Assembly: GCA_951406725.2 (NCBI GenBank) | Contig: OX597835.1 | Coordinates: 46,128,001-46,192,000 of the forward strand | Length of the DNA: 64,000 bases | Source: Octopus vulgaris | Lineage: Eukaryota | Direction of reading: 5' to 3' | Part shown: one piece after another, positions 1-64,000 of the stretch | Layout: the number at the start of each line of letters is the position of its first letter | Position numbering within the stretch: position 1 is the first letter of the stretch | Made by a program: the position numbers and the translations under genes | Notes under the pieces: generated by a model | Seen by the model: only the letters and a program-made list of their open reading frames with translations | The model's database searches: none | What the model was told of the DNA's origin: nothing

Positions 1-444
1 TAATTATCTGCCTTCGGCCACCCACCTGAGTCTTGGCTAATTTCTGTTATTGGAGAAGAACAGGTTATTTCAATGGGGTGCACTCCTACAGTTCTTTACG
101 TTCTTGTATGAAATATCACGCAGGGTAAACTTGCATTTCAACCGGAACCGATAGAATAAAGTACGAGTGAGGAGCTGAGTTCAATGGTATTGATCAATCC
201 CCTCATCACCTCGAATCGAAACCCGCTGTCCTAGGGCCTTGAATTAGAAACTTCGTATTTTCACAAGTTACGGATAGAACTTAGCCAAAATGGTTAATGA
301 CTTCGCTTAGCAATCACGAATTCATATGTTTAATTAGCCTGTGTTGTATTTCGCACGTTTGCCTTATTTTGCCATTGCTTGATAGTGAGTGATTCTTGTA
401 AGCGAATGAGCTTCACGGAAACTGTGCGGAAGCCTGTCGATTGA

Positions 445-608
445 CTGTACCTGTAATTCGAAAGATACAGCCTTGACACATTGTTTCGTGCTGATTCTAA
501 CTGAGAATTGTGTTAAGAGCAGACAGGTCTGTGGAATATTCAGCCACTTGCGCACAGTAATTTCAATGAGTATGTAACACAGTTGAATCCACGTCGTCGA
601 AACCAATG
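445..608 (+). mobile_element. Degenerate SINE 3' part (family E)
   Basis: TGTACCTGTAATTC...CAGCCTT...CGTCGTCGAAACC resembles the copies at 22248-22505 and 14491-14640. Confidence 0.4.
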
Positions 609-760
609 GTGATGGTGGTGGTGGTGGTGGTGGTGGTGGTGGTGAAAGTATCGGTGATGTTTGGTAGTGGTGTTGATGACGGTTTTCATGGTAGTGGTGG
701 CAGTAGTGGGGACGGAGCCTCTGATGGCGGTGTTGGTGGTGGTCGTGGTCGTGGTCGTGG
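607..760. repeat. (GGT)n/(GGTCGT)n microsatellite
   Basis: Direct inspection. Confidence 0.9.
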
Positions 761-901
761 CAGCGCATATAAGTTGTGAATAATGCGAGAATCGAAAACT
801 AAGTTTATATTATATCGGAATAAGTTCAAACTGTAAAATACAACCACTGCATTAAAGTCACTCGAATGTTGTTTCACACACAAAAAGGATAAACATACAT
901 G

Positions 902-945
<44 letters not shown>

Positions 946-967
946 TATACATATATATATATACACA

Positions 968-1013
<46 letters not shown>

Positions 1014-1345
1014 CATATATATATACATAAGTAAATATATTTCTAAATGTATGTATGTATATATATATATATATATGTATATATAGGTAGGTAGGTAGAT
1101 AGGTAGGTATGTTTAACTTCAAATCGAGATAATTCATTTTAAACATTCAACTAATAGATATTTTTCAATTTTTTTTCGTGTCTGTACAATTCTTTTTGTT
1201 TTTTTTTTTTACTTTCCACCATATTTGGAAACGATTTCTTCGCTTAATATCTATTTATTGATGTTTTTAATATTTTTATTGTTCTTGTTATTGTTCGAGT
1301 TGTTGTTATCAGTTTTCTATATTATCATGTTTACTTCTCTTTTAC

Positions 1346-1423
1346 ATTCTTCTTCTTCTTCTTCTTCTTCTTCTTCTTCTTCTTCTTCTTCTTCTTCTTC
1401 TTCTTTTTCTTCTTCTTCTTCTT

Positions 1424-1471
<48 letters not shown>

Positions 1472-1546
1472 TTCTTCTTCTTCTTCCTCTACTACTACTA
1501 CTACTACTACTTCTTCTTCTTCCTCTTCTTCTTTTTCTTCTACTAC

Positions 1547-1578
<32 letters not shown>

Positions 1579-1695
1579 CTTCTTCTTCTTCTTCTTCTTC
1601 TTCTTCTTCTCCTTCTTCTCTTCCTTTTCCTCCTTCTACTACTACTACTTTTCGTCTTCATGTTTTTCGTCTCTTTCTCCTTCTCCATCGAAAAT

Positions 1696-1746
<51 letters not shown>

Positions 1747-1765
1747 TGCTGTTGCTGCTGCAGCT
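1346..1765. repeat. Compound (TTC)n/(CTA)n/(CTG)n microsatellite
   Basis: Direct inspection; explains the poly-S/T/L/Y ORFs. Confidence 0.95.
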
Positions 1766-2352
1766 ACAACGTTCTCTATTTGTCATCATCATTATTGCTG
1801 TTATCCATGACGATGTTGTTGTTGAAGTTCTTTTCCATAAGGTTTGCCTTCTTTTCCTTTGTTATTACCAACACTATTCTTATCATTATCCCCCATCATC
1901 ATCATTACCATCACCACCACCATTCACCAGCACCACCTTCACCATCATCATCATCGGCATCATCTTCGCCGTCGCCGTCTTTACCTTCATCATCCATCAT
2001 CATCATATTCATCGTTTATGTTCTTTCTCCTCCATTTTACTTCCATATCTTATTCTTCCTCTTCATCGAATGTTCTACAATATCTTTTTCATTGTTGTTG
2101 TATACTAAATGTTATCACAGTTATTATCAAACAAATGAAGCAATGTATATATTTTTTTAAAAGAAATGTCTCGCCTTTCATTTATTTCATTTTTTTTTTT
2201 CTTCTTTTTGGCACTTTTTTTTCTGTTATTTCTTTAAACGAAACAAGAGAAAATTTAAACTGGAAATAGAATTATGAAAGAAAAACAAGACGGCAGAGAC
2301 TGAACGTTTTACGTGTATTGATTCTGTTTGTTTTTATTCAGTTGCTGTCTGG

Positions 2353-2520
2353 GGATGGTGATTATGATGATGATGATGACGATGATGATGAGGATGATGA
2401 TGACGACGACGACGATGAGGATGATGAGGATGATGATGATGATGATGAGGACGACGATGAGGAGGAGGATGGTGATGATGATGACGATGATGATGGCGAC
2501 GACGATGATGATGAAGATGG

Positions 2521-2569
<49 letters not shown>

Positions 2570-2769
2570 GGTGGTGATGATGATGATGGTGGTGGTGGTG
2601 GTGGTAGTGGTAGTGGTGGTGGTGATTGGGATGACGACGACGGTGACGATGAAGATAACGTTGATTATAAGGAAGAGGACTACGACGACGACGACGACAA
2701 CGACGATGACGACGATGATGGTGATGATGATGATGATGATGACGACGACGACGATGAGGAGGAGGATGG

Positions 2770-2814
<45 letters not shown>

Positions 2815-2920
2815 CGATGATGATGATGATGATGATGATGACGACGACGATGATGATGATGATGATGATGAAGATGACGATGTTGATGATGATGATGATG
2901 ATGAAGATTATGATAATGAT
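2353..2920. repeat. Compound (GAT)n/(GAC)n/(GGT)n microsatellite
   Basis: Direct inspection; open in several frames on both strands. Confidence 0.95.
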
Positions 2921-3079
2921 GACCATCACCAGAACAAAAACGACGACGCACAGCAGCACGACAATGCCGATCTCGATTATGCGAGTGACAATGATTGCGA
3001 CGTAGTTGTGTGGTTTACGTTCCCTCGATCCTCAATCTCTAACTGATGTGGCATGTGATGAAGAATTGCAATTCGCACA

Positions 3080-3240
3080 ACTTAATCCAAGTAAAACAAG
3101 CACAATATGGACACTGAAGCAGTTCAGTTCTCCTGAATAAACAAACATGGGAGACTTCTTCGGGACAACAGCGGGTGTTTGACAAGGATGCCTCCTCTCT
3201 CCCGGGGTTTTCAAATTATCCCCGGAGAAAGCGCTGATTA
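3080..3240 (+). pseudogene. RTE-like LINE reverse transcriptase fragment
   Basis: Translates FFGTTAGV*QGCLLSPGVF, the RT motif GVRQGCxLSP with an in-frame stop. Confidence 0.65.
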
Positions 3241-3585
3241 TACATCAGAGTAAAGAGGAATGCTGTGAGAAGGATGCTGTGAGAATAATTAAGAGGGCCA
3301 CACTCCGAATGGTTTTATTGTGCAGCCTAACACCAAATTCTACGTCCCTGCGATCTGTTGGATCTTCATAACAAATGCTAGTTAATCCATGGGTGGTGTC
3401 CGGGCAGGTGCTACTACTCCGGTTCAGGGTAAACCTAGGAACAATAAAGGCTACAATAAGGTTCCACATTCCTCAGAATACTGAAATTTCTGAACGAGAG
3501 CCTCACTGGTGGATACATTTTCAAGTCGTATTTAGGAGAGTCCTACATATATCGTGGCATATATTACTAAATACATAAACACATA

Positions 3586-3750
3586 GGCGCAGGAGTGGCT
3601 GTGTCGTAAGTAGCTTGCTAACCAACCACATGGTTCCGGGTTCAGTCCCACTGCGTGGCATCTTGGCCAAGTGTCTTCTGCTATAGCCCCGGGCCGACCA
3701 ATGCCTTGTGAGTGGATGTGGTAGACGGAAACTGAAAGAAGCCCGTCGTA

Positions 3751-3835
<85 letters not shown>

Positions 3836-4055
3836 TTGTGTGTCTGTGTTTGTTCCCCTAGCATTACTTGACAACCGATGCTGGTGTGTTTACGTCCCCG
3901 TCACTTAGCGGTTCGGCAAAAAGAGACCGATAGAATAAGTACTGGGCTTACAAAAGAATATGTTCCCGGGGTCTATTTGCTCGACTAAAGGCGGTGCTCC
4001 AGCATGGCCGCAGTCAAATGACTGAAACAAGTAAAAGAGTAAAAGAGTAAAAGAG
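3586..4055 (+). mobile_element. tRNA-derived SINE family A, full length
   Basis: A-box TGGCTGTGTCG, B-box GGTTCAGTCCC, CORE-like TTGGCCAAGTG, internal (TA)n(TG)n, (GTAAAAGA)n tail; many copies in the window. Confidence 0.9.
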
Positions 4056-4122
4056 CATACATTAATAAAAGGGAACTCATAAATCCTTACGCTTGCAATG
4101 TACATAAATACTCCCTGACAAT

Positions 4123-4351
4123 TACTCTTTTACTCTTTTACTCTTTACTCTCTTTTACTTGTTTCAGTCATTTGACTGCGGCCATGCTGGAGCACCGCCT
4201 TTAGTCGAGCAAATCGACCCCCGGCACTTATTCTTTGTAAGCCCAGTATTTATTCTATCGGTCTCTTTTGCCGAACCGCTAAGTGACGGGGACGTAAACA
4301 CACCAGCATCGGTTGTCAAGCAATGCTAGGGGGTCAACCACAGACACACAA

Positions 4352-4388
<37 letters not shown>

Positions 4389-4547
4389 CGACAGGCTTCT
4401 TTTCAGTTTCCGTCTACCAAATCCACTCACAAGGCATTGGTCGGCCCGAGGCTATAGTAGAAGACACTTGCCCAAGATGCCACGCAGTGGGACTGAACCC
4501 GGAACCATGTGGTTGGTTAGCAAGCTACTTACCACACAGCCTGCGTC
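4123..4547 (-). mobile_element. SINE family A, inverted relative to 3586-4055
   Basis: Reverse complement of the adjacent copy; tail-to-tail with a ~67-bp spacer. Confidence 0.9.
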
Positions 4548-4879
4548 TATCTTGTTTTTCTATCTAAATCTAATACATTTTCTGTTCCATTCTTATGCGA
4601 TTATTCAATTTCGTAATCTTTCTCGTTCCAGTAATCCCAACAGGATTCTGTGCCTCTGTTTCTACGTATCTAATTAGCTTCTTACCTATCTATCACTATA
4701 CCTAGATATATACCTGTCCTTATAGTTATATGTACATCCATATCAACGTATTGATTTGGGTTTGTTTAAACCCACTCATGTGTGTGTATATATTTATATA
4801 TAAAAACATACATATGTATGTATACATATATGTATGTGTATGTGTATGAATGAGTGTATGTGATTCTGAGAGTTTGTAC

Positions 4880-4948
<69 letters not shown>

Positions 4949-5451
4949 TATAGATGCTAAATAGAATAGAATGAGAAAACAAAACTACAGCTGTTTCTGA
5001 GATATCAGAGATATCCTTTCATCTGAGAAGAAGTGAAATGGTTAAATAGAAGGAAATATTAGAGTTCAATATAACGAGGATACATATATTTGTATATATA
5101 TATATACGCTGTATACCTATTCGTGTGTGTGTGTGTGTATGTGTATAAACGTGTGTGTGTTTGTGTATATGCATAAATATAATGTCTTTTTCTTTCTTGT
5201 CACTACCCTTATAATATAACCGTTTCGGCACCACTCAACTTCCTTAATAAATTTTATTAAGTTGCTTTTTATAATCTCAGCGCTAGCACACATAACAATT
5301 GGCACCATTAACAATTGACGCTTACAAACTCGAATACACATGTAGAAATATTTGCATGTGCTCCTATGTACATAGCCCACTCTGAAATATTTAATCTCAC
5401 ATGAGTAGGGTATACACAATAAAGAGAACCGCAGCGAATGGTTCTCTTTAT

Positions 5452-5501
<50 letters not shown>

Positions 5502-5744
5502 AACGAGAATTTAACACACCTATAATACAAGAAATAAGCAGACATGCTCACGCAGATAATTATACACATATATGCGTGTACACACATATGCTGAACAACC
5601 CAGACATGCAGGCTTCCTTTCACAAATATATTTGTAGGCGTGTTCTTATGTGTATGTAGCTATGTTTACCTGCATGTATTCATACATACACGCGTGCATA
5701 AGTATTTATATATGTATATATGTGTGCGTATGTATGCATGCCCG

Positions 5745-5777
<33 letters not shown>

Positions 5778-5780
5778 ATG

Positions 5781-5823
<43 letters not shown>

Positions 5824-6645
5824 CTACATATATATACATATGTATGTAAGTATATATCTAATGTGAATACATTTTCAAATGTTCCCACATATATCCTAAC
5901 AAAATATATATGCATTTGTGTGTTTGTGTGCATATCTGTTTGTGTATACACACATATAAATATAAAGATACTTAGATACGTTGATAAATGGGCAGATAGA
6001 TAAGTAGATTACGTTGTTTGAATAACTGTAATATATGTACACACACGCGCGCACGTATATATATATATATACACACGTATGTTTATATGTATGTTTGTAT
6101 GTATGTGGTGAGGGGGTCTTAAAAATAAATAAGGCTAAAATCGCAACGAAAATGGAAAATAGATATGACTTGATGAAAAGAGAAATATACGGAGCTGGTG
6201 TGAAAGAGGGAATAATAACGAGATTGGAATTTTGTATGGGAGGAAGAGGAAGAATGTAGGAGTATCAGACAGCGAGATTTTGGTTTAGAAATATTCCATC
6301 TCATGATTGAACAGACGTCAGTCTGTCTCCCCTGTTTATGGATTGTTTTTCTCTCTTCTGTATTTCTTGTTGTAAGAAATTAAATTCCTTGCATGTGTGT
6401 GTATTTATATAACTGTGTAAGTTATGTTTGCTTGTATAACTCTGTTTTGTGTGTGTGTGTATGTGTGTATGTGTATGGGAAAATGTGTGTGTCAGTACAC
6501 ACATGCATTTATAAATATATTATAAATGTATTACTACAAACATCTGCTTATGTTTTAACTTGACACACCCCTACTTACGAATGTGCACGCACGTACATAC
6601 ACACACACACACACATATATATATATGTGTGTGTGTGTCTTATGA

Positions 6646-6700
<55 letters not shown>

Positions 6701-7094
6701 CACATATACATACATGTACTTGTACGTATGTGTGTACTCATACATAGATATGCCTATACATGTTTATACAGATATTTGTAGCGATGTGTATACACATGCA
6801 AGTGGGGGTATCTGGTGGAGGGGGATATTGCTATAATTATCTCCATTTTCAAAGCTGTTCGATGATTTGTACGTATTTTTTTATCTATACTTTTTTTTTA
6901 ATATTCATTTATTTTAAATTCAGGTATTTTTTTCAAGATTCTAAAAGAAGCTCTTCTAAGTTTTCAATGATTTCGCAGAATTCTGGGATTTTCCAGATTA
7001 AAACTGCCACTCAATATACTTTGAAGAAAGATGCGTAGCTTTGGCAAGGGACGCCTTCTGCGTAAAAACCTAACGTTATTGAATCTTTCATAAT

Positions 7095-7277
7095 ATCGAT
7101 TTCAAATTTTGGAACAAGAGCAAACTGTTCGACGGGAGAGGGCATGGTGATTACATCGGCTCCAGTACTCATATGACACTCTGTTTATCAAGCCCCATAT
7201 GGTGAAATGCAAAGACGGACGAAATGCAGCTAAGCATTTTTGCTTGGTGTGCTAACGGTTATTCCAACTCGCTGCTT
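7095..7277 (-). mobile_element. Degenerate SINE family B
   Basis: Reverse-complement similarity to 23606-24003 and 44151-44585. Confidence 0.55.
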
Positions 7278-7632
7278 CATATCAATCGGCCATAATATTC
7301 TTGATCTAATTAGCTAAGAAAGTTTAAATGATAGAAACTATACGACGACGGAGGAAAGAGATCATTAGAGACGTAATGAATTATGTTTCAAATTAATAAA
7401 AAAATTAAGGGCCTAACGTAAACCTAATTTTAATTCAAGGAATTAATCATTGAGTCTCAATATTTTACAAAGCAATGAAAGACCTCTACATGGTCACATG
7501 ATTTTGTAGGAAGAGCATGTTGAAAGGAAAACAAATAGAAATTTCAGATATAGTATTAGTTACTGAATAAATATTCGAGAGAGTCGTGCCCGGAATGATT
7601 TTGATTGTCAATCTGTCAGTGATTATATTGAC

Positions 7633-7671
7633 TTTAATCATAGGTCATCTGATTGATGACCTATGATTAAA
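7633..7671. repeat. Perfect hairpin with 17-bp arms
   Basis: TTTAATCATAGGTCATC-tgatt-GATGACCTATGATTAAA. Confidence 0.9.
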
Positions 7672-8331
7672 CAACACAGTTAAACAACAGTTAAACAACA
7701 CGAAGCAATAAATATTTATGGATTTCATGAAGTCTCGAGAGGTGTAAGACAAAGTTTAGCAAAGCATCATTTCCTTCCTCGAATGTCCAATTCATTTAAC
7801 CCCAGGTCAACCCTGATGTAGCAGACTGACCCATTTTCAAATTTAATCCAAAATGATGCTCCTTTTTTTTCTCAGTTATGTCAACGATGTGTGCACTGCT
7901 TCAATACTTCCTTATGTAAGACAGTAAAGAATTACTGGGCGGTAATTAGGATATCTTTTCTTGTGTGATACAAAATGATACAGAGAAAAGTTCGTTGCTT
8001 TTTTTGAGACATGTGGAACAATGATTGTTAAAGAATTGCTACAATATCAACAACAACAATAATAATCTAATATCGAAATATAAGACAACCTTACATGTTT
8101 TTATTGTTCTATTGTGGATGACATGTGTAATGTTCGTGTCCAACCGTGTCTTTATTAACTTGAGAACCTGTTCTCTAAATTGTCAGATATTTACTAGCCA
8201 TTTACTAGTCTACCTATGATAATAGGTATAAATGCAAATTCATAATGGGACTAGAGATGGATTATGTATGTATGTATGTATGTATGTATGTATGTATGTA
8301 TGTATGTGTGTATGTATGTGTGTATGTTTCA

Positions 8332-8409
8332 GGTCACTTTCGAGTGCTACTGGTAACATATAACCCAGTACAACCTGTTGCATGGTCGGGTCGTCGGCGA
8401 CTAAACCGG
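8332..8409 (+). ncRNA. Candidate HDV-like ribozyme
   Basis: P1 GGTCA/TGGTC, P2 CCAGT/ACCGG, P3 ACA/TGC, L3 ACCTGT, P1.1 CC/GG, P4 TCG/CGA, J4/2 CTAA; G1 is the element's first base; several mismatches. Confidence 0.5.
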
Positions 8410-8885
8410 CAACCCCACCAAGCTTGCTTGGTGAGGAGGGTGTTTATTGGACACCCTGCGGGATGAAAAACAAAACCCGTCAAAGGGCGGAGGAACTCTT
8501 GAGAGTCAATGGCCATCCAATAAATGTCTTAAGGCTGTATCATGCGCGGAGACATAGAAATAATTGGACAGAATACACGATCGCGCGGTTAAACCATTGG
8601 GAGTGAAGGACTCCTAGCTTTTGTTAGGGCATCCTTCTAGGAGAAGGTAACTCAGGTAACTGGGATAACTCCGACATAAAACCTGCGGCTCAGTGGTTTC
8701 CGATGATGTTGACTTGTTCTTCTTTTCGGATTATGGCTGCTGTTGCTTAGTGAGTGGGATTGACTCAGTGCACTGCCTTTCCTCACTCGAAAAAAAAATC
8801 TTCTTGCACAGGCATTGCACGATAACAACATTGATTAAGCTTCGTGCAATGGCCATACTCGATAACGAGGGGGCAGCCACCACCA
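8332..8885 (+). mobile_element. Non-autonomous bipartite RTE derivative (5' UTR plus 3' tail)
   Basis: RTE 5'UTR-type motif GGGCATCCTTCTAGGAGAAGGTAACTC; 3' end TTAAGCTTCGTGCAATGGCCATACTCGATAACGAGGG shared with the RTE 3' end near 27731-27775; (ATGT)n tail. Confidence 0.8.
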
Positions 8886-8899
8886 TGTATGTATGTATG

Positions 8900-8933
<34 letters not shown>

Positions 8934-9479
8934 TGTATGTATGTATGTATGTATGTATGTATGCATGCATGTATGTACGTATGTATGCATGTATGAATGT
9001 ATGTATGTATGCATGTATGTATGCATGCATGTATGTATGTATGCATGTATGTATGTATGTAACTATGTGTATTATTATTCAGTTTTATTTCAAGATGTCT
9101 TGCCAATAGAGAAAGAGGCGGTCTGTAACCTACATCTAAGTCACCTCTATTAACATTTCAACCAAATAAACAGGGTATTTGTGCATGTTTGCGTGTATAA
9201 GTACAGAATTTGGAGACTGCGCATGTGCAGATTGGTATATCTTGTTTTATGTATGTATTTTCATGCCCACGTACGAATGTATATGTGCATGTATTCATGT
9301 ATGTGTGTCTATATGAATTAGAAGGAAAGTTTAGGTGTAGCACATGCAACTTCTTTGGTATCCCATGATGTAGAATTAGTCTTTCTTTTGGGCAATTGCA
9401 TTCCTTGCTTGGAAAGTAGGATTGGCACTACACGAAGCCATGCTGTAGGCATTGCCATCGCTGGAATTTTTTAATATCC

Positions 9480-9610
9480 CCATATATTTCACATTATGGA
9501 TGGCCGTAGGTAAGAAAGATAAAACATTCACTGAAAACTTCCACGATGAAATGAATGCATCTATTTACGTGGGAGGTGATCACTCTGAACATCTGCTGCA
9601 AAAGTTGTTC
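9480..9610 (+). pseudogene. Degenerate RTE RT fragment
   Basis: ENFHDEMNASIYVGGDHSE resembles RTE FHDGMxAxVxxxGxxSExF. Confidence 0.4.
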
Positions 9611-9884
9611 GTCGTAAATTTTATTTGTGCACAGAGAGTTAGTCCCTGGCAGGAAGGAAAAGTCACATCCGTGCTGCAAATGATTAAGTAAACAATCAGG
9701 TGATGGTATTGCTCGAAATGGAATTACAGCCACCATGTTTATATACACATACATTTACATAGACATAAACGTGTCTCGGTGTATAGATGCAAACATGCAT
9801 ACACACACATGTGCATATATGTATATATACTAATATATATACGTATGCGTATATATGTCTGTATGAGTTTCTGTATGTATAACC

Positions 9885-9965
<81 letters not shown>

Positions 9966-10147
9966 TCGCCATGATAGATCGTTAGCCACTACACATATTT
10001 TTTCTCTCTTCGTTTTTTCTGTGTACCTTTCTGTAGAAGAGCGTAGGCTCGAATCGTAAAAGACTTTTTCTATTTCTGACCGTTATACTAATACATCTGT
10101 TTGTTTGTACACCACCTGTCTTCGTCTTATGTTTTTTCATAAACTCT

Positions 10148-10150
<3 letters not shown>
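9966..10150 (+). mobile_element. ~190-bp hammerhead-bearing PLE pLTR-like element in (TA)n
   Basis: CTTT-CTGTAGA-A-GAGC gtag GCTC-GAATCGT-A-AAAG at 10027-10062; family copies at 10202 and 36749. Confidence 0.65.
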
Positions 10151-10201
<51 letters not shown>

Positions 10202-10407
10202 CGGGAAGCTTTATGAAAATAAACAAAAGACGAAGGCAGGTGGAATACAAACAAACAATTGTATTAGTATGGCGCTCAGGAATATAAATAAAACAAGTCT
10301 TTTACGTTTCGAGCCTACGCTCTTCAACAGAAAGATACACAGAAAAGAAACACGGAGAGAAACAGGGAGAGAGAGAAAATGCGTGCAGAAGCTAGTGAAT
10401 CAACATA
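10202..10407 (-). mobile_element. Same family as 9966-10150, inverted; hammerhead-like motif at 10298-10335
   Basis: Minus strand reads TCTTT-CTGTTGA-A-GAGC gtag GCTC-GAAAC-GT-A-AAAGA. Confidence 0.7.
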
Positions 10408-10418
10408 ACACAAACACT

Positions 10419-10767
10419 AGGTGTATGTGTTGTCAGTTTGTCGTGCGGCTGCGCTTTTTAGGCGTAAGAGAATATATTCTCAATGCCCTTGGTGTAAAAG
10501 CACCGGAAAGCAGGCCATACCAAAGTGAGACAACTCACATGAGATCCCTTTGTTTTTTTCAAAGCAACAGAGATTGATGTTTCTTGATTGTTGTGACTTT
10601 GCAATGCCGTTCTGAAAAACAAAAAAACAAAAAAAAAAAGGATAAGATGTGAGCTGTCTCATTTGTCTATGATCTCTTTCGGGTGTTTTTACACCAATGG
10701 CATTGAGATTACATTCTCTCACACCTAAAAAACGCAGCCACCCGAATGTCTAGCAACACACAACCCT
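10419..10767. mobile_element. MITE-like element with ~125-bp diverged terminal inverted repeats
   Basis: GGCTGCGCTTTTTAGG...CTCAATGCC...GGTGTAAAA...TGAGACA.CTCACAT is mirrored at ~10637-10762. Confidence 0.75.
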
Positions 10768-10821
10768 TCTGTATGTGTGTTCGACTTTCTTTATATACCT
10801 CGACCTCCTTCTAATTCATAT

Positions 10822-10879
<58 letters not shown>

Positions 10880-11254
10880 GCGCGTGTCTGAGTGCATTTA
10901 TGTTTGTGTGGGTGCATGCAGATGTGTGACTTTTCCTGGTTTTATATTTTGAATTACCAACGTAGCACGAGCCAAATTCTTACCTGGAAATATTAAAATT
11001 GTAGTTTTGTATACACACCTGCATTCATGTATGCATGACCAGACGCACACATGCTTACAGGCTATAGATATCCTTGTACATATGTCCCTTGTTACATACA
11101 AAACCTCCTGCATGTTGTTCATATGTTGAAACGCCCTTTAAAAACTTGTTGCTGTAAACGCTTCAGAAAGACAGTCCATGCAAAGTTGCATTTTTACCTT
11201 TATTTTTATCAATCAACTTTAATTGGAACATACTTATTGGAACATACTTATTGG

Positions 11255-11395
11255 AACATACTTATTTTCATCAACCATGAAAGGATAAATGTCTGTTAGC
11301 CTTAGCTGGATTTGAACTCAGAGTTCAGGAGGTCGAAAGAAACACTGCGAATCATTCTATCCACTGTTCCAAAACCTCCGCCGATTCACGGCGCT
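11255..11395 (-). mobile_element. Degenerate SINE family B
   Basis: GAAAGGAT...GGATTTGAACTCAGAG; preceded by three copies of ATTGGAACATACTT (11222-11263). Confidence 0.5.
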
Positions 11396-12234
11396 GAAAT
11401 GATGTGACGTTGTGTTGAGACCTTCATGCATTATCCAAGGACATTACTCACATAACTGTTATAAAAATACGTTTCTAGCTCAGGTTTGTCAGAAGTTTAC
11501 CTCCTATATTGCTTACGCTGGCTGTCGCCATTAAATGTTAAAATATTGTGTTTTTTTTTATTAACAGTATCTACTCACAGATCTGTCCAGTGAAGGGAAA
11601 ACATAACATAAAATATAAGAGGAAAACACATATATTATGAGAGTTTTTTTTACTTTAATATTGATTTTAGTTGTATTCTAGTGTTATTGTTTATATTTTC
11701 GCGCTGTTTTCTTTGTTCAGTTTTCTCTTTCAATTCCAATTTTGTCTTGTTTTGTTTTTAATGTACGCTAGAAATATTTATTACTTTGAAAGTGATAAAA
11801 GCTATATTATAAAATACTATATCATATGTTTTTATGTATCGATCTCTTTAAAGATAAATACAAGCCGAGATCTTTCCTGCGACCTCCTTTTTTTCGATTC
11901 TCTCATATAAGTATTACTTCAGTTGTCTTACTTCGATAACGCTTAAGTGAAAGATGTTAAGGTCGAAAGGTCTCCTGGTCTTATATCTAGTCGTAGTTTA
12001 AAAAAAAAAATAAAAACAGAGGAAATTTGAAAAATCGGCCTTCTGCCTTCTCAAAGGAGAAATAGGTGAAATAGCGTAAAATACATTTTATCACGTTACA
12101 TGACTTTTGATATAGAATGATATACGAGAGGTTTGGATGACTAACACCAGGAAATCGCATCATATGTGCAGGCATGCTTTGCGATTTCCTAACTACGTGA
12201 TCTCGTGTTCAATATTAACGCATATATATAAGAC

Positions 12235-12560
12235 GCCCCTGTCCTTGTACTATCCACCATTCATGTTTTTTATTTCTGTTTTTTATTTCTATTTTTGTTT
12301 CTTGTATTTATATTCGTGTGGCATCCTGTCTTTGTTTTGTATACATTCGTCCTCTTTCTAAGAAATCTAATGCCTATGACTTAGTTCTTGGGGCTGGCCG
12401 GTTCGGAGTAATATCGAGATTAAACAGCCGAAATTACTAAGATGATCCGGTTCCCGACTGAAGATTAGAGGCTTCGAGTGACCCGTCTGTTTTCTTGTGT
12501 CGTCTCTTTGTGTGTTTTTGCGTTCTTGTCCCACTTTGTAATTTATATTTTATATTTAAT
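12235..12560 (+). mobile_element. TA-adjacent repeat carrying the permuted hammerhead motif (diverged copy)
   Basis: Aligns with ~32455-32758; boundaries approximate. Confidence 0.65.
12392..12464 (+). ncRNA. Candidate non-circularly permuted hammerhead ribozyme with kink-turn (copy 1)
   Basis: GGCTG g CCGGTTC gGA GTAA-TA-TCGAGA ttaaa CAGCC GAAA TTAC taa GA t GATCCGG t TCCCGA CTGAAGA; predicted cleavage after 12413. Confidence 0.7.
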
Positions 12561-12566
12561 TTCTAT

Positions 12567-12638
<72 letters not shown>

Positions 12639-12959
12639 CTTTCTGTTTCTTCCTTTCTGGGTCGATAAAATAAGTACCAGTTGAGAACTGCTGCCATTGT
12701 AATCAACTTACCTACTCTTTCAAACTTTCTGGCCTTGTGCCAAAATTTGAAAGCAATATTTCGGCATCTATTGTAAAGTCCACGGTTCAGTAACGAATTT
12801 AGAAAGAGACTAAAGCATGTTTTAAATTATTTCCTAAACTCTCAGGACGCTTATGTTTAGGACTCCCACGAGTTCCAGGGTTCATAAATCTGGGGTTCAA
12901 CCCGGTTTTCATGGTGTCTCGGTCACTAATTTTCTGACATTCTTCTCTAAACGAGAAGC

Positions 12960-13103
12960 CAGCTGTCGCAGGGGTTAACTTCAAGTCATTCCTGGTACTC
13001 GTTGAAGGTGGAGTGAACTGGAGCAACGCGATATGAAAAGTTTTGCTCAAGATATTAAACGTATGACCGTAAGATTGTGGGTGCGACGCCTTAACCACTT
13101 AGC
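12960..13103 (-). mobile_element. Degenerate SINE head shared with family D
   Basis: GAGTGAACTGGAGCAACG...TTGCTCAAG is the reverse complement of ~43113-43157. Confidence 0.55.
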
Positions 13104-13489
13104 AAATAAATATGATAAACACTGGTTAATTTTATTTTATTTGTCATGTCTATGATCACAACTGTTTCTTTGCCTCTCTTTCAAAGGCAACGAATTGTCA
13201 AAAAAGTAGAGCGGTGAAAATAATGCTAAGCGTTATGATTTTTTTTCCTAGATTTTGTATGTTCCACGTTCAAGTCTCGCTGGGGTCAAATCTTCCTTTC
13301 GGCGTGGATGAAATATTTTATGAGTTAAGTATTGTAGCCGACGGTATCAAATTATCCTTTCCCTGAAATATTGTTGGCCTATTTTGATTAAATTTCAAGC
13401 GTTTTTGTTTTGTTTTGGTTTGGTTTGGCTTACGGTTTAGTTTTTCACTTACTGTATATATAAATATGTATAAACAGGTTATATAAAAA

Positions 13490-13880
13490 ATATATAAAAG
13501 TCAAGTTGTCTGTCTGTCTCCTACGATTTAGATTCCTAACTACTCCCACATTTTGCGGTGCAGTTTAACCAAAAGCGGGTATCTTATAGTCGTGATTCAT
13601 ATCGAGCCCTTCTGGGTATTAGCGCGCGTCTACGATGAGTCTATGATTTAAAAAAAAATTACCATAAATTTTTTTCCATTTTAATGCATTTTTTTCGCTA
13701 TTATATAAGCGAAGTAACTCTCTAAAAATGTCTGCGATGAGTCAACGATTTAAAAATAATTTACCATCATTTTTTTCCATTTTTAATGCATTTTTTTGCT
13801 ATTTTTTGGCTATAACTCTCAAAAATGCTTATATAGTTATTTCCCTTACAAACCCGAGCAACGCCGGGCGATACTGCTAT
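13490..13880 (+). mobile_element. Non-autonomous Helitron
   Basis: 5' ATATATAAAA..GTCTGTCTGTC; 3' hairpin CCCGAGCAACGCCGGG then CTAT (decayed CTAG); internal ~100-bp tandem duplication 13628-13826. Confidence 0.7.
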
Positions 13881-14490
13881 TAAAAAATATAATAACTTAC
13901 TGTATATATGAAAATATACCGCTATATTTTTATTGGATCTTGTATCAATGTTACGTTACCTGATTCTGTCTCATTCCGGTGCAAATAATTCAAATAGAAA
14001 TCACACACTGACGCTAATATAAACGACTGCTTTACAATTATTCACTGCCGATTTATTGTCATAAAACCCGGGATGTATATTTGCGTAGGATTGTCATGGC
14101 ATTGTATATAAAGTGATGCAACACATTTGTGTAAATATGGAGCACAAAACACAGAGAATGATATTCACTTCACGCAATAACAAGAGAGAATACATACAAC
14201 GTAACATGTAGGTGCATTTCCCATATGCCAGAAATAACAGCTTGCTCTTTCTCAAATGACACCCTGCTGCCTTAAAACAAGGAAACATTGCACAGTGCAT
14301 TACAGTGGAGCGAGATATTATTATGACTTGAAAGACCCACATTTCTGAATAATGTGTTCGCTCTGTGTTTGTAGAATAAAATGAGGTTAGAGTGAGGTGT
14401 GATTTCGGAGTTGCACACAGAAGTTTGTATGGAATCCACAGTTACCCAAACAACATAAAATACTATAATCTTGCTCACTGAGGACTCCAT

Positions 14491-14640
14491 GGCACTTCGT
14501 CGGTTACGACGACGACGGTTCCAGCTGTTTCAATCAACGGAACAGCCTGCCCGTGAAATTAACACGCATATCCTTAATGTAGTTCTCAGAGAGATTCAGC
14601 ATTACACAGAGTATCACTGAGGCCTGGTCTCTTGATATTA
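14491..14640 (-). mobile_element. SINE family E 3' end
   Basis: GGCACTTCGTCGGTTACGAC is the reverse complement of the tail at ~22484-22503. Confidence 0.6.
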
Positions 14641-15025
14641 AGGCAACATGGATCATACCGATGATGACGACTCAAATTTAATAAACAGAAATTTAATAAA
14701 GAAGCTTGTTGTTGACTTTAATCATATCAATTTCCTTTGGTACAAAATCCTATTCTACCACCTACATTAGTTTTGTATTTCTTCCTTTTGAGGGATGAGT
14801 ATGTCCTTGGGTTGCAGTTTTCAATCAACAGTTAAGTACGAGGCACTCATATCTGTTGCTTCAGGAATTTTTGTCTTCTACTTGGGTGCGAGCCATATAG
14901 TACTTTACTATTTACAAGGAATAGTCGTCGTAGATTCGAACGTGTTGCTGTCCAATTGTTATTTTTATGTCACTTTTCAATCTAGATCTAAACAGATTTA
15001 GTAGTCCTGTGGCCATTACGTCTTT

Positions 15026-15066
<41 letters not shown>

Positions 15067-15082
15067 TGTAAATTCCATAGTC

Positions 15083-15460
15083 TTTTCAAAGAAGCTTGAG
15101 AGGCGGTTGGATGGAATCTACACTCGCCTCCTTATGAGAGCTCAAAATCTCTCGTGGAAGCGTCATCCAACCAAAATGCAAATATATGGGAAACTACCAC
15201 CCGTGTCATCTCTTGTGAAAGGTAGGAGAGTCCAGTTTGCTGGACATTGTTGTAGAGCTGAAAAGGAGGCAATTTCTCCTCTTCTCCTCTGGAAGCCATC
15301 TACTCGCAATACCCGAGGACGCACACTTTCCTACCCTGATGTAATCTCCAGGGATACAGGCATTCAGCAACAGGACCTCCGTAATGTTATGATGGACCGC
15401 GAAGTCTGGCGTATCATGGTAAATTCCATTGTCTCGACCACGGTCGAACAATGATGATGA
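15083..15460 (+). mobile_element. 5'-truncated RTE-clade LINE (ORF C-terminus)
   Basis: LDGIYTRLLMRAQNLSW...RRVQFAGHCCR...MMDREVWR; (TGA)n tail directly after the stop. Confidence 0.85.
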
Positions 15461-16214
15461 TATATACATACATATATACATATATATGTCTACATTGATC
15501 GAAGAATTCTATTTTCTTATAATTGTAATGCATGCCACTAGAAGAAGATTTGGCTGCTATTTCGATCAAAAGGCTGTTGGAGACCTATTCTGTTGATGTA
15601 CATTTTTTTCATGTTATTGTTGTTGTTGCTGCTGGTTTTAAGTGTTGCTTTTTCGTCTCATATCAGATTAACGACTGTAACAGGTAGTTCTCTGACAAAA
15701 AACCATTCGAGTTACACTGTTTTTTTGGAATAGTGAAGACTATACATCATATTCAAACGTTCGAAGATAGTCTTTAGAAGACGGTCGGGTTTAGTTCGAG
15801 TGAAATATCGGTTGCTATGTCTAGCGGCTTAGCATCTCTAGCCACCACGTAGATGAGTTTTGACTCCTAACCCCATTTGGAGATCCTGGTGATGCAAACA
15901 TCAGCAATGATCAAGGTGGACATAGCCAGAGCATTGCAACATTATTGCTCTTGGTATCTATTATACACAGAGGTACTGTAACATATTAATTCCGCACAAG
16001 GAGTATCGATATTCTGGGTGAGCTGTAAACCTTTTATAAATGTATCATTAGACTTTATAAAATCATTGTTAATTCTTTAGCTTTCTGAGGAATGATCTTT
16101 CATAATTTTAATATCCTGAAGGGTGAGTCTTTAAAATGTGCGGGGCGGAATTTATGTACATTTTTTCCAAATTTTTTAGATATTGTTTTGAAAATTTACC
16201 ATGCAAAATATCTT

Positions 16215-16600
16215 TTATCTTTTACTTGATCCAGTCATTAGGCTGCGGCCATACTGGGGTACAGCCTTGAAGAACTTTTTGTTGAATGAATCAAACCCCA
16301 GCACTTATTTTTTTTTAGCCAATTACTTATTCTATCGGTCTCTTATACTGAACCGCATATTCAAGGGAACGTAAACAAACAACACCAATTGTTAAGTGTC
16401 GGGTGTTTGACAAACACAAGCACAAAAGCAGATACACATATACATATATAGAAATACGACGGGCTTCTTTCAGTTTTCGTTTGCTTTGCTCGGCTGGAGG
16501 CTGTAGTCGAAGATCTTGCTCTAGGCACCACTAAATGTAACTGAACCTCGAACCATGTGGTTGGGATGCAAGCTTCTTACTACACAACCAGACTTGCATC
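16215..16600 (-). mobile_element. Degenerate SINE family A
   Basis: TATTCTATCGGTCTC, ACGACGGGCTTCTTTCAGTT, GAACCATGTGGTTGG. Confidence 0.75.
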
Positions 16601-16642
16601 TTAACAATTTTAATTTGTTTCAGTTCCAGTTTGCACAAATTA

Positions 16643-17824
16643 CAGGGTGCGTCGTAAAAAATTCTCGATTATTTAAATAAGTTGCTAATAAATTTAGTTT
16701 GAAACTGCACAAATATAATTAAATGCGCTCCTCGAATTTTCGATTGTTCATATACACTCCATTGTTTGTTTACATTCAGTGAATAAAATGTTTCAAAATG
16801 GCCGCTAAAAAGCTAAGTAGCGTTGAAAAAAAAAAGAAGGACGTAACACCAAAGAAGTGGATCTAAGGATTGGCGTTGATCCCATTGCCGGTCGAAAACG
16901 ATCCATAAGGACGAAACAATTGGTGGATAACTTCCGAGAAAAGGTGTCGCGAAATCCACGGCAAATCATTAGACAAATGGCAAAGTCTCGATATCTCCCT
17001 GGCAACCATGCGACAGGTTGTGTATGAAGGATTAAATTGTATGTCATTAAAATTTCAACATCGACACCTAATTACAGCTGCGTCCTTAAAAAAGGGACTG
17101 GACAGATGCAAGAAAGTGGCGGAGGAGATTCAGAGCACCGATGACAATGTTTTCATCTAGTCGGGCGAAAAGATATTCACCGCCGAGGCTGTAGCGAACA
17201 CCTGGAATGATACGATTTGGGGCAAGAGGACGGACGCTGTTGCCAACAGCGCTCGTGAGGTGTTTTGCCGAATGAAACCCGACGGAGTTTGAGCGGCAGT
17301 GTCATCCATTGGTGGAAAATCTCCTCTACTGTCCATTAAAGAGAGGAGTCGGCATTTTACATGAATATGTTGGAGGATAATGTTTTGCCATGGATGACCT
17401 AAGCATTTCGAGCTAAGTATGTGCTCACGTAAGACGGCGCTCTTTCTCATACGTCCAACGTGAAACAGCAGTGGTGCAGGAGCTATTTCAACGAGTTCTG
17501 GGACAAAATGTGTGACCACGCTCCAACCCAAGCGTCAACCCTTTAGACTTCCCTATTTGTTTTAAGCTACAAAAAAGCGCTTGAAAGGGTTCCTACAAAA
17601 ATATCACTGCCTTACTAGCATAATGGGATCGTTTAATCGAAGACCTTATACGGCGTTCGTGTGACTATATTCTCGACCATCTTTAGGCGATTTTCAAGGC
17701 AAGAGGCAGACATATTGAATGAAGCATATCTTAAAAGGTTACATGACCGTATTTAATTCAATCCTAAAGGACTTGTGTGTTTTATGACTAAAAATCAATC
17801 GCGAATTCTTTACGGCGCCCCCTG
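16643..17824 (+). mobile_element. Decayed Tc1/mariner-superfamily transposon, DD37D (maT-like)
   Basis: TA-flanked ~28-bp TIRs CAGGGTGCGTCGTAAAAAATTC / GAATTCTTTACGGCGCCCCCTG; relics SGEKIFT and DGALSHTS..QQWC..FWDK..PSVNPLDF with ~37 residues D-to-D across a frameshift. Confidence 0.85.
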
Positions 17825-18394
17825 TAGAGATGGTTGCAAACAACAGCTTCGATGCATCAAAATAAATTTACTTGTGAAGCCTTCAGTTACGGAATATTTC
17901 ATTCACAACTTGAATCCCACTGACGTTGTTTTTAACTTTTATTCTTCAGAAGCGTTAAAATAAAGTACCTTTCAAGTATTGGTGTCTATGGAATCGGCAA
18001 TTCCTTACCCGTCGGAATTTCAGTTTCGTTCCCATATGTATATATATGATAAAAAAAAAGTTTTTATTAGGAGAGGCTACAGTTTGAACATTCGATTTAT
18101 TGTAAAATGATTGATTGTGCCCCGAGTTGGATGTCTATATTTTTTCATATTACGTATCTTGACATCTGAATCGTCAAGTGATGACAAAAATGGAACGTAA
18201 ATATAAAAATCGGTATATATATGTGCGTGTAAGCATATGATTTTATATGTGTGTATGTATATGTTTGTATATATATATATATAAATATATATATGTGTGT
18301 GTGTGTGTCTGGGTGGGTGTAAGCATATGTTTTTATATATATGTGTGTATGTGTGCATGTATATATTTGTATATATATATATATATATATATAT

Positions 18395-18473
<79 letters not shown>

Positions 18474-19540
18474 AATGTATGTATGTTTGGAAACAAATGG
18501 AAAATGATAGAAAAGAAAAGGTAAAATTGAATTATCATTAATCTTACAAATTCATACTTTTTTTTCTTGCTCGTGTTTTGTGTCAATTTTTGCCGATAAA
18601 ACGATAAAAAAAATTGGTTTGAATGATATGAAAAGATAACTGAATAAAACATGACATATGCGATATGATTTGATATGATATATGTTATGAAATATGTTTG
18701 CTTACATGTGCTTGCATGCGTATATATGTTATACACACACACATACATACATATGTATGCGCGCGCGAGTATTTCTTTACTTGTGTGCTGCTCCAATGAT
18801 AAATATATGTCTATGCGTATTTTGAGTGTGCCTGCGTATTTTTGTGTATGCCCGTGTATGCAAGTGTGTGCAAATGTTTGTAAATCTATGTATAACCAAG
18901 AGAAATATTGCTCCCTTATAAAACTGCATTGTGATATCTATTATAATCCGAAATTTCATAAGCCTACCTCCAAATTTCATTTCTATTTACTCTGAATTTG
19001 CTTCAGTTCAAGTTAAACCCAGTCAGTCATATTTTTCAAGACTCATTGTTAAGATACGAGGTGAACCACGTTATGTATTGGAGAAGGTTTATTTTAGTTT
19101 GTTTTGTTTTCCCTAGCTCAAGGTCAGTTCTGATCCCAGCAATGCGGATGTGACTACAGGTCATATCTACTCGTTCCAGGAATAAAGAAACACTGATCGC
19201 GATCGAACCGACAGAGCCATGAGAGAGCAGATTTGGTATCTCCCACCAAGGAAGAAAATCAAAATCGACGTGGCCTTTCTCAAAGGATAGCATGCAGCTT
19301 CATTCCCCATTAAGTCGGCAGCCTCTGCCTTCTATCTAGGTTAGTGCATTATTTCCATTTAGGTCTGTTATTATATTTATCATACGTTACCATATTTAAT
19401 GCACTAATCATGGAAATGCTAATAATAATGACTGATAAGGTTCCCAAAGGCCGATACCTGCACTTTGCTGAGACCGCACTGCTCAATATCAAATTCAAAC
19501 ACCGCATAGCATTCCATATCAAATATTAAATTAACTTAAC

Positions 19541-19710
19541 AGGAGTGGCTGTGTGGTAAGTAGCTTGCTAACCAACTACATGGTTCCGGGTTCAGTCCCA
19601 CTGCGTGGCATCTTGGGCAAGTGTCTTCTGCTATAGCCCCGGGCTGACCAAAGCCTTGTGAGTGCATTTGGTAGACGGAAACTGAAAGAAGCATGTCGTA
19701 TATATGTATG

Positions 19711-19741
<31 letters not shown>

Positions 19742-19958
19742 TTGTGTGTCTGTGTTTGTCCCCCTAGCATTGCTTGACAACCGATGCTGGTGTGTTTACG
19801 TCCCCGTCACTTAGCGGTTCAGCAAAAAAGACCGATAGAATAAGTACTGGGCTTACAAAGAATAAGTCCCGGGGTCGATTTGTTCGACTAAAGGTGGTGC
19901 TCCAGCATGGCCGCAGTCAAATGACTGAAACAAGTAAAAGAGTAAAAGAGTAAAGAGT
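19541..19958 (+). mobile_element. SINE family A
   Basis: Near-identical to 3586-4055. Confidence 0.9.
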
Positions 19959-20619
19959 ATTTAATTTTATCCATTTTGTATTAGTAGTAATTATTTAGAT
20001 AATTACTGATTCTTCACCTCACTCAGAAATGTATTATCAATTAAAATCAGTAGCAAAATGCAAAATAAAATATCATAAACATGTTGCTTACTACTTCTCT
20101 CCATTTCCCTCTCTTTTCCCTCTTTCTCTCTACCCTTTTCCTCTCTTCTCAGCCCCCTCTCTCTCCCTCTGCCTTCATGTACCAAACCTCAAGCATCGAC
20201 GACCGTTGACCTCGATTTGAAAGTAAGGAAACTCATGAAGCTTATTTGTTTACTCGTTTCGTTCAGCCCCTTTATTAAACGTTGGGCAGGCTAGGACGTC
20301 ACACCACACTCATAAATCGCCCGATCTGTCTAACAGCGACTTAGCTGTCAACTGTCCACCTAGTTTTGTATGCTTTAGCGACAACACAATCTTATACTAT
20401 TTGGCCCAAACCAGATCTCATCGATCTAGGGAAGGCCAGATTAACACCAATATAGGCCCTAAGAACTTAAAAAGAATTTGGTGCGCTATATATAAGTAAT
20501 CCATAATATACGTAATTCACATATACATACATACATACATACATACACACGCACATACATACACACACACACATATATATATATATATAGATAATTCATA
20601 ATACATAAAAAAGATAAAA

Positions 20620-20673
<54 letters not shown>

Positions 20674-22247
20674 TTGTGTGTGTATGCATATACGTACGTA
20701 TGTATTTCGTATGAGTGTATTTGTGGGTATATATTTGTATGCGTACATATGTGTATTTGTATCTACGCGTGAGTTCATGTATATGTATATATATATATGG
20801 CGGTGCTCCAGCATGGCCACAGCTCGTGAGCTGATACTAGATAAAATAAAATTAAAAATATATATATATATTCTCGTGTATGTGAAAGCACAGATATTTC
20901 TACGCACTCGCAAGTACCTGTGTTTGTATATGTCTGGGAGACTATGGGTGTATGTATATTAATATACGCGTATACCTATGCGCATATATATTTATATATG
21001 TTCCCGTTCCTGTGTTTATATCTGTAAGTCTGCACATGAATGTTTGAGTGTAAATTTCAATATATATACATATATTGGGATGTTTGTGTATGAATACATA
21101 TTTGTGTATTTAGGTATGGATGTGTATATATGTATATATATACTACACATAATGCTTGTAAACAAACGCGGAAGGCTTTGTCAGTTACGGAGAGAAAGCT
21201 ATTATGGAAGTATCATAGCACAATAATAACTGTACTAATATGTTATTCTCCGATTTGAAGCGACAATTTATAAATACAAAAAATTACTAGAAATTGATTA
21301 GCTTACACCAGCTAGAATCGAACCCAAAAAATCTAAGCTAACATGGCCAGTTGCACATCGGGTTGGGTCAACCGCTCACTCATAAATTTTAATCAAATTT
21401 GGTTAATATATACTTAAACTGTATAATAGTACATATGATATTTATAATCAAACGTGGAAGGTTTTGTAAATTATGGATACAAATCTACTATAGAAGGCTC
21501 ATATCATAATAATAATTGTATTCCTTTATTCTATTATGTTTCAGCCTTGAGGCTGTGGCCATGCTGGGGCACCGAATAATTTATAATAATAGTATTTTTT
21601 TTTTTATGGGTCTGAAAGCCACTATTAAATTCAAACCACGACGAACAGAGAACATGACATTCAAGTCAATGATTTTAATTTAACGTTGACAACACTTGTA
21701 TATCGCCTGAGGAAACACAACTAGATCTCATTATGCAAACAAACAGTTGCAAAATCAAATACTTGTATTCTTGGAGGACTATGGTGCGTCGAAACAATTG
21801 TAGCGAATGATAAATAAATATATAACCATACTCCTTCTTGATTGCAATTACTTCAGTCTCTGTGTGTTTGTGTCCGTGCGTGTGTGTGTGCATGTATGTA
21901 TGTATGTATATAATATATACACACACATATGCAGATAACTATTATAACTATATAAATGTATACACATTAACACGCATATGTGAGTTTGTGATTTCGTTAG
22001 AGATTGAGAGATACAGACAGTCAGACCGATAGAAAGAAAGAAAGAAAGAAATTCTAAATCACTTGCAATTAAACAGTCTATTACGGTTTAATTGAAACCG
22101 TTGTTGATTACGCTTATTTTTCTTGTGTTCATCAGCAAGTTTTTCATCTCTCCTTACTTAAAATATTGCAAGACTAACTGAATATATAACGTATAACATT
22201 TAACATTTAGTTGGTTCACAGAATCTGCTGTCTGTATAGTCTCATCT

Positions 22248-22505
22248 GAAGGCACGTGGCTTAGGGGTTGCGGTGTTCATCTCAATAAAGTAAGGTTGGA
22301 AGTTCGATATCTGGCGACGCATTTTATTCTATCTTGCTCCTTACCACATAACTGGCAAAAATGAGTTGTACCTGGAATCCCAAAGGGCCAGCCTTTTCAC
22401 ACTCTTATTCAGGCTGAATATCCTTTACAACTATGCTAAATGAGCCGGTTATTCCGCTGATCGGATCCAGCAGGACACATGTTGTCGTAACCGACGGAAT
22501 GCCAG
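22248..22505 (+). mobile_element. Degenerate tRNA-SINE family E
   Basis: GAAGGCACGTGGCTTAG A-box-like, AGTTCGATATC B-box, tail GTCGTAACCGACGG. Confidence 0.6.
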
Positions 22506-23399
22506 TATGGCGTACATTTTCTGGCGATAATCCACATTACTTAATGAATTGTTTTCCCAGTTATATTGCTACAATGTGGTAGAATCTGATATGACTGGAT
22601 TTAAATAAATAATTATGCTACGCACATCTTGTTTTGAATGTATTTCCATTGTTTATGTCTTAGTCGCTATCAGAATTATGCATTCAGTAGGCTGCCTAAT
22701 TCCGTTTTAATAAAGCGCTCATAATGTTGGTGTGGGTGTTATTTTTGAGGTTTCATTTACAGTCGAAGATTTTGGATCGCATCTTATTTAGATAATTGTT
22801 ACCTGTTTTTACGAGATTTATACAGAAGGTATTATGAAATCTGTACATTTCAGTAATATTCTACATATCGACGAAACTGGGGTTTTTATTTCCTCTTCAA
22901 TGTTTGTAATTGCATTCTTGTACGGAAGATTGTACAAGATGATATTCCTCTTGCCGAGATTAGTGTATTTTGCTTATGATGTTCTTAACATTTTCTCTGC
23001 ATTGTCAATAGAAAATTATTATCGAATACGTATAATACCCAAGTTTCACGTTCTCAGAGTTTAGCTATTATACACATCTTTAAAATATTCAATTTTTTGC
23101 CATTTCAAGATCAAATGACAGGTGTTTTGCTCTTCTGCTTACAATATTAACGAGATGATTATAAGAGTAGGCGATGGATTTATATTGAATTTCGATTGTT
23201 TAATCCTTACGGCTAAGCCTTGTGTGGCGCCTGACAACTTAACTGAGTGCAGATATTATTATTTGTAAGGGAGAGAAACTTTCAATTTACATTGGCGTTA
23301 TGTTATGGAGAATTTCCTGATACCACCAATTGTCTTTTTGTTTTACTGATAGTCCTTCAACATTACATTACTCAATACTCAATGCCTGATTCAGACATT

Positions 23400-24099
23400 A
23401 GACTGCGGCTATGCTTTTCTTTTTTTTTTTTTTTTTTTTGCAAGCCTGGTAATTATTCTATCAATTATTGGCGAACCAATAATTTACAGGGGGACTTAAA
23501 TAAGACGACATCGGTTGTCAACTGGTGGTGCAGAACAAACAGGAGTATAAACACACAACCTCACACATACACACACATACACATACACATAATCATGTAC
23601 AACGAAGGCGGCGAGTTGGCAGAAACGTTAGCGCGTCGGGCGAAATACGTAGCCGTATTTCGTCTGCCGTTACGTTGTGAGTCCAAATTCCGCCGAGGTC
23701 GACTTTGCCTTTCATCCTTTCGGGGTCGATAAATTAAGTACCAGTTACGCACTGGGGTCGATGTAATCGACTTAATACCTATGTCTGTCCTTGTTTGTCC
23801 CCTCTGTGTTTAGCCCCTTGTGGGTAATAGAGAAATAGGTATTTCGTCTGTATTTACGTTCTTAGTTTAAATTCCGCCGAGGTCGACTTTGCCTTCCATC
23901 CTCTCGGGATCGATAGATTAAGTACCAGTTGCGTACTTGGGTCGATCTAATCGTCTGGCCTTCCCAGTAAAAATTCCGGGCCGTGTGCCTTGAGTAGAAA
24001 AGATACTTATGTAGGACGAGTTTCTGCTCACCAAATCCACTCACGAGATTTTCGTTGGCCCAGGGTTGAGGAGCAAACATCTTACCATACAGCCACGCC
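23400..24099 (-). mobile_element. Old SINE family A copy split by a family B insertion
   Basis: 3' part 23400-23590 (CATCGGTTGTCAA); 5' part 24015-24099 (ACCAAATCCACTCAC, CTTACCATACAGCCAC). Confidence 0.65.
23606..24003 (+). mobile_element. Dimeric SINE family B with Meta/MESC-like central domain
   Basis: GCCTTTCATCCTTTCGGGGTCGATAAATTAAGTACCAG domain present twice; tRNA-like head. Confidence 0.85.
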
Positions 24100-25279
24100 G
24101 GTACTTCCTTTTATTAAGTAATTTGGGATACCCGACAAAATACTGACTGTGTGAGCTTATTGTTTTGTATTTTTTTAAATCTCAAAATATACATTTTAAA
24201 GAAATGAATGTTTACAAATCATTCTTAAATTAAATGGCGCTATAAATTATAATAATTAAGGTTTATTTTTGATTTAAAATTAATATGTTGATGTTACACT
24301 GTAAAGTTGTATACCATATCAAAGCTCGTAAAATTTTCTTTGCTTTGATATACATCTAAATTCAGAATTTACAACTTCAATATATAAAAAAATATTTTAA
24401 CATTATTATACTAACAATAGTATACTAGCGTTCTTAAATTAAATGGCTAAATTTCCTGGATTCTGTGGTGTATATATTCCTCATAAATGCATTGCGAATA
24501 AGCCCGCCATTTTCATAGATATGTAAAGATAAACATTCGTACATGCTACGACGAATTCTACGGTTGGCTATCGAGCTTGTAATGTTATGTTTTCTCTTAT
24601 ATTTCTTGAGTTTGTTGCACTGATGAACATGAAATGCATATTCTGCATTAAATGCGAAATCACATGTGATATGTAACTGAATTCTTTTTTAAAATGATGT
24701 GTTTTGAAGTTTTGCATTCGGTAAAATTTTGTTTATTTTTAGTAGTTTTGACCGCATTGGTCCCTCTTAGCGTGTTGGTATCTACGAATAGTAGTACCCT
24801 CAATATAATATACAAATATATATATATACGCATACACACACACACATGCAACATATACGTGTGTGTGTGCGTCTGTATGAAAAGTATGTCAATGACTATC
24901 TAACAACTTATACTTTACATACGATGATTTGTAGGATTGGTATCATAGCAATTCGTACTTTTCTAGAAGTTTAAAAACAAAACTGCATTTTCCTACAAAA
25001 GTGCACAAGCTTCAACAGTCTACTGCAAGACAAACAATTTTCCAAGATGTGTTTCTCCCTTTCTTTCTGCTTTCTGTGTGTCTGTCTGTCTGTCTCTCTT
25101 TCTCTCTCCCCCTCTCTCTCTGTAAATATATATACTCACATTTCACCATTTTTGCCCTCCTTCTTTTCATCTTTTGATTACGCTCTATTCACTCGTTCTT
25201 ATTCTATTCTTCATGCTTAATATATAATGCATGATATGTGCATGTGTATGTACGTCTATACACGCACATACATACCATA

Positions 25280-26263
<984 letters not shown>

Positions 26264-27190
26264 AATATCTATTTAGCCCTCCATAATCTTTCACATGGTC
26301 GTGTAGATGTAGGCGACTAAATCGGTTACCACCTCACGTTAGCTTCGTAAGAAAAATCATTTTCGTTGCGTAGTTTCTTGTAGGTAAAAGAAAAGCAAAC
26401 TTGTCAACAGCGAATGAACTTAGTGAAAAATCACTTAACAGCTGTGAGTGAGAGACCGCAAGACGTTGCCTAGACACCTTATGTAGGAGAACAACATATC
26501 GAAATAACAGCTGTCAGATTGTGAAGCCAGACGTCTTGCTCCTGGTTCTTCTGAACAACAATGCTTTTAGGTGAGAATCTTAGCGGTGTTGTGCAAGGTG
26601 TTATCGATTTAAATTTCAGTATCGGCGTTGGTGACAGCCGTTGCCTTAAACATCTCGGATAAGATAATTTGTCAGTGATTGTAATATTAGTTTATGAGTT
26701 GACGGATACTTTGTGTATATATTTGTACGTGTGTAACCATTTATGTATGCAGCTGTTTTACATTTACAGAAAAAGTTTTGGGCAGTTACTCGTAACGATA
26801 TAAGTAGCCCATCTGCAAGAGACAAAGTAGGACAACTAATGCATCGATGATGTCTGTTGAGGAGGAAACATGCATCACCAACTGTTTAATTGTCTCCAGA
26901 TAAACACGCTAGTTTTGTCAAATAGTATGTGAATTTTGGAGGAATTTTTGGTTCTTGGGATTATCTGTTCCTCCGTTTGGATTTAATCCTTAAATTCATC
27001 ATTCAGTTATTTTACACACTCTAGAAGTGTAATTAATTTCAATGAATATATATATATATGTGTGTGTGTGTATGTATGTATGTATGTATGTATGTATGTA
27101 TGTATGTATGTATGCATGCATGCATGTATGTATGTATGTATGTATGTATGCATACATGTATGTATGTATGTATGTATGTATGTACTATGT

Positions 27191-27778
27191 ATGAGGTATA
27201 AGGACTTGCCGAAGGTCTCCTTATGAGATGATTGCATCTCTCCTGACACATGGGAAGGCATAGCTATTGATCGTAGCAGGTGGAGAAGGATTGTGCATGA
27301 GGGGACAGCCACGTTTGAGAAATCTCGAGTTGCACATGAGAAAGTAAGGAGGGATGTCAGGAAGGGCATCGCTGTTACACTTCCAGAAGGGAAGGGTCTT
27401 CCTTTGATTCTGACATGCAATGTCTGTGGAAGACCCTGCCTCAGTAAAGCTGGACTCTAGAGTCATCTTCGAAGTCATAAAACGAGACAGATGAGTGACA
27501 ACCTGGCCACTGGTGGTGGTGTAACACACCATACTAATCATATCTGTCGGGCATGTGGAAGAGAGTGTAATTCGGCAGGAGGACTTAAACGACATGCAAA
27601 GGTACATGAAGCCCAGTTACAACTACAGCCGGCTATTACCAGTAAATGTCTTAGTTGCCAATTTTGTGCAAGACATTGTAGATCTTTAGCTGGGCTAAAA
27701 GGTCACATTCGATCACAGCACCAGTAACAGTTAAGCTTCGTGCAATGGCCATACTCGATAACGAGGGTGCAGCCATAA
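27191..27778 (+). mobile_element. 5'-truncated RTE LINE 3' end with three C2H2 fingers
   Basis: RYKD...TWEGIAIDRSRWRRIV..G..FE; CNVC..HLRSH, CRAC..HAKVH, CQFC..HIRSQH; two in-frame stops. Confidence 0.85.
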
Positions 27779-28074
27779 TGTATGTATGTATGAATGTATG
27801 TATGTATGTATGTATGTATGTATGTATGTATGTATGTATGTATGTATACACACACACATATATATACGAAAACTAGAAGGTAAAACATTTTAACGTTTCG
27901 AGCATATATAGTAATACTTCGATTTACAAGCGTTGAAAAGAAAAGTACTATTTTGCTACAGTAGCACATACACCTCTATAAACTATTGGCAGTTAAATAT
28001 CTTTATCACGTGCGAAATTTTTCTATATAGAAATACAGTTTACACCAGTTTACACCTCACACTTTCTGCCTTCT

Positions 28075-28123
<49 letters not shown>

Positions 28124-28279
28124 TTCATTTTCATTTTCGTTACTCTTTCATAGGATGTATTATGCATAGTATGACATATTTATATATATTCACACACACA
28201 GACACACACACACACACACGCATATATATATATATGCACACTTATATACATATGTATATATACACATATATATACACGT

Positions 28280-28326
28280 ATAGATAGATAGATAGATAGA
28301 TAGATAGATGGATAGATAGATAGATG

Positions 28327-28405
<79 letters not shown>

Positions 28406-28406
28406 G

Positions 28407-28489
<83 letters not shown>

Positions 28490-28500
28490 GGATAGATAGA
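28280..28500. repeat. (GATA)n microsatellite
   Basis: Direct inspection. Confidence 0.95.
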
Positions 28501-28569
28501 TTGGTTGCTTGATAGACTGATTAATAAATGGAAGTGTAATTTTTGTTCAAAATGTTCTAATTCTCTTGA

Positions 28570-28860
28570 TGTAAAGGTTAATTCTCCTTAATTCGTCCAT
28601 GATTTTAACTCCTTTCACCCTTCCCTTCGCCCCTCATTGAATCTTTCCTTATTTTCCTCTCCCACAATCATCTCAACCCCTTTTTTTTCTTTACTAACTT
28701 TTCCTATATATCCGATGTAGGGTTAAACCGGACACGTCACACGCTTATTCTTACTCGTAGCTTTCGCTTTGTAACACTTTTCTTCGAGCGTCAAAATAAT
28801 ATTAACTGTGAACGTCGGTTAGATTTTCTATTTGAATTCACCGTTTGTTATTGATTTGCC
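28570..28860 (+). mobile_element. Decayed PLE pLTR-like remnant
   Basis: Pyrimidine tract then CCGATGTAGGGTTAAACCGGACACGTCA, a decayed CTGATGAAGG..CCGAAACGTCA. Confidence 0.35.
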
Positions 28861-28929
28861 TATATACATGTGTATGAGCCATACATACATACATGCATAC
28901 ATACATACATACATACATACATACATACA

Positions 28930-28961
<32 letters not shown>

Positions 28962-28986
28962 CATATACATATATATATGTATGTAT

Positions 28987-29151
28987 GGAGTGGCTGTGTG
29001 GTAAGTAGCTTGCTTACCAACTACATGGTTCCGGGTTCAGTCCCACTGCATGGCACCTTGGGCAAGTGTCTTCTAATATAACCTCGGGCTGACCAACGCC
29101 TTGTGAGCTGATTTGGTAGACGGAAACTGAAAGAAGCCCGTCGTACATATG

Positions 29152-29208
<57 letters not shown>

Positions 29209-29414
29209 ATGTTTGTGTGTCTGTGTTTGTACCACTAGCATTGCTTGACAACCGATGCTGGTCTGTTTATGTCCCCGTCACCTAGCGGTTCGGCAAAAGG
29301 GACCGATAGAATAAGTACTAGGCTTACAAAGAATATGTCCCGGGGTCGAGTTGCTCGATTAAAGACGGTGCTCTAGCATGGCCGCATTCAAAATGACTGA
29401 AACAAGTAAAAGAG

Positions 29415-29417
<3 letters not shown>
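28987..29417 (+). mobile_element. SINE family A
   Basis: High similarity to 3586-4055. Confidence 0.9.
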
Positions 29418-29455
<38 letters not shown>

Positions 29456-29562
29456 GTGTGTGTATGTGTGCATATATATATATAGAGATAGATATGTGTG
29501 TGTGTATGTCTATGTATATAAATGTACCGATAAATTTACAAATACACACACACCCACACACG

Positions 29563-29595
<33 letters not shown>

Positions 29596-30379
29596 GTGTG
29601 ATACCGAGCTTTACCGGTGAATAAAATGCTCATTATATGATCATGTAAGAGCAAGTGGTGGTAGATTTCACAGTCTTACGGAGCCTTAACTTAATTCCTC
29701 AGGCTGGTTCTGCACAGGACACTCTGTAACACGTTCGGACCTATGAATTTTAGGTACCGTCCATCGGGTTTTCGATGAAACTACTGCGGTTTCAAGCCAT
29801 GGAATCTCACACAATATCTCTTGATTATGGATCGGTTGTGGATTGTGGATCAGCGTGTGCTTCAAAATATATTTGGCTGATTTGTCTGTTAGATCGAACA
29901 GACACGCTGTCATCGGTTTCTTTGACGTTGATTGCTTAATACAAAGAATCGCATTATGCTGTATTGCTTTTAACTTTATATCGCTAATGTTCTTTCATCA
30001 GTTTGTCTTTTAACTTAATTCTTAAATCAATACTTTGTTCAAGAGTAGAAATCAAACAAAATATTCCTAAAATAGTTGAATCTTAACGAATTTTGACTAG
30101 ACGAGATCTCGGGAAACACAAGTGACACACACACATTTGCATACAATTTCATTCAAAATATATTTGAAGAAAATAAAGTATTCTTTTTTAAAATTTTAAG
30201 ACAAAGTCGGCAATTTTGTGGAGAGGAGAAGTTGATTACATCGACTGCAGCAATTTCGGGGAGAGGGCAAGTGGATAAGATCTATTCCGGTGCTCAGCTG
30301 GCACTTACTTTGTCAATCCCGAAAGGATGGGGGGGGGGACAGACTCAACCTCACCGGAAATAGAATTCAGAACGTAAAT

Positions 30380-30748
30380 ACCTGTAACGAATACGTTAAT
30401 TCCAGAAATGTAATTATTTTCGTTATGTCCACATTCTAAGAAATACATCTTGACTGAATTTAAGAACAGGCCACCGAACACATTGCTTATATGCCCTGTG
30501 CTATTCCCTTCGTCTGCTTCCTTCGGAGCGTTCTTTGGTTTAAATGTCATCTGCTTTAAAGCAACTGTCAAGCCGTCTTGTCGTATTGAAATATGGCGCA
30601 GTAAATGTGTCGCCCACGAAATTCTGTGTAGCTGTAATTAAGTGAGACTTGTGTTTTTTTTAATTATTATAACACTTTCTGTAGTCTCTTAGCTGATCGA
30701 GTGCTATTCTAATTGTTACAGTCTCACCACATGCATGCATACATATTC

Positions 30749-30796
<48 letters not shown>

Positions 30797-30842
30797 CTAT
30801 AATGTATACATATAGATATATATATATAAACACAGATATATG

Positions 30843-30882
<40 letters not shown>

Positions 30883-31321
30883 CATAATGTATATACATAT
30901 ACAGATACATATATATACACATACATATATATCTATACATATATAAAAAGAATGCAAAAATGGGAGAAGAACGCGACAAGTGACAACAAAACATCCAGAC
31001 AGTTGAATGATTCAAAAAAGGACATGAAAAAACAAGGACGGGTCATACGAAGTTTTCTTTCGTCAGTCGAGTTCCAAATTATCTTTGCAGTTTCGGCAGG
31101 TTATACTCGAGATTGCTCCAATCTTGCCAGCCCCAAAGAAAATCTCAGCTAAGAGCCTTAGATTCCTTGGAAGAAAGCAGCGAATGTTTACCAAATCCAG
31201 GACGAAAAAAAAACACGGAGAAATGGTACATAAATACAAATATAAAGAAGAGGTGTCTTTCAACTAAGGACGAATTACATTAAGCTGGCTTTTGTGGCAG
31301 GGACATAAGAGATGACAAGCT
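30380..31321 (-). repeat. Inverted duplication of 32382-33320
   Basis: Mirror ORFs in the track; differences seen are a 3-bp indel and microsatellite-region variation. Confidence 0.95.
31060..31132 (-). ncRNA. Permuted hammerhead candidate (duplicate of copy 2)
   Basis: Exact reverse complement of 32571-32643. Confidence 0.65.
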
Positions 31322-31752
31322 ATCTTGATGGCGGTGGCCTCATGGAGCTGACCATGGCAGCGATTATTCTTATATCTATAAGAATGCCATATTAATATGG
31401 CGATAACAATTATATTCGGTCATTCAAAAATGAAAAAAAGGAATTATGCATTGTGCTGTATGCTTCTTAAAACAATGCTATTTTCAAGCTGCAACACTTC
31501 CTCTTAATACTTTTCAAAGGCAAGGCCAATCAGGAGCGAAACAACAATAATTACCCTTCCTAAAAGTTACGAAGACAAAGTTGATTTTTAAAATCATTTC
31601 TGTTATAGAGAGTGGCCCTAACCCCAACGGATAGACCTGAAATCTTGAGTAATGCGTGGAAAATCAGTTTTAAGCGCAGGACCTTATTGCTGTATCTTAT
31701 CGTATTGTATCTAGCGAGGGAACCCTATTCCGTTGAGCACTTTGTGTATATG
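31318..31752 (+). repeat. Direct duplication of 38774-39207
   Basis: 435 bp with 2 substitutions and 1 indel seen. Confidence 0.95.
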
Positions 31753-31929
31753 GGGGGGACAGATGGGGGGGGGACAGACTCAACCTCGCCGGAAATAGAA
31801 TTCAGAACGTAAATACAAAGGAAACGCCGGTTAACATTTTGGCCAGCGCTAAGGATTCTAGCAACTCGCCGCCATGTAATGCAACATGATAAAATGCCGA
31901 ATATATATGTGTGTGTATGTGTCTCTCTT

Positions 31930-31998
<69 letters not shown>

Positions 31999-32087
31999 TA
32001 GTTTATGAGTTGACTGCTACTTTGTGTATATATTTGTACGTGTGTAACCATTTCTGTATTCAGCTACCCTCTCTCTCTCTCTCTCTC

Positions 32088-32153
<66 letters not shown>

Positions 32154-32154
32154 C

Positions 32155-32197
<43 letters not shown>

Positions 32198-32199
<2 letters not shown>

Positions 32200-32758
32200 T
32201 GGCCTTCCCTTCATTTTCTCTCCTTTCTTCCTCTCACTTCACTCTCCCTTTTCTCTCCCTAATTCTTCTATCCCTCTGGCTCTACTTTTCTCCTCTCCTA
32301 CCACGTGACTGGTATTCTGCCATGCCTGACCTTTCTTTCTTGGTTCGACTACCATCCGTGCAACATCTATATTCCTTCCCAAGCTTGTCATCTCTTATGT
32401 CCCTGCCACAAAAGCCAGCTTAATGTAATTCGTCCTTAGTTGAAAGACACCTCTTCTTTATATTTGTATTTATGTACCATTTCTCCGTGTTTTTTTTTCG
32501 TCCTGGATTTGGTAAACATTCGCTGCTTTCTTCCAAGGAATCTAAGGCTCTTAGCTGAGATTTTCTTTGGGGCTGGCAAGATTGGAGCAATCTCGAGTAT
32601 AACCTGCCGAAACTGCAAAGATAATTTGGAACTCGACTGACGAAAGAAAACTTCGTATGACCCGTCCTTGTTTTTTCATGTCCTTTTTTGAATCATTCAA
32701 CTGTCTGGATGTTTTGTTGTCACTTGTCGCGTTCTTCTCCCATTTTTGCATTCTTTTT
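32198..32758 (+). mobile_element. ~560-bp TA-embedded element carrying the permuted hammerhead motif
   Basis: Flanked by (TA)n on both sides; pyrimidine-rich 5' part; homologous to 12235-12560. Confidence 0.65.
32571..32643 (+). ncRNA. Candidate non-circularly permuted hammerhead ribozyme with kink-turn (copy 2)
   Basis: GGCTG g CAAGATT gGA GCAA-TC-TCGAGT ataac CTGCC GAAA CTGC aaa GA t AATTTGG a ACTCGA CTGACGA; flanks TTTTCTT/AAGAAAA pair; predicted cleavage after 32592. Confidence 0.7.
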
Positions 32759-32839
32759 ATATATGTATAGATATATATGTATGTGTATATATATGTATCT
32801 GTATATGTATATACATTATGTATATATATATATATTCAT

Positions 32840-32882
32840 ATATCTGTGTTTATATATATATATCTATATGTATACATTATAG

Positions 32883-32951
<69 letters not shown>

Positions 32952-34007
32952 ATATGAATATGTATGCATGCATGTGGTGAGACTGTAACAATTAGAATAG
33001 CACTCGATCAGCTAAGAGACTACAGAAAGTGTTATAATAATTAAAAAAACACAAGTCTCACTTAATTACAGCTACACAGAATTTCGTGGGCGACACATTT
33101 ACTGCGCCATATTTCAATACAAGACGGCTTGACAGTTGCTTTAAAGCAGATGACATTTAAACCAAAGAACGCTCCGAAGGAAGCAGACGAAGGGAATAGC
33201 ACAGGGCATATAAGCAATGTGTTCGGTGGCCTGTTCTTAAATTCAGTCAAGATGTATTTCTTAGAATGTGGACATAACGAAAATAATTACATTTCTGGAA
33301 TTAACGTATTCGTTACAGGTCCTTAAATTCTTTAAGAGATACAGTTTCTCGAAAAAACTCATAGAATATCGTTTTAACACATTAATATCATAAACATTAT
33401 GAATGATTTTATTGTGTCTGGGGCATTAATTTAACACACTCGCTTGATTACCACTCATTTACTTATTTATTAAAATCTCGTTGCGACTTGCAACCTTTTC
33501 AATTGTCGTCGACTATTGAAGAGAATGATCCTCCCCAGACGCAATAAAATATGCTTCAACACACGAATTCGCATAAAGAATCTTGCAAACCAAAATACAA
33601 AAACGAAATTATTAATCATTCTAGACGAAAATTACCGAAAATGTTTCTTAGCTTGAAAGTTTTCGTTTGAGAAATACATCTTGACTGAATTTAAGAACAG
33701 TCCACCGGACACATTGCTGATATGCCCGGTGCTATTCCCTTCTTCTGCTTCCTTCGGAGCGTTCTTTGGTTTAAATGTCATCTGCTTTAAAGTAACTGTC
33801 AAGACGTCTTGTCGTATTGAAATATGGCGCAGTAAATGTTTCGCCCACGAAATTCTGGGTAGCTGTAATTAAGTGAGACTTGTGGGTTTTTTTTTTATTA
33901 TTATAACACTTTCTGTAGTCTCTTAGCTGATCGAGTGCTATTCTAATTGTTACAGCCTCACCACATGCATGCATACATGCATACATGCATACATATTCAT
34001 ATATATA

Positions 34008-34062
<55 letters not shown>

Positions 34063-34103
34063 TATATCTATCATGTATACATATACATATATATAAACAC
34101 AGA
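32840..34103. repeat. Older ~420-bp inverted repeat (32840-33261 / 33670-34103) with 408-bp spacer
   Basis: About a dozen substitutions in the ~300-bp unique part. Confidence 0.9.
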
Positions 34104-34107
34104 TATG

Positions 34108-34150
<43 letters not shown>

Positions 34151-35407
34151 AATTGTCTTCAGATTTTGTTAGAATGACTTCCTGTGCCATAGTCAAACGT
34201 GTTTTTAATATTCTATCATCTGTGTGTAGGTGTGTATTTCCTGTTTAAGTACCAGGTATTCAATAATGCCGTCTATACCATGCTGTCAATATTATTCTGT
34301 ACAATATTCCAGCTGTGTACTATTTAATTGCCTACTAAATTTTTTTTTTTTTATGACACGGAAGAAATGGTCATTTCTACAAGAAACTTCCTTGAATTTT
34401 TAATCAAACTGTGTCTGATATCTGTCTTGCTTCTATTTTTTTCTATTTTTCCTCTTCCTTCCCTCTTTCTCTCTCTTTCTCTCTCTCTCTCTTTCACTCA
34501 CTCTCTCACGCTCTCTTTGTGTGTATGTCTGTCTCTCACTCCCTTCATTTGCAGTAATACGGATCACTAACCATGAAAGGTAAAACCATAAACTTTTAAT
34601 ATAGTCGATGTCACCCGGTTGATTGCCTCTCGACGGTTCTTTTTCTCAGAAGATATTCACCTGTCGGTGACCTGTGTGTGTTCGTGTGCGTGTGTCAGTG
34701 TTCTTGCATATATATATGTATGATAGCTTTCTTAACTGTGTTTCCCACGCTTGTGGTTCGAAATATTTAATATAAGCTCTAAATTTTGCCAATGTCCACC
34801 TAAGGATCGCTTCATTACATATGTACTCATCCGCGTTGAGAGCATGCAACTTTAATCGAAATCACATTTGACACGATTATAGAACATTAGCTTACCTTTC
34901 ATAAACATTCACTTACAATAATCGCCAACTCTGGAAACACAGAACCATACAACACCTTATAAACTAAAATCAATTAACCAATAATGTAGCACGGTTTTTT
35001 TTTACAACTTCGTAACACTGCTAACAGACATATCACATTTGTACATTATTAACATCCAAAATATTAATTCTGATAAGCAACATATTTTCCTCGCTTATCA
35101 GTATTATCTCATTTACTATACACAAATCTATATTGTTCTTTCCTCCAAATTAACGCTATCGTTTTATAAATTTTATCATTATATGGAACCCCATTACTTT
35201 ATCTCTTACTATTATGGTTAGCAATTATCATCGTACATTATATCATTCATCTCACTGTATTGATCTCATATCATTTCCACATTTGCTTCTTAATTATCTC
35301 TCATATGTTTTTCCTGCTTTTTCGCTTATATTATTTATGTTGATGAACAGATATGGTGTAAAATATATTGTTTTCTGATCGTAACATAAAATAAATGAAA
35401 TACATAT

Positions 35408-35439
<32 letters not shown>

Positions 35440-35949
35440 TATAATATGTTATTGATTCTCACGGTTAATTTTCCTTGTTCGTTAACATCTATGCAAAAAT
35501 TAATAATTTGCTGCTATTAGATGTACAGAAATTTTGACATTAATTCAGTAAATTAGCCGTCCTCTTGTACATATGCATTAGAAACTAAAAGTATTTGCAA
35601 ATTTTAATTCCGCTTAGCATTTTTTTTTGTGAGCGGTAAAGATTCTACCTGCTCATCGCCTTAGTATCGTGTATAATATTGACATAAAATGAAGCTTTGT
35701 ATGGAGAAAAAGTAAAACTCCTCATGGGGCTCTAATTCACATCATGTATGAATATGATAAATACACATGCAAAGGTGTATTTTCCAAGATAAATGGAAAA
35801 GTTTTTGGTGGTATTAAAGACATGAATTTGGGGGTAAAGTGTGACTTCTAGTAATGTCTTAATGCCGAAGAAGGAATTTTCGCGACCCTAGAAAGACCGA
35901 TGTCTTCTATTGAAGTTTGGCATTTGTGTATATGGCTAGCAACCTCAAA

Positions 35950-36460
35950 CACAACCCTTGCAAAAGGGGCTCTAAATCAGTTCTGAAAACCAAGAGAAGG
36001 CGACACGCTTAGACCTTTCCGTGATGGGCTGTGAGGGCCAGCATGACGGAATCAATAGTAACGAACAGGGAAGACATAGTGCCACAGAGACAGCCCAAAA
36101 CATCTTTGACTGAAGCGGTATCGGAAGTAAAATATCATTGCAGAGAGATATCTGTGAGAACATGAAAGAACACTAAACACACTAAACTAAGTTTGACTGT
36201 GGATAAGAGCCACAAGTGCAGCAATCACTGTTTGCTCCCGGTGCATAATATTCAACTTCCTCTGCTGTCCGCCATAGAAGAATTCAAGTATGTTAAGTAT
36301 AGAGTGGTAATTATGTATAAGGACTCCTAGGATGAGTGTGTCAGGCATGCCGTTATCACCACAGGGTTTGGAAGAAAGCGGGTAGGAAGCACTACAGTCG
36401 CACAGGAGACATTCGCAATTCTCCTCCTGGTGTATTGCGTATATCTCCATATTCACTGTT
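35950..36460 (-). pseudogene. Possible highly decayed LINE (CR1/Jockey-like) ORF2 fragment
   Basis: Weak motifs only: SKMFW...PITERSK, KLNIMHRE. Confidence 0.25.
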
Positions 36461-36748
36461 GTTCTTGTTGGTAGTGTCTAAGATGATGCTATTATATCTG
36501 GTTTTGGGATTGTAAAGGACTTTACAGGACATATACCATTTTTCGAAGACATCATTTTTGAATGAGGATCAGGTCTATTTTTGTCTTCACTGATAGTGTA
36601 GCGTATTTGTTTATTTCATTTAAAATAATGAGGGTTTTCATAAGCAACTTTGCTACTGCCCTGTTATATCCAAAATTCGATGGTTTTGCACTGGTCTGCT
36701 ATCAGTTACTCTTTGAGTTAGATAATGGATTCAGCCATATATATATAT

Positions 36749-36946
36749 AGGGAGAGTTTTCGGGAAAAAAACAAAAGACGGAGGCAGGTGGTGAACAAAA
36801 CAAACAGATGTATTAGTATAACGCTCAGGAATAGAAAAAAGTCTTTTACGTTTCGAGCCTACGCACTTCTAGAGAAAGGGACACAGAAAAAATGAGAGAA
36901 ACAAGGAGGGAAAATGTGTGTAGTGGCTAGCGATCTATCATGGCGA
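36749..36946 (-). mobile_element. Third copy of the ~190-bp hammerhead-like element
   Basis: Reverse complement of 9966-10150; TA flanks. Confidence 0.75.
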
Positions 36947-37224
36947 TATCATATATATATATATGAATTTGTGTTGCAAAATTTCTGATGTGAAACCATG
37001 TGTTGAAACAGATATTGTTGTATTTCGGGATGGGCATTTCCTTTTTCTTACCAGATAAACACAGGCCGTATATATTCATTTTTCACTCGCTTACTACTGT
37101 TCATATTGTAACTCGTGTCCATTGTCCGGAGAATAAACTAAGCGGAGCAGGAGCATACACGAGGACAGAAAGTTCTGAAGAGGTCACAGAAGTGTGATGA
37201 AATATTTCCGGATAACAAACGTCC

Positions 37225-37440
37225 CTTCCGAGCTCATAAATCCGGTTTCCTAGATTCCGGTTGAACATTTCTCCACTACTTCACTTAGACAGGATGCCGA
37301 TTCGTCGCAGGATTGTTCATTTTGCTGACAGAGTTGACTAGATGAAGGGGAAATAACGTGTTAAGTACAGGAGCACGACTCATCATCCGATCCAGGAATC
37401 GAAACCGCAATCCCCTAGCTACTAGGTTACACACCTCCAC
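37225..37440 (-). mobile_element. Degenerate tRNA-SINE
   Basis: GGAATCGAAACC is a B-box reverse complement. Confidence 0.35.
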
Positions 37441-37987
37441 ACGCATATGTATGTATACATATGTGTGTGTGTGTAAATTAATATATATTTACACGGATGT
37501 GTATGCGTTGAAAAAGCGATGCCAGTTGAAAAGGGTACAGTTATTTCTAAGATAATTATTGCAGTTGAGTATTGGGAAGATACGAGTCTACGACGATCAT
37601 TACCAATTAGTGTTTCATAGAATTATTTAAATAGATACACATGGGGAATTCAGCCACAGCCCTGTCTAAATTTTACCGTTTCTTACTCACAGAATGGCAA
37701 TCCTTACTTAATAATAATCACAGCGCTTCGTTACTTCGCCATATTTTCTGAACGCAGTAACCTTTTAGAAGTTGAGTTTCACAATGAAATATCTAAAGCA
37801 ACTGGAGTTAGAAAAGATTTCAAATTTACTCCATTAAAATGCATGGTTAAAGATAGCTAATAGTTTTAAAGTTCATCATTTGTTAGATACGCGTAAGCAC
37901 ATTTTATATACATGTGTGTGTGTTTGTGTGTGTATAAGTATGTATGTGTGTATATAAGTATGTATGTATGTGTTTCTGCATGCATGT

Positions 37988-38032
<45 letters not shown>

Positions 38033-38640
38033 CATATATAGTTTATTCATCCATACATATACACAAATATACATAAGCGTATGTGTGCGTGTGTATGTGT
38101 GTCTACGTCTGTGTGTGTATATGTGTGTCTGTGTCTATGTGCTTGCGTGCGTATGCGTAACATTTATCTCTTTTTCGAGATAAGAGTGGCATTTGAACGT
38201 TTATTGAGATAAGAATCACACAAATGAATGAGAAATGAAGGCAGATGCAGCTCTTTGTTAGAAATGTTTTTTTGTTATCTTCTTTATACATGTGAGCAGT
38301 CGACACAGATCGAAGTTACGTAACTTTGCGAGACGAAGTGCTATAAAATGCAAGTGAATATTACACTGTCGTCTTTGGAGGTTTAACTCTGCTCACCGAT
38401 ATTTTCAAAATATTCGCTAAAAATGAGACGATACTTGTTTGAGTAACCTTGTCGCAATCATGTAGCAACCGTTTTACTGTTTTATGACAATAATAAGCAG
38501 AAAGATTCAAAAGGTCGTTTACACGGCCAGGGAACTCGTAGAGGATTACCACCATGACTCAGAAAAACTATATTCAGTCATAGAAATATTAAAATTACTA
38601 AGTCTCTATAAAAGTGATTATGGCAGCGTTTACTGGAAAT

Positions 38641-38868
38641 TAATTGTTATCGCCATATTAATATGGCATTCTTATAGATATAAGAATAATCGCTGCCATG
38701 GTCAGCTCCATGAGGCCACCGCCATCAAGATAGCTGTTGATACAGATATAATGGATACAGATCGTGTATCAATAGCTATCTTGATGGCGGTGGCCTCATG
38801 GAGCTGACCATGGCAGCGATTATTCTTATATCTATAAGAATGCCATATTAATATGGCGATAACAATTA
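38641..38868. repeat. Palindrome with perfect 95-bp arms containing nested palindromes
   Basis: 38641-38735 is the reverse complement of 38774-38868; pairing continues ~11 bp into the spacer. Confidence 0.95.
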
Positions 38869-39319
38869 TATTCAGTCATTCAAAAATGAAAAAAGGAATT
38901 ATGCATTGTGCTGTATGCTTCTTAAAACAATGCTATTTTCAAGCTGCAACACTTCCTCTTAATACTTTTCAAAGGCAAGGCCAATCAGGAGCGAAACAAC
39001 AATAATTACCCTTCCTAAAAGTTACGAAGACAAAGTTGATTTTTAAAATCATTTCTGTTATAGAGAGTGGCCCTAACCCCAACGGATAGACCTGGAATCT
39101 TGAGTAATGCGTGGAAAATCAGTTTTAAGCGCAGGACCTTATTGCTGTATCTTATCGTATTGTATCTAGCGAGGGAACCCTATTCCGTTGAGCACTTTGT
39201 GTATATGTGGTTCCCCCTGTCAGTTTATATCTGGTGAAAGTTTATTATATATCAGGCAATAAAGTTACCATCCTTGTAACCATGTCTGTAGAATCATGCG
39301 TAGGATACTATATAATGCT

Positions 39320-39530
39320 TTTTAAAATTTTGGCAGAAGGAGAGGAATTTTGAAGAAGGGGTTTAGTCGATTACAGTGATTCCAGTGCTCAACTGGTACT
39401 TATTTTATCGACATCGAAAGGATAAAAGGTAAAGTCGACCTCGCAGGAATTTAAACTCAGAACATACAGGCGGAGGAAATGCCGCTGAGCATTTCGCCCG
39501 ACGCGCTAACGGTTCTGACAGTTGGCAATC
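39320..39530 (-). mobile_element. SINE family B
   Basis: ACTGGTACTTATTTTATCGAC..GAAAGGATAAAAGGTAAAGTCGACCTCG. Confidence 0.8.
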
Positions 39531-39997
39531 CTGTAGTTTACAATATAATATAACAATTACAATATCGGTATTGACTTAAAGATCCTATTTAAAGAATCAC
39601 CGGAAAAAGGCTTCACTCAATTTACCATACTCATCGTCAAAGCGTACAGCAACTAATCAGAAATATTGTTACTCATCAAAAACATTTCAACTTCCATTAA
39701 CAACAGAGACACAAATGGCTTAACACAATCTTCAGTCTCAGTCACCCTCGGTATCACATATATCCGATGCTTATGATTGGAGAATTGTCATGGAAGAAAT
39801 GTTGAAATATATATCTTGAAATGTTTTAAAGGCGTGCTGCCTTACTTGCTTCAATCGTTAGACTGAAGCCATGCTGGAGCACCGCCTTGAGGTATATACG
39901 CTGCGTATATATATGGATTGTTTCGAAACTTTGCAGCTGTACATCTACAATTACATACATACATACATACATAGATACATAAGTACGCGCATCATAC

Positions 39998-40038
<41 letters not shown>

Positions 40039-40384
40039 CATCAAGCTACATGTGTGTATATGTGTGTGTGCACGTGTGTGTGCACGTGTGTGTGTATGTA
40101 TGTATACATAGATATAGATGTAAATATGTCTGTATGTACATATATGTACATGTATGTATGTGTGTGTCTCTATAGGCAAATATAATACAAAAACAAAAAT
40201 AAGAGCATAAACAGCAAAAGTCGAAATGGCGTACAAAGTGAATGTATTACGGTGACGCTCAGTTAAAATGGAGAAGAAAATACGCGTGTGCGTGGGAATG
40301 GACGTATTGAGCATGGCTTACGTACCAAGCATTTATCTATACATCCTTCGATATATATTTACACGTGCGTGTGCACACATGAAC

Positions 40385-40433
<49 letters not shown>

Positions 40434-40979
40434 TTTCGGGTTTTGAAAAGGGAAGCAAACAAAAAAAAGAACATTCGCAACAAGTACGCTTGCTTCACTG
40501 TAAAGTTTACAATGTCATGCTATAATATCAAGTTTGAAGATATGCTATGATAAATAAATTATGACATGCAAGATTAATGTCCACTTAGAAGTATCAAACA
40601 ACACGTTATTAGTTCCTCGAGTGTATATTATTTAATCCCATTTTATTTCGCTTTTTTCTTACATATATTGATAACGATAAAGTAATAATATACATATACA
40701 CATATATATATGTGTGCGTGCTTGCGTGTGTGTATGTGTGTATGTATATAGGTCGTTGGGTTATGTGTATTTGTATGTGTTTGTGCAGTGGAACTTAAGT
40801 ACAAACGCTGCAAATAATAAACACGTTATACATGACAACAAAAGCCCAGTTGAAAAGAATATGGAACTAGCGTTGATAAAAGAAAAGGGAAAAATCTTCC
40901 TGTTTGTAATGTTTGTTCTTGAGAGTGGTGTTAAAACCTTAAAACCGAAATAGTTCACATGCACGCAAAGGCAAGCACA

Positions 40980-41031
40980 TATATGGACGTATATATAAAT
41001 ATACATATATGTATATATATATACATATATG

Positions 41032-41064
<33 letters not shown>

Positions 41065-41075
41065 ATGTATACATA

Positions 41076-41125
<50 letters not shown>

Positions 41126-41159
41126 TATACACACATATACATGTACATATATATATATT

Positions 41160-41192
<33 letters not shown>

Positions 41193-41195
41193 TAT

Positions 41196-41245
<50 letters not shown>

Positions 41246-41254
41246 GGTATATAC

Positions 41255-41338
<84 letters not shown>

Positions 41339-41400
41339 TCAAACATGCATATATGAATGCATGTGTGTGTGTGTGCGTGTGTGTGCATACATATATATGT
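40980..41400. repeat. Long (TA)n-rich microsatellite
   Basis: Direct inspection. Confidence 0.9.
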
Positions 41401-41865
41401 AGGTATGTATGTGAGTGAGCGAGAAAGCATTTTGTGAAATAAGGATATTTTCTAAACATGCTCGGAAAGATGGATATGCAGTAAATTGTGTTCACACTTT
41501 TAGTTTTTTTTTGTATTACCGCATATGCAAAAAATTACATTTGAGTATGGCTGTGAACGTTTGTATTGTATTAACCTTTTGTCACTGTTTTACGCTTATC
41601 CATTGTTTATGTTGAGTGCTTATCTGTAAATATATGTTCCCTCGTTCGAGTTAACTGTAACAAAAACTTCCTCCATGTTTTACTTTTTCCTCCTCCTATT
41701 CTATTATTGTTTAGTTTTCAGTTTCGTTCTTCGTATAAAGTTTATTTCCCCAAATATTTGTGTTATGATTATTTTGTTATTTCGTCTTTCATGTAACCTA
41801 CTTATGTGTATATGCCAATATATATATATATATATATATAATAAGTGTGTTTATACATATATATA

Positions 41866-41978
<113 letters not shown>

Positions 41979-41997
41979 CATACATACATACATACAT

Positions 41998-42290
41998 GGA
42001 GGCGCAATGGCCCAGTGGTTAGGGCAGCGGACTCGCGGTCGGAGGATCGTGGTTTCGATTCCCAGACCGGGCATTGTGTGTGTTTATTGAGCGAAAACAC
42101 CTAAAAGCTCCACGAGGCTCCGGCAGGGGGTGGCGATCCCTGCTGTATTCTTTCACCACTCTTTCTTTTGTTGGCCTGCTCGCTTAGCCAGCGGAGTTGC
42201 GTCATTCGAAGGCTAAAACAATTCGAACGCATTGTTACCAGCGATGTGTAGTAACATCTGATGGTCTGGTCGGTCACGTGATCACGTGAT
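41998..42290 (+). mobile_element. tRNA-derived SINE family C
   Basis: TGGCCCAGTGG A-box, GTTTCGATTCC B-box, TCACGTGA tandem tail. Confidence 0.8.
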
Positions 42291-42480
42291 AAATACATAC
42301 ACACATACGTATGTAATATGTTTATACAGATACTCACACTCAGACACACACAGAGACACGCGATTGTGAATAAATAAATAAATAAATGTGTGTGTGTGTA
42401 TGTGTGTGTATGTGTGTGTATGTGTGTAGTTCAAATTTACACAAAATAGTTGAGGCAACAGTAAGATCTATGTTTGAATA

Positions 42481-42533
<53 letters not shown>

Positions 42534-42673
42534 TATGAGAGAGTGACCACTATGTGGTCTACACTAGTGCTAAAAATAGATCCACTATGGTATAGCCACT
42601 AAAAAATTGTTTCCAATGAGAAATAACATAACATTTAACGTGGGGCAATTGAAAACTAACGGGAAAATAGATT

Positions 42674-42750
42674 AACCCTGAACAATTGTTTCATTATTAA
42701 AGTAAATGCAATTTTACTTACACAACATCTATAAATCATCAGCAGGGGTT
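42674..42750 (-). ncRNA. Type-I minimal hammerhead candidate
   Basis: Minus strand AACCCCTG-CTGATGA-[AT-rich stem II]-GAAAC-AATT-GT-T-CAGGGTT; stem II closing pair is poor. Confidence 0.6.
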
Positions 42751-43022
42751 TGTCTTAAATACAATTTATTAAATCGCTCGTTATATTTCGACGCAGCGCC
42801 AAAATACACGTGCGGTTCGATCAATTGCATTAATAGCTATGATTCAAATACCCCCGCCAAAAGTATGATAAGACTACTGGAAACGAGTACCGCATAAAAT
42901 ATTTACTGCAGTATGATTAATTAGTGGTCACTCTCTCATATTTATGTATAATTTTGTATTGTATCCCTGGTTTTTATGTGCTAAACCAGTTGGTGTTAAA
43001 TTGATGGTATTATTAAATTAAT

Positions 43023-43366
43023 TAAGTGAAGGCGCATGGCTCAGTGGTTAGAGCGTCGAGCTTACGATCGTGAGGTTGTGAGCTCGAATCCCGGACCGGG
43101 CTGCGTGTTGTGTTCTTGAGCAAGGCACTTTATTTCACGTTGCTCCAGTTCACTCAGCTCTAGAAATGAGTTGCGACGTCACTGGTGCCAAGCTGTTTCG
43201 ACCTTTGTCTTTCCCTTGGATAACACTGGTGGCGTGGAGAGGGGAGGCTGGTATGCATGGGCGACTGCTGGTCTTCCATAAACAACCTTGCCCGGACTTG
43301 TGTCTAGGAGGGTAACTTTCTAGGTGCAATCCCATGGTCATTCATGACCGAAGGGGGTCTTCACCC
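43023..43366 (+). mobile_element. tRNA-derived SINE family D with 13-bp target-site duplication
   Basis: TGGCTCAGTGG, GCTCGAATCCC, GTGTTCTTGAGCAAGGCACTT; TSD TTATTAAATTAAT at 43010-43022 and 43367-43379. Confidence 0.9.
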
Positions 43367-43575
43367 TTATTAAATTAATATCAAATTTTTCACCCTCATT
43401 TATAAATTTAATTTACAAGAGACGGACTAACGATTCCAGTCTGTTATATATTTTGAGTATTGTTATCACTAGCGATATCAAGATATAACTTTGTATTTTG
43501 TATTTTGTGTAGATGTATATATATATATAGATGTACATGTAATATGTACACATATATATACACATATATACATGC

Positions 43576-43615
43576 ACTAGCACTATGACCCGGCAACGAC
43601 GGGTCTTTAATGCTA

Positions 43616-43617
<2 letters not shown>
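43576..43617. mobile_element. Helitron 3'-end-like hairpin remnant
   Basis: ACTAGCA..GACCCG gcaacga CGGGTC..TGCTAGT. Confidence 0.45.
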
Positions 43618-43650
<33 letters not shown>

Positions 43651-44150
43651 GAGTGAGAAAGAGAGGTGTATGTATTTATATACGCATGTATGTATGTATT
43701 TATGAGTATGTGCAAGTACGTAAACTTAAAACTTAAACGTATTTGTTGTGTTTTTATATTACACCTTTTAAACATTATGTTTGTAAAGATTATTTTTTCT
43801 TTTCTTGCGAAAGCAAGGGAGTTTTCTGCATACAATTATTTCTTTTTGTTTGTTCTTTGTTTGTATTTTAGTTTGTTTGCGTATTTTCTTTCTTTTCCCT
43901 CTTCTTTCTACATGCATTACTTCAAGTCGTTCTCCGAAAACATTTCCGAGAAAATGTTATAAGTGAATTTGTTAAAATTGCAGATCAAAAGTTCACTGAG
44001 ACTATGTGTATCAATCAGTGTATATGCTAGTGTGTGTGTGTGTTTATATGTATGTGTGTATGCGTGTGTGTGTGTGTGTGCGTGTGTGTGTGTAGAAGCT
44101 TTTACCACCGATTTGAACGACACGAAGTTACTAAATTTTATATTTCGTAA

Positions 44151-44585
44151 AAGGCGGTATGCTGGCAGAATCGTTAGCACGCCGGCCGAAATGCTTAGCG
44201 GTATTTCGTCTGCAGTTACGTTCTCAGTTCAAATTCTGCCGAGGTCAACTTCGCCTTTCGTCCTTTTGAGGTCGATTAAATAAGTACCATTTACTCACTG
44301 GGATCGATATAATCGGCTTAATCCTTTTTTTCCTTGTTCGTCCTCTCTGTGAGTATCCCCTTGTGGGCAATAAAAAAATAAGAAACGTTAGCCTGTTGGG
44401 GGTGGGGAATGGTTAGCAGCATTTCGTCCGTATACACGTTCTCGGTTCAAACTCCACTAAGATCGTTTCTGCCTTTCATCCTTTCGGGGTCGATAAGCAA
44501 GTACCAGTTGAGCTCTATGGTCAATGTAATCAACTCACCTACTCTCTCCAAATTGCTTTCCTTGTGTAAAAATTTTAAATCAAAA
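44151..44585 (+). mobile_element. Dimeric SINE family B
   Basis: Same two-unit layout as 23606-24003. Confidence 0.85.
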
Positions 44586-44994
44586 TTTATATTTGCTACC
44601 CAGCTAAGACGAGGAGGTCTATGTTGTCATTTGGTCCGATAGAATTAACGGGCAAATTTTCTTTGAAATCACGCCAAGCCCTTAAGTTCCTTGAACACTC
44701 GGCTTTGGAAAATGTACTTATAGATTTATATATAATAAAGAAAAACGAATTAGTACAATCAAGGTTGAAATACATATTCATGGCCCTCCTTAGTAACGTT
44801 TTTCCTAAACCCTTAACAAGAACTATAACAAAAACTGTTATGTAGAAGCCAACGACTTTCGTCAGCTAGTCTGGGATATTCAGCAGCCAACATGAGAGAA
44901 CAGCCGACTCCTGAATTGGAAGTACCCATGAGACAAAGAGGGACCATCACTAAATCTCAGACCATGCGTGTGTCCGTATTTTTTCATTTTTAAA

Positions 44995-45160
44995 TCTATT
45001 TTAGTCGAACAAATCGACCCCAGGACATTTTTAATCCCGATACTTATTCTATCGGTATCTTTTGCCGAAGCACAGAGTTACGGGGACGTCACAAACCAAC
45101 ACAGATTGTCAAGTGGTAGAGGTGGGGGACAAACACAGACAGAAAGACACACATATATAT
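44995..45160 (-). mobile_element. Partial SINE family A
   Basis: TTAGTCGAACAAATCGACCCC..TTTTGCCGAA..GGGGACAAACACAGAC. Confidence 0.7.
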
Positions 45161-45165
45161 GAGGT

Positions 45166-45200
<35 letters not shown>

Positions 45201-45225
45201 ATGTGTATGTATATATATACATATG

Positions 45226-45429
45226 CTCTTTTACTTGTTTCAGTCATGTGACTGTGGCCATGTTGGAGCACCGCCTTTAGTCGAAAAAAATCGACCCAGG
45301 ACTTATTCTCTGTATGCCTAGAACTTATTCTATCGGTCTCTTTTGCCGAACCGCTAAGTTACGGGGACGTAAACACACCAGCATCGGTTGTCAAGCGATA
45401 TTGGGGGACAAACACAGACACACAAACAT

Positions 45430-45496
<67 letters not shown>

Positions 45497-45600
45497 AGGC
45501 TATAGTAGAAGACACTTGCCCAAGGTGCCACGCAGTGGGACTGAACCCGGAACCGTGTGGTTCGTAAGCAAGCTACTTAACATACAGCCACTCTTACGCA
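45226..45600 (-). mobile_element. SINE family A with internal deletion
   Basis: Tail and head present; the segment between (TA)n and GCTATAGTAGAAG is missing. Confidence 0.85.
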
Positions 45601-45610
45601 TATGTATACG

Positions 45611-45667
<57 letters not shown>

Positions 45668-45936
45668 GTATATATATATGTATATATATATGTATATATA
45701 TATATATATATACACATACACTCACACACGCACACACTCATATGTATACATGCATACATATATATATGCATTCTCCACGTTTTTTTTTTCTTTTTTCACT
45801 CCGCGCAAATTTGTCTTCGTCGCCACTACTGTAAAGCGGCCTTTTAACACTTATGCATGTTTCCTTTGACGACGGTTGTCGTTTGACAGATATTGTTATC
45901 TTTCGAAGTCGTCGAAAGAATGGTTCTATCTGGCAC

Positions 45937-46174
45937 TGTGTGGCCCCCAATCGTATAGTGTTATTATTCTCAAAATTTTGTATCGTTACAGCGTCCAACT
46001 CAGTACCACAGTATAATTACTATATCAGCCCAGACACGACTCTCAACACACTCTATACGTACTCTCGAACTTCTGACCTTCTCTTGCCTTCTGCCGTCGA
46101 CCGCCTCTTGGTCTATTTATAATGGCTGGTTACTACCACTTTTTACCGGGAGGGGTGTACAGTTTCACTATACA
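45937..46174 (-). mobile_element. Possible solo LTR
   Basis: TG...CA ends with imperfect IR (TGTGTGG/CTATACA), flanks GCAC/GCAG, TATAAATA on the minus strand. Confidence 0.4.
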
Positions 46175-46935
46175 GCAGTATTATAGAGAGATCTTTATCA
46201 AGGGACCAATTTCTACCATATATGTGACCTGTGACTAAACAACAGCACACAGTCAAACAGATTCATTTTAACGTAATGTTTACATTCAATCATTAATAAA
46301 TTCCGATTTTGGAGTCTTCTCCCTTGCATTTCTAGACAAGACTCATGACACAGAACGCTAATGAATTTTCTCTTCACTACAGAGAAATTTTAATCAATTA
46401 AGAAAAATGAGAGAAAAATACAGGGCTCTACCTGCATTAAGTCTGTTAAACCTCACTTAATTCCATGTTCGTGTAGTGGCTTCGCTTGGGTGAGGCTAGT
46501 TTACTTTATCAACTACTTGAATTCAATCTTAAAGTATTGGTCGGTCAGGGGCTGTACTACGAGACATATTAAACACGTGGCTGTAAAACCGGCTTCTGGA
46601 CCCCAGGGTAATGCTTAAACAAAATTAAACAAAATATATAGCGAAATAATCTCTGAGTTAACATTTAGCCAGCACTTCATGAATGAGAATGTCGTTAGAT
46701 CGACGATGATATCTAAATGAATGAAATAATACAGTATAAGATATCTCATATGATAAATGTGATCGCAATATATCGACGCGAATGTTATGTAATCTTGGTT
46801 TCTGCAAACTTTGCTGCATTGCCCTTATCAGTTTTATAGATATACAGTGCATATCAAAAGAGCGTGATATATATACTTGTAAGTGCGTAAGTATGTGTAT
46901 ATATATATGTATATATGCATGTATGTATGTATACT

Positions 46936-46993
<58 letters not shown>

Positions 46994-47391
46994 GCACACA
47001 CATTCATACATGCATATATTAAAACACACGTGGGGAATTCTACAAGCGACTGTTTAGATAACTCTGAGGCTTTCATGTCGTGCCTCCATCTCTTCAAGAG
47101 TACATTCCAATGACTAAAAGACGTGGGTTTATAATTCCTACGAAGAAACTATCATTGCGCCGTATATCGACTTTGTACTGTATCTTATCATATGCATCTA
47201 TCATATATGTATATGTTTGTGGGTACACGCGTGTGTGTGTGTGTGTCTGGCTTTGGTCTAATTATCTTATTTCATTTGTTTTATCTAGTGTGATGTTGCT
47301 ACTCTTAACTGGTTTTCCTTAACACATTTTCTAAGCCAAATTACATGTTTATTTGGTAAATCCACGCAAATCCAATTAATATTATTATTAT

Positions 47392-47561
47392 TATTATTAT
47401 TCAGTAGTTTTATTGTTATAGCGTGCTTTCACTTCACTACCGAGCGCAGCTCTGTGTGCCTTGGGTATGTGCTGTGATTTGTTGTGATGCTCTGATGGTT
47501 ATTGTATGGAAAGTGTTCTGCGTAGGATGTGTGCAGTGCCTAGTAGTGCAATTTTCTGTAT
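47392..47561 (-). mobile_element. R4/Dong-clade LINE 3' end in (TAA)n
   Basis: Minus strand IQKIALLGTAHILRRTLSIQ*, short UTR, TAA repeats on both sides. Confidence 0.8.
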
Positions 47562-47586
47562 TTTTATTATTATTTTATTATTATTA

Positions 47587-47663
<77 letters not shown>

Positions 47664-47693
47664 GCATCATCATGATCATTATTATTATTGATG

Positions 47694-47748
<55 letters not shown>

Positions 47749-47779
47749 ACTAGGTCATTTTGTGTGAGAGAACATAAGA

Positions 47780-48480
47780 TATAATATATCTATGTAATTA
47801 ATTTTTATAATTAAACTTATTTTCTGCATTTTCAGTGTCCTAATACCTGCAGATAACGATACATGCATATGTTTTAAAGACATATATTCCGTTTTCTTAA
47901 CATTTTTGTACAGTTCAATTTTAGCAGCTGATATTCTTGATCTATTTCATTAGACATCAGTTCTATATCATCAGCGAATCCAGGTTTGTGAGGGTTACTG
48001 CTGGTAGTCTCTGTGGTGTTTGCCAGTCTATGGTGAAGCCAAGGCCCTCGCTACTGTTGTCTATAGCCTGCCGCATTCTATAAATTCAATAAAATTGCAA
48101 ACTGGTAAGGTGTAAGCGTAGCTACCTGTAGCACCCGAGCTTTTTGTCAGATGACTACACACGAGCTCTGGTTTTCTCGTAGTTCTTTGGAATGCCGTAT
48201 GCTCGAAGTATCTTCGACATTTTGTAACGAGGGATGCTGCCAAACAATTTTCTGAAGACAATGAATGTTACAATGGCAGATAGCTGTCTTGATTTAACTC
48301 CTATGATACACCTCAGGCCTAAGATCTGAGATGTTGTGAATCTCTCTGGTCTAAATCCATTATGATTTAGGCTCAGATGGCTATCAAGCACCAATGGAAT
48401 TCTGTCGAGGATCATTCGGTTGATGCGTTTGTGTGAGGTATTACACTGTAATTAGTTCCATTACTTAGGTTACCAATTGA
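47780..48480 (-). pseudogene. Decayed RTE RT fragment
   Basis: NGFRPERFTTSQILGLR..VTFIVFRKLFGSI..KILRAYGIP; FADDIELMS. Confidence 0.8.
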
Positions 48481-48669
48481 TACATATTTGTTCTAGTTTC
48501 AACTCAAGAGCCATGGCCATGTAGTAACATCGCTAAAGGATGTTCCTTCGGCTCTATTAATCTTCGATTAATAGTTGGTATTTGGGGAATAAGAAAAGTT
48601 TGATACTGCTGCCTTCATTTCCGCCTCCTACCCTGAAGCTGGCTAATTTGGTATTCTTGACAGTAATTC

Positions 48670-50010
48670 ATCCCAGTCTAGTTTCAAGACATCGGCATTC
48701 GCACATTGGAGGTCTTTGAGCCCCTTCAAGTGTATTGTAAAATTTTGGGCTCTTGAATCCCAAGATATTGCAGGATCTGATCCTGTATTTTAGCGGCAAG
48801 AGAAGGATTTTAGGCACAATATAATGGCACCCTGTTCTATCATTTGCATAATTTTCAACGTCAAAGGTTTGGATACGTCCTTCCAGGATCTTCAAGATGT
48901 ATAATGCATATGTATATTGCAGCTTTTTCCACCTTCATCCCAAGAAGAAAAGTGGATTTGGGCACATCGAAGTAGGCCATTTTGAACGGCAGTGTCAAAA
49001 GACAATGCCCTGTGGGACACCACTAATCATTTACGTTTCTCTGCAGGCAGCACCATTAAATACTAGTCTTACCCTGTAGCCAATTTGGAGCGTTGAGGCT
49101 ACCTTCTTCAAATACCTTCACTCAACCGCTTTAAGCACCGTCACTAATGTCACGTTGTCTCGTGATCAAAGGTGGGAGCAATAGTCAAGACGGCTTAGGA
49201 CAAATAGTTTCTTGCTCTCCCGTTTTGTAGGTCTAAGTATCCACCCGGCCATTTCATTGCCATCTCATTAGTGTGTACATGGAATGATGCATCACTTCTC
49301 ATGTCAAAACCCAGGTCACGCACTGTTTATATTCTAGAACTGCGTTTCCTCAAGGTCCAATGAATTTTATCTGCATGGCTTTTAATTGTGTCAACTGATA
49401 GCGTAGTGCTTGGAGCTTTCCAACATTAAACTGAATATAATTGTCGTCAGCCCACTTGTATATTACACCTAACTCTTGTTGCAGGTGCGTGCCATCTTTA
49501 GGGTTTTGCATTACCGTTTGTTTCATCTGCATAGCTTGTGAGAGTGGCTTTCTGTGTGGATTTGGGCATATCGAAGTGGGCCATTTTGAACGGCAGTGGC
49601 AAAAGACAATGCCCTGTGGGACACCACTAATCATTTACGTTTCTTTGCAGGCAGCACCATTAAATACTAGTCTACGATTTCTGTCTTTCAGACAGTCGTG
49701 TAGCCTTCCTCGTAGATTTCCAACTAAGCCGAGATCATGCAGTTTATGAGATATCGACTTAATAATCGACTTTATGGAAGACCTTCATAAATTTGGGATA
49801 TAACAGGTCCGTATTTGAGTGGTCAAGTAGCTGCTTCAACAACCAGTCATAGTATTGGAAAAGCCGTGTCAGGAATCCTTCTTCCTGGACGGAAAGCATG
49901 CTGGGTGTCAGTTAGAAATTCATTCTCTTCGAGGAACATGATTAGTTTCCTTCGGAATATCCGTTCCAGGATTCCGCTGATAGGATTATAGAATTTGGCA
50001 TCCGCTCTTC
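48670..50010 (-). pseudogene. Decayed CR1-group LINE ORF2
   Basis: QHAFRPGR, SGVPQG, LQQELGVIYKWADDNYIQFNVGK, RDLG, KILEG; frameshifts. Confidence 0.8.
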
Positions 50011-50030
50011 TACCATCATATGTGTGTGTT

Positions 50031-50086
<56 letters not shown>

Positions 50087-50224
50087 AGTGCGTTCTTGTG
50101 TGTATGTGTGTGTAAGCCTCCATATATTTGTGTGTTTGCGTGTGCGTGAGTGTGTGTAACCCTATGCAACTTCAAACACATTCCCTGTCTTTTTATTTAC
50201 TCATTTCCAAGTCAATGCCGCCCA

Positions 50225-50261
50225 ACACACACACACACACACACACACATACACACACACA

Positions 50262-50302
<41 letters not shown>

Positions 50303-50373
50303 ACACACACACGCACGCACACATACACACACACACACACACGCACACACACATACACACACGCACGCACACA

Positions 50374-50459
<86 letters not shown>

Positions 50460-50483
50460 CACATACACACACGCACGCACACA

Positions 50484-50522
<39 letters not shown>
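50225..50522. repeat. ~300-bp (CA)n tract
   Basis: Direct inspection. Confidence 0.95.
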
Positions 50523-50526
<4 letters not shown>

Positions 50527-51601
50527 CTTTATGTTGGACAGATCCGTTGATTGTATTTCCGCTTTATTATCTCAGAAACTGCTGATCTAAGAAATGTTGC
50601 CATTCTATGATTGATTACCAAACAATTTCAAACAAGACAATGCCAAATTATTTTTGATACTCATTTTTATCCTTCTTTCTTTCTTTATTCTCTTTCTTTT
50701 TGTTCCTCCTCTTTTTCTGCTTCTAAATTTCGACACCTTTAACGAGTTATTTTGATATATGTTAGGTTAAATTTAAAATAAAATCACTTATACGGAAAAC
50801 CAAATGATATAAAAATAAGTTCAAACATATAAATTCATAAACACATAATTTCTGTCAGATGTAGTTTTGTTTGATTTTCTTTGTTATTTGTGACAAATAC
50901 ATTTAAGTACTGACTTAGATCGCAACATCTGCACTGAACACATATAGCTTTATAGTCACATAATAACTTTCTAATATTACAAGCCATAATAGTTAGAGTA
51001 ATGCAAAATGGATTCTGTTATTTATCACATGCGTTGGAGACATACGCATACATGGTAATATAAATTGTTTCAAAAATGAATATCTAATAATATTTAATAG
51101 TATAAAATACATTAAATAAATTGCTACAATCACACAAAAGCACACACAAGTTGACGTCTACAGAGAAAGAACGAAAATAGTGCAATAATGTTGTACAAAT
51201 CAAATTATATACGTAATCTGGCGTTTGGTCAAAAAGTTCTGCCTCGTAACCATGTTGTTTTCGGTTCGATTCAGATCAATACTAGAATCGGGAGATTATC
51301 TCTCCCATTGAAGTGGAGTTGGTCATAACTGCTATTTGGTAATTACGATATATGCCCTCAAGGCAGAGACAGTGTCACTGAATCAAGAATTTTATTGGAT
51401 ATTGAAACACTGGTATTCCTCTATGCTATGCAAATATATGTCACTGACCGCTTAGAGGTACATCTCGTATATCACTAAAGATTTCACACACACACACACA
51501 TACACACACATACACACACATATAAATATATGTGTGTGTATGTGTTTATATATATATATATATATATACATATATACATACATATATATGTATATATATA
51601 C

Positions 51602-51714
<113 letters not shown>

Positions 51715-51879
51715 TAGTTATCGCTAAGCTAATATGGTAGTCTATAAATATAAGACTAAAGCTGCCGCTGATTAGCTCTAAGAGACCATCGCCTCTAGCT
51801 ATCTATATGACACACGAACCTGCGTCCATTATGGTCTTCAAACAGAGGAGGTCAGCCGCTTCCCCTTGCTGGTCAGACA

Positions 51880-51922
51880 TCTGCAGACATGTTTCAGGGT
51901 AGTTGCCTTTTATCAATGCAGA
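51880..51922 (-). ncRNA. Decayed or variant type-I hammerhead in a TA-adjacent element (~51715-52000)
   Basis: Minus strand TCTGCA-TTGATAA-AAGG caacta CCCT-GAAAC-AT-GTC-TGCAGA. Confidence 0.55.
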
Positions 51923-52053
51923 GTAGTCAGACCCAGCAGGTATCGCTACCGACCGTCTGTTCGAAGGATTTATTTACCTAATTTCATCCACTTGTTTTAG
52001 ATACAAACACACACGCACACATATATATATATTCTTTTATTCTTTTATTCTTT

Positions 52054-52112
<59 letters not shown>

Positions 52113-52115
<3 letters not shown>

Positions 52116-52538
52116 GCAAGCTTTGCTGTGTTAAGAGGCTTGTCTTCCAGCCCGGGTGGGTTCAGTCCCACTGCATCGCCCCTTGGGTAAGTATCTTCTA
52201 CTGTGGATTCTGACCTACCAAAGCCTTGTGAATGAATTTGGCAAACAGACATTTAGAGAAGCCTGTCGTATGCATGTACACATACATACAAACATGTATA
52301 TATATTTTTTCTCTGTATGTGTCTGTATTTTTCACCCACCGTCACTTGACAACCGATGGCGGTGTGTTTATGTCTCTGTAACATAGCCATACAGCTAAAG
52401 AGATCAATACAATAAGCACTAGGTTAGCAAAGAATAAGTTCTGAAGTCGATTTCTTCGATTAAAACCCTTTAAAGCCGCGCTCCAGCATGGCCGCATTTA
52501 AATGACTGAAACAAATAAAAGAATAAAAGAATAAAAGA

Positions 52539-52540
<2 letters not shown>
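52113..52540 (+). mobile_element. Degenerate SINE family A
   Basis: GGGTTCAGTCCCACTGC, CTTGACAACCGATG, CTCCAGCATGGCCGCA. Confidence 0.8.
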
Positions 52541-52583
<43 letters not shown>

Positions 52584-52814
52584 TATCTAAAATGTTTGTA
52601 AATGTATATAAAGAGATAAGCATACACGGTTGCACGTACACGCACAGCACACATATACATTGGCAGGTACCTAGAGGCAGGCAAACAAGTAGACCCGTGT
52701 TCGCTTCTGGGTGCACTGTATTTGAATAATCTACAACATACGAAGCTTCATCATTTAGTATCAATTACAATAACAACAAAAATAAAAATGAGAGCCATAT
52801 TTATCCTCTCAATT

Positions 52815-52985
52815 ATAGGAACAAGGCCTAAAATTTTGGGGAAAGGAGCGTGTCGGTTTCATTGACCCTATTTCTCTACTTGTATATATTTTATTGGCCC
52901 GAAGACGATTAAAAGCAAATCCGATCCCGGCCGAAATTGAACTCAGAACAAACAGACAGAGGAAGTGTTTTGGCTGGCGTACAAA
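52815..52985 (-). mobile_element. Degenerate SINE family B
   Basis: GGAACAAGGCC..AATTTTGGGG..TTGAACTCAGAAC. Confidence 0.5.
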
Positions 52986-53019
52986 ACAGTTATCCACCTT
53001 AATAACAATTTATCTCAAA

Positions 53020-55115
53020 TCATCAAAAAATTGGCAACTGGGAGGCCCCGGGACCAGATGGAGTTCAAGGCTACTGGATCAAAATAATTTGTGAATGTCA
53101 TGCAAGAATAGCTGCACAAACCGACACCTTGTTAAATTCCGACTAAGTAACATCAGAGTGGTAGGACAGTGCGGTACTTGAAAAGCATCGAAAAAAGCAA
53201 TACGGTAGACAATTACAGACCTACATCCTGCTTCGAAAAAATGGAGTCCTGCCACATGAGACGAATGGTTGCAAGAGGAAGTGCAGATGCACCAAGCATC
53301 AAACTCGTAGTGGACAAAACTGCAACTTAGAGAGAGCAATAGGAGGAAAATTAGCTTAACCATGTCATGGATCAATTATCGTAAGGGGTATGATATGATC
53401 CCGCATTCTTGGATTATGGAGTGTATGAACCTATTTCGTATTGCATCGTGTGTTGAGCGATTACTTTGAAAAAGTATGGCGAAATGGAGGACAGAACTGA
53501 CAGCATATAGAAGAGGTTTAGGGATAATAGAAGACAGGAGAGGCATCTTCCAATGGGATTTCTTGTCGCCACCACTGTTCCTTGTACTGCGCATGATAAT
53601 ACTAACACTGATTCTGAGGAAAGCAAAGGCTGGGTATGGATTCAAAAGCCAAACAAAAAGTCAACCACTTGTATTTCACTGACCCCCTCAAACTTTATGG
53701 TAAAGATGAATCCCAAGTCAGTTTCCTCGTTAATACGGTACATACATTAAGTTTTGAAGACGTGTGATGTGCTAGTCTTGAAGAAGTAAAAAAATTAATG
53801 TATGGACGGGCAAACGATACTGTCGGGGGAGGTTATGAAGCAGGTGGGAGAGACGGGCTATAAGTACTTGAGGCTATTGGAAATGGATAAATTGATAGCG
53901 AAAGAAATGACAGAAAATTTAAGGTGGAGTACTTGCGCAGACTGAGACTGATCCTTAAGTCGAAATAAAACGTACGGAATAAGATCGAAGCAATCAACAT
54001 CTGGGCGATTTCAGTCCATAGATATGGAGCAGGGGTAAATGCAAGGACAGTTGACGAACTAAACAGCTTAGACAGAAAGACAATGAAACTGTTGCCTAGA
54101 TATGGGATACTCCACACAAAAAGAGGCTCACATAGACTGTAAGAAAAAGAGGGGGAAGAGGAGTGATTGGATGCGAAAACAGCATTAGAGCAGGAGAAAA
54201 TAACATAGCATGGTATGTAAAAATGCCACGGAACCGTTATTACTGGAAGCAAGAAGGCCAGGCTTATGTAGGATTGAAGATTGCTAATATAAAGCACTGT
54301 ACAAGGACCTGATAATGAATGAACTGAAAATAGGTGGATAAAGAAAAGGAAGCATGGACAATTTCATAGGGACAGTCAGAGAAAAATGATGGCTATGGAT
54401 AAGTGAAATGATTTAAAACCGGAAAGGGATGCTCTGATCTGTGCTGCCCAAGATCAAGCATTAAGAATCAATTACAACCAATACAGAGTGGACAACACAT
54501 CAGAAAGTGATAAGTGCATAATTTGTGGACGAAATCGTGAAGCTGATTACCAGTCACTATATGCCACTAGCACAGGAAGAATATATGAGACGTCATGACA
54601 TAGCAAGGATTGTCCATTGGACAGTTTACAACAAGTATGGACTTGAGAGAACAAAAAACTGGTACGAACATAAACCCTAAGCCATCATCGAAAATGATAA
54701 TGCAAAGACCCTAATGGATTTTATGATTCAGTGCGACCATGAGATAGAGAAAAGGAAACCAGACATAGTGTTAATTGAGAAAAAAAGCAAACGCTGCTGG
54801 ATCTTGATAACAAGGTATGCGATAAGGAAGAAAGAAAAGTCGATAGATATGACAGGTTATCTTGGGAGGTAAAGCCGTGTGGTCCATGAAAAAGGTGATA
54901 GTAGTACCAATAATTGTCGGAGACCTGGGAATAGTGTGTAAGATTCTTGAGGAGTACATGGAAGAAATACAGGCTGCAATAAGCGTGGAGCACCTACAGA
55001 AAATAGCACTGCTTGGAACCGGTCGAAATACTCCTTAGACCATAGTTCACTGATTGTGAACAGCTGACACCGTAGTACATCTCCAGCGTTAGAAGCTATG
55101 CAAAGACAATAAAAT
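53020..55115 (+). mobile_element. Decayed R4/Dong-clade LINE (RT, Zn knuckle, restriction-like endonuclease)
   Basis: GPDGVQGYWIK, WINYRKGYDMIPHSW, RGIFQWDFLSP, CIICG, RRHD, KRKPDIVLIEK, LQKIALLGTG; (TAA)n tail. Confidence 0.9.
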
Positions 55116-55122
55116 AATGATG

Positions 55123-55210
<88 letters not shown>

Positions 55211-55307
55211 GGTGTACCCTTATCAGACGTGTAGTCATGATGGGTATATTGGGCTTCGTATATTTTACGCCAGTGTCACTTTGATGGCATGAACTGCTCT
55301 CTCACTC

Positions 55308-55310
<3 letters not shown>
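55211..55310 (+). mobile_element. ~100-bp retroelement 3' end between TAA tracts
   Basis: Unique sequence bounded by (TAA)n on both sides; family not identified. Confidence 0.45.
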
Positions 55311-55372
<62 letters not shown>

Positions 55373-55375
<3 letters not shown>

Positions 55376-56095
55376 AGCATTCTGGACTAATCGGATAAAA
55401 GCGAAGATAGACAAAAAATTAGGTAGGTTCCCAATGTAGGTTATGCAAATGTAAAGAGGGGCGTGTTACTCATATAATGAGTGAACGCAGCGTGCTGGCA
55501 CAGAAAGAATATAAGAAAACGCATGGAGAGTAATACACTGGTAGTTATGTAGAAAGCTAGGATTTGAACCTAAATGGTTTGAACGTGAACCTAGTAGAGT
55601 ACGTGAAAGTAAGAAATACAAGATGTTGTTGGACTTTAACAGTCATATTAACAGAGTAAAAGAAGCTAGAACGCCTGAGTTGGTAGTAATAGATGAAGAG
55701 AATAGCAAGAGCCAAACTATTGACTTTACAGTCCCAAATGATGAAAACATTAATATGAAACATTAATATTAATATGAGACACATTGATATAGACAAAATA
55801 GCAAAGAACCAGGACCTAACTATTGAATAAAAGAAACTATGGAGAGTGCGGGTAAAATGTATCCTTGTAATTATAGGTGCATTGGGAACTATCCCAAAAG
55901 ATTTGAACAGATGGATAGAAGAAATAGGCATAAAACCCAGTTTAGTTCAGCTGCAGGAAAACAGTGTTATTAGGGACAGCTAAGATAATTATGAGGGCTC
56001 TTGGAATCTAAGGTTACGTGTCGTAGCCCAATGTTAGGATTTCTCCTTTTGCAATAGTCTAATCAGCTGTGTCTATATGAAAATAAAGATAAAGA
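55373..56095 (+). mobile_element. Second R4/Dong 3' fragment (different subfamily)
   Basis: TNRIKAKIDK, RLCKCKE, PELVVIDEE, VIIGALGTIPK, TVLLGTAKII; TAA tail. Confidence 0.85.
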
Positions 56096-56097
56096 TG

Positions 56098-56290
<193 letters not shown>

Positions 56291-56706
56291 TGCCCTGATG
56301 CAGTACCAGGCAGTGGCTCGTATGGCTTCTGAACTTAACTGATTGGAAGTGTTATCTTGTACGTTGTTTTGGGCTAACAGCAAATATTCTGCTCAATACC
56401 ACAGATTTGCTTGTCAGTTGATTGACCTTAACCAGTTGAGCATGTCCCTTAGTAGGTGACGATATGTGCATGTTATCATAGTAATTTTATCATAGTACAT
56501 AGTAGCATCTTCTGATGGCCACAAGTTCAAGGCTGAAACATATAAAACAATAAAAGAATATGTGTGTGCGTGTGTCTGTGTGTGTATATGCATACAAAAC
56601 ATACATCCACTAAACACCTAAACACACACATACATACATAGATATTTGTATAAGTATGCATACGATATATATATATATATATACATAAATAGGATATATA
56701 TATATG

Positions 56707-56772
<66 letters not shown>

Positions 56773-57138
56773 TATAACACGCATACTGTCTTCACAAACA
56801 TCGAATACATGGAGACAGCAGGCAAACACGGCCTCCGGTAAGTCACAGCAATCGACTAGCAATAAGATACCATCATTTGATGTTTCTCAAAAGAGGCTTC
56901 CATGTTCTGTGATGACATTTCCAAACAAACAATGGATGAAATATTTCTTGGAATGCTTCTACACAAGCTGAAAAGACTTTGAAGGAAACGCTGGTTCCCT
57001 GCAAGAAAATAGCAACACAAAGACCTTCCTTGGGGTTTCATCTAACCCGTAGATGTATTCATTTCGAAACATTGTCTGTGTCTCTATCATTTCCTGTTTG
57101 CTGCCTTCATATGTCTGCCCTTTCATTCCCTTATTTTT

Positions 57139-57450
<312 letters not shown>

Positions 57451-57743
57451 TTACCTGTCTGTATGCTGTGTATCTCTATTCGTATCAGTATATCGATCTA
57501 GAGTTATATGCCTCTCGCATTTTGTATCTCACTCTTTAATGAATATATACATATACACGCGTTACCAAATGTACACGCATACACACACACACACAGAAAG
57601 GCACACACACACAGAAAGGCACACACACACAGAGAATCTTACGAATCTGTACATGCCTAAATCTATGACTGCATTTAAAGCACACGCGTTTCCGTGTGTG
57701 TATGTGCGCATGTATTTGAGTTTCTTTGTTTGTTGTGTGTGTG

Positions 57744-57801
<58 letters not shown>

Positions 57802-58279
57802 CGTGTGTGTATGTTTGTTTGTTCAATGGAAAGATGTAAATCAAGACGAGACAATCTCCGGGATGACACGTAAGTATATGTAAATGGAGACACACGCATC
57901 CCAATATCCATATAACTATATATCTCTCTCTATATATATATATATATATATTTATATATGTTCATACAACATAGACACACACACACACACACATATGTGT
58001 ATATACGTTTGTAAACATAGCGAACAAAATCAATAAATAGATAGATAGATTGAAATAGATATACTTATAAGTAACGTAGCTATATTGACAAAAGTCTTTG
58101 TGTTGAAAATCTATAATTAAATAAACAACCATGTTGTACTGCATTTCATGTTTTGGCACACACACCTACATACACACAGGTATGTTAGGGTCTTTATAAA
58201 TGAGATGATATCAGTCAAGAGAAACAGGAATCATAGGTCACCACGTGTGAATGTGTATATGTAAACATACGGTTGTAAG

Positions 58280-58358
<79 letters not shown>

Positions 58359-58618
58359 GTATTTATATATATGTATATATATGTGTGTGTGCGTGTTTGC
58401 ATGTATAGACAGACATCCTGTTAAGGAGGAAGAGAGAGAGGTGCGCTCAGATATTTCTTTGTTGACACTGAGGTTATACCATCACAGACATGTGGTAGAG
58501 AGGAAAATTTGGAAAGAATCCGTATATAAAGATAGGAAGAAATGAAGATTATAGTAATAACGATGATAATAGTTATTATTATATCAACAACAACAACAAC
58601 AACAGTAGTAATAATATA

Positions 58619-58719
<101 letters not shown>

Positions 58720-58949
58720 CAACAACGAAGGGAGGCTTCTTACGAATTTACCCTGAAATCGGTCCGATATGGTAATAAAGGAACTTTTTAGAGATTTCTG
58801 CCGACTTTTTATCGAGTAGCGTGCGTATTGTGATAAATTATATGGTTATGGACAGGGTGTCTAATTTCGGCATATTTGGCATTAGAAATTTTTTTGTTTG
58901 CCCTTATTTATAAGTTGTATATATATATATCTTTCTTTGTATGAATACG

Positions 58950-59175
58950 TTTATGTGTATGTGGCTTTGTGTTTGTTCTGCATCACCGCTTGACAACCGA
59001 TGTTTGTGTGTTTACGCCTTCGTACCCTTGAGATTCAGCAAAAGAGGGTGATAGAATAAGTACTAGGCTGAAAATATAAATCCTGTGGGTTGAGTTGTCC
59101 CACTAAAATCTTTGAAGGCCATGCTCCAGCATGACCGCAAACAAATTAGTGAAACAAATAAAAGAATAAAGAAAT
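58950..59175 (+). mobile_element. SINE family A 3' half
   Basis: CGCTTGACAACCGATG..GATAGAATAAGTACTAGGC..CTCCAGCATG. Confidence 0.75.
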
Positions 59176-59621
59176 AATAGCGGATATATACATGTAGAGG
59201 TGGAAAGTGTTCTTCGTACGGCGACCAACGATGGCAAAACTCTTTATAAGTTTTGTCATTTCAATCCAACTTTTTCCTCCATACCACAAATGTTTTGGAA
59301 GAAATCTTTAAAAAGTTCATATAGTTTTATTTAAAAGTCTTTAAATGTTGGTACAGCAAAAAACGTTTGCTTGAGGATTCTCAAGCATACAGGATCAATA
59401 GCAGACAAACGAATGATTTATGCGTAAACTTCCCATGAATGCTGGCCAAAGCTGATAGTGTATCAGTTGAAATGTATATTGTTTTATTGTTCACTCATTA
59501 TTTATCACGTTATGAGGAATAAATAATTTCTTCCCTAGCGGGTAGGATGAAATATGTTTCTTCGTCTATAAACGTATCTATTCCATGTACATATAGCAAA
59601 ACACAACACGAATAAAGATGA

Positions 59622-59655
<34 letters not shown>

Positions 59656-59714
59656 AAGAGTATATTAATTAACCAAAATTCAGAGAAGTAAAAGATAAAA
59701 TATTTATTTTCCAC

Positions 59715-59782
59715 CCATTAACGTTCTGACGAGAACTCTATATGTATTTTTATATACACGTTACGAAACAGTTAACATATGG
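59715..59782 (+). ncRNA. Type-I minimal hammerhead candidate with intact core
   Basis: CCAT..GTT-CTGACGA-GAAC...GTTAC-GAAAC-A-GT-T-AAC..ATGG. Confidence 0.65.
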
Positions 59783-59877
59783 TACAATTATATTACCTCT
59801 CACATCTCTGAACTTAGGTTAATTATTATATACTCTCTACAACTGTAATTCAAGGATTATGAAATACGAAAACAAAT

Positions 59878-60051
59878 GTGGCCGGTGCGGAGGGTCGTGT
59901 TAGACAGGTAAGGGCAAGTGCCGCAGCGTGGGCGGGAGCAGGAGGACGAGCAGGCTTGGGAGGTTGGGTTAGGGAAGAAGCTGTGGACCAAGAGGTCTCG
60001 TTTGAAGGAGGGAGGAGTCAACCAGGGAAGATGTGCGAAGTGGAGAGGTCA
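59878..60051 (-). pseudogene. Penelope-like (Neptune-type) ORF fragment
   Basis: Minus strand [29 protein letters not shown], the cysteine motif lying between RT and GIY-YIG in Neptune-type PLEs. Confidence 0.75.
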
Positions 60052-60055
60052 GATA

Positions 60056-60130
<75 letters not shown>

Positions 60131-60574
60131 GTGTCTGGGGGGGATCTGTGTGTGCATGTGTGTGTGTATATATATATATATATATGGGTGCGTGTGTATT
60201 TATATATATATGGTCTTTGTCTACTCCTTATGCAGAGTTTGACCACCTCCTGTACGTCTACACCTTAGGCCCACCATGGCATCTGATGTGGCTTTTCAAA
60301 CCAGACATTGTTTTGAAAAGACACCCACATAGGTTGCATATCCGATTCGGACCAGCAAGAGCTGCGGATAAGAGAGTGGATAGAGCGAGTTAGATACATA
60401 GATAGATAGATACAAACATACATGCATACATGCATGGATACATACATACATACATACATACATACATACATACATACATACATACATGCATGCATACATA
60501 CATAAATGCATGCATACATACACATATATACAAATGCATATGTATGTATATATGGATGTGTGTATGTATGTATA

Positions 60575-60835
60575 TGTATGTGCAGATTTGTATCTTTTGT
60601 TTTATGTATGTATTCTCGATATGCTTATATATATATATTTAAATGATAAACTTCTGGAAATTTTTACAGATTTTTACAGTTCCAGTTTTAGACTGGATCT
60701 GTAGTTTTCGAATTTGCTTTCTCTTTTCTTGTTTAGAGAAGCCTAATTTCTCAAGATTGGTATTTAGGTAGTGTGTTACATATCCCAGTACCCCAATAAT
60801 TACAGGTATAAACCTGAAGTTGTAATCTGAATAGT
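60575..60835 (-). mobile_element. 3' end of a restriction-like-endonuclease LINE in (TACA)n
   Basis: DYNFRFIPVIIGVLGYV..LEKLGF..KLQIQSKTGTVKICKNF*; TACA-type repeats on both sides. Confidence 0.65.
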
Positions 60836-62192
60836 TTATGTATGCATGCATGTATGTATGTATGAATGTATGTGTGTGTATATATGTATGTATGCATGTA
60901 TATATGTATGTACGTATGTATGCATGTATGTATATATGCATGTATGTATGCATGTATGTATATATGCATGTATGTATGCATGTATGTATATATGCATGTA
61001 TGTATGCATGTATGTATATATGCATGTATGTATGCATGTATGTATGTATGTATATATGTATGTATGCATGCATGTATGTATGTATGCATGTGTGTATTTG
61101 GTCGATTTTAGCGCGCTCGAAAAATTGATAGAGTGACTATAGGCATGACTAGATAATGTCAAGTGTATTTCATGTGTATCAGATTTAAAATTTGCCTAAT
61201 GTCTTCTTGCAATCCCATGATATATAAAATCCTTTATATATAGCACAATGCGTATAAACCAAAGTAATAACCACACGCCATTATGAGCATTATAATAGAA
61301 ATGAAAAGTTTGGCACGCCAAACTGTAATGATTCGCGATTTATTAATTTTGCGGTCGAGACAATGTACAATATCACTTCTAAGCTATAATAAAAGAGGCA
61401 GAGATTTTTTGAAATCCTCATAGCGCATGTTATGGGAAATCAGGATTTATTGGCGTTTTTAAACTTAAGATTATGGTACAGTGGTGGTTAGTGTGAAGAT
61501 TATCTGTAAGACAGAATTCGCAGCACGTCCTGCCTTTCTTAATAGTTTTTATGTTATTTAAGTCTGTTCATAAGACGTTCGTGATTTCTTGTGTGTGTTT
61601 TTGATTTTCGACGGCAAACCACACGGACATCAAGTTTAAACTAATCTCAAAATGTAATAACTTTCTCAAGAAACCCAGCAGTATCCGTACGTAGACGAAT
61701 ATCCAATTCAGCTATCTCAACAATACTAGCAAATGGACAGGTAACATACCTAGAACACCACGGTTGACACCTTAATGGAACCGTTTTATATATTGATGTA
61801 ATGCACCATATATATGGATGTAGTGCACGTCGATTGTTTAATAGGCACCGGTGCCTATTACATAGTCCACGACTTGTTACAATAGAGCATTTACTAACAG
61901 CATCTAACAGTCCGAATATGTTATGAAAAACTTTTCATGATTTAAACCAACATTCAACATTGGTATTAATAGATTGATACTCTTGGTAATCATATTTTAC
62001 TTCTAATCGGAACGCATGTCAAAATACAAGTCAAAATATTTTGCTCGACAAATATATTATTTAAAGGAGTCATTGATCTACGAAAAGTACGAAATGAAAT
62101 GCGTTAATATAACAAACAACAGTTCTATATACAGTTCTATATTTAAGATATGAGGAATTATGTACCTTATTTACATTACACCATATACCCAC

Positions 62193-62453
62193 GGGCATAT
62201 GGCATAGTGGTTAAGAGCGCGGGCTACTAGCCCCAATATTCCAAGTTCGATTTCTGACAGTCAACTGAATAATAATAATAATAATAACAACAACACCAAC
62301 AACATCGAAAATTGCCTTAGGAATGAGAAACCAGGTTCAAAATCTACCTCAAAACACCTGCTAATGGTTGGAGGGTACATCAGCCGAAATATTGTGTTAA
62401 CAACAAAAAAGATGAGAACAAATATCCGTCAAATGTAAATAATGTTTATAATG
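62193..62453 (+). mobile_element. tRNA-headed SINE-like element with hammerhead-derived tail
   Basis: A-box TGGCATAGTGG, B-box AGTTCGATTTC; AACAC-CTGCTAA-T-GGTTG..CAGCC-GAAA-TA-TT-GTGTT at 62353-62398. Confidence 0.7.
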
Positions 62454-62474
62454 TAAAGCAAAGAGTGCCGGATA

Positions 62475-63301
62475 TAAGGGTACCTAAAAATAACCGGAAA
62501 CGTTCTCAGTGGGAAAAGCCTGTGATAGTTCAGGTTTTCACCTCTAGAAGCCACTTGATGCAACCCCCAGGCATCAGTCTGCCGGCAGGCGTTGTTGTAT
62601 TGCGACGTTCTGCCACTTGGTGCTTCTTTATTTTGCAGTGCCTCTCCCCTGTTCGTAGATTTTTGTATCCCTGAAACGAAAGAACAACGTGCTTCTGTGA
62701 AATTCTGTTTTCTACTGCGGAAATGTGTGGCCGAAACAGTTGTCATGCTTCAAACTGCTTACGAGGACACGTGATCATGACACAAGTCTGCGAGTGGTTT
62801 TCACGCTTTAAAGATGGTCACTTGTCGCATGAGGATCAACCTCGTTCAGGACGACCGTCGAACTCTCGAAGAAATGAAAACATCATGAATATTCATGAAC
62901 TTATCTTGTAGAACTGTCACCGAACAATTGACGAACTTGATATGACTGGTGTGTTCTGGAGCTCTTGCCAACGAATTTTGAGCGGGGAATTGCTAATGAA
63001 AAGGAGTAGCAGCAAAATCTGTGTCTCGCTTACTCACGTAAGACCAAAAGCAGTCAATTGTGACAAAAGCTGGTGCTACGGATTTGCTAATGTGGAACAG
63101 GGGAAGATAAATAAAAACCGAGGCGTTAAAAGGCTTCATTTCGCAAGAGTTCCAGCAGTGCTACGAACAGCGGAAAAAGCGTCTGGACCGACGCATTGCT
63201 TCAAATGGAGAACATTTTGAAGACGATAAAAGTGTAAACATGAAAATCTAAGCGAATAGAATAATAGAGCAAAATTCCGTTTTCTTTTGGGTACCCCCTC
63301 A
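62475..63301 (+). mobile_element. Internally deleted mariner transposon
   Basis: TA-flanked TIRs (GGGTACCTAAAAATAACCGGAA / TTCCGTTTTCTTTTGGGTACCC); EQRASVKFCF, EWFSRFKDG..EDQPRSGRP, DKSWCYG. Confidence 0.88.
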
Positions 63302-63671
63302 TATATATTTGTTAAAATATAGAATGCCACTTCTCAAATGTCAAACGTCTGGAGAAAAGAGCACGTTAACTTCTACGGCAAGTTACATAGGCCTCATAGA
63401 GTGCTCTTTCAAGATACGCTTGCATCAACTCAACACCCTGGTGAGCAGTTATAGTATGTGTGCGTGTGTGAGTTTATGTGTGAGGACTTGTGTGTGTTTG
63501 AGTGTATGTGTGTGTATGTACGTATGTTTGAGTATGTGTGTGTATCTCTGTGTGACTGTGTGTGTGAGAGTGCATACTGGACGGAGACTTGCTCATTTTT
63601 CATGCAATATACTTTTCTTGGAAATTTGAGGACAAATACCATACAATAATACGACACTGTGGAGTCGGAGT

Positions 63672-63809
63672 CGTCGTCTTCTTCTTCTTCTTCTTCTTCT
63701 TCTTCTTCTTCTTCTTCTTCTTCTTCTTCTTCTTCTTCTACAACTTCTTCTCCTCCCCCTCTGCATCCGCATCCTCCTCATCGTCATCCCCCTCCTCCTC
63801 CTCCTCTTC

Positions 63810-63841
<32 letters not shown>

Positions 63842-63875
63842 GCTGCTGCTGATGCTGCTACTACTACAACTACAG
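63672..63875. repeat. Compound (TTC)(TCC)(CTA)(CTG) microsatellite
   Basis: Direct inspection. Confidence 0.95.
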
Positions 63876-64000
63876 ATATTTCATCTTTTTTTTAAAAATA
63901 TTCTAATTACGTTAGTAACCAATATGTACTATACATACATACACATACATACAAAACACACACACACATATATATATATATGTATATGTATGTATGTATA

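Follow-up and report, generated by a model that had tools for sequence, protein, structure and literature searches.

The motif and its copies in the window

Three copies of a putative hammerhead ribozyme with a non-circular strand order lie in the window, the stretch of 64,000 nt of the Octopus vulgaris genome analysed here (contig OX597835.1, positions 46,128,001 to 46,192,000). Copies 1 and 2 (12392-12464 and 32571-32643, plus strand) form a gapless 73-nt alignment with 20 differences, which reproduces the alignment of an earlier sequence-only reading of this DNA; the block positions of that reading, with H17 at 12413 and 32592, are likewise confirmed. Copy 3, at 31060-31132 on the minus strand, is identical to copy 2 across all 73 nt and sits within an inverted duplication (30369-31321 versus 32382-33331, 96.7%). 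The stems had been described as being in exact register and the blocks do lie so, but both copies contain mismatches that had gone unmentioned. Copy 1 displays one A-C mismatch in stem I (1.4) and one mismatch in the k-turn helix. In copy 2, stem II contains a U-U, the k-turn helix an A-G and the position adjoining the U16.1-A15.1 pair an A-C, so that this is a decayed copy; copy 3 is affected at the same three places and is decayed as well. A scan of the whole window against Rfam returned no family at gathering score. The features of the three copies are collected in Table 1.

Table 1. Features of the hammerhead motif copies and of the units that carry them (window coordinates).
Feature	Position	Strand	Basis
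Copy 1: 5'-truncated unit of a non-autonomous Penelope-like element, family 1	12229..12569	+	blastn with L029 unit, 93.9%
Copy 1: extent, unit positions 447-792 of 801; ends at (TA)n run	12229..12569	+	sequence
Copy 1: P0 5' strand, pairs with 12467-12480, closes whole domain	12344..12355	+	fold with ribozyme interior excised; ddG permutation
Copy 1: hairpin P-1, 3' end abuts G10.1	12358..12391	+	same excised-interior fold; shuffle comparison
Copy 1: stem II 5' strand (G10.1-10.5)	12392..12396	+	covariation, block placement
Copy 1: k-turn non-canonical helix 5' strand (12398-12404), 3n G, GA of non-bulged strand	12398..12407	+	
Copy 1: block S, stem III 5' strand 12408-12412, H17 = A12413, stem I 5' strand 12414-12419	12408..12419	+	
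Copy 1: predicted cut, after H17 = A12413		+	
Copy 1: block G, stem II 3' strand 12425-12429, GAA, stem III 3' strand from A15.1 (12433-12437)	12425..12437	+	
Copy 1: k-turn bulged strand, 3-nt bulge, GA, 3b U, helix 3' strand (12444-12450)	12438..12450	+	
Copy 1: split block C, stem I 3' strand 12452-12457, CUGANGA 12458-12464	12452..12464	+	
Copy 1: P0 3' strand	12467..12480	+	
Copy 2: 5'-truncated family-2 unit; 3' end approximate, at TA-rich run	32199..32760	+	blastn with L056 unit (32199-32337, 32379-32716)
Copy 2: P0 5' strand (32517-32532) and hairpin P-1 (32533-32570)	32517..32570	+	
Copy 2: ribozyme core; predicted cut after H17 = C32592	32571..32643	+	
Copy 2: P0 3' strand, begins directly 3' of A9	32644..32659	+	
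Copy 3: core; predicted cut after 31111	31060..31132	-	

The window contains further repeats. Part of the spacer of the inverted duplication is repeated at 99% about 7 kb away (31318-31755 and 38774-39210), self-inverted (palindromic) repeats of 67-95% identity occur at 3568-4566, 10001-10362, 10408-10778 and 38641-38868, and copies of an abundant SINE-like repeat lie at 12638-12761, 23702-23774, 39321-39435 and 44466-44588, one such copy standing directly 3' of the (TA)n run of copy 1. Short frames at 15005-15454 (plus strand) and 60639-61136 (minus strand) presumably resemble C-terminal pieces of non-LTR retrotransposon proteins.

Architecture of the motif

Numbered according to the hammerhead and k-turn conventions and read from 5' to 3', the first half of the motif consists of the P0 strand, hairpin P-1, the 5' strand of stem II, the k-turn helix, a GA, stem III, H17 and stem I. 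The second half runs through a linker, stem II, GAA, stem III, the bulge with its GA, the k-turn helix, stem I, CUGANGA and P0. The blocks thus follow the order S-G-C, in contrast to the circular order C-G-S of hammerhead types I, II and III. This departure from the circular types had been recognised in the sequence-only reading and is supported by the family-level covariation presented below, as are the 5' placement of the stem II strand and the split at A9/G10.1 that it proposed; the helix that it placed beyond the tandem G-A pairs is supported by covariation across families. Three covarying stems surround the core, with the pairs G10.1-C11.1 and A15.1-U16.1, and the predicted k-turn is composed of a 3-nt bulge and of G-A and A-G pairs between two covarying helices, position 3n being a G in the window families. 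Since some Naiad elements contain a SECIS, this reading was also considered and set aside on inspection: the UGA lies in the 3' strand, and the arrangement of the helices matches a hammerhead.

Copies across the genome

In the 2.8-Gb genome, which is rich in microsatellites, the two families present in the window had 3,175 and 1,966 candidates at a first look by DNA search, and the 40 candidates scored for each family display 87-100% identity. Among these BLAST-found copies, which were not selected by any pattern, N7 is the sole freely varying position of CUGANGA, the GAs of the k-turn are near-invariant and the core CUGANGA/GAAA/UH is intact in 30 of 34 family-1 and 28 of 36 family-2 rows (overlapping loci counted twice). 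A pairing-blind pattern, which fixes the letters of the core and the k-turn and includes neither base pairs nor the upstream stem II strand, matched the genome 7,907 times compared with 29 times for its reversed control, and a variant forcing a different stem II matched 987 times versus 18.

The loci examined yielded 213 motif instances (151 unique) that group into 37 clusters. One natural copy from each of 24 of the 37 clusters served as representative, the other 13 clusters being 5'-truncated, mis-parsed or decayed singletons of families already included; three of the representatives are non-medoids and loci L187-L206 were hand-picked for diversity. H17 is C, A or U in 14, 8 and 2 of the 24 representatives, respectively, H itself having been required by the pattern, and G10.1, paired with C11.1, is present in 21. 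C11.1, A15.1 and U16.1 are fixed by the search pattern, as are the k-turn GAs in families other than the BLAST-found ones. The 3b-3n pair varies among the representatives (UG in five, UU in four, CC in four, and others). Relatives of the L183 family (L223 minus strand, around 300-420 on the plus strand; L245 minus strand) retain the same order with an internal loop that lacks G-A pairs, and thus forms without a k-turn also occur in this genome.

Covariation of the helices

The sequence-only reading had proposed covariation across many genomic copies as a check of the motif, and covariation is found in the 24 family representatives. When 5' and 3' strands were exchanged between the 24 families, with the same best-of-offset rule applied to own and swapped strands, stem II retained 107 Watson-Crick pairs as against a swapped mean of 75.7 ± 3.8, stem III 77 as against 40.6 ± 4.5, stem I 127 as against 67.8 ± 7.1 and the k-turn helix 105 as against 76.0 ± 4.3. 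In none of the four helices did any of 20,000 swaps reach the observed number, the families being related by descent, so that these permutation counts are not counts of independent events and carry no correction for relatedness. Within this one genome stem II is represented by no fewer than eight distinct versions, each of them complementary. A structure-blind MAFFT alignment of 22 representatives and two window copies contains several rows with a shift in stem II. Pairing is found in 82.4% of its 547 cells, compared with 25-47% for slid partners, and both sides vary in 21 of 23 pairs, a number reached by 9 of 500 shuffles. Minimum free energy z-scores of five single copies are 0.57, -0.30, 0.67, 0.54 and -3.18, obtained with a program that cannot fold pseudoknots.

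The strand directly after CUGANGA forms only 0-3 of 5 Watson-Crick pairs with stem II at offset 0 in all 24 representatives, which rules out an intact block C; a P0 strand occupies this place instead. With the core excised, this strand pairs with a strand located ~45-60 nt upstream. In 19 of the 24 representatives (L204 spurious) and in both window copies the P0 helix starts 0-2 nt 3' of A9, while hairpin P-1 ends no more than 2 nt from G10.1 in 16 of 23 representatives, compared with 7.3 for shuffles. In the permutation of P0 ddG among the 21 representatives with intact flanks, 0 of 20,000 permutations reached the observed value; the count of P0 pairs adjoining A9 was not significant (2,244/20,000), and the first, unconstrained duplex test of P0 was weak (213/20,000). 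In the present model the A9/G10.1 gap is bridged by two helices, P0 and P-1, which is new over the first model. The chain had been proposed to be open between A9 and G10.1; it is indeed split there, but with these two helices it would not simply be open, and the construct limits suggested previously (12375-12490 and 32550-32670) would cut through P0/P-1. A crude geometry, with a rise of 2.8 Å per step, gives a gap to close of ~28 Å when the arm is kinked by 50 degrees, compared with 64 Å when it is unkinked.

The host units are Penelope-like

The units that carry the motif close to their 3' end are Penelope-like (PLE, Penelope-like element), measure ~780-800 nt, target (TA)n and form tandems. 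The unit length is 801 nt in family 1 and 780 nt in family 3, and neither holds an ORF; the 5' ends vary, some copies are partial and inverted, and the tails are short. In the available part of PMC8557442, Penelope-like elements are marked by partial tandems, by inverted copies truncated at the 5' end and by tails, and all of these are found here together with a fixed 3' end; from these end marks the ribozyme lies on the sense strand of the element. Family 3, first found in L053, is very young, since 40 of 40 scored matches are 100% identical in C1-C3 alone. All 24 of its insertions examined end at one base, 150 nt downstream of the predicted cut and followed by a TA-type run, and eight of the 24 are head-to-tail multimers. 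Examples of this family are found at L093:1660-2439 and in L081-L110, in a genome in which only decayed Naiad RT was found. Partial copies show no accumulation of 5' truncation points at the predicted cut and insertions run through it, so that the template would be a circle or an uncleaved multimer; by analogy, such a template agrees with the Poseidon element described in the accessible text of PMC11167929.

A search for GIY-YIG led to a young autonomous PLE (L237:1945-4287, also in L238-L241), composed of a 781-aa frame with RT and C-terminal GIY-YIG and an upstream frame of 330-480 aa without a Pfam match. The split hammerhead motif was looked for in the repeat of this (TA)n-flanked L237-type PLE and is absent from it; the element is a candidate trans-mobiliser of the units. 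The same repeat contains a putative type-I-like hammerhead look-alike (L237:5265-5325 and L223:2468-2510) with U3/A8 in place of C3/G8, a palindromic stem III and, in L237, a weak stem I. In 14 sequencing runs guessed to be RNA, 38-49% of query words are present, and the assembled contigs of four such runs each cover 29 of 30 bins, such contigs being uninformative on ends, strand or cleavage and on the difference between a genomic tandem and a circular RNA of the kind in which non-LTR retrozymes accumulate.

Relationship to Naiad elements

Family 4 corresponds to the 3' end of Naiad_Ovul/Obim, in the sense of the ORF, and the Obim/Ovul form of the motif has 315 exact matches in the genome versus none for the control. 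In L125 and L277 the motif is preceded, in the same sense, by the C-terminus of a Naiad RT, and three of 37 further RT remnants (C1-C5) are accompanied by the motif in the same arrangement, where ~0.004 would be expected. Searches for Naiad RT recovered remnants only (84 matches among 141 scored; 150 of 267 candidates scored) and no intact Naiad ORF was found in the genome, the longest frames reaching 263 and 292 aa. Similarly, a 21-nt pattern for the Naiad 5' ORF had no match in the genome search, and no Naiad RT was found in twenty further family-4 flanks. The link of the window families to Naiads therefore lies in RNA architecture and (TA)n targeting. Naiads join an N-terminal GIY-YIG and a C-terminal RT in one element; the units described here are of ~780-800 nt and without an ORF and only family 4 is tied to RT remnants, so that families 1-3 may be called Naiad-derived by inference.

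Read by eye, 10 of the 54 published Naiad consensi in the consulted part of the supplement display the split form, covering five phyla from ctenophore to octopus (one ctenophore, Naiad-3_Chem, Amil, Aacu, Anas, 2_Movir, Plae, EuTe, Obim and Ovul). By the same reading each has complementary stems of its own, stem I of the ctenophore entry being 2 bp, and all ten possess P-1 and P0, the latter short in Obim and Ovul. The k-turn proposed in the sequence-only reading is found in the window families but is not universal: G-A k-turns are seen by eye only in the octopus Naiads, while other lineages carry a bulge or branch at this place. The k-turn thus seems to be the cephalopod solution, with bulges or junctions in other lineages. 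Six consensi of the nematode block were read by eye as type CSG, with an intact block C and a long 'I' helix; the remaining 38 of the 54 show neither the split form nor CSG among the matches listed. These counts derive from CTGANGA matches in the Naiad file and parts 9, 12, 19 and 24 of the PMC8557442 supplement, of which 60 of 62, 30 of 43, 23 of 23 and 15 of 25 were viewed by spelling, line breaks possibly hiding some. By eye, the motif is absent from the 3' ends of Naiad-1_Chem, Naiad-2_Chem, Naiad_Omin, Naiad_Dcar and Naiad_Ppla. The Clytia elements Naiad-1_Chem and Naiad-2_Chem have in common two other conserved, apparently structured 3' motifs, possibly another ribozyme, and several arthropod Naiads carry a CCCC-CUGACGA context that parses as neither split nor CSG and is possibly a further variant. 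Craig et al. 2021 (PMC8557442), in the sections available, report no canonical hammerhead in Naiads and flag 'HHR_core' and 'HHR_half_core' matches, including one in Naiad_Ovul; since Naiads were reported without canonical hammerheads, the split hammerhead is probably their missing ribozyme.

Comparison with known hammerheads and k-turns

Comparison with Rfam and with published rearranged hammerheads, also suggested in the sequence-only reading, gave no Rfam match and identified as nearest relative type SGC (HRIMA-1 and variants; Eckert et al. 2023, PMC10085705). As far as the available part of that paper describes it, type SGC has the same S-G-C order, the full core consensus, a short linker from stem I to stem II and a helix that connects the remaining strands of these two stems; this 'I' helix, as it is called there, seems to be the equivalent of the k-turn helix. 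In contrast, block C of type SGC (stem I strand, CUGANGA, stem II strand) is assumed to be unbreakable and the chain is open beside stem III, while the octopus motif is split at A9/G10.1 and bridged by P0/P-1, with stem III joining the 'I' helix on both strands. The motif therefore has the order and the stem I/II linking helix of type SGC without its uninterrupted block C. In the same text six permutations are defined on the assumption of an uninterruptible block C, SGC and CSG are validated in vitro, SGC is found only in metatranscriptomes and, of the RNAs presented, only GCS-1 comes from the genome of a known organism. The S-G-C order being already published, novelty does not extend to the block order and resides in the split C block and the animal genomic setting. 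Type CSG, in the sections of PMC10085705 consulted, follows the same cyclic order, to which the six nematode-block Naiad consensi conform by eye, and differs in its intact block C and in being known from two metagenome sequences without element context.

The units share with Naiads, as described in the accessible part of PMC8557442, (TA)n targeting, partial tandems, inverted 5'-truncated copies and 30-40-bp tails, and differ in that those of the window families are without an ORF. Non-LTR retrozymes and minimal PLE hammerheads, in the portions available of PMC4209133 and bioRxiv 10.64898/2026.07.22.740005, likewise derive from PLE pseudo-LTRs and are organised as tandems of non-coding units, with a single hammerhead in every unit. 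Their hammerheads are circular type I, often minimal and dimeric, in contrast to the non-circular split form of the ~780-800-nt octopus units; the octopus units are thus non-coding tandems with one hammerhead each that is not of type I. With the standard k-turn (Kt-7 type; PMC4382518 and PMC5061560, as far as accessible) the predicted octopus fold has in common the 3-nt bulge, the tandem G-A/A-G pairs, a canonical helix (stem III) and a non-canonical helix; it differs in being built into a hammerhead arm, where it occurs in the cephalopod families and is absent from the other Naiads read. By the rule given for k-turns in that literature, folding to about 50 degrees takes place in Mg2+ or upon binding of L7Ae. 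No description of the split form was found in literature searches whose coverage is thin for subscription papers and supplements, and a hammerhead with two helices inserted at A9/G10.1 was likewise not encountered in the literature consulted. The available parts of PMC3088659, PMC13725137, PMC10162972 and bioRxiv 10.64898/2026.09.16.752053 contain no such variant; PMC13725137, in its accessible text, mentions hammerhead variants with additional helices by citation only.

Proposed mechanism and alternative explanations

Conservation, covariation, element context and strand back the motif, which is real, conserved and, judged from these features, very probably a ribozyme. The favoured reading, to which we assign a probability of about 0.68, is a cis-folding, self-cleaving, non-circular hammerhead near the 3' end (pseudo-LTR) of Naiad-lineage elements and their non-autonomous derivatives; catalysis, three-dimensional path and role are what we infer from the pattern. 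One RNA would fold the ribozyme in cis. Stem III and its extension would form a long hairpin whose 20-nt loop holds the 5' strand of stem I and the 3' strand of stem II, and the k-turn, replaced by a bulge or junction in other phyla, would bend the extension back, so that the strands at its far end could pair with the loop as stems II and I. These far-end strands would bring G10.1 and CUGANGA to the core, and P0 and P-1 would bridge A9/G10.1 in the manner of a four-way junction, keeping A9 beside G10.1. Tandem or read-through transcripts would be processed by cleavage after H17 to RNAs of one unit, presumably able to circularise, as in retrozymes, and reverse transcription would begin ~150 nt downstream, at the TA run. 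RNAs of types SGC and CSG cleave in vitro (PMC10085705, in the part available), and in a related PLE, a Poseidon element, cleavage is protein-assisted and dispensable for in vitro insertion (PMC11167929, accessible sections).

As the stem III extension is uninterrupted on both of its strands, a monomer needs a sharp kink to fold and may be entangled. Closure of a monomer looks hard in Naiad_EuTe, with a stem III of 10 bp and a 1-nt bulge, and in the Acropora Naiad, whose stem III is ~12 bp. The strain imposed by the long unkinked stem III of Naiad_EuTe favours a hammerhead that needs a dimer, or two neighbouring units of a tandem, for its activity, with the tails of one unit paired to the loop of another; this would limit cleavage to multimeric transcripts as in minimal PLE hammerheads. 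Metazoan PLE hammerheads do work as dimers and are weak alone according to the available part of PMC4209133, eight of the 24 family-3 insertions are head-to-tail multimers, and a UCGA palindrome occurs in stem I of several families. In contrast, most lineages place a kink element at the same position (k-turn, 3-7-nt bulge or three-way junction), for which a domain swap has less need, and most entries possess a stable stem III of 4-6 bp, compared with the 1-2-bp stems of dimer-dependent hammerheads. Activity restricted to dimers or adjacent units is unlikely, though less so than the other alternatives. Somewhat more doubtful is a conserved structure with hardly any or no catalysis, acting as a binding or packaging signal for RT/EN or for a k-turn-binding host protein. 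This would accommodate the insertions that cross the predicted cut, the in vitro insertion of the Poseidon element left unaffected by hammerhead mutants (PMC11167929, in part) and the 3b-3n pairs, some of which would need a protein to kink by the rule given in the accessible portion of PMC4382518; against it, the pattern of hammerhead chemistry is kept, with N7 free, H17 as C/A/U and G10.1 in 21 of 24 representatives, and the split form was recognised by eye from ctenophores to octopus.

Inherited repeat similarity combined with chance, without a selected RNA structure, could be invoked because the representatives are related and some were hand-picked, the core letters are fixed by the pattern and the single-copy z-scores are unremarkable in four of five copies. 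The latter come from a folding program blind to pseudoknots, while the complementary stem II versions within one genome (at least eight), the drop to 25-47% with slid partners and the like pairing of unrelated stems in five phyla largely refute this explanation, which is now highly improbable.

Significance

On balance, and with somewhat less assurance than for the cis-folding hammerhead itself, the octopus motif would stand outside the scheme of six permutations as a seventh natural form of the hammerhead, its chain split at A9/G10.1, a four-way junction spanning the gap and, in cephalopods, a k-turn closing the structure. It would represent the ribozyme that had so far escaped notice in Naiads from ctenophores to octopus, with the nematode CSG as the same cycle permuted, and the first non-circular hammerhead in animal genomes, in thousands of copies that include a currently amplifying retrozyme-like family. 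Since nematode Naiads carry CSG of the same cycle, one lineage would record the interconversion of non-circular permutations, and the natural series (split with k-turn, bulge or junction, and CSG) would allow the origin of permutations to be studied. The arrangement would break an explicit assumption of the permutation scheme, the unbreakable block C, and move non-circular hammerheads from metatranscriptome RNAs of unidentified origin into animal genomes. It also offers a possible answer to why Naiads, among the most abundant invertebrate PLEs, seemed to be without the hammerhead typical of other PLE clades, and provides a natural candidate for a k-turn-dependent ribozyme that could be regulated by a host protein. 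Standard descriptors and Rfam miss the split form, and thus counts of animal ribozymes and retrozymes may be too low.

What the first reader, a model, noticed from the sequence alone, without database searches (positions are those of the whole stretch)
30326..31816. Multi-template, microhomology-joined insertion (FoSTeS/MMBIR-like) readable at base resolution
An old SINE is split. After ...GTAAATAC the sequence jumps (AC) to the reverse strand of 33320-32382. It then jumps (AGCT) to 38774-39207, then (ATG) back to the G-run with a short stutter (ATGGGGGGGACAGA), and re-copies 55 bp (30326-30381 = 31762-31816). Each junction has 2-4 bp microhomology. The few differences between copies argue for a real, recent event rather than mis-assembly. 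It also duplicated the permuted ribozyme.
Basis: partly seen in the sequence, partly recalled or inferred. Interest (0 to 1): 0.7.

Follow-up and report, generated by a model that had tools for sequence, protein, structure and literature searches.

The report
Two-template copy-paste repair scar
A 1.4-kb patch made of copies of two nearby stretches of the same chromosome sits inside an old repeat, between two copies of a 55-base piece, and other sequenced animals show the site without it; it is most likely an ordinary scar of error-prone DNA copying, with no sign of a function.

Summary
30380-31321 is an inverted copy of 33320-32382, 31318-31752 copies 38774-39207, a 14-nt stutter follows, and 30326-30381 is re-copied at 31762-31816. 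Microhomologies are 2, 4, 3 and 2 nt (P about 0.003 by chance). New evidence: contigs of runs X1, X2 and X3 join 30381 directly to 31817, so the empty allele exists. Of 6 non-microsatellite differences between copies, 4 lie on the old copies and 2 on the insert, so 'very recent' is overstated. No listed contig spans a new junction. X1 breaks exactly where junction 1 predicts but not at junctions 2 and 3, so an assembly artefact is unlikely (about 10%) but not excluded. The second switch lands in a 228-nt palindrome of a young repeat family. The duplicated hammerhead-like motif has two stem mismatches and is a passenger. The architecture is a local 'cycle of templated insertions' (PMC7025897) or complex MMB-TI (PMC8421209). 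This scan has noted the same kind of scar in other genomes. Verdict: probably real, clean, ordinary.

The parts
30212..30381 (-). Body/3' part of an old tRNA-SINE-like repeat (host, left half; left boundary approximate)
   Evidence: Family copies about 75-79% identical; B-box-like GTTCAAATTCC in 5 of 8 fetched copies, decayed here; another copy's contig starts at 30212
30326..30381 (+). Left copy of the re-copied host segment (56 nt, G10, A at 30353)
   Evidence: other samples read G at this site
30380..31321 (+). Inserted segment 1: inverted copy of 32382-33320, including a TA microsatellite and part of a hammerhead-motif retroelement; J1 overlap AC, J2 overlap AGCT
31060..31134 (-). Duplicated hammerhead-like motif (S-G-C block order), passenger, identical to the donor copy
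31318..31752 (+). Inserted segment 2: direct copy of 38774-39207 (one palindrome arm plus unique flank); J3 overlap ATG
31750..31763 (+). Stutter: first short copy of the host G-run (ATG7ACAGA) before re-priming; overlap GA
31762..31816 (+). Right copy of the re-copied host segment (55 nt, G9, G at 31788)
31817..31873 (-). 5' head of the host SINE-like repeat (right half); follows 30381 directly in the empty allele
   Evidence: (X1 loose end equals 31817-31846)
32382..33320 (+). Donor 1 (copied in reverse); its retroelement part continues past 32382 as in the family
32569..32643 (+). Donor copy of the hammerhead-like motif: ATC 32590-92, GAAA 32609-12, CTGACGA 32637-43; two stem mismatches
38774..39207 (+). 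Donor 2
38641..38868 (.). 228-nt near-perfect palindrome (95-nt identical arms, 38-nt spacer), end of a young multi-copy foldback/MITE-like element; J2 lands at the inner end of an arm
33670..34150 (+). Older, separate inverted duplicate of part of donor 1 (about 94% identical; right end approximate); serves as outgroup
   Evidence: its left junction is seen in run X3

Best explanation
A 1,435-nt addition made of two copies of nearby DNA, a short stutter and a re-copied 55-nt host piece interrupts an old repeat, and it most likely arose in one germline episode of replicative repair with serial template switching (FoSTeS/MMBIR type). Shown: the segments, their sources, the overlaps and the empty allele. 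Inferred, read left to right: a nascent 3' end ending at 30381 left its template and annealed through AC to the opposite strand 2.9 kb ahead. It copied about 940 nt backwards, switched through AGCT into the 38.6-38.9 kb palindrome and copied 434 nt forwards (it may have entered either identical arm and turned round in the palindrome). It then returned through ATG to the G-run 55 nt behind the departure point, slipped once, and resumed. The same product can be written right to left. The allele appears to be a neutral polymorphism; no function is indicated.
For: Junction overlaps 2, 4, 3, 2 nt, P = 0.0026. Both donors lie within 9 kb and are left intact, i.e. copy not cut. Empty allele in X1 (190-nt contig, 30323-30381 then 31817 onward), X2 (921 nt) and X3 (916 nt), with record coordinates continuous across the two lay-downs; X5 has a 922-nt contig of the same shape, laid on the right side only. 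Differences fall on both sides: insert-specific G31418 and A7 at 31433; old-copy-specific A30353, loss of GTC near 33120, T7, and G39095 (the 33670 paralogue also has GTC). In X1 one contig starts exactly at 30380, the fork that J1 predicts, and another ends at 30352, next to the A/G site; X2 and X3 run through both places. The architecture matches 'cycles' that re-replicate a host segment (PMC7025897, passages) and complex germline MMB-TIs with an inverted then two forward copies (PMC8421209, section 10 part 1).
Against: No listed contig in the 5 runs laid spans J1, J2 or J3 (both piece tables were cut). X1 contigs run unbroken through the forks predicted at 31321 and 31752 and through the point where the right copy should merge, which a heterozygous carrier should not show unless graph cleaning removed those paths. 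The depth left over in X1 at 30343-30379 is only 2.0, so no junction contig of heterozygous depth was among the laid records (about 80% of that run was read). Overlaps of 2-4 nt fit end joining as well as MMBIR (PMC5120786 and PMC7025897 passages).
Confidence: 0.68

Rival explanations
1. Two-ended break with staggered ends 55 nt apart. The left end invaded and copied donor 1, the right end copied the stutter and donor 2, and the two new strands were joined at AGCT by microhomology (aborted SDSA closed by polymerase-theta-type joining), possibly on the homologous chromosome.
For: Gives the same product. The stutter at the G-run resembles iterative priming at a break end (recalled knowledge). 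At 4 of 4 sites where the old copies differ from other samples, the new DNA carries the allele seen in the other samples, as a homologue template would give.
Against: Tracts of 940 and 434 nt are long for polymerase theta alone (recalled knowledge). A 4-versus-2 split of differences is also expected from simple ageing (binomial P about 0.34, mental arithmetic, no call).
Confidence: 0.18
2. Assembly or library chimera: reads from the second haplotype stitched into the contig.
For: No listed contig spans a new junction. X1 shows no fork at J2 or J3. The insert carries the alleles of other samples at 3 donor sites, as a second haplotype might. Three of the differences are homopolymer lengths, a typical long-read error.
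Against: Four junctions with overlaps above chance, a stutter and a return 55 nt upstream are not a usual chimera shape (inference). X1 has a contig start at exactly 30380 that X2 and X3 lack. G31418 is seen in neither X1 nor X3. The neighbouring older inverted duplicate is confirmed in X3.
Confidence: 0.1
3. RNA-templated insertion by target-primed reverse transcription with twin priming, from a local plus-strand transcript; the 55-nt repeat would be a target-site duplication.
For: The layout duplication - inverted part - direct part - duplication is that of twin priming (recalled knowledge). Donor 1 ends just before a GT (33319-20) and donor 2 begins with AG (38774-75), as if 33319-38775 were an intron.
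Against: No poly-A or repeat tail; the copy ends 50 nt before the nearest AATAAA. Both would-be splice sites are poor (CAG|GTCCTT; no pyrimidine tract). With the intron removed the second primer would have no complementarity. Insertion within 9 kb of its source is expected of DNA templating in cis, not of retroposition.
Confidence: 0.04

Closest known systems
Cycle of templated insertions / local n-jump (PCAWG, Li et al. 2020, PMC7025897; passages read)
   Same: A string of copied segments returns to the host chromosome and re-replicates a host segment; templates are local; mix of inverted and non-inverted junctions; 2-4 nt overlaps.
   Different: Germline polymorphism in an invertebrate rather than a tumour event; very small (1.4 kb, 55-nt host duplication); copy number not measured from reads.
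Complex germline MMB-TI (Osia et al. 2021, PMC8421209; passages, section 10 part 1 of 2)
   Same: Several local templates, first reverse then forward, microhomology at junctions, present as germline variants (33 and 26 complex events in two people).
   Different: Tracts here are hundreds of bases, and one landing site is a mobile-element palindrome.
FoSTeS/MMBIR complex insertions with duplication at the insertion site (Gu et al. 2016, PMC5120786; passages)
   Same: Iterative switches, microhomology, short templated insert at a junction, duplication at the inserting site.
   Different: Those are large, often interchromosomal and pathogenic; this is small, local and apparently neutral.
Type-SGC hammerhead ribozyme (Eckert et al. 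2023, PMC10085705; abstract, section 13) - for the passenger motif only
   Same: Block order cleavage site, GAAA, CUGAnGA; core CTGACGA and GAAA intact.
   Different: This copy has a C-A mismatch next to the cleavage triplet and a T where 17 of 18 relatives have A; cleavage untested.

Membership tests
Cycle of templated insertions / local n-jump (PMC7025897) | Inserted string returns to the host and re-replicates a host segment | tested here: met
   30326-30381 re-copied at 31762-31816; single copy in the empty allele
Cycle of templated insertions / local n-jump (PMC7025897) | Templates are copied, not moved (donors remain) | tested here: met
   Both donors intact with their family or flank continuity; donor contigs in X1, X2, X3, X5
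Cycle of templated insertions / local n-jump (PMC7025897) | All junctions phased on one molecule, with copy gain, shown from reads | tested here: inconclusive
   Only contigs available; none listed spans a junction; X1 fork at J1 but not J2/J3; depth ratios do not separate carriers from non-carriers
Complex MMB-TI (PMC8421209) | Two or more template switches with microhomology at resolvable junctions | tested here: met
   4 of 4 junctions have 2-4 nt overlap, P = 0.0026
FoSTeS/MMBIR as a mechanism | Single replicative event from a stalled or broken fork, with its genetic requirements | not testable with these tools
   A fixed scar cannot show the enzymes or exclude two-ended repair
Twin-primed retrotransposition (features recalled) | Poly-A or element-type 3' tail next to the target-site duplication | tested here: not met
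   Segment 2 ends at 39207 in unique sequence, no tail
Twin-primed retrotransposition (features recalled) | Inverted and direct parts adjacent on the source RNA | tested here: not met
   They are 5.4 kb apart on DNA; adjacent only if a weak GT-AG intron is assumed
Mobile element as a unit | Dispersed copies of the whole insert | tested here: not met
   Donor-2 flank has 2 matches in G000; the J2 join occurs in 1 of 52 listed matches, the insert itself (lower-bound search)
Type-SGC hammerhead (passenger motif) | Blocks in S-G-C order with CUGAnGA and GAAA | tested here: met
   ATC 32590-92, GAAA 32609-12, CTGACGA 32637-43
Type-SGC hammerhead (passenger motif) | Paired stem III next to the cleavage site | tested here: not met
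   GAAAC faces ATC (C-A). By eye: 13 of 18 relatives have G there; 3 of the 5 with A have the compensating T
Type-SGC hammerhead (passenger motif) | Self-cleavage | not testable with these tools
   No Rfam match at gathering score in the window; needs an in vitro assay
tRNA-derived SINE (host; label recalled) | High-copy short repeat with pol III A- and B-box-like motifs | tested here: met
   40 of 40 scored candidates match; B-box motif in 5 of 8 and A-box motif in 6 of 8 fetched copies, neither intact in this copy
tRNA-derived SINE (host; label recalled) | Identity with a named SINE family | not tested
   No repeat library on hand; one search gave only a listing

The most novel reading that the evidence does not exclude
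The insert is a germline record of RNA-templated repair in cis: both ends of a staggered break were reverse-transcribed from a local transcript from which 33319-38775 (GT...AG) had been spliced, which would explain why the two copied pieces stop exactly at a GT and start at an AG 5.4 kb apart. A tamer reading (about 0.15 likely, interest about 0.35) is that the young palindromic element family acts as a U-turn and landing pad that seeds local duplications across this genome.
Probability: 0.03. Interest if true: 0.6.

Novelty: new member of a known kind. Interest (0 to 1): 0.13.

Why it matters
Little beyond being a tidy teaching example. It suggests that the template-switch scars described in human germline and tumours also segregate in this animal (an octopus according to earlier notes of this scan, and my recollection of the repeat), and it gives a presence/absence marker. 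It lies in repeat-rich DNA where I saw no obvious gene (read by eye). It would matter more if palindromic elements proved to be enriched at such junctions genome-wide, or if the RNA-template reading held.

Tried and rejected
1) J2 as a natural continuity of a repeat family, or as an ancestral adjacency broken by a later inversion. Prompted by one high-depth X2 contig that aligned 5 nt past 31321. Rejected: the retroelement family continues into donor 1's flank, the palindrome family continues into its own inner sequence, and X2, X3 and X5 show loose ends before 31318 that resemble donor 2's own flank 38744-38773. 2) A ribozyme in donor 2 (twister, HDV-like or pistol-like by eye): no ribozyme family among 26 Rfam matches at E up to 10 in 38500-39400; the top hits are generic long-hairpin miRNA models far below gathering score. 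3) Ribozyme cleavage as the cause: the copy runs through the triplet at 32590-92 and ends 208 nt beyond it. 4) Depth as a carrier test: donor-2/right-flank depth ratio is 1.4-1.5 in all four runs, carriers or not, so it says nothing. 5) Expression: no RNA holder listed; this is no evidence either way. 6) X8 gave 1 unrelated record and was uninformative. 7) Gene context: 140 ORFs of 90 aa or more, read by eye as microsatellite- or repeat-derived; not scanned against Pfam. 8) A G-quadruplex at the G10 run was considered by eye and not pursued; neighbouring G-tracts are about 60 nt away. 9) Literature: (octopus, structural variant, templated insertion, microhomology; at least 3 of 4 terms) none of the 15 listed of 159 papers contains 'octopus'; this is not proof of absence. 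The TA microsatellite 30750-30945 was not covered by either lay-down, so its length differences are not polarised. No supplements were read.

Full report
Observation. The window is AT-rich, microsatellite-dense animal DNA on contig C22 of a 2.8-Gb assembly. After masking tandem repeats, self-comparison shows 30369-30748 and 30946-31321 matching 33331-32382 in reverse (98% and 100%), 31318-31755 matching 38774-39210 (99%), and 30330-30381 matching 31765-31816. An exact-match walk and pairwise alignments fix the path: host to 30381, reverse copy of 33320-32382, forward copy of 38774-39207, a stutter ATG7ACAGA, then host again from 30326-27. The overlaps are AC, AGCT, ATG and GA. Their sum of 11 has P = 0.0026 for four random junctions at local composition.

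Which copy is new. The host repeat family runs unbroken across 31816/31817, and 5 of 8 fetched copies carry a B-box-like motif and 6 of 8 an A-box-like motif on the minus strand, so 'old SINE' is reasonable; I did not match it to a named family. The retroelement family in donor 1 continues past 32382. Donor 2's unique flank has 2 matches in the genome, both here. So 30382-31816 is the addition, and the insert is not a dispersed mobile unit.

Other samples. Twenty-four runs were listed, all held as assembled contigs; I laid 5 of them (X1, X2, X3, X5 on 30950-31900; X1, X2, X3, X8 on 29640-30745). X2's 921-nt and X3's 916-nt contigs cover the left flank to 30381 and continue at 31817 with continuous record coordinates. 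X1's 190-nt contig covers 30323-30381 and its loose end equals 31817-31846. X5 has a 922-nt contig of the same shape but was laid on the right side only. X8 was uninformative. The empty allele is therefore shown in 3 runs and likely in a fourth, across two species labels.

Is the filled allele real? No listed contig spans J1, J2 or J3, but both piece tables were cut and about 80% of X1 was read. The assembled haplotype predicts graph forks at 30380, 31321 and 31752 among others. X1 has an 89-nt contig that starts exactly at 30380 and a 775-nt contig that stops at 30352, beside the A30353/G difference; X2 and X3 run through both places. One path carrying A30353 into J1 would explain both breaks. 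Against this, X1 contigs run through 31321 and 31752 unbroken, the empty-allele contig is not broken where the right copy should merge, and leftover depth at 30343-30379 is only 2.0. These contigs are simplified graphs (PMC12424806, passages), which could drop a short link beside a very deep repeat (J2) but less easily J3. I put artefact at about 10%.

Age and polarity. Outside the microsatellite the copies differ at 6 sites, counting substitutions and indels and leaving G10/G9 aside. Other samples side with the new DNA at 4: G at 30353/31788, GTC at 30580-82 (also in the older paralogue), T8 at about 30654-61, and A at 31640. They side with the donor at 2: A at 31418 and A6 at 31433, read in X1 and X3 only. 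X1's empty allele has G10, like the left copy. For scale, the left flank differs from X3 at 6 of 742 and from X2 at 12 of 741 positions. Changes on both sides fit a polymorphism of moderate age. They also fit copying from the homologue, or, less likely, a haplotype chimera.

Landing site. J2 falls at the inner end of one arm of a 228-nt palindrome (95-nt identical arms; predicted DNA hairpin -128.6 kcal/mol), which is the end of a young multi-copy element. Short-spacer inverted repeats cover 2,698 of 464,000 bases around the window (0.58%, 11 cases), so one of four donor ends landing in one has a chance of roughly 2%; this was noticed after the fact. Because the arms are identical, the strand could have entered the left arm still moving backwards and turned round inside the palindrome. 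That is inference.

The ribozyme. Rfam finds nothing at gathering score. The block order matches the definition in PMC10085705 (section 13) and both core motifs are intact. But the pair next to the cleavage triplet is C-A, where 13 of 18 relatives have G, and a second stem position has T where 17 of 18 have A (by eye; the 18 are the non-window loci among the 20 fetched of 42 matches). It is a probably impaired passenger, and no junction coincides with its cut site.

How ordinary. In 464 kb around and including the window I count, by eye, 10 other low-copy pairs of 80 nt or more, 90% or more identical and within 25 kb. They include an older inverted duplicate of the same donor and a 1.65-kb near-identical inverted pair about 57 kb right of the window; only the first was seen in another sample. 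In humans, complex multi-template germline insertions numbered 33 and 26 in two individuals (PMC8421209, section 10 part 1), and strings that return and re-replicate host DNA are a named class, 1,467 cycles in PCAWG (PMC7025897, passages). The scan's own notes list 77 findings with these key words in at least 70 genomes (unchecked AI notes, not independent support).

Mechanism and verdict. Best: one replicative repair episode with serial microhomology-guided template switches (0.68). Rivals: two-ended repair with joining at AGCT (0.18), chimera (0.10), RNA-templated twin priming (0.04). The last rests on a GT and an AG at the donor ends and is weakened by the lack of a tail, poor splice contexts and strict locality. 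The finding works like, and on every sequence feature I could test is, a local cycle of templated insertions; read-level phasing was inconclusive and the enzymology is untestable here. New member of a known kind, interest 0.13.

Noticed in passing
window 38580-38868; L005-L022: Young foldback/MITE-like family: 47 of 52 listed matches (two are this window's own arms) cover the arm at 99-100%; internal parts vary by deletion and inversion, and ends often abut TA runs. Superfamily and target-site duplication not determined.
   Followed up: partly
window 33670-34150: Older inverted duplicate (about 94%) of 32800-33261, 409 nt from its source; its left junction is in run X3 and its alleles in X1 and X3. 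The same donor stretch with its TA microsatellite was thus copied twice.
   Followed up: partly
L068:7359-9003 and L069:1865-3512 (about 57 kb right of the window): A second young local duplication: 1.65-kb inverted pair, about 99-100% identical, 2.9-kb spacer, next to a direct duplicate of about 500-650 nt. Not checked in reads.
   Followed up: partly
window 48952-49069 and 49556-49673: 118-nt low-copy direct duplicate, 96.6% identical, 487 nt apart.
   Followed up: no
window 12392-12464 and L025-L042: In the hammerhead-motif family the pair next to the cleavage triplet appears to covary: G-C in most, A-T in the 12.4-kb copy and in 3 of 18 relatives (by eye). The strand that pairs with the bases before GAAA seems to lie upstream of the cleavage block, not after CUGAnGA.
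   Followed up: no
runs X2 and X5: X5 carries the species label of X1 and X3 but shares the listed donor-2 differences of X2 (14 other letters each), which has another label.
   Followed up: no
window 8835-8879 / 27731-27775 and 26688-26754 / 31999-32065: Short near-identical direct pairs (45 nt, 98%; 67 nt, 94%) several kb apart; probably repeat fragments.
   Followed up: no

Follow-up and report, generated by a model that had tools for sequence, protein, structure and literature searches.

The repeat unit and its surroundings

The window, that is, the whole stretch of 64,000 nucleotides of the Octopus vulgaris genome analysed here, contains at positions 32198..32758 what is likely a decayed, 5'-truncated copy of a non-coding repeat unit. 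The copy holds the 3' ~560 nucleotides of a unit of ~760-880 nucleotides and is embedded in (TA)n; about 117 nucleotides of the 5' body are missing, together with a junction tail (the start landmark of the natural full unit, L069, lies at its position 104). The features of the locus and its relatives in the window are the following.

32092..32197, no strand: TA/TG microsatellite, 5' flank and likely target
32198..32757, plus strand: 5'-truncated unit copy of subfamily A, 76% identical to positions 221-799 of L069
32198..32302, plus strand: pyrimidine-rich unit body, 89% C/T, common to relatives
32758..32955, no strand: TA-rich microsatellite at the fixed 3' end; a TA-type run lies behind 96/99 sampled copies
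30945..31321, minus strand: identical second copy of 32382-32758, within the local inverted duplication 30369-31321
12229..12584, plus strand: 5'-truncated copy belonging to subfamily B, 91% identical to the natural copy L050; it has the same ribozyme, whose core lies at 12458

A preliminary description of this DNA had recognized an element of about 560 base pairs between TA-type tracts, with a pyrimidine-rich 5' part and neither open reading frame, terminal inverted repeats nor pol III box. All of this holds: the tracts lie at 32092-32196 and 32758-32955, the first 105 nucleotides are 89% pyrimidine, and the longest stop-free frame has 90 amino acids, the longest one starting with ATG 66. A simple motif scan finds no pol III A or B box in this 5'-truncated copy, and the self-BLAST listing has no inverted match between the element ends: the window copy thus has neither the boxes of a tRNA-derived SINE nor the terminal repeats of a MITE. 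The 5' border placed at 32198, on the other hand, turns out to be a truncation, since the unit extends further. Other hammerhead-bearing TA elements, also announced for the window, were not recovered beyond the relatives of this family: Rfam gives zero matches at gathering score across the window, and a classical hammerhead descriptor gives one weak match. A CACGTG(A) box at ~32300-32310 is kept in all long units of subfamilies A, B, C and F, and is possibly an internal promoter element.

In the self-BLAST comparison, the segment 32382-32758 recurs at 100% over 377 nucleotides on the minus strand, at 30945-31321. This match belongs to an inverted duplication, 30369-31321 against 32382-33331, which is 96.7% identical over 959 nucleotides and perfect over the first 454. 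Since the duplication spans the TA tract and ~380 nucleotides of unique flank, the copy at 30945-31321 is not an independent insertion; a transposon may have induced this rearrangement, or the assembly may have folded back here. A further inverted copy of 32802-33261, 91% identical, lies at 33670-34145. One breakpoint of the duplication adjoins a repeat of 438 nucleotides that is present twice at 99%, at 31318-31755 and 38641-39210; at 38.6-38.9 kb it forms a perfect inverted repeat of 95 nucleotides with a short spacer in its middle. The subfamily B copy at ~12.2-12.6 kb matches the window copy at 70% over 175 nucleotides.

A large family of units that close on themselves

The genome searched comprises 2.8 Gb in 227 contigs. 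A DNA search with the window copy yields 4,346 first-look candidates, with at least 42 matches listed at 75-89% identity besides two self matches; the copy at 12.4 kb yields 3,862 candidates, and its relatives are 87-97% alike, subfamily B being the younger one. A tight pattern for the ribozyme described below has 3,672 exact matches in the genome, and its reversed control none. All three counts are lower bounds, and the 3,672 matches confirm that the copy number is high.

Individual copies have a fixed 3' end, which abuts a TA-type run in nearly all sampled cases (see the list above), and a variable 5' truncation. Unit lengths measured in tandem copies (n=6) range from 755 to 878 nucleotides. 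Whenever a copy reaches the start of the unit (8/8), the sequence continues, through a tail of 30-40 nucleotides, into the 3' end of a preceding copy; L200, a looser match to the start motif that has no tail, is outside these eight. The tail is found behind the last 3' end in only 4/99 copies, and inverted truncated copies adjoin 5/99. The family consists mostly of dispersed truncated copies and partial tandems, and the unit lacks a free 5' end: it closes on itself, head to tail, through the junction tail.

Upstream of the copies, no consistent open reading frame appears in 90 loci (30 read to 1.5 kb and 60 to 4 kb, frames being judged by eye), and no copy of the unit carries, or is linked to, an open reading frame in the loci read. 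The genome search and extension that the preliminary description proposed gave one of its two anticipated outcomes: tandem copies were found, a linked reverse transcriptase or GIY-YIG frame was not.

Several related sequences were noted along the way. More diverged subfamilies (L385, L393, L397, L402, L390 and L411) are 66-73% identical to unit A where they align, and keep the fold. At L410:565-1500, a truncated relative immediately follows the end of another Penelope-like element, which has a C-terminal GIY-YIG fragment and CUGANGA motifs of its own; this may be a nested insertion or a chimera. Classical minimal hammerhead-like motifs also occur in short elements that adjoin family-A copies within shared TA tracts, at L005:1150-1450, L012:1170-1380 and L024:1160-1400 (oriented coordinates). 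Four sequencing runs, whose RNA type is a guess, contain contigs of the family, a result at contig level from which ends, strand and level are not readable.

A predicted hammerhead split in its catalytic strand

With blocks S, G and C named as in Eckert et al. 2023 (PMC10085705), the RNA of the unit is predicted to fold into a non-circularly permuted hammerhead of order S-G-C, whose core is split between A9 and position 10.1. In the window copy, the elements of this fold, all on the plus strand, are as follows.

32517..32522 with 32654-32659: outer helix, 94% paired in 63 copies; one mismatch in the window copy
32527..32532 with 32644-32649: closing helix P0, directly after A9, from covariation and the MFE fold
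32533..32570: hairpin between P0 and stem II, containing TTTTCTT; 89.7% paired, five pairs with two-sided change, in the MFE and centroid folds
32571..32576 with 32603-32608: stem II 5' strand, from position 10.1; 87% paired, UA to CG switch in five copies
32577..32583 with 32623-32629: 5' strand of the stem I/II interaction helix; 94% paired, two pairs switching between subfamilies
32584..32586: predicted GA strand of a kink-turn, with a 3-nt bulge and GA at 32617-32621
32587..32598: block S, with stem III 3' strand, NUH and stem I 5' strand; stem III 96% and stem I 86% paired, two-sided changes
32603..32616: block G, with stem II 3' strand, GAAA (32609-12) and stem III 5' strand
32631..32643: shortened block C, with stem I 3' strand and the CUGACGA core; no stem II strand after A9
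32644..32659: 3' strands of P0 and of the outer helix

The predicted cut falls after 32592, the NUH triplet being AUC at 32590-92. The hammerhead core letters C3-A9, G12-A14, A15.1-U16.1 and NUH are present; position 7 is free (A 26, G 26, C 2, T 1; n=55), and across families the catalytic letters are kept and H of NUH is always A, C or U. Some core letters are fixed by the search patterns; the alignment of 63 copies was chosen instead by overall similarity. On these 63 copies the model has 53 pairs, with 88.9% of cells paired and two-sided change in 22 pairs; none of 500 shuffles equals it, and controls with the pairing slid reach 26-50%. These covariation counts mostly reflect a few subfamily splits and not many independent events, and the shuffle control ignores relatedness. 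Stronger evidence is that every helix of the model is kept in two families of unrelated letters. All three stems pair in most cells (I, II and III in 86%, 87% and 96%), with two-sided changes, and additional subfamilies contribute coordinated changes of their own, a paired insertion in stem III among them.

The 5' strand of stem II sits upstream of the cut and not after A9, where helix P0 follows instead. Three pairs of P0 switch between UA and CG on both sides from one subfamily to another, the covariation score of 32526-32 with 32644-50 is 0.423 against 0.219 (0/500 shuffles as high), and RNAfold applied to the window copy picks the same partner. A different closing stem had been put forward earlier, between TTTTCTT (32561-67) and AAGAAAA (32644-50). 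Both heptamers exist, and the stem between them does not hold: it is 69.8% paired in the 63 copies against a shuffled mean of 69.6%, with 158/500 shuffles as high, and the two strands have other partners, 32644-49 pairing with 32527-32 while 32561-67 lies in the hairpin.

Between stem III and the interaction helix, which is predicted to be the non-canonical arm of a kink-turn, tandem G/A letters are found in 51-52/55 copies, and the 3-nt bulge varies; bulge and tandem G/A together correspond to the kink-turn consensus.

In the window copy itself, stems II and III, the interaction helix and the outer helix all contain mismatches, among them T-T at 32605 in stem II and C15.2-A16.2. Mismatches in both window copies explain why a strict pairing descriptor matched neither. 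When pseudoknots are ignored, the 154-nt region is no more stable than shuffles (z -0.19).

The closest published relatives are the type-SGC and type-CSG hammerheads of Eckert et al. 2023 (PMC10085705), which, in the parts of that source covered here, have the same non-circular block order, short linker between stems I and II, interaction helix and core letters. Here the linker from stem I to stem II has 4 nucleotides and the interaction helix 7 base pairs, as type-SGC order demands, whereas block C is not intact: A9 is followed by P0, and the interruption between A9 and 10.1 is closed by P0 and the hairpin, a possibility that the six-permutation scheme assumes not to exist. In all three families examined, any spacer in the junction of P0, hairpin and stem II is minimal or missing altogether. 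The split form is, in other words, the CSG/SGC ring opened at A9/10.1. A kink-turn is predicted here and is not part of type SGC or CSG as described; the host here is an animal genome, whereas the published forms come from metatranscriptomes and metagenomes, and the covered text places permuted forms in no known genome except for one weak bacterial candidate. The same text states that no known alignment has an insertion of more than 1-2 nucleotides between CUGANGA and the stems, so that the split core is without tested precedent; Perreault 2011, as far as covered, lists core insertions of 1-2 nucleotides only. The PK hammerhead (Zhan 2024, PMC11300833) also wraps a pseudoknotted scaffold around an intact hammerhead core, but in the sections covered its A9, G10.1-C11.1 and G12 still follow the conventional order and close off a short stem, and its strand order and extra helices differ. 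No description of the split-core wiring was found in the open-access literature searched.

The same wiring in unrelated sequences

The same strand order, with the same P0-hairpin-stem II junction, recurs in a Naiad-type motif of unrelated letters, with 375 genome matches against a control of 0, and in a family E, again of unrelated letters, which makes up the main part of 1,576 matches against a control of 154. Family E is an unrelated non-coding, TA-embedded repeat with the split-core fold (L324-L353, for example L332:1411-1551); its members L344/L345 are in tandem with a period of 926 nucleotides.

Near the Naiad-type motif, L178 has a reverse transcriptase frame of 292 amino acids (RVT_1, E 2e-4, below the cut-off) that ends ~800 nucleotides before the motif, and reverse transcriptase remnants accompany the motif in L174, L185 and L413 as well. 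An N-terminal GIY-YIG domain is absent upstream of L178 and L161, both copies being truncated before that point; the Naiad label consequently rests on similarity, by eye, to Naiad_Ovul and Naiad_Obim. Units A and B have no blastn match to 15 loci with the Naiad motif, which cover one Naiad type: only the fold is common.

The covered parts of Craig 2021 (PMC8557442) describe Naiads as devoid of canonical hammerheads, eight of them being flagged 'HHR_half_core'. We parsed their published 3' ends by eye, assuming that the order of the sequence file is that of the metadata. Among the flagged ends, 6/7 parse as permuted hammerheads (Naiad-4_Dst left out), and Naiad-3_Dst has no parse in the passage covered. 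That of Naiad_Ovul parses as the split form and that of Naiad_Esco as a degenerate split form; the unflagged Naiad_Obim also parses in split wiring. By the same inspection, the available ends of Naiad_Omin, Adux and 1_Skow give no permuted-hammerhead parse. The nematode and spider elements Naiad_Parc, Naiad-3_Nbra, Naiad_Hpol and Naiad_Smim have 3' ends that parse by eye as intact type CSG, a type published, according to the text covered, from only two metagenomic sequences.

These comparisons bear on a sceptical view of the locus, in which the repeat would be either a solitary terminal repeat or 3' remnant from some long autonomous element, or else a repeat at the DNA level whose hammerhead letters arose by chance. 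The window copy invites such a view, being short, 5'-truncated and located inside a DNA-level inverted duplication. The covariation of the fold, the recurrence of its wiring in unrelated letters and the near-zero reversed-pattern controls all speak against it, and a unit that closes on itself leaves no room for an open reading frame; this view is largely refuted, and we regard it as very improbable. The preliminary description had itself proposed a terminal repeat, or a non-autonomous derivative, of a Penelope-like element with an unusual ribozyme. The non-autonomous, retrozyme-like half of that proposal survives; the terminal repeat of a longer element has to be given up, since the unit is self-closing and no copy is linked to an open reading frame in the 60 loci read 4 kb upstream.

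Copies that end at the predicted cut

If the ribozyme cuts, copies made from the cut RNA may be expected to end at the cut. A pattern located 3' of the ribozyme occurs at 3,803 places; the first 100 of these on contig C1 served as sample, and 99 5' ends were mapped. In the 17 nucleotides just 3' of the predicted cut, 23/83 copies end (0.28). The next 17 nucleotides, 5' of the cut, hold 3/60 ends (0.05; p 4e-4 against 23/83), and those on the 3' side 7/90 (p 6e-4), the share per window being 0.04-0.08; the best other non-overlapping window reaches 0.14. Leaving out L307, L258 and L288, which have internal deletions or are divergent, the counts become 22/81 against 2/59 and 7/88. The ends thus step off at the predicted cut, a pattern expected if the RNAs that were copied began there, and the accumulation is likely a cleavage footprint.

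Within it, an AT-rich linker 7-12 nucleotides before G12 holds 14/23 ends, and 8/23 fall in the GC-rich 6 nucleotides beyond. Microhomology of the TA letters in the linker with TA targets could attract 5' junctions and so contribute to the accumulation. Two small samples did not reproduce the accumulation: the same comparison gives 3/23 against 2/20 (p 1.0) in a small sample of family E, and 2/17 against 0/15 (p 0.49) in a small Naiad-type sample.

The ends could also be explained by a real fold that no longer cuts, or never did, and that serves as a structural signal bound by reverse transcriptase: the enzyme would stall in the knot, and TA microhomology would do the rest. The AT-rich linker beneath the peak suits this explanation, as do the small samples of family E and of the Naiad type, the fact that two thirds of the copies extend past the cut, and the lack of a tested precedent for a split core. 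It fits poorly with the conservation of the catalytic letters alongside a free position 7 and an H that is never G, and with the place where the ends drop, which is the predicted cut and not the 3' edge of the fold, where reverse transcriptase arrives first and where the hazard is 0.04-0.08. A fold that does not cut thus seems improbable to us, and we retain the reading in which the accumulation probably marks cleavage.

A passenger and its likely partner

The unit lacks the Naiad open reading frame, with its N-terminal GIY-YIG, CxC, DKA and C-terminal reverse transcriptase, and none is linked upstream in the loci read; within the Naiad clade it could consequently only be a non-autonomous passenger. 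The layout is that of the clade: partial tandem, inverted truncated copy, tail of 30-40 bp and (TA)n target are all found. We consider it fairly probable that the unit is a non-autonomous Penelope-like element of retrozyme type, carrying a self-cutting split-core hammerhead and copied into (TA)n by a Naiad-type reverse transcriptase, a partner suggested by fold and layout; its copies were likely templated by cut, circularised RNA.

Under this model, transcripts of partial tandems would fold each ribozyme they contain: upstream sequence would supply the 5' strand of stem II, P0 and the hairpin would bridge the gap between A9 and 10.1, and the kink-turn would bring stem III onto the interaction helix. 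Cleavage after NUH would then release cut-to-cut monomers, part of which would be ligated into circles; RtcB is known to circularise retrozyme monomers in vitro. The Naiad endonuclease would open (TA)n with a nick, and reverse transcription would be primed at the fixed TA-rich site behind the 3' end of the unit. On a linear cut RNA, the reverse transcriptase would run out near the cut, which would account for the numerous short copies; given a ligated circle or an uncut dimer as template, it would pass the cut, the start and the tail and enter a second round, leaving partial tandems.

In the sections covered, Craig 2021 (PMC8557442) describes cephalopod Naiads as long inactive, and subfamily B copies that are 87-97% alike count against a Naiad-type partner. 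The same element and ribozyme might instead be moved by a REL LINE of HERO type, or by another retrotransposon that targets TA, a solution that would accommodate both the description of cephalopod Naiads as remnants in that source and the lack of any sequence link between units A and B and the Naiad loci. The inverted, 5'-truncated 3' copies (5/99) and the junction tail are, on the contrary, described traits of Penelope-like elements, and the REL-LINE remnants near L237 and L239 are separate insertions, not continuous with the copies. We therefore hold a partner other than a Naiad to be unlikely, and keep the Naiad-type enzyme as the preferred one.

A search for HERO through its zf-RVT domain returned Tx1/L1-like elements and no HERO copy; one such family has open frames of 1,130-1,140 amino acids, some in head-to-tail arrays of ~5.4 kb (for example C2:73046133-73062761). 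The genome also harbours a young Penelope-like family (L097, L102 and others), with many copies and an intact frame of 781 amino acids that ends in GIY-YIG; in the ~1.2 kb of its 3' region, CCAAT- and CRE-like repeats are arranged in tandem and CUGANGA is absent. This family was rejected as a partner: no CUGANGA lies behind the frame in L097, L102 and L109, and 20 of its loci have no blastn match to the element.

Discussion

Two known systems each resemble the unit in part. Naiads, as described in the covered sections of Craig 2021 (PMC8557442), also target (TA)n, are strongly truncated at the 5' end, form pLTR partial tandems with inverted truncated copies and a tail of 30-40 bp, and, to the eye, have the same ribozyme wiring in the published 3' ends of Naiad_Obim and Naiad_Ovul. 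They differ in having an EN-RT frame and a length of 3.4-4.4 kb, whereas the unit has ~0.8 kb, no open reading frame and no detectable sequence similarity to them. The non-LTR retrozymes of metazoans (PMC7229834; 10.64898/2026.07.22.740005) are likewise non-coding, hammerhead-bearing and arranged head to tail, and the covered text holds them to move through cut monomers and circles with the help of Penelope-like elements. Yet they are described there as having 170-400 nucleotides, a canonical type I hammerhead and a range from dimers to large arrays; the unit, at ~760-880 nucleotides, has a permuted split core, is mostly dispersed and truncated, and its circles are an inference. It resembles a non-LTR retrozyme in the way it works and a Naiad in the way it inserts, while departing from the former in size and hammerhead type and from the latter in having no Naiad frame.

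More broadly, we lean towards the view that Naiads and their non-coding passengers use permuted hammerheads: intact type CSG in the Naiads of nematodes and spiders and, in cephalopods, the same ring opened in the catalytic strand and closed again through an added junction of helices. Such ribozymes would be active although outside the six-permutation scheme, with circles of ~800 nucleotides rolled by reverse transcriptase and cut footprints left by the thousands.

If this is true, it solves a puzzle stated by Craig 2021 (PMC8557442), namely how Naiads spread without a canonical hammerhead, and it gives non-circularly permuted hammerheads their first host among known genomes. It would also mean that the catalytic strand tolerates a break of the link between A9 and 10.1 when a helical junction spans the gap, which would offer a new insertion site for ribozyme engineering. 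Finally, given a closed unit whose copies show a step of 5' ends at the cut, a short RNA could be used to put the circle-template model of Penelope-like retrotransposition to a direct test.
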